A stretch of DNA of 24,597 nt from a virus (lineage: Duplodnaviria; Caudoviricetes): IMG/VR virus record IMGVR_UViG_3300022179_000969, positions 1-24,597 of that record. One strand, written 5' to 3'. A program made the position numbers and the translations under genes. Shown here piece after piece: positions 1 through 24,597 of the stretch (position 1 is its first letter; every line of letters begins with the position of its first letter). The notes below the pieces were generated by a model that did no database searches, was not told the origin of the DNA, and saw nothing but the letters and a program-made list of their open reading frames with translations.

Positions 1-1
1 A

Positions 2-1630
2 GAACACGAACGCCCGGCCGCCCTTAATGGCGAACGTCTGGCCTTCCGGCGTTGTCTTGATCTCCACAGACCGATCTTTCGCCGCCAGCTCTTGCAGCGC
101 GCGGGTGGCGGCGGCATTGGCCTTGAGCTCCTCAACCTGCAGGTTGCCGGCATTTTTGGCGCCTTCGACTGCGATCTTGCCTTGGGTGTCGACGCCGGCG
201 TCGAACAGTTTCTGGCTGCGCGCAGCGGCCTGGGCCCGGGCTTGTGCACTGAGAAACTGGAACGCGGACTGCGCCAGCTGCCCGGCGCTCATGGGCTGGC
301 CCACAGCTTGCCCGGTCGAGCGATCGACTTCCACGAACCCTTGGGGTGTGCGTGCCACGGATACACCCGCCAACTGGACCAGCTGCGACAGTGCACCCAT
401 GTCGGTGTTGCCGCGCGCCGCGAGGTCGTACAGCTGCGCTTCACGCAGTCCGCTCTGGAGTTGCGTGATCTGGCCTTGCATCTGCTGCAGTGCAGCCGGG
501 TCGGACTCGATTTGTGCAAGGCGACGAAGCTGATCTATGCGCATGCTGGCCATGCGCGCCTGCTCGTTCACCTGCGGGGCCGCAGCGAAGAACTGTTCGG
601 GGGTGAACTGCTGCGGGGTTTGTGCCTGCGCGGTGGCGGCCGGAACCGCGGCCGTGACTGCCTTCCCCATGCGCTGCAGAATACTGCTGGCGTACTGGTT
701 CGTGTCGGGGGCGTTGGGGTTCTTCAGGTCGCGGTACGTCGCCACTTGGCCGTTCTGGATACCCTTGGGGCCGGCGTAGTAGTAGGCTGCAGCCAGGCGC
801 GGATCGCCGTTGCCCGCAACCCAGGCTTCTTTCATGTATTCCACTGCGGCAGCTTCGTTGTGCTGCGGATTGGCCCACTGCCAGTTGGCCGGGATCTTGC
901 CTGCCTGCTTGAGCCCGTTGAAAGTGGACTCGAGGATCTGCCCTTTGCCGCGTGCGCCGGCGTAGTTTGGCTGCGACGTGTCGACAGCGCCGTTACCAGA
1001 CTCCTGGCCGAAGATAGCGTTCTTGAACGATTCAAACCCGCCGTTACCACGGATGGCTGCATCCTTTGCCTTGAGGCGGTCGATGGCTGGCTGGTCGGTG
1101 CTGCTGCCGCCTTGCAAAACTTTGACGCCAACACCCTCCCCAGGCGGGTTGAGACGGCGCAGCTCGTCCGCGCGAGCGTTGATGGCTGGCTGGGAGTTGG
1201 CGCGCGCTACCGACTCAGGGGTCTGAGCCTTGGACACACTGCGGGGGTCGACCTTGCCCGGGGCCCGCATACGCGCCAGACGCTGGGTCTCGCTCTCGGT
1301 CTGGTTGGCCAGGAGAGATGGGTTGGCGTAGATGCCCGCAACCGACCGAGGGGCGGTGGCACGTCCGGGCGGGGCAGGGGCCGCAGCGGATGGCGCTGCA
1401 GGTGTGGCGATGGTGGCGCCTCCACCGGGGAGGTCCACTGGGGCGGGCAGCGGGGCGGCATCGCCCTCTCCAACTTGGCGGCGCAGCTCGTCCGCCTTTT
1501 TCATGCGTTCCATACGCCCACGCGCAGCCGTCTGGTCCGCGATGTAGGTTCGTTGCTGCTGCAGTCGATTAGAGTCGATGCGCTCTGCCGTGTCGTAGGC
1601 GTCGGCGTACGAACCGAGGAATCCGGCCAT
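2..1630 (-). CDS. Internal virion/ejection protein with lytic transglycosylase (SLT) domain; partial, runs off the window (>543 aa)
   Basis: Not in the ORF track. Manual translation from ATG at 1630 (TAATG overlap with upstream stop): MAGFLGSYADAYDTAERID... stays open to base 2. Contains FKNAIFGQESGNG (Glu at 1001-1003), AGARGKGQILESTF, AAAYYYAGP and TNQYASSI, matching SLT motifs I-III. Confidence 0.88.
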   Translation of the reverse strand, partial: MAGFLGSYADAYDTAERIDSNRLQQQRTYIADQTAARGRMERMKKADELRRQVGEGDAAPLPAPVDLPGGGATIATPAAPSAAAPAPPGRATAPRSVAGIYANPSLLANQTESETQRLARMRAPGKVDPRSVSKAQTPESVARANSQPAINARADELRRLNPPGEGVGVKVLQGGSSTDQPAIDRLKAKDAAIRGNGGFESFKNAIFGQESGNGAVDTSQPNYAGARGKGQILESTFNGLKQAGKIPANWQWANPQHNEAAAVEYMKEAWVAGNGDPRLAAAYYYAGPKGIQNGQVATYRDLKNPNAPDTNQYASSILQRMGKAVTAAVPAATAQAQTPQQFTPEQFFAAAPQVNEQARMASMRIDQLRRLAQIESDPAALQQMQGQITQLQSGLREAQLYDLAARGNTDMGALSQLVQLAGVSVARTPQGFVEVDRSTGQAVGQPMSAGQLAQSAFQFLSAQARAQAAARSQKLFDAGVDTQGKIAVEGAKNAGNLQVEELKANAAATRALQELAAKDRSVEIKTTPEGQTFAIKGGRAFVF

Positions 1631-2697
1631 TACTGTACCCCCACTTGGTCTTCAGCTTTGCTCTTGCTGCGCCCCAGGACGTCGTCCAAAAGACCGTACG
1701 CGCCTGCTGTAGAGCGCTGGCCGCCGTTAGCGATGTCGTTGATGTAGCTCGCGTCGTAGGACGGCGTGTCCTGCTTGGCGTAGCCGATACTTTGCAGTCC
1801 TGCGCGACGGGTGGCCTCCGCACCGGTGCGGGCCGATTCGGCAGCTGTCACACCCGAAGTCGAAGCCCCCAACAACGCACGACGTTTTTCAGCCGCAGCC
1901 GTGGCCGGACTGTAGCCCTTGCCCAGCATCCGTGTTTCGTAATCGTCAGCCTTGCCGCGGAGCTGGCCCGTTGTAGTGGCGTACGCCTTGGCTGCTGTGC
2001 GTTGTGGATCGATGGCCTGGTAGTCGGCGGCTTGCTGGTCCACCAACGCATTTTTCTTTTGCACGTTGGCCACATTTTCTGCGTTGGCTGCGGCGGAGCG
2101 GTTGGCGTAATCCTCGCGCATCTGGTCGGCTTTGCGGCCGGCGTCCATGCCGGCAAGGGCGCTCAACCCCTTCATGCCCAGACCAACCACGTCTTGGTAC
2201 GGCTTGACAGACTCGCGCAGCGTTTTGAGGCCGGAAGTGGCGGTGTCCAGAATACCAGTCGCCGGCGTAGACCCGGCGCCAGCCATATATTCCTTGAACC
2301 CTTGGCCCATTTCGCTGGCAGTTTGTACGCCTGCGCCGCCCCAGGTGCCTGTCGTCGCCCCTTGGCTGACAGTAGGCAGGGTCGTGGCGCTAGTGGGTGC
2401 CGCACTTGTCCAGTCCGCCGCCGTTGCCGCGGGAGCCGAAGCCCCCGACACGTCAGCAGAAGTGGGCGCCTTCATACCCGAAGTGCCCGACCCGTAGTTC
2501 GCGAGGCCACCAGCCAGGGTACCGAGGGCGTAGCCGCCAGCCAGGTTACCGAAGTTGTTCTCCCCGTACTTGCCCTGAAAGCCGCCGGTCAGCCCACTGG
2601 CAATGGCGGCTGCAGCGCCGGGGTTTGCCACAGCAAAGTCTTTGGCCGTCGAGGCCGCCGAAGAAGCCCAGTCGAAAACGTCGTTCCACCAAGACAT
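1630..2697 (-). CDS. Putative DNA ejection/internal virion protein (Gly/Ala-rich, 355 aa)
   Basis: Gly/Ala-rich N-terminal segments and a helical C-terminal half; translationally coupled and located between other ejection genes. Function inferred from position and composition. Confidence 0.65.
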   Translation of the reverse strand: MSWWNDVFDWASSAASTAKDFAVANPGAAAAIASGLTGGFQGKYGENNFGNLAGGYALGTLAGGLANYGSGTSGMKAPTSADVSGASAPAATAADWTSAAPTSATTLPTVSQGATTGTWGGAGVQTASEMGQGFKEYMAGAGSTPATGILDTATSGLKTLRESVKPYQDVVGLGMKGLSALAGMDAGRKADQMREDYANRSAAANAENVANVQKKNALVDQQAADYQAIDPQRTAAKAYATTTGQLRGKADDYETRMLGKGYSPATAAAEKRRALLGASTSGVTAAESARTGAEATRRAGLQSIGYAKQDTPSYDASYINDIANGGQRSTAGAYGLLDDVLGRSKSKAEDQVGVQ

Positions 2698-2699
2698 GG

Positions 2700-4157
2700 T
2701 TAAGCCCCCGCTTTCGGGACGTCGGCGTACTGCCGAAGCATCTTGTCAAAGAAATCCCGGCCCTTCGCGCGCACGATGTGCTCGGGGATGACGTACTCGC
2801 CGTTGGCCACTTTGACAGGCTGCCCCGACGACTCGTTGACGGTGCCGATGGAGTCGCTGCGCCCGGTGCCGGGGCCCTGCAGGAATCCGCCATTCGCCAT
2901 CCCGTTGGGGTTCTGCATCTGCGCCTGGGACGTAGGCGGCACCTGGCCGGGGGGTGTTGGTTGGCCACCACCTGGAGCGGCTTGGCCTGCGCCGGATTCC
3001 TGCAGTACGCGCGAAATGGCCAGCACCTTCATGATCACTGACGGGTCGAACGCGGGCGGCAACGGACTCATGCCCTGCTCGGCTACGAACGCGCGCAGCT
3101 TGGGGTACAGCGCCGGGTTTTGCATCGACGCCTCAGCGATCTGGCCCATCATGGTCACCTCTTGCGGGGTGAGCTGGCCGCTCGTCATGAGCTGTTGCAT
3201 TTTTCCAATAACAGCCTGCTGGAACTGAGGGTCGCGGACGATCTGGTTGACCCGCATGTTGATCATTTGGGGGGAGGCCGCGCCTTGATTGCCAGCGCCA
3301 GTGACTGGGCCACCGTTTTCAAACCCCATGGCCAGCAGAGGGCCGCCGGGCATGATCGGTCCGCCATCTGCATAGGCGCCAATTGACAGTCCGACTGGGC
3401 CGCCGTCAGCATAGCCCGCGCCAAAAGATCCGGGGGCTGGAGGCCCCATACCAGAAAAGCCGGAGCCGTTTTGCCAACTGCCCGGTGCCGCCGGACCGAC
3501 GCTCGTGTTGTCGTTGCCGTAATTTTCTGTCGTGGGCGCGCGCCAGCTCGACGTGCTACCGGGTACGGGGGGCCCGACGCTCGTGTTGTCGTTGCCGTAA
3601 TTTTCTGTCGACAGCGGTGTGACATCCACACCCTGGATGTCCTGCACCGGCACCTTGCGTGGGTCTTGTTTCCCGAGGACCGAGTTGGACGCGTGGCCGA
3701 GGGCGTATTCTGTAGGGTTCATGAACCCGGCGTTGTAGCCGGACAGTGTGCCGAGGCCGGCCATCAAGCTACGGTCGCCTGTGTCACCTACGTCGGCCCC
3801 CATGCGGCCCATATTGAAGTCGATGGCTTTGGACATGAGCCCGCCAATCGGGCCCAGGCCGAGACCCAGGCCTGTAGAAATGCCAGAAACGAAACGTCGC
3901 TCCGTTGCAGATAGCGGGTCGGTATTCAGGTCGCGCCCTTCTGTCGGGGCAGCGCGCCCGCTGGAACCGCCGAACGTGTCTGTAGGCAGTTCGAGAACGC
4001 CCGCCGTAGACGCCGCCCCTGCTTCATCTTGGACAGTGCTGGGGGACGGGTTGAGGCCAGAGAAGTAATCCACCCCCTGCGCAGCGCCCATGCCGCGGTC
4101 CAATGCGTTGAAGCCGCCGCGGGCGTTGGTATCGCTCAGTCGGTCTAGGAGTCCCAT
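2700..4157 (-). CDS. Putative ejection/internal virion protein with repeated [YFM]x[DN]GG motifs and a C-terminal GPGTGRSDSI...GEYVIP domain (485 aa)
   Basis: Low-complexity Gly/Pro/Ser protein with YADGG twice, FENGG and MANGG; the C-terminal segment resembles the conserved C-terminal motif of tape-measure proteins. Confidence 0.65.
   Translation of the reverse strand: MGLLDRLSDTNARGGFNALDRGMGAAQGVDYFSGLNPSPSTVQDEAGAASTAGVLELPTDTFGGSSGRAAPTEGRDLNTDPLSATERRFVSGISTGLGLGLGPIGGLMSKAIDFNMGRMGADVGDTGDRSLMAGLGTLSGYNAGFMNPTEYALGHASNSVLGKQDPRKVPVQDIQGVDVTPLSTENYGNDNTSVGPPVPGSTSSWRAPTTENYGNDNTSVGPAAPGSWQNGSGFSGMGPPAPGSFGAGYADGGPVGLSIGAYADGGPIMPGGPLLAMGFENGGPVTGAGNQGAASPQMINMRVNQIVRDPQFQQAVIGKMQQLMTSGQLTPQEVTMMGQIAEASMQNPALYPKLRAFVAEQGMSPLPPAFDPSVIMKVLAISRVLQESGAGQAAPGGGQPTPPGQVPPTSQAQMQNPNGMANGGFLQGPGTGRSDSIGTVNESSGQPVKVANGEYVIPEHIVRAKGRDFFDKMLRQYADVPKAGA
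3496..3610. repeat. Exact 37-bp direct repeat, two copies (3496-3532, 3574-3610), period 78 bp, in frame
   Basis: CCGACGCTCGTGTTGTCGTTGCCGTAATTTTCTGTCG occurs twice and encodes TENYGNDNTSVG twice in the 485-aa protein. Confidence 0.95.
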
Positions 4158-4158
4158 A

Positions 4159-4494
4159 TCAAGCCCTCAAGTTTTGCAGGAGCGTGTTGAACGCATCCTG
4201 TATTTTAGCCACGTCTGCTGCCAGTTGTTGCACGTCGTTCAAAAGTTTCAGGTAGTCCGTGATAGTGGGTACGCCCACGGCTGCGTTGGTCGTGAACTCA
4301 CCGCGCGCCGAGACCTGGGTCATCACCTGGAAATTTTGCGGCGTAACGCCGATGGTGTCGTTGGTCAGAGCGCGCCCCGGGCCGCGGGCGCCCATCATGA
4401 TTTCGATGTTCTCTTTGAGCGCCGCAAGCACGTCGTACTGCCACTGCGGTATTTTCTCGTTGGGTATGGCCGGCAGGCCCTGGTACTTTGGCAT
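4159..4494 (-). CDS. Small virion protein with C-terminal coiled coil (possible tail needle/plug), 111 aa
   Basis: Coupled to the nozzle gene (TGATG overlap at 4494); heptad pattern in LLNDVQQLAADVAKIQDAFNTLLQNL. Confidence 0.6.
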   Translation of the reverse strand: MPKYQGLPAIPNEKIPQWQYDVLAALKENIEIMMGARGPGRALTNDTIGVTPQNFQVMTQVSARGEFTTNAAVGVPTITDYLKLLNDVQQLAADVAKIQDAFNTLLQNLRA

Positions 4495-6740
4495 CAGATA
4501 CCTCGCAGTCCGGCGACCGTTTCCGCCAGGTGGATAGCGCGCACGCGCGCAGTTGTCGCGACACGCACCTCAAAAGTGTCCGCCCGGTACCCCGTCGGCA
4601 GTCGGAACGGCAAGTCGTCGCGGATCGTGTTGGAGTAGACCAGCTGCTTGTTGACGAACAGCTGAAACGTGGCTGTGAACTCTGTCGACGCGAGCGGTGT
4701 GAGGCGGCTACACGCCAAGGGCAGTACGCCAACGTCGTCCATACCAAGCCCGCCGCCTTCGGCATTGGCTGCGATCATGGCAGCATTGGCCACCAGAATG
4801 ATGGCGTTCTCCGCCGCGATAGCTGCTTCACCCTCAGGTGTGGAGTAGTCGGCAATCACTCGCGCGGCGCCGAAATTGATGTAGCCCTTGGTCGTGAACA
4901 CCTTGGATTTCCAGTCCAGCGTGGCGGGGCCTACATCCAGAGAGTTCCACTGATAGACCGTGCTGCCATCTGCATAGTAGAACGCGTCCGTGTAGGCGCG
5001 GTAGTGCGCAGCCGTGAAGAAGGTGTCGGTCTCGACCAGGTGCCCGCCGACCTGCTCATTACGCTCGAAGATGAACGTGTTGGTCCCGTCTGAGCCGAAG
5101 TACCGGCCGCGATAGTATTCGCCCACCAACGAGGTCGGGATGACATCCTGATTCCAGGTAGTCCAGCTGTGCACGTTCTTGGTCAGGTAGTCTGTGCCGA
5201 TGGTGGTCGAGTACACCGCCAGGCCCCCGGTCGAGGCCCAGGCCACACCGAAACCGATGTTGACGATGGACCGCTTGGACAGGCAGGGGATGATGTAGTC
5301 GGTACGCGCCAGGGACTGCGCCTGCGGGTTGTTACCGGTGAGAATCCACGGTGTCTTCTGGGTGGCCACAACCAAAGTCGTGCCGAATGCGCCCAAGCCG
5401 ACGATGTCAGTGTCGATCTGCTGGCGGTACTTGATAGGCCATGCGTGGGGCTTGCCCGGCTCGCTGAAGCAGACGGTGTTTCCGAAAAACCCCACGATCA
5501 TGCTGTTGTGGATGGTCGTCATGCCCTGCATGGTGGCGTCTGGCTGGTCGTAGTCGGCAGACTCCAGAATTGTGTCCGCGTCCAGCGTGCTGACGTCGAC
5601 TTCGTCGATCAAGGAGCTGGCGGTACGGGTGACGTCGCCCGATGTGGCGCCGGATGCAGTATCCGTGACCGTGAAGGTGTTGGCATCCACGACCGTGACC
5701 GTGTATCCGCCGTCCGTCGCCGTGCCAGTTGTGAAATCCAGAACGGCGTGGTCCCCGGTGGTCAGGGTGTGCGCCGCCATCGTGACAGTAACCAGTGTGC
5801 CGGTACGGGAGTACGTCCCGGACGTTGCGCCGCCCAGCGGCACCTGGCCAACACGGTAGTACTCTGTCCCGGAAACCCCGGCGACCGTGCGGTACACGCG
5901 CAGCTTCATGCCCGTAGTCTGGTAGCCAGATCCGTGCGTCCAGGCGGTCGGCAGGCCGGTGATAGTGACTGTCTGGCCCTCTTTCACGAACACCGCGGGG
6001 CTGGGCTCCGATGGCACCGATTCTTCTTCCCAGGCAGTGTAGTACGTGAACACGTAGGTCCGCGGTGTGACGACACCGGCCAAATCCACTCGACCGGCAA
6101 CGTCAGCAGTCGACGCCTCAGCCGCGCCGAACGAGAAGTAGCTGAAAGTGGTCGACGTCAGGACCGTCACGGGCACGTTGGTCAAGTTATACCCCGTGCC
6201 GCCGAAAGTGGTCGTGGTGACGTAGTCCCCTGTGGTCAGGCCGTGGGCGGCAGACGTCGTGATGGTGGCGGTGCCGCCAGCGTCCCGGGCGCGGAAAGTT
6301 GAGGACTTTTGGGTGAACGCCGCTGCCGTAGCAGTTGGTATCGCCGCAGGCAGCGGCAGACCGAGGATGTAGCTGGCAGTCGGAAACATGGCCCCAGAGG
6401 TCGCCATGTCGTAGTTCGTCACCTTTGGCTCGCCGTCCCCGGTGTAGTAGATGCGCTGTGTGGTGTCGTTCTCGATCTGAGCCGTGGCTACGTCGACTTC
6501 GGTTGTCCAGTGAAGCCACTTCAGATCGCCGCCGACGGGATCAATCAATGGGTAGATCGTCTTAACGACTCCGGGCTTGTCGAGCGCGGCCTCTTCGGCC
6601 GGACGCCGGTATGGCAGCAGGTCCCCAGAGGAAAGGTCCAGATTGAACGCGTACTGCGCTACAGTCTCTGGCAACAGCTCAGGACTGATCTTCGGGGCTT
6701 GCCCGAAAAATTTCACTATTTTGAGCGCAGTACCTGCCAC
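4494..6740 (-). CDS. Tail nozzle/hub (P22 gp10 / T7 gp12-like stabilisation protein), 748 aa
   Basis: Size, beta-rich propeller-like composition, segments VCFSEPGKPHAWP and LDWKSKVF, FRLPTGY near the C-terminus, and position before the ejection genes. Confidence 0.75.
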   Translation of the reverse strand: MAGTALKIVKFFGQAPKISPELLPETVAQYAFNLDLSSGDLLPYRRPAEEAALDKPGVVKTIYPLIDPVGGDLKWLHWTTEVDVATAQIENDTTQRIYYTGDGEPKVTNYDMATSGAMFPTASYILGLPLPAAIPTATAAAFTQKSSTFRARDAGGTATITTSAAHGLTTGDYVTTTTFGGTGYNLTNVPVTVLTSTTFSYFSFGAAEASTADVAGRVDLAGVVTPRTYVFTYYTAWEEESVPSEPSPAVFVKEGQTVTITGLPTAWTHGSGYQTTGMKLRVYRTVAGVSGTEYYRVGQVPLGGATSGTYSRTGTLVTVTMAAHTLTTGDHAVLDFTTGTATDGGYTVTVVDANTFTVTDTASGATSGDVTRTASSLIDEVDVSTLDADTILESADYDQPDATMQGMTTIHNSMIVGFFGNTVCFSEPGKPHAWPIKYRQQIDTDIVGLGAFGTTLVVATQKTPWILTGNNPQAQSLARTDYIIPCLSKRSIVNIGFGVAWASTGGLAVYSTTIGTDYLTKNVHSWTTWNQDVIPTSLVGEYYRGRYFGSDGTNTFIFERNEQVGGHLVETDTFFTAAHYRAYTDAFYYADGSTVYQWNSLDVGPATLDWKSKVFTTKGYINFGAARVIADYSTPEGEAAIAAENAIILVANAAMIAANAEGGGLGMDDVGVLPLACSRLTPLASTEFTATFQLFVNKQLVYSNTIRDDLPFRLPTGYRADTFEVRVATTARVRAIHLAETVAGLRGI

Positions 6741-6743
6741 TGA

Positions 6744-6965
6744 TTACCCCCAGTTGCGTTTGGTGGACGACTTGGTGCACTTGACCATGCCGCCGTCTTT
6801 GTAGCCCGTGGCCTTGCGTTCTTCCGCGTCAAGCTGGGTCTGTCGGCCACTGATCGATTTGGCAGCGGCGTCGGTCTGGCCTCCGCCGAACATCTTGCCC
6901 CAGATGGAAGTTTTTGTGGCGTCAGGTGCTGACGCAGGTCGAGCGGGTTTGGGTGCGGTTGCCAT
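6744..6965 (-). CDS. Small basic protein ending in a YKDGGMVK motif (73 aa)
   Basis: ATG at 6965 with GGAGG 4 nt upstream (start revised from the track's 7001); MATAPKPARP...GYKDGGMVKCTKSSTKRNWG. Confidence 0.7.
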   Translation of the reverse strand: MATAPKPARPASAPDATKTSIWGKMFGGGQTDAAAKSISGRQTQLDAEERKATGYKDGGMVKCTKSSTKRNWG

Positions 6966-7077
6966 AGTGCCTCCAGAGTCGGTAGGTGCCGTACAAAGCA
7001 AAAATCCACAGGGCCGTGCGGAAAAAGCCTAGGTTCCATAGGACAAACGGCATGCCGAAGTAGAAATTTGCGGACAT
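6922..7077 (-). CDS. Candidate small aromatic-rich membrane peptide (51 aa)
   Basis: Manual translation MSANFYFGMPFVLWNLGFFRTALWIFALYGTYRLWRHYGNRTQTRSTCVST. No Shine-Dalgarno; TAGAAT lies 7 nt before the ATG. Confidence 0.35.
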   Translation of the reverse strand: MSANFYFGMPFVLWNLGFFRTALWIFALYGTYRLWRHYGNRTQTRSTCVST

Positions 7078-7087
7078 GCGGCGCATT

Positions 7088-7543
7088 CTACTCGGTTGGC
7101 CAGGCTTCGCTCAGTGTTTGGGCGTCGTCGCTGTGTCCGTCAGCTGCTTTTCCCACTTCCGTAAGTCTGCCGCGACATTGGCCGAATACGTCTGCGAGGG
7201 TGTTGGCGTTGTCAATGCAGGCTTGGTGGGAAACTTGAGCGGCTCCGAGGGCCTGGGCAGCGGCCCCGGACACGCGGACAAGAGCGGCAGCAGCATCATC
7301 AGCATCGCGGCGCGCAGTAGCCGTTCGCCTGGCAGACGCATTGAGAGCTGCGATGACGCGCTCGTTGTTAGCGGTTTCAGCCCGGCGCGCAAGGCGCTGA
7401 GATTCCTGGGTTGCTTCGAATTTGGCTTTGTCATTTGCACGCTCCTGTGAATCGCGGCGCCAGCCATTGGCAGTCCAGCCCGCTACAAAAATGGTAGCTG
7501 TAAGCGCAAGCAATACGAGGGCTTTGAGCGGAAGTGGGATCAT
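7088..7543 (-). CDS. Inner-membrane spanin (Rz-like), 151 aa
   Basis: N-terminal transmembrane helix followed by GW...GWR and an Ala-rich coiled coil; directly downstream of the endolysin (ATGA overlap). Confidence 0.88.
   Translation of the reverse strand: MIPLPLKALVLLALTATIFVAGWTANGWRRDSQERANDKAKFEATQESQRLARRAETANNERVIAALNASARRTATARRDADDAAAALVRVSGAAAQALGAAQVSHQACIDNANTLADVFGQCRGRLTEVGKAADGHSDDAQTLSEAWPTE
7111..7341 (-). CDS. Outer-membrane lipoprotein spanin (Rz1-like) embedded in Rz, ~76 aa
   Basis: Alternative frame inside Rz: MRLPGERLLRAAMLMMLLPLLSAC with lipobox LSA-C, then a Pro-rich mature part (PGPLPRPSEPLKFPTKP). Confidence 0.85.
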   Translation of the reverse strand: MRLPGERLLRAAMLMMLLPLLSACPGPLPRPSEPLKFPTKPALTTPTPSQTYSANVAADLRKWEKQLTDTATTPKH

Positions 7544-7965
7544 GGGGCCAGTTCAAAATGTGGGCTATCGCTCTCGCCGCGTTCGCGGGGCTTGCCATCA
7601 CTGTCCCAGTCGGCGCCCCATCGAATCTTGACACCAATCTCCGCTGCAGCCTGGAACATGGCCTTGGATATAGCGTCGAACTTGGACGGGGTATTCCAGT
7701 CGACCGGGCTTGGGCAGAGGTCAACCGCATGGCCGAACCCTGTGTCCTGGTTCAGAAAGTGGTTGGACGTCATCGTCCAGGTGACGATGACGCCGGGCTC
7801 TGTGCGCCCCTGGGCATAAAGTTTGGCCTGTCTGGCTTTGGTGCGCACACCCTCAAGCACCATGAAATCTTGCGTAGTCAGCTGGATAGCCCGTTCGACC
7901 ACGGAGCGCATAGCAGGGTGGACCCCCCCAAGTCGGCGAAGCGATTCAGCACCTAAGTTATACAT
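7540..7965 (-). CDS. Endolysin, M15-family Zn peptidase (L-Ala-D-Glu endopeptidase type), 141 aa
   Basis: Motifs EGVRTKARQAKLYAQGRT, SNH...GHAVD, WGADW and DSPHFEL; start revised to ATG 7965 (MYNLGAESLRRL). Confidence 0.92.
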   Translation of the reverse strand: MYNLGAESLRRLGGVHPAMRSVVERAIQLTTQDFMVLEGVRTKARQAKLYAQGRTEPGVIVTWTMTSNHFLNQDTGFGHAVDLCPSPVDWNTPSKFDAISKAMFQAAAEIGVKIRWGADWDSDGKPRERGESDSPHFELAP

Positions 7966-8245
7966 GGTGGGACTTTCTGGGGCGTGAGCGGCGGTCGAGG
8001 GGCCGGACGCGGCGGGTGAGAGAAGCCAGGACAAAAATGACGGTGCCGTACACTAAAGCGTACAGCTGCCGATCGGTGACTGGCTGGTCTTGCAGGACCC
8101 GGTTGGCCGCGCCAACACACGCAAAAAATACCAGCACCATGCCGACGCGCTGAAGTAGCGTGTCGGCGATACGCGGGTGCAGCGTGGCTACTGCGCACAC
8201 CACTGCCAGGCTGATAAAGACTATGGTCTGGAAATACTGCAGCAT
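7958..8245 (-). CDS. Three-TM membrane protein in the lysis cassette (second holin/antiholin candidate), 95 aa
   Basis: Three hydrophobic segments and a highly basic C-terminal tail; lies between the holin and the endolysin. Confidence 0.7.
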   Translation of the reverse strand: MLQYFQTIVFISLAVVCAVATLHPRIADTLLQRVGMVLVFFACVGAANRVLQDQPVTDRQLYALVYGTVIFVLASLTRRVRPLDRRSRPRKSHHV

Positions 8246-8248
8246 GCT

Positions 8249-8569
8249 CTATGCCTTCCACTTCCGGGTAAGCCAGGTCCACGCATCAGCCGCCATCTGC
8301 TTGGCGTCTAGAGCTTCCAGAGCCTGGTAGATTTTGTCAACCACTACCATACCAAACAAGCCCACACCAAAACCGACCATGCCCTTCGCATCTTGTAACG
8401 AAAGGTATCCGGCTACCCAGTCCGTGCTGTAGTAGCTCAGAGCAACCCCTCCGACAAGCATGCCCAGGATTTGATACCAGGTGCCGTGAACAAATTTTAT
8501 TGATACCGCGGCGCCAAGAAGTGCGGGGATCAACTTCGCTATGTCAAAGTCAGGCTTTATTTCTAGCAT
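8249..8569 (-). CDS. Putative holin, 106 aa
   Basis: Three hydrophobic segments, GFGVGLFGM motif, basic C-terminus; first gene of the lysis cassette. Confidence 0.75.
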   Translation of the reverse strand: MLEIKPDFDIAKLIPALLGAAVSIKFVHGTWYQILGMLVGGVALSYYSTDWVAGYLSLQDAKGMVGFGVGLFGMVVVDKIYQALEALDAKQMAADAWTWLTRKWKA

Positions 8570-8625
8570 GGCTGTTCTTCTAGTGGAGTTGTGTTACCGA
8601 ATTTTAACTGCTCGTCAGGGCAAAG

Positions 8626-10023
8626 TTAAAGGTCTTTTCCGCGCGAATCGCGCCAGCCCAGCGTTGCAATCTTCATGACCCATGTTCCGCTGACCCCAAC
8701 ACTGCCGCGGCGACTTCTGATTTGCGCTGATGTGTTTGTCATGACTTCGATCTTGGTCATACCTCCGATTGATGAATTTGATAGAGAAAGAGATGACGCC
8801 AAAGGAGCCGCTGTTTGGCTAGGGTCCAAATCAGCCGTGTTCAGATCGCTGAAGTAGGCCGGGATGTTGTTCGCGTTGCCGGGGTCGGATACGTTGTAAT
8901 TGAAGATCGCACCAACACGAATTCCGGTAGGAATTGAGCCCAGCGTGCGAGTGATAGCAGTCGCTGCTTCGCCCGTTGTGGTGATATCCAGCACAGGCGT
9001 TTCAAGCTGGAACAAATCGCCATCTTGGAAGAAGCGAACCCACTGTGCAGAGCCATTTGTGCGGGCAGACCCGATGCGCCGGAACTGGGTGTAATTCGCT
9101 GGGAGTGTCGGAGAGGTAGCGGACAGCGAAAAAAGCACATCTGCCACGCCGGTATCGGGGCGGCGGATCAGGTGGAAGTGGTACGAGGTGTTGTTCGCAG
9201 GCGAGCCGGTGTCCAGGCCGCCGTTGCCGGACCCAACTGCCCATGCGCTGGTGGTCTTGCTGATTGCGGATGCAAGATTTATCAGTGCGACATTTGTGCT
9301 GTCTGCGGCTTGTCCCGCTGCGATTGACATAGTGGCGCTACTGCCAGCCGTGGAAAGTGTCAGGCCAGCGATGTACGAACGCGGAACCGTCGAAGCGGCG
9401 GCTGGGAGCGGGTCCAGCACAACCCAGTCGGTGCCGTCAAACTCTACATCTGTTTTTTGCCCTGCTGCGAGAGTGGGGTCGACTTTTGCCCCTGTACTGT
9501 CGTACTGTTTCAGTGCGGTAGCGGTCTGCCCGCTTACAGCCAGCGTACATGCGCCAGATGTTGCGGTGTGGAAATTTACCCGAAACCGCTGCGGAGCGGC
9601 GAGCGAAGCGATGGCTGGAACTGGGGTAAGCGTGTACGCTGGCGCCGTGCCCGCGCTTGTGAACGCCGTGTACAACTGCGTCTGGAGGTCCGCCTTGACT
9701 ACATCCCCCGTCATGGCAGCAAACACGTCCGCGATCGCGGCAGCATTGAAGCGCAGTGAAACTGTATCTGATGTCGTCCAAGCCAGAGCGGTGGTGTTGT
9801 CCTGGGCCCGTACGATGGTGAAGGTGTCTGTCGTCCGGGCTGTGACCTTGACGATCTCGCGCACCAGGGAGGCGTTCTCCAGGGTGACGTAAAAATACTG
9901 CCCAGCAGACAGCGAAGGAAACAGCGCGCCGGTACCCCCGACAACGGACATCGTCAGGTCGCCAGCGTTGATGCCGACCGCGAGCTGGGTTCGCGCGAAG
10001 TTGGTGAATTTAATGTCAGCCAT
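8626..10023 (-). CDS. Tail fibre/receptor-binding protein, 465 aa
   Basis: N-terminal anchor domain (FTNFARTQLA...EIVKVTARTTDTFTIVRAQDNTTALAW) followed by Thr/Ala/Ser-rich beta modules, including PTLPANYTQFRRIGS; downstream of the adaptors. Confidence 0.8.
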   Translation of the reverse strand: MADIKFTNFARTQLAVGINAGDLTMSVVGGTGALFPSLSAGQYFYVTLENASLVREIVKVTARTTDTFTIVRAQDNTTALAWTTSDTVSLRFNAAAIADVFAAMTGDVVKADLQTQLYTAFTSAGTAPAYTLTPVPAIASLAAPQRFRVNFHTATSGACTLAVSGQTATALKQYDSTGAKVDPTLAAGQKTDVEFDGTDWVVLDPLPAAASTVPRSYIAGLTLSTAGSSATMSIAAGQAADSTNVALINLASAISKTTSAWAVGSGNGGLDTGSPANNTSYHFHLIRRPDTGVADVLFSLSATSPTLPANYTQFRRIGSARTNGSAQWVRFFQDGDLFQLETPVLDITTTGEAATAITRTLGSIPTGIRVGAIFNYNVSDPGNANNIPAYFSDLNTADLDPSQTAAPLASSLSLSNSSIGGMTKIEVMTNTSAQIRSRRGSVGVSGTWVMKIATLGWRDSRGKDL

Positions 10024-10031
10024 GGGCTACC

Positions 10032-10688
10032 TCATGCAAATGGGCGGGGTTGGACAACCAGGTCGCTCACGTTGAACCCCCGGTCTGCGCGGTCGCGCGC
10101 ACCGGCCAGAAGGAACGTCCACTCCTGACCGTGGAACTGGCTCAACTTGGCGTTGGTCCACGACCGGTCGTGCATGCCGAGTAGCTCGAACAGCACGCCA
10201 TGAAAGACGACGCGGTGGAATTCGGCGTACATGGCCGCATCCCACACCGTCGCAGAAGAGGTCGGGCGCAGCACCCCGTAGATGTACATCGTGCCAACAA
10301 AGTCTGGCGTAGGGGCCAGCAGTACCGTCCCGGGGGCTTTGGACGTGATGTACTGCGGCGTGCCTTCGCTATCGAGTGGCCACGTCGGAAACGCCCGCTG
10401 CACGTTGTCGTACGGCTTCCAAGCCAGGTCCTGGCGCGTGCCGTTGGCGTCGATCGTGTACCCAGACAAGAAATCGCAGTATTCGCCGTGCACAAACGCC
10501 GGCGCGGGTACGTAGTCTTCCTGTCCAGCGACCGTCGCAATGGGCGCCATGTCGTCGCGCCAGACTTTCGCGCGCTGGCACAGATCGATGGCCATCTTGC
10601 GCGCCGTGCGTTCGATGGTCAGGCTGGGGCAGCCTGGCAAGAAAGCCGAGATCGCTGGCACCATGGATGCAAAAGTTACAGTAGCCAT
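10032..10688 (-). CDS. Head-tail adaptor / tail tubular A-like protein, 218 aa
   Basis: Helical N- and C-termini with central GTPQYI...LLAPTPD; position after the capsid genes. Confidence 0.65.
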   Translation of the reverse strand: MATVTFASMVPAISAFLPGCPSLTIERTARKMAIDLCQRAKVWRDDMAPIATVAGQEDYVPAPAFVHGEYCDFLSGYTIDANGTRQDLAWKPYDNVQRAFPTWPLDSEGTPQYITSKAPGTVLLAPTPDFVGTMYIYGVLRPTSSATVWDAAMYAEFHRVVFHGVLFELLGMHDRSWTNAKLSQFHGQEWTFLLAGARDRADRGFNVSDLVVQPRPFA

Positions 10689-11332
10689 CAGGTAGCCTCG
10701 TCTTTCGGCCCGGCGGCCGTCTCGGTGTCGGTAATACGGCGTGCAGACAATCCTGCAGCTAGGCCGCTGTTGAACGAATCCTGGAACATCTTGGCACGGC
10801 CAGACTCCACGTGCTCGGCGTCAATGGACTCAACCAGCCATATCGTGCCGTCAACAATCAGCGGCATGTAGACGTCTTGCATGGGGATCGTCGCGCCTAA
10901 CGCCAGAGTGGACGGGCAGGACGAGTAAATAATTCCGATGGACTCCCCGCCAGCAGCCGGGGGGTAGATGTAAAAACGGTTGGGGTCGCGCGGGTACCGC
11001 ATCCAGTTCTCGGCCGGGCCGGCGGTCATAGTCTCCCAGTCCGGCACCATCAAGTCCAGGACCTCCTGGTTAACCTCTTTGAGGGTGGCCCCGACGGAAT
11101 TGGTCAGTACGTCCATGATGCGGATTGAGCTGGCTGGGGCGGTCTGCAGGCTGCCGGCGACGCATGTCAGCGGGGCGACGACGGTAAACAAATCGGGGCG
11201 CATGATGGCCGCGCGACGGATGATCTGATTCACCTTGCGCACCAGGAAGTCGTCGCTGTAGCGCAACGGGATCGCCGTGTCCGAGACCTCTTCCCGAACA
11301 TCGAGGACCACATCAGCGACCGTGAAGCTCAT
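10688..11332 (-). CDS. Head-tail adaptor-like protein (DUF6682-like), 214 aa
   Basis: VADVVLDVREEVSD...RYSD, RPDLF and FYIYPP motifs; coupled to the neighbouring genes. Confidence 0.65.
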   Translation of the reverse strand: MSFTVADVVLDVREEVSDTAIPLRYSDDFLVRKVNQIIRRAAIMRPDLFTVVAPLTCVAGSLQTAPASSIRIMDVLTNSVGATLKEVNQEVLDLMVPDWETMTAGPAENWMRYPRDPNRFYIYPPAAGGESIGIIYSSCPSTLALGATIPMQDVYMPLIVDGTIWLVESIDAEHVESGRAKMFQDSFNSGLAAGLSARRITDTETAAGPKDEAT

Positions 11333-11538
11333 GGCAGTCCGCGTCCGGCGTCAACGGACAAGGCGACGTCGTCTACCTTGGGGGTGTCCTTGGTTTTGCG
11401 CGGAGCCTTGACTTCGGCTTCTGGTACGACACGCGAGGCGACGTTGATCACCTCTTCGAAGTCTTCCCGCTGTGCAAACGCGTCTTGGTAGACGTACAAA
11501 ACCCCGGTGGGCTTGTGGATCAGCATTCTGTCGCTCAT
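11329..11538 (-). CDS. Hypothetical small protein, 69 aa
   Basis: ATG 11538 preceded by GGAGGA (start revised from the track); stop overlaps the next start (ATGA). Confidence 0.75.
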   Translation of the reverse strand: MSDRMLIHKPTGVLYVYQDAFAQREDFEEVINVASRVVPEAEVKAPRKTKDTPKVDDVALSVDAGRGLP

Positions 11539-11548
11539 ATCTTCCTCC

Positions 11549-11581
11549 AAAAGAAAGGGGTGCACGCGGCACCCCTTTATT
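11549..11581 (-). terminator. Rho-independent terminator after the capsid/decoration genes
   Basis: Minus strand AAAGGGGTGC-CGCGT-GCACCCCTTT-CTTTT: 10-bp stem followed by a U-rich tail. Confidence 0.85.
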
Positions 11582-11599
11582 CTACGCCGGTTTTGGCGG

Positions 11600-12067
11600 T
11601 TACGTAGCGGAAGCCGCTTCCAAGATGCGGCCGAACACGCGGACACGGAACTTGCCCGATCCGGCGCCGGCAGTCAGCACCTGCAGCTTCACAAAACCCG
11701 AAGCCGTGGTGGTGATGAGGGAGTTGGCCGCAGTGGCCAGCTTAACCAGCTTGGTGCCAGCAGCGGCGTCAGCAGCCCAAGCAGTCAGGCCCGTGACCGC
11801 CGTGCCGGCAGCAGCAGCAGCGCCCAGGGTGACGCTCAGAGTCGCAGTGGCCGTGCCTGCCTTGACCACAGTGACCGCAGCGCCGTCGATGACGACACCA
11901 GCGTACGCTGGGAACTCGAACATGTCGGCGGTATCGTTGGCTGCAGTCGAGCGCTTGCTGCCGTCGAACTCATACTCAATGTAGAACGGGCCGGGGGAAC
12001 CGGCGAAATCAGTGCCGGCGGGGTTGATGCCCACGGTGCGCAGCTGTGCGATGGTGTAGTTTGCCAT
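11600..12067 (-). CDS. Capsid decoration/cement protein, 155 aa
   Basis: Immediately after the major capsid gene and before the terminator; Ala/Thr/Gly-rich beta protein; ATG 12067 with AAGGA RBS. Confidence 0.7.
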   Translation of the reverse strand: MANYTIAQLRTVGINPAGTDFAGSPGPFYIEYEFDGSKRSTAANDTADMFEFPAYAGVVIDGAAVTVVKAGTATATLSVTLGAAAAAGTAVTGLTAWAADAAAGTKLVKLATAANSLITTTASGFVKLQVLTAGAGSGKFRVRVFGRILEAASAT

Positions 12068-12096
12068 GATATTTCCTTGAAAAGTGGTGGTGGGCG

Positions 12097-12114
12097 GCGG
12101 GGCCGAAGCCCCGC
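12097..12114 (-). promoter_or_regulatory. C(UUCG)G ultrastable RNA hairpin directly after the major capsid gene
   Basis: Minus strand GCGGGGC-TTCG-GCCCCGC with no adjacent U-tract. Confidence 0.7.
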
Positions 12115-12124
12115 TCAATCCAGC

Positions 12125-13042
12125 TTACTGGCGGATGTACAGGCGGGCCAGGGCTTCGCCTTTGACGACCTTGAACCCGTAGACTTGCAGCCCGCGGATG
12201 ATGTTGCCGAAAGTGGACTCCGCACGCAGGCTTTCCATCTCGGTCATCTGCGACGCAAACGTCAGGCCCATCTTGTGCCCAGCGATAGCGCTGAAGCAGC
12301 GGAAGGTTGAGTCGGTCACGACGTTCAGGTTGTGGCTGGAGTACAGCGTGAACCGGTCAATCATGCCCAGGCGACCGTTGCGCATCACCGAAGTGGTGTC
12401 CCCAGTCAAGGACGCATCTTTCAGGTCGGACTTCTTGATCAGGCCAGCCATCCAGGCGGGGATCACCAAGAAACGGCCAGACTCGGGCACGTTGGCCTCG
12501 TCCAGAACGGTGCCGGCGTCCACGATCAGGTCCAAGACGTTGGTCTTAGTCACCTGCACGGGGGCGGCGGTGGCGCCCAAGTTGATGCTCTGGCTGATAC
12601 GGCCGGCGGTGGCGCCCTGGTTCAGTGCCGAGATGTCGGGGATCATGTTGGTCAGGACCTTGGCGTCGATCGCGATCTTCATTTTCTCCGACGCATCCTT
12701 GGACCAGGTGTCCATCAGGTTGATGTCGGCTTGCACCTTGTCCACGTCATCTTCGACGCAAGCGAAATACTCGCCCTGGTCGATGTCCAGCGTGATCTTG
12801 GGTTTGTCCGGGCGCTCAACAGTCAGGTTCATGCCCTTCTGGTAAGGGCGGATGGTGACTTCAGGGGTCAGACGGATCTGAACCTTGTCGCCGTGGGCTT
12901 TGATCTCGCCCTCGTAGTCGGTGTTGGAAATCGCGGTCAGAACGGTCGCGTCGTAGAAGTTCTCTACGAGCTTGGCGGACCAGATTTCGGGGATGAAATT
13001 GCCGGTGTAGTTTGCACCGCCGGCTGCAACAGGGAATGCCAT
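12125..13042 (-). CDS. Major capsid protein (HK97 fold, P22-coat-like), 305 aa
   Basis: NFIPEIWSAKL...NTDYEGEIK..GDKVQI N-terminus, LDEANVPESGRFLVIP, and C-terminal RGLQVYGFKVV; strong codon bias. Confidence 0.93.
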   Translation of the reverse strand: MAFPVAAGGANYTGNFIPEIWSAKLVENFYDATVLTAISNTDYEGEIKAHGDKVQIRLTPEVTIRPYQKGMNLTVERPDKPKITLDIDQGEYFACVEDDVDKVQADINLMDTWSKDASEKMKIAIDAKVLTNMIPDISALNQGATAGRISQSINLGATAAPVQVTKTNVLDLIVDAGTVLDEANVPESGRFLVIPAWMAGLIKKSDLKDASLTGDTTSVMRNGRLGMIDRFTLYSSHNLNVVTDSTFRCFSAIAGHKMGLTFASQMTEMESLRAESTFGNIIRGLQVYGFKVVKGEALARLYIRQ

Positions 13043-13062
13043 TTGTTGTACCTCTTAAAAAG

Positions 13063-14094
13063 TTATGCTGCGGACTGGACAACGCGACCTTCGCGCTGCG
13101 CCAGAAAAATATCGCGTTCAGTGGCTTGGGCTTCTGCTTCGCGGCCTTTGAACTCGCCACGCAACTTCGCAGCAAAGAACTGCTTGATGTCGGCGGGCGT
13201 GTATTGCTTCTCGGCTTTCTGGGACGGGGCCGATGTCGCTGCGGATGCGCGACCTGGGGCTACCTGTTTTTCCAGCTTCGATGCGGCTGCAGATGCGGTC
13301 GGCGTTGGGCCGGACTGCACGTTCGTTACCCCAGCTTCGCGCTTCCACGCTTGAAAAATACTCACAACACGGTCGAGGTCGAGGGTCTGCTCTGCGTCTG
13401 CCAGGTAAGTCTGGCGCAGGATTCCGGTCATGCTGTCGGGCGTCAGCAACCAGTTGTGGAATTCGGGGCTATCGTTGATACGCCCCCAATCCGGCACCGC
13501 CCGGGTGAGGCGGTCTGCAAAGGCTTGCTCTGCATTCACTTGCTGGTTTGCTGCGACGCGATGCACTACCGGCGCCATGCCGGACAGCTGCTCGATGCGA
13601 CGGTTGAGGTCGCTCAACGTCTGCGCAATCGGGCCCATTTCTTCGCGAGCGACGCGGCGGGCAAAATCAACCATGTCCGAGCCGTACTCGGACACATCGG
13701 TCTCAGTTACCTGACGGGCTGCTGGCTGTTGCGCGTGCACAACGGGGGCCGACTGCATAGTCGAAACGAGCTGCTCCAGATTGGCGATCCGACTTGCGGA
13801 ACTGTCCAGTTGCTGCTTCGTGGCGTTGTACACACCTTGAAGCGAGCGCCAACGCTGGGCGTACGTAGGGCTATTCTCGTCCTCTGCCGGAGTGGCAGAA
13901 TTTTCTTGCGGACGAACTCCATCTTGCGGCGTGGCAGCGGGGGCTGCAGATTCCGTTGCTGCGGCTGCAGCGTCGGTACCTTCTTGGGCGGCATCGGTCG
14001 CTGGGTCAGTCGCTCCGGCTTGCGGGCCGTAGTGCTGCTCAATGATCGAACGCGCGGCGTCGACTTGCTTTTGGACTTGTTCGGGGAGTGACAT
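13063..14094 (-). CDS. Capsid scaffolding protein, ~343 aa
   Basis: Directly upstream of the MCP; acidic disordered N-terminus, coiled coil, and C-terminal helix ERDIFLAQREGRV. Start placed at ATG 14094 (AAGGA RBS); GTG 14112 is an alternative. Confidence 0.8.
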   Translation of the reverse strand: MSLPEQVQKQVDAARSIIEQHYGPQAGATDPATDAAQEGTDAAAAATESAAPAATPQDGVRPQENSATPAEDENSPTYAQRWRSLQGVYNATKQQLDSSASRIANLEQLVSTMQSAPVVHAQQPAARQVTETDVSEYGSDMVDFARRVAREEMGPIAQTLSDLNRRIEQLSGMAPVVHRVAANQQVNAEQAFADRLTRAVPDWGRINDSPEFHNWLLTPDSMTGILRQTYLADAEQTLDLDRVVSIFQAWKREAGVTNVQSGPTPTASAAASKLEKQVAPGRASAATSAPSQKAEKQYTPADIKQFFAAKLRGEFKGREAEAQATERDIFLAQREGRVVQSAA

Positions 14095-14125
14095 TTTCTT
14101 TTCCTTGCTCACTTGCTAAGGGACA

Positions 14126-14323
14126 TCAAAGCCTAACCTGCTGCAGGAGTTCTGTCAGCACTTGCACCCGGCCTTTGGAGGTGCAAAATTGTTCCACGTT
14201 GGTTTTTGCCATGTATTCCAGCTCGTCGCGACGCAGCCGCTCCAGCAGGTCCACGAAGGGCCTGTTGTGTCGGCCGACCTGCGCCAGAAGCGCAACGTCG
14301 TCTTGAGACAGAGTCCATGCCAC
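14126..14323 (-). CDS. Small helical protein between portal and scaffold, 65 aa
   Basis: Intact ORF tightly spaced between its neighbours; the KGRVQVLTELL-type ending is typical of small genes at this position in podoviruses. Confidence 0.7.
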   Translation of the reverse strand: MAWTLSQDDVALLAQVGRHNRPFVDLLERLRRDELEYMAKTNVEQFCTSKGRVQVLTELLQQVRL

Positions 14324-14326
14324 GCG

Positions 14327-14647
14327 TCAGCCCTTAATGACCAGGAACGTGTAGGTTCCGGCAGTGGGGGTCAACGAACCCGCGGTTGGGTTCACAAAAC
14401 ACAGGCGCAGCGTGTTGGCAGCGGAAACTTCCGCCTGGCACAGTGCGACCGCGTTGGTAATTGGGTTCGACAAAATAACAACCTGGTCCCCGACGTTCAA
14501 GCCGGCGACGGTGAAGGTTTGCTTGGCAGCCACAATAGTAGCAACCGAAGCGGGGGTCAGCGACAGCGACAGGAGCGAGCCCTGGGCTGGGGTGGTGCTG
14601 GTCGGCATGCGCAGTTCGTTGACTCCAAGCGATTCAAAACGGGCCAT
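14327..14647 (-). CDS. Putative head decoration/fibre protein, 106 aa
   Basis: GGAG RBS; beta-rich QTFTVAGLNVGDQV...VSAANTLRLCFVNPTAGSLTP motif. Confidence 0.65.
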   Translation of the reverse strand: MARFESLGVNELRMPTSTTPAQGSLLSLSLTPASVATIVAAKQTFTVAGLNVGDQVVILSNPITNAVALCQAEVSAANTLRLCFVNPTAGSLTPTAGTYTFLVIKG

Positions 14648-14671
14648 AGGGTTCTCCGGTTAACTGGTGTG

Positions 14672-14699
14672 AGTGTATGTTATTGCAGCCAAGAGTCAA
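14672..14699 (-). promoter_or_regulatory. Sigma70-like promoter for the scaffold/capsid genes
   Basis: TTGACT-16 nt-TACACT overlapping the portal stop codon. Confidence 0.6.
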
Positions 14700-16756
14700 C
14701 CCCCGCCGCCCGTCTGCTGGTTGCTGACCAGGTTCGATTCTTGACCGCCCATAGGGGCGCCGCCTGGACCCGTTGCCTTGGTACCCTGCGGACCTGGTGC
14801 AGCCATCTGTTGCGGCTGCATCGCTTGCTGCTGGCGTTTGAGTTCTTCCTGGACCTCGAGCTGCTCGTCCGACGGCACGATGTCGTCCACAGGCATAGAC
14901 AGCCCGCGGGCCACTTCGCGCAGGATCGCAGCGCGCCCGGGGATCCCCACAATCTCGGCGTCCATGGGGTTCATGGTGGCCTGCAGGAACTCGACGCGGC
15001 GGACGTTCAGCTGGTCGCGGTTGGCCAAGGTAACAGCGCCACGTGGGATGATGGAGCAGTCGCCCTTGATGTCCGCGCGGTCAACGTACTGCATATTCCA
15101 GTTGTACTGGGACGTCACAGTGGGGCCGATGACCTCGAAGTCGATGTGCATGATGACCTGGCGGATGCCCTTGCCGGCGGAGCCCATGAGCATGGACAGG
15201 CCGGATGCGGTACGGCCAGCGCCGCCCACCTGACCGTCGCCATACACGTAAGCTGGCACGCCCGACTGCTCGTCAGCCATCTTGCCGAACTGCTGGTACA
15301 CCTGCAGCAACGGGCCGGAGCGGTCGTCTGGCTGGTTGAAACGAATGGCGGGCTGGCCGGACCCAGTGGGGTCACTCAGGGTCTGCCAAATCTTCCATGG
15401 GAACATGTTGGTGACTTTGGAGCCTTGCGGCAGGCGGTCCGTGGACACCTCAACCTGCGGGCCGGAGGCAATGCCCATGTTGTTCGCCAGAGCACGCGCC
15501 GACGCGTTGCACATGGCCTGCACGTCCTCGATCAGCTCGGGGATGCCGGAGCCCCAGAACGAGCCAGGGCGCTTGACGAAGCTGGTGCAGCGGTAGGGCT
15601 TGTCGCCCAGGGGGTCGTAGTTCAGCGTGGCCTTGATGACCCAGCGCCCGACCAGCCACACATTGGCGTCGTACATCTTGGCCACATCTGGCACGTCAGT
15701 CTCGTCCAGGCCCCACTCACGCAGCAGGCGGCCCGACACTCGGCCCCAGAACTCCAGCGAGTCGTACTTGTCGGAGTCGCTGCGCCAGATGTTGTACTTG
15801 TTCTCCAGGTCGCTCTTGGTGTACTCGGCGGACCACAGCCACTCGGAGCTGTTGCCCTCCGCCATCACGGCGCGGATAGCCTCGTCGTCGTACCCGGGCA
15901 CGCCCAGGAGGTCGGACAGGTCGGCCTCACTCAGACGGTGGTGCTCGAGCGTGTAGCCGTCGGACAGCTTGGTGATGCCCGGCTCCACGTAGAACCGGAA
16001 GGGGTCCACGCGCGAGTACGTAGGCGCCAACTTCTCTTCGACTTCTGGTGTGAACGACCCGTCTGGCTGCTTGACCCAGTCTAGCGAGCGCACCCGGCGC
16101 ACGGTGGGGCCCTTGAGGATGGCCAGGGGGTACGTGGTCAGGTCAGACAGGAATGCGTCAAACGCGTCCACCATGCCGCCCTCGGTGAACTGGTCTTGGA
16201 TAAACTTCTGGTGCCGCTCGGCGCGGTCCGTGGCGTCTTTCATGACGGCGGTGCGCGCGTCGTCGTCGGCCTGCTCCTTCATCTGGTCCATGACGACAGG
16301 GTCGATGGGCATGCCGCTCTGGATCACCTGGATGACGCGCTGCGCCAGCGACGCAGTGATGGTTTCCACGAAGTCGGGCGGCATCTCTGGATCTGGCGTT
16401 GGCTTGAGCGCGAACGGCACCATACCCTCGTCCAGCAGGATGTCGCGCAGCCAGGACTCGGCGCCGCGGCACTTCGTCTCGGTGAGCATCATGTAAATCT
16501 CGGACCCGCCGGCGTCCCGGATCTGGGCCAGCTTGTCCGGCTCGTAGTCACCCTTGCGCTGGCGCAGGGCTTTGAGCATGTTGCGCTCTATTGGCTGCTT
16601 GGCATCCCGGGCTTGCTCCCAGCACCGGCGAACGTACCCGGCAAGACTCTGGATGTAGGGCTGCGCCTGGCGTAGTTCCGCCGCACGCGTGGCGTCCTGG
16701 GCCGCCTGTTCGGCGTCCAGCGTACCGTTGCTTTTGAAGTTGACGAGCCCGGCCAT
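14696..16756 (-). CDS. Portal protein, 686 aa
   Basis: Size, position after TerL, motifs FWGSGIPELIEDVQ, ADEQSGVP and RTASGLSMLM, and a Gln/Pro-rich C-terminal tail. Confidence 0.92.
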   Translation of the reverse strand: MAGLVNFKSNGTLDAEQAAQDATRAAELRQAQPYIQSLAGYVRRCWEQARDAKQPIERNMLKALRQRKGDYEPDKLAQIRDAGGSEIYMMLTETKCRGAESWLRDILLDEGMVPFALKPTPDPEMPPDFVETITASLAQRVIQVIQSGMPIDPVVMDQMKEQADDDARTAVMKDATDRAERHQKFIQDQFTEGGMVDAFDAFLSDLTTYPLAILKGPTVRRVRSLDWVKQPDGSFTPEVEEKLAPTYSRVDPFRFYVEPGITKLSDGYTLEHHRLSEADLSDLLGVPGYDDEAIRAVMAEGNSSEWLWSAEYTKSDLENKYNIWRSDSDKYDSLEFWGRVSGRLLREWGLDETDVPDVAKMYDANVWLVGRWVIKATLNYDPLGDKPYRCTSFVKRPGSFWGSGIPELIEDVQAMCNASARALANNMGIASGPQVEVSTDRLPQGSKVTNMFPWKIWQTLSDPTGSGQPAIRFNQPDDRSGPLLQVYQQFGKMADEQSGVPAYVYGDGQVGGAGRTASGLSMLMGSAGKGIRQVIMHIDFEVIGPTVTSQYNWNMQYVDRADIKGDCSIIPRGAVTLANRDQLNVRRVEFLQATMNPMDAEIVGIPGRAAILREVARGLSMPVDDIVPSDEQLEVQEELKRQQQAMQPQQMAAPGPQGTKATGPGGAPMGGQESNLVSNQQTGGGG

Positions 16757-16759
16757 GTG

Positions 16760-17002
16760 TCAGTACAGGGCGACGATGAGGGTGGCGGTAGTGCCGGTAC
16801 TGTTCACGCTCCACGCCTCGACCGGCAAAAAAGTGCCCGCTGGCACCGCGGTGAATGTGATCGCGGCGGAGTCTTTGGGGTTGAATTGGACAGTGACGTT
16901 ACCAACTCCTCCAACCCACAGGCCCCGGGCAGTTCCGTTAGGGAGCATGGTGGCGTTCGCCGGTGTGACCGCGCGCGCTGTCGTGGCTGAGGGTGTTAGC
17001 AT
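16760..17002 (-). CDS. Head-spike base protein (RcGTA Rcc01079-like), 80 aa
   Basis: AVTP...L...ARGLWVGGVGNVTV...TFTAVPAGTFLPV...V..TGTTAT.IVAL pattern; AGGAG RBS. Confidence 0.8.
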   Translation of the reverse strand: MLTPSATTARAVTPANATMLPNGTARGLWVGGVGNVTVQFNPKDSAAITFTAVPAGTFLPVEAWSVNSTGTTATLIVALY

Positions 17003-17031
17003 GCTGTGCTCCTGAAATTACTGCAAATATA

Positions 17032-18435
17032 TCACGTCCAGGCTCCCATGGATACCCGCTCGACCCGGTGCTCTGTGTGCCCCATGGTGCGGCCGAAGAT
17101 GCCGCCTTTGTCGTGGTGCAAGCAGGCGTAGGTCAGCGCGTCGCACATATCACTCGCGGGGTGGCTCTTCTCTGGCTTGCTGTCTGTCTCGCCCTTGGTA
17201 TTGATTTTGTACCGGTACTTGCCGGCCAGCGCAGCTATGAGCTGCGTGCACCGCGGATCAACCAGCAGCGCCGGGTTGCCGTTCACCGTGCGGGTCATGT
17301 ACGACTCCCCCGCCCCGATGCGTGCCGAGATGTTGTTCGTCAGGGCCGCCTTGAGGGCGAACCCCTCGTTCTTGAACATGTCCGCCACGGTCTTCTCGTC
17401 CGCCTGGCCGCGCTGGAACGCCGCCGGGTCGATCACACACGCCACCACGTGGTTCCGGTACTTCGACGCGATCAGCGGTTTGAGTATCTCCCGGATAAAC
17501 CGGAGTGCACCCATGCCGCCCTCGAGCCCCGTCACGGCGTCCAGCACCATGACCCGGCCGTCGTACGTCTGCTGCGTGATCACTGCGGTGGGGTTGAGTC
17601 CGGCGTCCAGGCCGATGACCAGCGTGCTTCCTATGGGCTTGAGCGGCTCCTTGGCCACGTGCACATCCCGGCTGAAACACCGGAACACCGGCATGCCGGC
17701 CAGCGACCGGCCGAACTCGCCGTCGACGTACACCGCGATCCAGTCCTCCGTCTTGCCCTCGCACAGATTCTCGTAGTACCCGTCTGGCAAGTGCTGTACC
17801 CAGTCCGCTTCCGGCGAGCGCCCACTGGGCTGCAGTGTCACGTGCACGTTGCTCGGGGGTGTCGTCAGCAGGGTCTCCCAGAACGTATCCGCATCTGGCG
17901 GGTTGGTGGCCGCCCACACTTTGTGGATCTGCTTGCCATTGTCGTCGCACGCGCCGACCCCGTTCATCGTTTTGTCCGGGTAGCGCCCCAGGCGCCCGGT
18001 GAGCGCGTTGTAAATGTCCGGGTGGATTTCCCGGAACTCGTCCATCATGCCGAACGTCAGCTGCAGAGACAGCAGTCGGCGCACATCGTTGGCATCGTCC
18101 AGCCCGCGGAACAGCACCTCGCACTCCACGTCGTTGAACTTCAGCAGGAACTTCGACTCGGTCTTCATCAGCACCCCGGCCTGGCCGTCTGGGAACCATT
18201 TCAGGAAATCCGGGATCGTTGTATCCCACAACATCTGGCGCGTGTTACGCACTACCGCGCAGCGACTGCGCCTGACCCCATCCCGGCACTTGGCTACTTT
18301 CGCGGCCTCGTAGGCGATCTTCAGGATCGACGCTGTGGTCTTGGTCGACCCTACCGGCCCGACGATAAAGTTGGCAAATTTGTCCGCCGTGAGGAATGCC
18401 TCCGTGCTGGGGACTGGGGTGTAAGCTATGTGCAT
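17032..18435 (-). CDS. terL: Terminase large subunit, 467 aa
   Basis: Walker A GPVGSTKT, Walker B FGMMDE, motif III ATNP, and nuclease acidic residues in IGLDAG and SDMCDALTY. Confidence 0.95.
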   Translation of the reverse strand: MHIAYTPVPSTEAFLTADKFANFIVGPVGSTKTTASILKIAYEAAKVAKCRDGVRRSRCAVVRNTRQMLWDTTIPDFLKWFPDGQAGVLMKTESKFLLKFNDVECEVLFRGLDDANDVRRLLSLQLTFGMMDEFREIHPDIYNALTGRLGRYPDKTMNGVGACDDNGKQIHKVWAATNPPDADTFWETLLTTPPSNVHVTLQPSGRSPEADWVQHLPDGYYENLCEGKTEDWIAVYVDGEFGRSLAGMPVFRCFSRDVHVAKEPLKPIGSTLVIGLDAGLNPTAVITQQTYDGRVMVLDAVTGLEGGMGALRFIREILKPLIASKYRNHVVACVIDPAAFQRGQADEKTVADMFKNEGFALKAALTNNISARIGAGESYMTRTVNGNPALLVDPRCTQLIAALAGKYRYKINTKGETDSKPEKSHPASDMCDALTYACLHHDKGGIFGRTMGHTEHRVERVSMGAWT

Positions 18436-18446
18436 GCGGGTTTTGT

Positions 18447-19280
18447 CTATCCTGGCAAGATCGGGATGGTGATGGTGCCGCTAGCCGATCCCACTGGAAT
18501 GCTAAAGGCCACGCCAGTCTGCGCGGTGTAATCAACTCCTGCGGTTGCGGTTATGTCTGCGGTGTTGACTGTGCCAGATACTCCACCAACGGGTGCGGGT
18601 GCATCCAGAAACACAGTAACAGTAACAGAACCATCAAACTTTGTGCAATCAACGCTCGGCATGGACGCATTGGCCGTCAATGGGGTGAATGTCACCTCCA
18701 TGTAGGGTCGTTGTGACTCAGTAGAGCGTTGTGTGCTGGCAATGTCGAAGTCGCCGCTTTCTACGGTAGCTGTAGCAACCTCAAGAATCAACCAAGGATT
18801 AGAAACAACCCCGTTGATTACATCTTGCACCAGTGCGGTTAATCCTGCTCCGCTGACTGTAAATCGTTGGTTCCCTGTGGATGGGATGGTGCCAGTTGCC
18901 AGAACTGTGTTATCTATGTCTAACGCACCCAAAGCGCCAGCCGTTTGCCAAGGAGTTGCAGCAGCGTAGTTATTCCAGCTTGCGCCCGCCTCAGTGGCTG
19001 ATCTGAGAATCTTTTTGCAGTTGATAAGGCGGTTTGGCGCTGTGACGTTGTTTAATCTAAATAGGCTTATGACAACCGAAGAAACCGATACTGGCCCCGT
19101 GATATTGGATAGTCCGGTGAATTGCAGTAGAGATTTTCGCTCTTGCCCAGCGACCGCAAGAGATACCTGAAAGCGATCAACCGATCCGCTCGTTGCCGTG
19201 GGGTTTGATTGCTGGATAACAGTATCCAGAACACCCGGATATGTGTCTGCGGTACGCCCGCCAATGGTTACAGTTGTCAT
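18447..19280 (-). CDS. DNRLRE/CBM96-like carbohydrate-binding domain plus C-terminally truncated Calx-beta domain, 277 aa
   Basis: DTVIQQSNPT...RKSLLQF...ASWNN...RPYMEVT (DNRLRE-like), then VTVTVFL...TADITATAGVDY...TITIPIL-stop (Calx-beta strands A-E only). Confidence 0.75.
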   Translation of the reverse strand: MTTVTIGGRTADTYPGVLDTVIQQSNPTATSGSVDRFQVSLAVAGQERKSLLQFTGLSNITGPVSVSSVVISLFRLNNVTAPNRLINCKKILRSATEAGASWNNYAAATPWQTAGALGALDIDNTVLATGTIPSTGNQRFTVSGAGLTALVQDVINGVVSNPWLILEVATATVESGDFDIASTQRSTESQRPYMEVTFTPLTANASMPSVDCTKFDGSVTVTVFLDAPAPVGGVSGTVNTADITATAGVDYTAQTGVAFSIPVGSASGTITIPILPG

Positions 19281-21175
19281 ACGTTGATCGCCCCCAAATC
19301 ACGCGCACCCGTCAATAGGTCGCCAAAGAAATCTATGCGCGAACCAACGTCAGCGCCTCCGCTAACCCCATAGACGCTTGGCGTATAGTCTGCATACGCC
19401 GTAGGTGTCGCCGATGCCCAAGGGCGAACGCCGTTAATCTGCGCTGTCGAACTGTTGGACGCCAAGAAGTAGTCGGTGTTTTCTACGCCGGGGCTTGTTC
19501 CGCCATTCGTCAGCAGTGTTGCCTCTGTTCCGTTTGTCGCGCCGTCTGATGTATTGCCGGGTGCATAGATCAGGTTATTGCTGATGCGAACATCAGACGC
19601 CAGCCCAGCGTCCGTGAGTGATACGAAACTGAAATGCGTAGACAGTGCAACGTCCGGTTTATACGCGGTGTTGTTGTAGACCCAAATGCCAACCGATGGT
19701 GGCGAACCTGCCGCATTGCCCCCAAGCCCAAGACCGATGGCGTAGCTGTAGCGAGTGCGGAAAATGTTATGCCGAATACTGGCGTAGTTGGCTACTGCAA
19801 AGTTTGCCGGGTAAAGTTCAGAGCCTGCGCAGTAGTTCCGCTCTGCAATCACGTTTTCAAGATAGCCCAGATGGTTCACTGACTGCGGCCCGCAATACAG
19901 TGCATAACCGCCTCGCTCAGAGTTGTCAACAATGTTGCAGCTCTGATAGACGTCATGTGTAGACTGACCTCCGTTGTCAAATCCAGTTGTAGTCCATTCG
20001 CGCACACTCAGGGCGTTCCGGGTTGGGCCAGCTTTGGCAAACCGACTATGCGAAATGACGCCACTCTTGACGCCTTGGACACGGGCAACGTGCGTTATCG
20101 GTGAGTCGTAGGCGTTCGTGCCGAGAATCGCTAGGCGCGTGGTGCGGGACGGGAATAATCCGATTCCAGGCTCTCGTGCGCCTGTGTCGTCGTACATGCC
20201 CGTAACATCGCACTCGTAAATGCAAAGCCCGGTTACATCCTCAGAGCCAATCCCAATCCGACATGCCAGAACATTAGATCGGGCGATCAGGTGATTGCTG
20301 CCAGCGGTCAACGTAAACGGGTTTTTGTTTGCGCCATATGTTCCGTTGTCATCAAAATCAACGTCATAGATTCGCCAGCCGTTGACAGTGTTCAGCACGC
20401 ATGGCGATGCATCCGTGCTCATGATGAACATGGGGTTCGCGCCGCTGCCGTATTTCGTAAACACACCGCCGTTTGTAGTATTTGGGAAGTTGATCGAGCC
20501 GCCAAGGTTGAACGTGCGTCCTGCCCTCACAAATACACGTTTGTATGTTGCCAGGGCTGTGTTGAAGTTTGCCGCCGTGGTGACTGTAGCGACATTGGCA
20601 CCAACTGGCACCCCGTCAACGCCAGCCACTGGCCCGGTATCGCTCACATAAACCGTATCCGCTGCAAAAACGGTATCCTGCGCTGTGACGGTTATGGTCT
20701 TGCTGATGGTGTCGGTGAACATGACCCCGCTGTCATTCCAGCCAAACACATCCAGAGTGATAGTCTTGGAGCCAGCAGTCCAGTAAACGTGTGCAGATAC
20801 TGGCCCCCAAGCCTCGTTCTTGCTCTCGTTGCCAGCCTCAGTGCCTTGCTGCCATGTGCTTCCGTCCTCGTCACCAAAGCGCCAGCGGTACAGCAGGTTG
20901 TGGAATGGGTAGTTTGTGAGAGTGGTTGCAAGCGTTTCTGAGGCATCACAGTGGACATAGAATGGAGAAACCCCCGTCGCTGACGATGTGCCGTTTACGC
21001 TGAATCTGGGGATGATTGGCGTTGGATAGATCGTCACCGTTGCTGACACGCTCGATGGCGTTGCGCCAGTGATCCCGCTCAGGGTGACGCTAAAGGTTTT
21101 GCTGGATGGCGGTGGCGAAGAACCCCCACCCATGGACGCAATGATGGACGCCAGGAGCGTTTTGTTCAGGCCCAT
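19277..21175 (-). CDS. Putative head-spike/depolymerase-like protein: N-terminal peptide, Calx-beta F-G strands, PKD-like domain, right-handed beta-helix; 632 aa
   Basis: PFYVHCDASET...YRWRFGD...AHVY..AGSKTITL (PKD-like); repeated Asn-ladder strands (IAERNY, IRHNIF, VYNNTAY, ISNNLIY); terminal DLGA. Confidence 0.75.
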   Translation of the reverse strand: MGLNKTLLASIIASMGGGSSPPPSSKTFSVTLSGITGATPSSVSATVTIYPTPIIPRFSVNGTSSATGVSPFYVHCDASETLATTLTNYPFHNLLYRWRFGDEDGSTWQQGTEAGNESKNEAWGPVSAHVYWTAGSKTITLDVFGWNDSGVMFTDTISKTITVTAQDTVFAADTVYVSDTGPVAGVDGVPVGANVATVTTAANFNTALATYKRVFVRAGRTFNLGGSINFPNTTNGGVFTKYGSGANPMFIMSTDASPCVLNTVNGWRIYDVDFDDNGTYGANKNPFTLTAGSNHLIARSNVLACRIGIGSEDVTGLCIYECDVTGMYDDTGAREPGIGLFPSRTTRLAILGTNAYDSPITHVARVQGVKSGVISHSRFAKAGPTRNALSVREWTTTGFDNGGQSTHDVYQSCNIVDNSERGGYALYCGPQSVNHLGYLENVIAERNYCAGSELYPANFAVANYASIRHNIFRTRYSYAIGLGLGGNAAGSPPSVGIWVYNNTAYKPDVALSTHFSFVSLTDAGLASDVRISNNLIYAPGNTSDGATNGTEATLLTNGGTSPGVENTDYFLASNSSTAQINGVRPWASATPTAYADYTPSVYGVSGGADVGSRIDFFGDLLTGARDLGAINV

Positions 21176-21177
21176 GA

Positions 21178-21567
21178 TTACGCCTTGGTACCGACGACGT
21201 CGTAAGTGTCAGCGCCTGTCCTGACAAGCGCACACCAGGGGTTGGTGGCGCCGGTCGTGCGAACATCGGTGACAGTGGCGGTTCCGTCGAAGGTGATGGT
21301 GCCCTTGAACGCGCAGCCGAAGTTGACCTGGAGGCCCGTGTTGACCGTCGCCACCTGGGCCGTCGCACAAAGCAGGCTGTACCCGTCATCGTCGTTGGTC
21401 AGCTCCCGGGACGTGAACGAGGCGTACGACCCACTGTTGGCCCCGATGAACACGTCGCCAGCGTTGCTGCTGAACCCGATGGGCAGGTTGTGTTCGTTGA
21501 TGATGGGGTGCAGATCGCGGCCTTCGCCACGTGCGGCGCCTGCCGGTAGAGTTTGGTATGCGGGCAT
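21178..21567 (-). CDS. Hypothetical, probably virion surface protein, 129 aa
   Basis: AAGGA RBS; the C-terminal beta module ending ALVRTGADTYDVVG resembles fibre-tip domains. Confidence 0.65.
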   Translation of the reverse strand: MPAYQTLPAGAARGEGRDLHPIINEHNLPIGFSSNAGDVFIGANSGSYASFTSRELTNDDDGYSLLCATAQVATVNTGLQVNFGCAFKGTITFDGTATVTDVRTTGATNPWCALVRTGADTYDVVGTKA

Positions 21568-21597
21568 GTGCGTCCTTCGCGGATTACTTCTTCCGAA

Positions 21598-21626
21598 AAT
21601 GTACCATGCCGGCGCGGCCGTGTCCA
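21598..21626 (-). promoter_or_regulatory. Sigma70-like promoter ahead of the spike cassette and terL
   Basis: TGGACA-17 nt-TACATT with an extended -10 TG. Confidence 0.55.
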
Positions 21627-21661
21627 GCTAGGCTACTTCTTGGGCAAAAATTGCCTGGTCG

Positions 21662-21922
21662 TCACGCAGCTACCCCAGAGACGATCTTGTGCATGCCCAC
21701 AGACAGTAGGAGCAAGGCTTCAGCGCCAGGCGACGCAGCTTTACCAAACAGGCCAACTTCGACGGGGCTGCCACCGCAGTCTATCACCCACGCCAGCTGG
21801 TGGGCGTCGCCAAACTCCTTCGCCTCGATCTGGTCGGCCAGTTTACGCAGCGCGTTCGGTATGCTGGTTGTGGCGTGCATCTCGGGAAACTCAACCACTT
21901 TGAGTTGCGGGTGTGGGGTCAT
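21662..21922 (-). CDS. Hypothetical protein, 86 aa
   Basis: ATG 21922 overlaps the terS stop (ATGA); MTPHPQLKVVEFP...IPNALRKLADQIEAKEFG. Start revised from the track's 22336. Confidence 0.7.
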   Translation of the reverse strand: MTPHPQLKVVEFPEMHATTSIPNALRKLADQIEAKEFGDAHQLAWVIDCGGSPVEVGLFGKAASPGAEALLLLSVGMHKIVSGVAA

Positions 21923-22509
21923 TGCGCTTCCTGGTTCTGCAGTTCCCGCAGGAACGATGGGTCGACGAGCGGCGCGTATGAGGGGGCGCCGGGGGTGCGG
22001 GCTGGGGTCGCGTCTTCCACCATCTCCAGGGTGGTCGGTTTGGAGGCTGGGGGTGTGCCCTTGAGCTCCATGCTCTGGCCACCGATGTTGATGGAGATGC
22101 TGAACCCTTCGCCCTGGGCCTGCTGCTTGGACTCCTTGGGCTCGAGCTCGCCCATCTTGGCGAAGTACTGCAGGACGTTCATCTTCTGGGCCAGTGTGGT
22201 CTCGTGCCCCATGGCCTGCACAAACACCTGGTCGGCCAGCTGGTCGGCCATCAACGACGTCTTGTTTCTGAACGTGACACCACTGGCCTCGAACTCGGCT
22301 TTTTGCTTGGCGATGGTGAGCAGGAAGGGCGGCCACTCCTGGAGTTTGGCCCAGCGCTCACCCTCGAATCCGTAGCGGGCAGCGACCACCCCCGGGTCCT
22401 CAAGGCCCATGGCGATTGCGCGAATCATCTCGGGGTCGATGCTGACTTGCGATTTAGGTACGTGACCTACCTCAAGCGGGCTATCGTCCACATCATAGTC
22501 GTGGCTCAT
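21919..22509 (-). CDS. Putative terminase small subunit, 196 aa
   Basis: N-terminal HTH-like segment (IAMGLEDPGVVAARYGF), two long helices, a C-terminal beta strand GFSISINIG, and first position in the packaging module. Confidence 0.7.
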   Translation of the reverse strand: MSHDYDVDDSPLEVGHVPKSQVSIDPEMIRAIAMGLEDPGVVAARYGFEGERWAKLQEWPPFLLTIAKQKAEFEASGVTFRNKTSLMADQLADQVFVQAMGHETTLAQKMNVLQYFAKMGELEPKESKQQAQGEGFSISINIGGQSMELKGTPPASKPTTLEMVEDATPARTPGAPSYAPLVDPSFLRELQNQEAQ

Positions 22510-22517
22510 GGAGCTGG

Positions 22518-22545
22518 AGTGTACGACCAATTTTTACTTTTCCAA
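22518..22545 (-). promoter_or_regulatory. Possible promoter giving a near-leaderless terS mRNA
   Basis: TTGGAA-16 nt-TACACT ending 8 nt before ATG 22509; no Shine-Dalgarno. Confidence 0.4.
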
Positions 22546-22652
22546 AATTTGGGTCGCTTTTTTGGGGTAGGGGAGTCCGATTTTGGTCCGTGGGGGGTAC
22601 GGTACCGTAAGGCTGCGAGCGGGATGGGTGCTATGATTTTGATAGCGGGCGC

Positions 22653-23438
22653 CTACCACCCGAACTTTTCCGCGAGGAGCTTTCTCCAGTTCTTCTGGCG
22701 TTCGATCAGTTCCGCTTTTTTCTGGTCCTGGCTCTTTGCGCGTTCGCCGACCCGCCAGTCCCACCGTACGTCGCGGCACTCGATCGGGACCGACTGGAAC
22801 GCGGCTATAGCCTTTTCTGGGCCAACTAATCTACAAGCAGATGCGAATCGGCCCGCGTTCACGCCCAAATGCTTGGCCCACTGCGCCAGCGTGCGTTGCT
22901 CCCCGTCGACCAGAATCCACACATTGGCACGGGTGTTGTTCATCTGTTCTTCCGCGGTTTGCCACGCACAATTTTGCGGGCGGTACCCGAGGTCGTTGTC
23001 CAGTCGTCCGATGGAATGCGCCGGGCTTGGCTTCTCCCCCATGTCCAGGCAGAACCGGCGAAACCCGTCCAGTGAGCCAAATTTCTCTCCGTTCTCACAC
23101 TTGCCTCGCCAGCGCTCGCAGATCGTGATGCCCCTGCCGCCGTAGTTTTTGTACGCCTTGGAGTTGGGATCGAGGCACCTCATCAGCATACCCCACCAAG
23201 TTGCATGGAGTGGGTGCTTGTAGCCGGCTGCAGCTTTTGCGTCCTGGGCGCGCTTGCGACACGTCGGGCATGGAGCCGCTAACTTTTTTGCGTACTCGTG
23301 CGTCTGGACGAACTCAGTTTTGCATTTGTTGCACTTCAACCGGTAGAAATACTTGTAGCTCCCCCCAGGAGTTCGGTGCACCCGGTCTACCGCAATGGCG
23401 ATGCAGCCTGAAACTTCTTGTCCTATAAAGTTTGACAC
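22653..23438 (-). CDS. HNH-type free-standing (homing) endonuclease with N-terminal Zn finger, 261 aa
   Basis: CNKC...CPTC; WWGMLMRC..PN...YKNYGGRGITICERW; SIGRLDNDLGY.PQNCAW.T..EQMNN; GTG start with AGGAG RBS. Confidence 0.88.
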   Translation of the reverse strand: MSNFIGQEVSGCIAIAVDRVHRTPGGSYKYFYRLKCNKCKTEFVQTHEYAKKLAAPCPTCRKRAQDAKAAAGYKHPLHATWWGMLMRCLDPNSKAYKNYGGRGITICERWRGKCENGEKFGSLDGFRRFCLDMGEKPSPAHSIGRLDNDLGYRPQNCAWQTAEEQMNNTRANVWILVDGEQRTLAQWAKHLGVNAGRFASACRLVGPEKAIAAFQSVPIECRDVRWDWRVGERAKSQDQKKAELIERQKNWRKLLAEKFGW

Positions 23439-23470
23439 TGACTTACTCCTTGCGGTTGGTATAAATATGA

Positions 23471-23499
23471 ATTGTACGTCAGGGATTTAGGTTTGTCGA
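23471..23499 (-). promoter_or_regulatory. Sigma70-like promoter for the HNH gene/late strand
   Basis: TCGACA-17 nt-TACAAT. Confidence 0.65.
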
Positions 23500-23588
23500 G
23501 TGTGGAATAGGTCAGGCCGTGGCCCTCCCCCCACCCCTATGGACGCCTGCCCCCCGTACCCCCGGCAGTCCGATTTTGACAGTGGTAC

Positions 23589-23900
23589 AGGGACGCATCG
23601 CCGCCCTAGTCGCTCATTAACAACTTGCATGGATAGCAGTCAACTAAGCGCCTAAGCCCGTTATGGGCCGCGGGGTAGCAGTCGAGTATGTAACGCCATG
23701 CAGGGAGTGCGCCCCTTAAAAATCTATCAAGGCCCCGTGTGTAGGAATTTCTACGGGCTGTCGTATGCATGGCACCAATAATGCATAGCACGATCAGCCG
23801 ACGTGCGCAAAGTATCGGACGACCCTACAGCCTAACCCCGCAAGGGCAAGGCAACCTGAGCCTGACAAGCCCAGGGGGTTGTAATGTGCATCTGCATTCC
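23589..23900 (+). ncRNA. Candidate structured leader/ncRNA upstream of the early genes
   Basis: No credible ORF; several stems visible by eye (23624-32/23696-704, 23656-68, 23756-99, 23826-32/23877-83, CCC-GCAA-GGG, 23855-75). Confidence 0.45.
23611..23623 (+). promoter_or_regulatory. boxA-like antitermination element
   Basis: CGCTCATTAACAA, one mismatch from the CGCTCTTTAACAA boxA consensus; at the start of the plus-strand region. Confidence 0.6.
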
Positions 23901-23937
23901 GCGGGTTCACATATCCAACCTTCCCGGAGTACACCTC

Positions 23938-24378
23938 ATGACACATCAAGTCGCAATCTTCACTGGCGCATCTCACGCCATCACATTCAACACCAAAAAA
24001 GGCATTGCCTCGATCAGCGCTGAAGGAGCGTTGTTCAAGGGTGGCGCCGCACTGGCTGCGCTCAAAGATGCAGCCCTCGACGCTGCGCTGGGCAAGGCCC
24101 ACGATGGCAAGTACCGTGCAGCCGCTGACATCATTGGCGCCGCATTCCCTTCGACTGCGAAGGCGTTCGACAAAATCATGGGCATCGCCTGGGCCAACAA
24201 GTCCAGCATGAAGTCCTATTTGGCCGCGATTGAGCGCGCCGAAGAACCCGCAAAGGGCTTCAGCAAAAAGCAGGAAAACGCGCTGATCTTGGTGCGCACA
24301 CTGCGCAACACCGTCACATCTCTGGCGGCCGACGTGGAAGCCGCTGAAATCGAATTCCCCGAAATCATCGAAGCCTAA
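23938..24378 (+). CDS. First early gene, hypothetical Ala/Lys-rich helical protein, 146 aa
   Basis: ATG 23938 with GGAG RBS (start revised from the track); opposite strand to the late genes. Confidence 0.8.
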   Translation: MTHQVAIFTGASHAITFNTKKGIASISAEGALFKGGAALAALKDAALDAALGKAHDGKYRAAADIIGAAFPSTAKAFDKIMGIAWANKSSMKSYLAAIERAEEPAKGFSKKQENALILVRTLRNTVTSLAADVEAAEIEFPEIIEA

Positions 24379-24391
24379 GGGTTAACCCTTA
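24376..24391. promoter_or_regulatory. Perfect 16-bp palindrome, candidate operator
   Basis: TAAGGGTTAACCCTTA overlapping the stop codon of the first early gene. Confidence 0.55.
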
Positions 24392-24444
24392 TCCCTGCCG
24401 GGTGACAGTCGGCATGGCTGAGAGCAACCAACTGGAGTTACATC

Positions 24445-24591
24445 ATGGTTACAGCACGCATCCTTTCGAACGTTGAAGTTCACGGCCTGCAATTTGCAGT
24501 CGATCAAGAGCAGAACCGCCTCATGCGCAGGGGCTTCAGTCGCCGTGTCGCTTGGGTCATGGCGACACGCATGGTTGTGCAGGTCCTGTAA
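24445..24591 (+). CDS. Small early hypothetical protein, 48 aa
   Basis: Below the ORF-track cutoff; GGAG RBS; MVTARILSNVEVHGLQFAVDQEQNRLMRRGFSRRVAWVMATRMVVQVL. Confidence 0.7.
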   Translation: MVTARILSNVEVHGLQFAVDQEQNRLMRRGFSRRVAWVMATRMVVQVL

Positions 24592-24597
24592 GCAGCA

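Follow-up and report, generated by a model that had tools for sequence, protein, structure and literature searches.

The window, by which we mean the whole 24,597-nt stretch of phage DNA analyzed here, carries on its minus strand two adjacent genes for a 632-aa protein (P0002, the big protein) and a 277-aa protein (P0001, the small protein). The big gene lies upstream, and its stop codon and the start codon of the small gene share the sequence ATGA, an overlap that would give translational coupling. The coordinates and sequences of both genes are as the initial annotation gave them. Table 1 lists the features discussed below.

Table 1 Positions in the window of the two genes, their domains and related landmarks.
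Feature	Position	Strand	Basis or remark
Small gene (277-aa protein, P0001)	18447-19280	-	
TAG stop of the small gene	18447..18449	-	TerL ATG (ends 18435) 11 nt downstream
"Socket", Calx-beta strands A-E, residues 200-277 of the 277-aa protein, ending at the E-F loop	18450..18683	-	hhalign, NCX1 match
CBM96-like carbohydrate-binding module, residues 1-199 of the 277-aa protein	18684..19280	-	Pfam, AlphaFold2, Foldseek
ATGA overlap, big-gene stop and small-gene start	19277..19280	-	
Big gene (632-aa protein, P0002)	19277-21175	-	
Right-handed beta-helix core, residues 166-632 of the 632-aa protein	19280..20680	-	homologues, Foldseek
PKD-like domain, residues 52-165 of the 632-aa protein	20681..21022	-	weak Pfam PKD match, Foldseek
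"Peg", residues 26-51 of the 632-aa protein, homologous to Calx-beta strands F and G	21023..21100	-	hhalign
Leader (MGLNKTLLASIIASMGGG) and Pro/Ser linker, residues 1-25 of the 632-aa protein	21101..21175	-	alignment A2
Separate tail-fibre gene	8626-10023		

The N-terminal part of the small protein is a CBM96-type module in both sequence and fold. P0001 scored 26.5 bits against the Pfam CBM96 model (PF24517; cut-off 26), and AlphaFold2 modeled the region with pLDDT values of 82-98 in 10-residue blocks. The best Foldseek matches of this model were 8WAB (E 1e-7, target TM-score 0.75-0.79) and 7VBO (E 5e-7), with target TM-scores of 0.69-0.79 and E-values of 1e-7 to 5e-7 over the two structures. 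CBM96 comprises alginate- and chondroitin-sulfate-binding modules (PDB 7VBO, 8WAB; PMC9971899). We infer that the module of P0001 may bind acidic polysaccharides.

The big protein opens with a short leader, followed by the 26 residues that we call the peg (K26-P51, KTFSVTLSGITGATPSSVSATVTIYP), a PKD-like domain and a beta-helix core. The 20 big homologues in alignment A2 that have no longer N-terminal extension share a similar leader, and in the AlphaFold2 model of the homologue P0043 it has a helix at residues 9-17 with a pLDDT of ~50. In two other phage records (L003 and L004) the big protein has a fibre-like extension of ~115 aa. The Pfam PKD match of P0002 is weak (E 0.057) and homologues match better, for example P0084 to PKD_4 at 7.8e-9; with the P0043 model as query, Foldseek matched the PKD domains of ColG at target TM-scores of 0.81-0.84. 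The core has 845 homologues at E<=1e-3. Pfam Beta_helix was detected in two of them (P0072 and P0100), and Foldseek matched the P0043 model to GH136, GH28 and GH87 enzymes, phage tailspikes and the AlgE4 epimerase. By these matches the big protein has a right-handed beta-helix of carbohydrate-active fold, as phage tailspikes and depolymerases do, and its core is predicted to be a polysaccharide-active enzyme.

The initial annotation had regarded the pair as phage head proteins, with the N-terminal peptide of the spike left free to bind the capsid. Nothing in the data marks either protein as a head component or shows such binding: the big protein has the carbohydrate-active fold, the small one is CBM96-like, and the position of the two-gene cassette among the structural genes differs between phages. 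PHROG searches returned no match at E<=0.1 for P0001 or P0002, and none at E<=0.01 for the big proteins of L003, L004 and L005, for P0043, P0084 and P0103, or for P0296, which lacks the peg. A polysaccharide depolymerase with an accompanying binding module is the probable identity of the pair.

The C-terminal part of the small protein, the socket, corresponds to a Calx-beta domain that stops after strand E. Residues 211-259 of P0001 aligned with positions 16-65 of the 119-position Pfam Calx-beta profile (E 0.0023, 18.4 bits, below the gathering score of 27). Relatives exceeded that score, P0072 reaching 60.8 bits over positions 13-83 of 119 only. With hhalign, a profile of small-protein C-termini matched positions 10-75 of a 115-position profile of complete Calx-beta domains (probability 99.5, E 6e-23), and P0001, covering just those positions, does not hold the seven strands A-G in normal order in one chain. 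The small-family profile also matched NCX1 CBD1 chains; the match to 2FWS covers residues 15-75 of 139 and ends there. P0001 reads ITIPILPG before its TAG codon, ending PILP(G) where most complete Calx-beta domains compared go on with acidic residues. In Calx-beta domains the E-F loop is acidic and binds Ca2+; some pegs (L005, P0056 and P0051) retain acidic residues ahead of the F strand, and the window's peg has PPPSSK instead. The stop falls in the identical alignment column, at the E strand, in 35 of 38 small-family members. No part of the small protein is as conserved as the socket: its median identity is 70.8%, compared with 35.9% for the CBM96 region, and it has the higher value in 590 of 666 pairs. 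Folded alone, the socket received pLDDT values of 53-79, whereas the same alignment gave the CBM96 domain 82-98.

The missing strands are found at the start of the big protein. A profile of 24 big-protein N-termini (query 20-56) matched positions 76-112 of the same complete Calx-beta profile (hhalign; probability 95.6, E 1.2e-8). The socket (positions 10-75) and the peg (positions 76-112) therefore abut exactly on one 115-position profile. Its 24 domains came from generic Calx-beta proteins, which were all that a metagenome scan with the small family yielded. Controls were negative: the PKD profile matched the Calx-beta profile with a probability of 1.2, the big-protein N-terminus matched the PKD profile with a probability of 0.8, and a locally shuffled database gave 0 matches. 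Recognition as Calx-beta is thus clear for the family profiles. Taken singly, P0001 stayed below the gathering score, and the window's peg matches weakly, with 6.7 bits against an HMM built from complete Calx-beta domains, a value within the range of 3-7.5 bits that PKD strands give as background. The peg has an invariant F28 across 24 homologues. Overall it is no more conserved than the core (median 36.8% compared with 34.7%), and this 26-residue orphan hairpin is retained in homologues whose cores are just 28-66% identical. We also considered whether residues 26-51 belong to the adjacent PKD domain, which would have undone the proposed split. This is contradicted by P0296 and P0299, which pass from the leader directly to an intact PKD domain without F-G, and by the profile controls. 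Collectively, the profile alignments confirm the split and its permuted order: of two neighbouring genes in the phage, each encodes what is by homology half of one Calx-beta fold, the last two strands being encoded first. Structure prediction gave the half-domains low confidence (two AlphaFold2 models, pLDDT 46-79), and in P0043, a single chain with both halves, confidence did not rise (about 58-61 for the peg and 46-73 for the socket).

The arrangement recurs wherever the cassette was found among phage genomes. All five phage records have the big gene followed by the small gene with overlapping stop and start, the split order proposed for the window; the overlap is named for the window, L003, L004 and L005. 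A six-frame scan of these five records, of which two are 100% complete, spanned 2820 stop-to-stop segments. Each genome had a single peg (36.8-44.8 bits) and a single socket (71-117 bits), always adjacent. The window's peg, at 36.8 bits, was the sole F-G match in the window. The scan detected no complete or further Calx-beta domain in the five records, all remaining segments scoring <=8.7 bits. A search with a reduced alignment returned only the same four IMG/VR records, and the phage GenBank collection held no match to the window as DNA or protein. Neither pegs nor sockets occurred at 55 bacterial-genome loci with core homologues, loci that are not known to be hosts. Among the sequencing runs containing window DNA no RNA run was listed, and the shares in DNA runs were <=0.11. 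The cassette has a G+C content of 0.53-0.56, compared with 0.59-0.64 for its flanks, a difference that shows acquisition only.

Peg and socket types co-vary, independent of the domains that they carry. Over seven units, peg identity followed socket identity with a Mantel rho of 0.72, a value reached by 2 of 5040 permutations; rho was 0.39 for peg against core and 0.05 for socket against core. In two of the seven units the peg and socket genes were paired solely on the equal size of their contigs. The window and P0043 share 74% identity in the peg and 68% in the socket and 30% in the core. For the window and the pair on 36,169-nt contigs the values are 37% for the peg, 44% for the socket, 66% for the core and 58% for the CBM. 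The peg and the socket lie at opposite outer ends of the cassette. With this placement, an exchange of the interior alone by recombination would yield the same co-variation without contact between the two.

Homologues show further arrangements of the halves. P0043 is a single chain with an N-terminal peg, a C-terminal socket and no CBM96 module, and P0103 has two tandem pegs. In P0072 (861 aa) and P0100 (996 aa), an A-E socket is fused straight to a PKD domain and F-G is found nowhere in the chain, so a protein can have a socket and no peg. No second fusion of the P0072 type appeared among the 120 matches listed for P0072, a list dominated by repetitive multi-Calx-beta proteins.

The reading that we favor, and hold to be reasonably likely, is that the two genes encode complementary halves of one Calx-beta sandwich and that their products dock by fold complementation. 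The open A-E socket of the CBM96 protein, with its five strands, would receive the F-G hairpin of the PKD/beta-helix enzyme. Docking would hang an acidic-polysaccharide-binding module on a polysaccharide-degrading enzyme, the two being made in roughly equal amounts, and a conserved socket with typed pegs may let phages exchange either payload domain while the joint stays compatible. A more general form of this proposal is tentative, and we would give it clearly less credence: a Calx-beta domain divided at the E-F loop would be a portable phage connector through which any protein with an F-G hairpin joins non-covalently any protein that ends in A-E. Modules and depolymerases could then be mixed in several cognate types, the two-peg P0103 could carry two partners, and P0043, with peg and socket, could form head-to-tail chains.

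That the split is an artefact, whether an assembly error, a pseudogene or a broken fusion gene, is highly improbable. The shared stop of 35 of 38 homologues comes from independent assemblies, gene order is constant in the five phage records, and contigs from two other sequencing runs bridge the junction between the genes with no indel listed there. Moreover, a single stop or frameshift could not create the arrangement, because the C-terminal half is encoded first; the initial annotation had rightly argued that this is no simple nonsense or frameshift split. A less easily dismissed alternative, though an unlikely one, is that A-E is a self-sufficient trimmed sandwich and the F-G-like hairpin a distinct element at the N-terminus, for example a linker or an oligomerisation strand, both being remnants of formerly complete Calx-beta domains through which no docking occurs. 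P0072 and P0100, where PKD follows A-E directly, fit this account, as do the unchanged AlphaFold2 confidence of the halves in P0043 and the capacity of interior-only recombination to produce the co-variation. Against it stand the exact abutment at positions 75/76 of one profile, the retention of an orphan hairpin in front of such divergent cores, the occurrence of one half of each kind per genome, always adjacent, the conservation of the socket above the rest of its protein and its low pLDDT when folded alone.

Sockets without a peg in the same chain would equally suit a different arrangement, in which peg and socket are docking halves and each pairs with a third protein, of the virion or the host, that offers complementary strands or an edge. 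The tandem pegs of P0103 would be in keeping with this, and so would the two ends of P0043, which also allow chains. We rate it lower still, since no other Calx-beta piece was detected in the five phage records, two complete genomes included, where the next best segment scored <=8.7 bits, and none at the 55 bacterial loci searched, though these are not known hosts.

Docking of the two halves with each other would make this a natural fold divided between two genes, in permuted order, that serves as a joint. It would be a new way for phages to assemble multi-part carbohydrate-recognition machines, and it would explain why, of all parts of these sugar-binding proteins, a truncated domain is conserved most strongly. 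For protein engineering, the pair would be a small natural connector that comes in at least three sequence types and consists of a tag of 26 residues and a receiver of 75. For genome annotation, it would mean that truncated domain matches at gene ends can be functional halves and not errors. In the literature searched we found nothing on Calx-beta with phage complementation or on split Calx-beta domains, and the papers listed on tailspikes, depolymerases and phage tail-fibre Ig-like domains named neither strand complementation nor a donor strand.

Both payload and joint resemble known systems in part. Residues 1-199 of P0001 match Pfam CBM96 and the solved structures 7VBO and 8WAB, but the module here is a stand-alone protein with a half-domain tail, whereas CBMs are usually modules inside larger enzymes, according to PMC9971899. 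Both phage halves are homologous to their respective parts of canonical Calx-beta (PF03160; NCX1 CBD1, PDB 2FWS/2DPK/3GIN); the phage domain differs in being cut at the E-F loop, with its F-G part upstream in another gene and its order not the normal one. In chaperone-usher pili, an Ig-like sandwich that lacks its C-terminal strand element is supplied with it by the N-terminal extension of another polypeptide, which joins the subunits. At the sequence level the phage pair has the same make-up, an incomplete beta-sandwich in one chain and the missing strands on the N-terminal extension of its partner. However, the phage docking is predicted from that sequence, would donate two strands as an F-G hairpin rather than one, involves no chaperone or usher, uses a Calx-beta fold, and would join two products of overlapping genes, an enzyme and a carbohydrate-binding module. 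In the anchor-and-branch receptor-binding complexes of phages, the first tailspike offers its N-terminal part as the docking site for a second. There too, two adjacent genes encode carbohydrate-recognizing proteins whose docking parts are conserved and whose payloads vary; by contrast, the joint proposed here is one fold shared by two chains and not a dedicated docking domain. Finally, cohesin and dockerin are two complete folds, and SpyTag/SpyCatcher is man-made and covalent, an Ig-like domain having been divided into a short strand segment and the rest of the domain. Like these, the peg and socket would be a portable module pair that couples carbohydrate-binding and catalytic proteins, but as a natural and presumably non-covalent split of a Calx-beta domain.

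P0002 (632 aa) and P0001 (277 aa) are the products of a gene pair, here termed the cassette, in a phage record with an estimated completeness of 44%. On the minus strand the order is 129-aa protein, P0002, P0001, large terminase (TerL) and portal, then head, tail-fibre, lysis and internal-virion genes. The P0002 stop overlaps the P0001 start (ATGA), and P0001 ends in ...ITIPILPG-TAG, with the TerL start 11 nt further on.

Coordinates of the cassette and surrounding features in the window
Feature	Positions	Strand	Family match
Portal	14696-16756	minus	
80-aa ORF, between TerL and portal	16760-17002	minus	phrog_12296 ('tail fiber protein', E 8e-15)
Large terminase (TerL)	17032-18435	minus	
P0001, 277-aa protein	18447-19280	minus	
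P0002, 632-aa protein	19277-21175	minus	
129-aa protein	21178-21567	minus	
203-aa ORF	21919-22530		no family match
HNH endonuclease, upstream of packaging region	22653-23438	minus	phrog_3377 (E 1.4e-40)

Residues 1-199 of P0001 are CBM96-like (Pfam PF24517, 26.5 bits; cut-off 26), are modeled by AlphaFold2 with a pLDDT of 82-98 per 10-residue block, and have as best Foldseek matches a chondroitin-sulfate-binding module (8WAB) and an alginate-binding module (7VBO). Residues 200-277, the "socket", resemble only the first part of a Calx-beta domain, strands A-E. Pfam Calx-beta aligned over profile positions 16-65 of 119 (E 0.0023, under the gathering score), and the small-family profile covered residues 15-75 of 139 of NCX1 CBD1 and ended there. 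Against a profile made from complete Calx-beta domains of bacteria (24 sequences), the family's C-terminal profile matched positions 10-75 of 115 (probability 99.5, E 6e-23). Folded alone, the socket reached a pLDDT of 53-79 (AlphaFold2).

P0002 opens with a leader of ~20 residues, followed by a short Pro/Ser linker and by residues 26-51 (KTFSVTLSGITGATPSSVSATVTIYP); a PKD-like domain and then a right-handed beta-helix make up the rest. By itself, the 26-residue motif, a candidate F-G strand pair or "peg", scored 6.7 bits with the complete-domain HMM, and PKD strands reach 3-7.5 bits; homologues scored up to 19.4 bits at this position, and a locally shuffled database gave no matches. Aligned with the complete-domain profile, one made from 24 big-protein N-termini covered positions 76-112 (probability 95.6, E 1.2e-8). 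Control comparisons of PKD with the Calx-beta profile and of the big-protein N-terminus with the PKD profile gave probabilities of 1.2 and 0.8. In two relatives, P0296 and P0299, the leader joins the PKD domain directly, and the PKD domain has no need of F-G. Socket and peg thus cover 10-75 and 76-112 of one profile and abut exactly there, with the boundary 75/76 falling within the E-F loop. The initial annotation's proposal of a Calx-beta domain split across the two proteins is thus borne out by the profile positions, and its separation of residues 26-51 from the PKD domain holds as well. We found no support for the head-protein role it had suggested.

The split is conserved. Among the 39 relatives of the small protein (identity down to 28%), 35 of 38 aligned sequences have a C-terminus within two residues of a common column; the exceptions are P0036, which is cut short, P0032, with a 22-residue extra tail, and P0040, in which a complete Calx-beta domain precedes a second that again stops at strand E. 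The big gene precedes the small, with overlapping stop and start, in all four related IMG/VR records. Furthermore, the junction is spanned by contigs of two other runs (~88% identity with the window), and no indel is listed there. Together, the common end, the gene order and the bridging contigs rule out an assembly artefact. For contigs in runs X1 and X2, the match to the window is confined to positions 18454-18581 (128 nt, the last ~43 socket residues); both flanks run into unrelated sequence, and the downstream loose end, on the gene's strand, has a stop immediately after ...ILP. This block looks like a mosaic unit common to otherwise different phages.

Peg and socket also occur in other arrangements. 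P0043 (706 aa) has an N-terminal peg and a C-terminal socket in one chain, without CBM96 (AlphaFold2 pLDDT ~58-61 and 46-73). The core (PKD/beta-helix part) of P0062, whose N-terminus may be incomplete, also ends in a socket. P0072 (861 aa, a singleton cluster) and P0100 (996 aa) have a socket joined straight to the PKD domain and no peg in the chain; accordingly, a socket can exist without a cis peg, being either self-sufficient or supplied with a peg by another protein. Acidic, aromatic repeats (Y-V-x-D-type, YVV end) follow the socket at the P0032 C-terminus and in P0062 residues ~647-712, and might fill it in cis or bind something else. P0103 has two tandem pegs (residues 248-302), which may be two docking sites, after two complete Calx-like domains and before the core. 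P0113 (215 aa) has leader, peg, PKD and a core start that passes straight into the final Calx-beta strands. It stops at strand E and looks like an internal deletion by which the small gene's end became fused to the big gene.

In a six-frame scan of five phage records (the window and four relatives; two 100% complete; 2820 stop-to-stop segments), every genome carried exactly one strong peg (36.8-44.8 bits) and exactly one strong socket (71-117 bits). Nothing else of Calx-beta type emerged, all further hits scoring ≤8.7 bits, and neither piece was present in 55 bacterial-genome loci with core homologues. By an HMM for which some of these sequences had themselves served as input, 27 of 150 representatives carried a peg. 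Bacterial MAG loci L057, L059, L061, L065, L080, L085, L087 and L091 (Bdellovibrionales, Gallionellaceae and others) have tandem core paralogues without pegs or sockets.

Median pairwise identity was 70.8% for the socket versus 35.9% for the CBM96 region, with the socket higher in 590 of 666 pairs. For peg, socket, core and CBM96, identities were 74, 68 and 30% (CBM96 not applicable) between the window and P0043, 74, 76, 38 and 38% between the related record L005 and the 8,734-nt contig pair, and 37, 44, 66 and 58% between the window and the 36,169-nt contig pair. Across seven units, two paired solely by equal contig size, peg and socket identities correlated with a Mantel coefficient of 0.72, a value that 2 of 5040 permutations attained; the coefficient against the core was 0.39 for the peg and 0.05 for the socket. 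Recombination replacing only the cassette interior would give the same co-variation, and peg and socket are indeed the cassette's outer ends.

G+C is 0.53-0.56 across 18001-21000 versus 0.59-0.64 in adjoining kilobases, and the cassette is placed differently among structural genes in the relatives L002-L005; these observations fit a mobile, acquired two-gene module. In L005, an 81-aa ORF (3924-4169, plus strand) directly upstream of the big gene is similar by eye to the window's 80-aa ORF, and the small protein they encode may move together with the cassette. Record G001 (L050/L051; 45,619 nt; classed linear and 100% complete) encodes a small protein ~93% identical to the window's. Its big gene spans both record ends, which marks G001 as an assembly, circularly closed or permuted, of a phage closely related to the window's.

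We consider it reasonably likely, judging from sequence, that docking of peg into socket tethers the CBM96 module to the PKD/beta-helix enzyme. With the overlapping genes presumably co-translated, the enzyme's peg would fill the socket's open face to complete a seven-strand sandwich, and the CBM96 module would thereby be held beside the enzyme. That the two halves are partners is favoured by their one-of-each distribution in the phage records, their absence from the bacterial loci, the single-chain P0043, the conserved socket, the peg-socket co-variation, the PKD domain's independence of F-G and the low pLDDT of the socket alone; the low pLDDT of both halves in P0043 and the peg-less sockets of P0072 and P0100 speak against it. 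In the Calx-beta topology strands E and G run in the same direction, which would agree with a PKD domain directly after strand E in P0072 and P0100. The enzyme, in the P0043 model, resembles glycoside hydrolases, lyases, tailspikes and AlgE4 epimerase (Foldseek). As to possible virion attachment, a PHROGs scan gave no match for P0001 or P0002 (E≤0.1) or for seven other cassette proteins (E≤0.01); a tail-fibre gene lies elsewhere in the window, and the big proteins of L003 and L004 bear a fibre-like N-terminal extension. Solved CBM96 modules bind acidic polysaccharides (titles of the Foldseek hits; PMC9971899). On the basis of this binding and the enzyme-fold likeness, P0002 and P0001 are probably an exopolysaccharide depolymerase and its detachable binding module.

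Literature searches turned up no account of a Calx-beta domain in split form, or of phage depolymerases that use strand complementation. Pilus donor strands and engineered split domains are established cases of fold complementation between chains. The mechanism proposed here for Calx-beta would likewise complete a fold between chains, and the split domain would be a variant of this already known principle.
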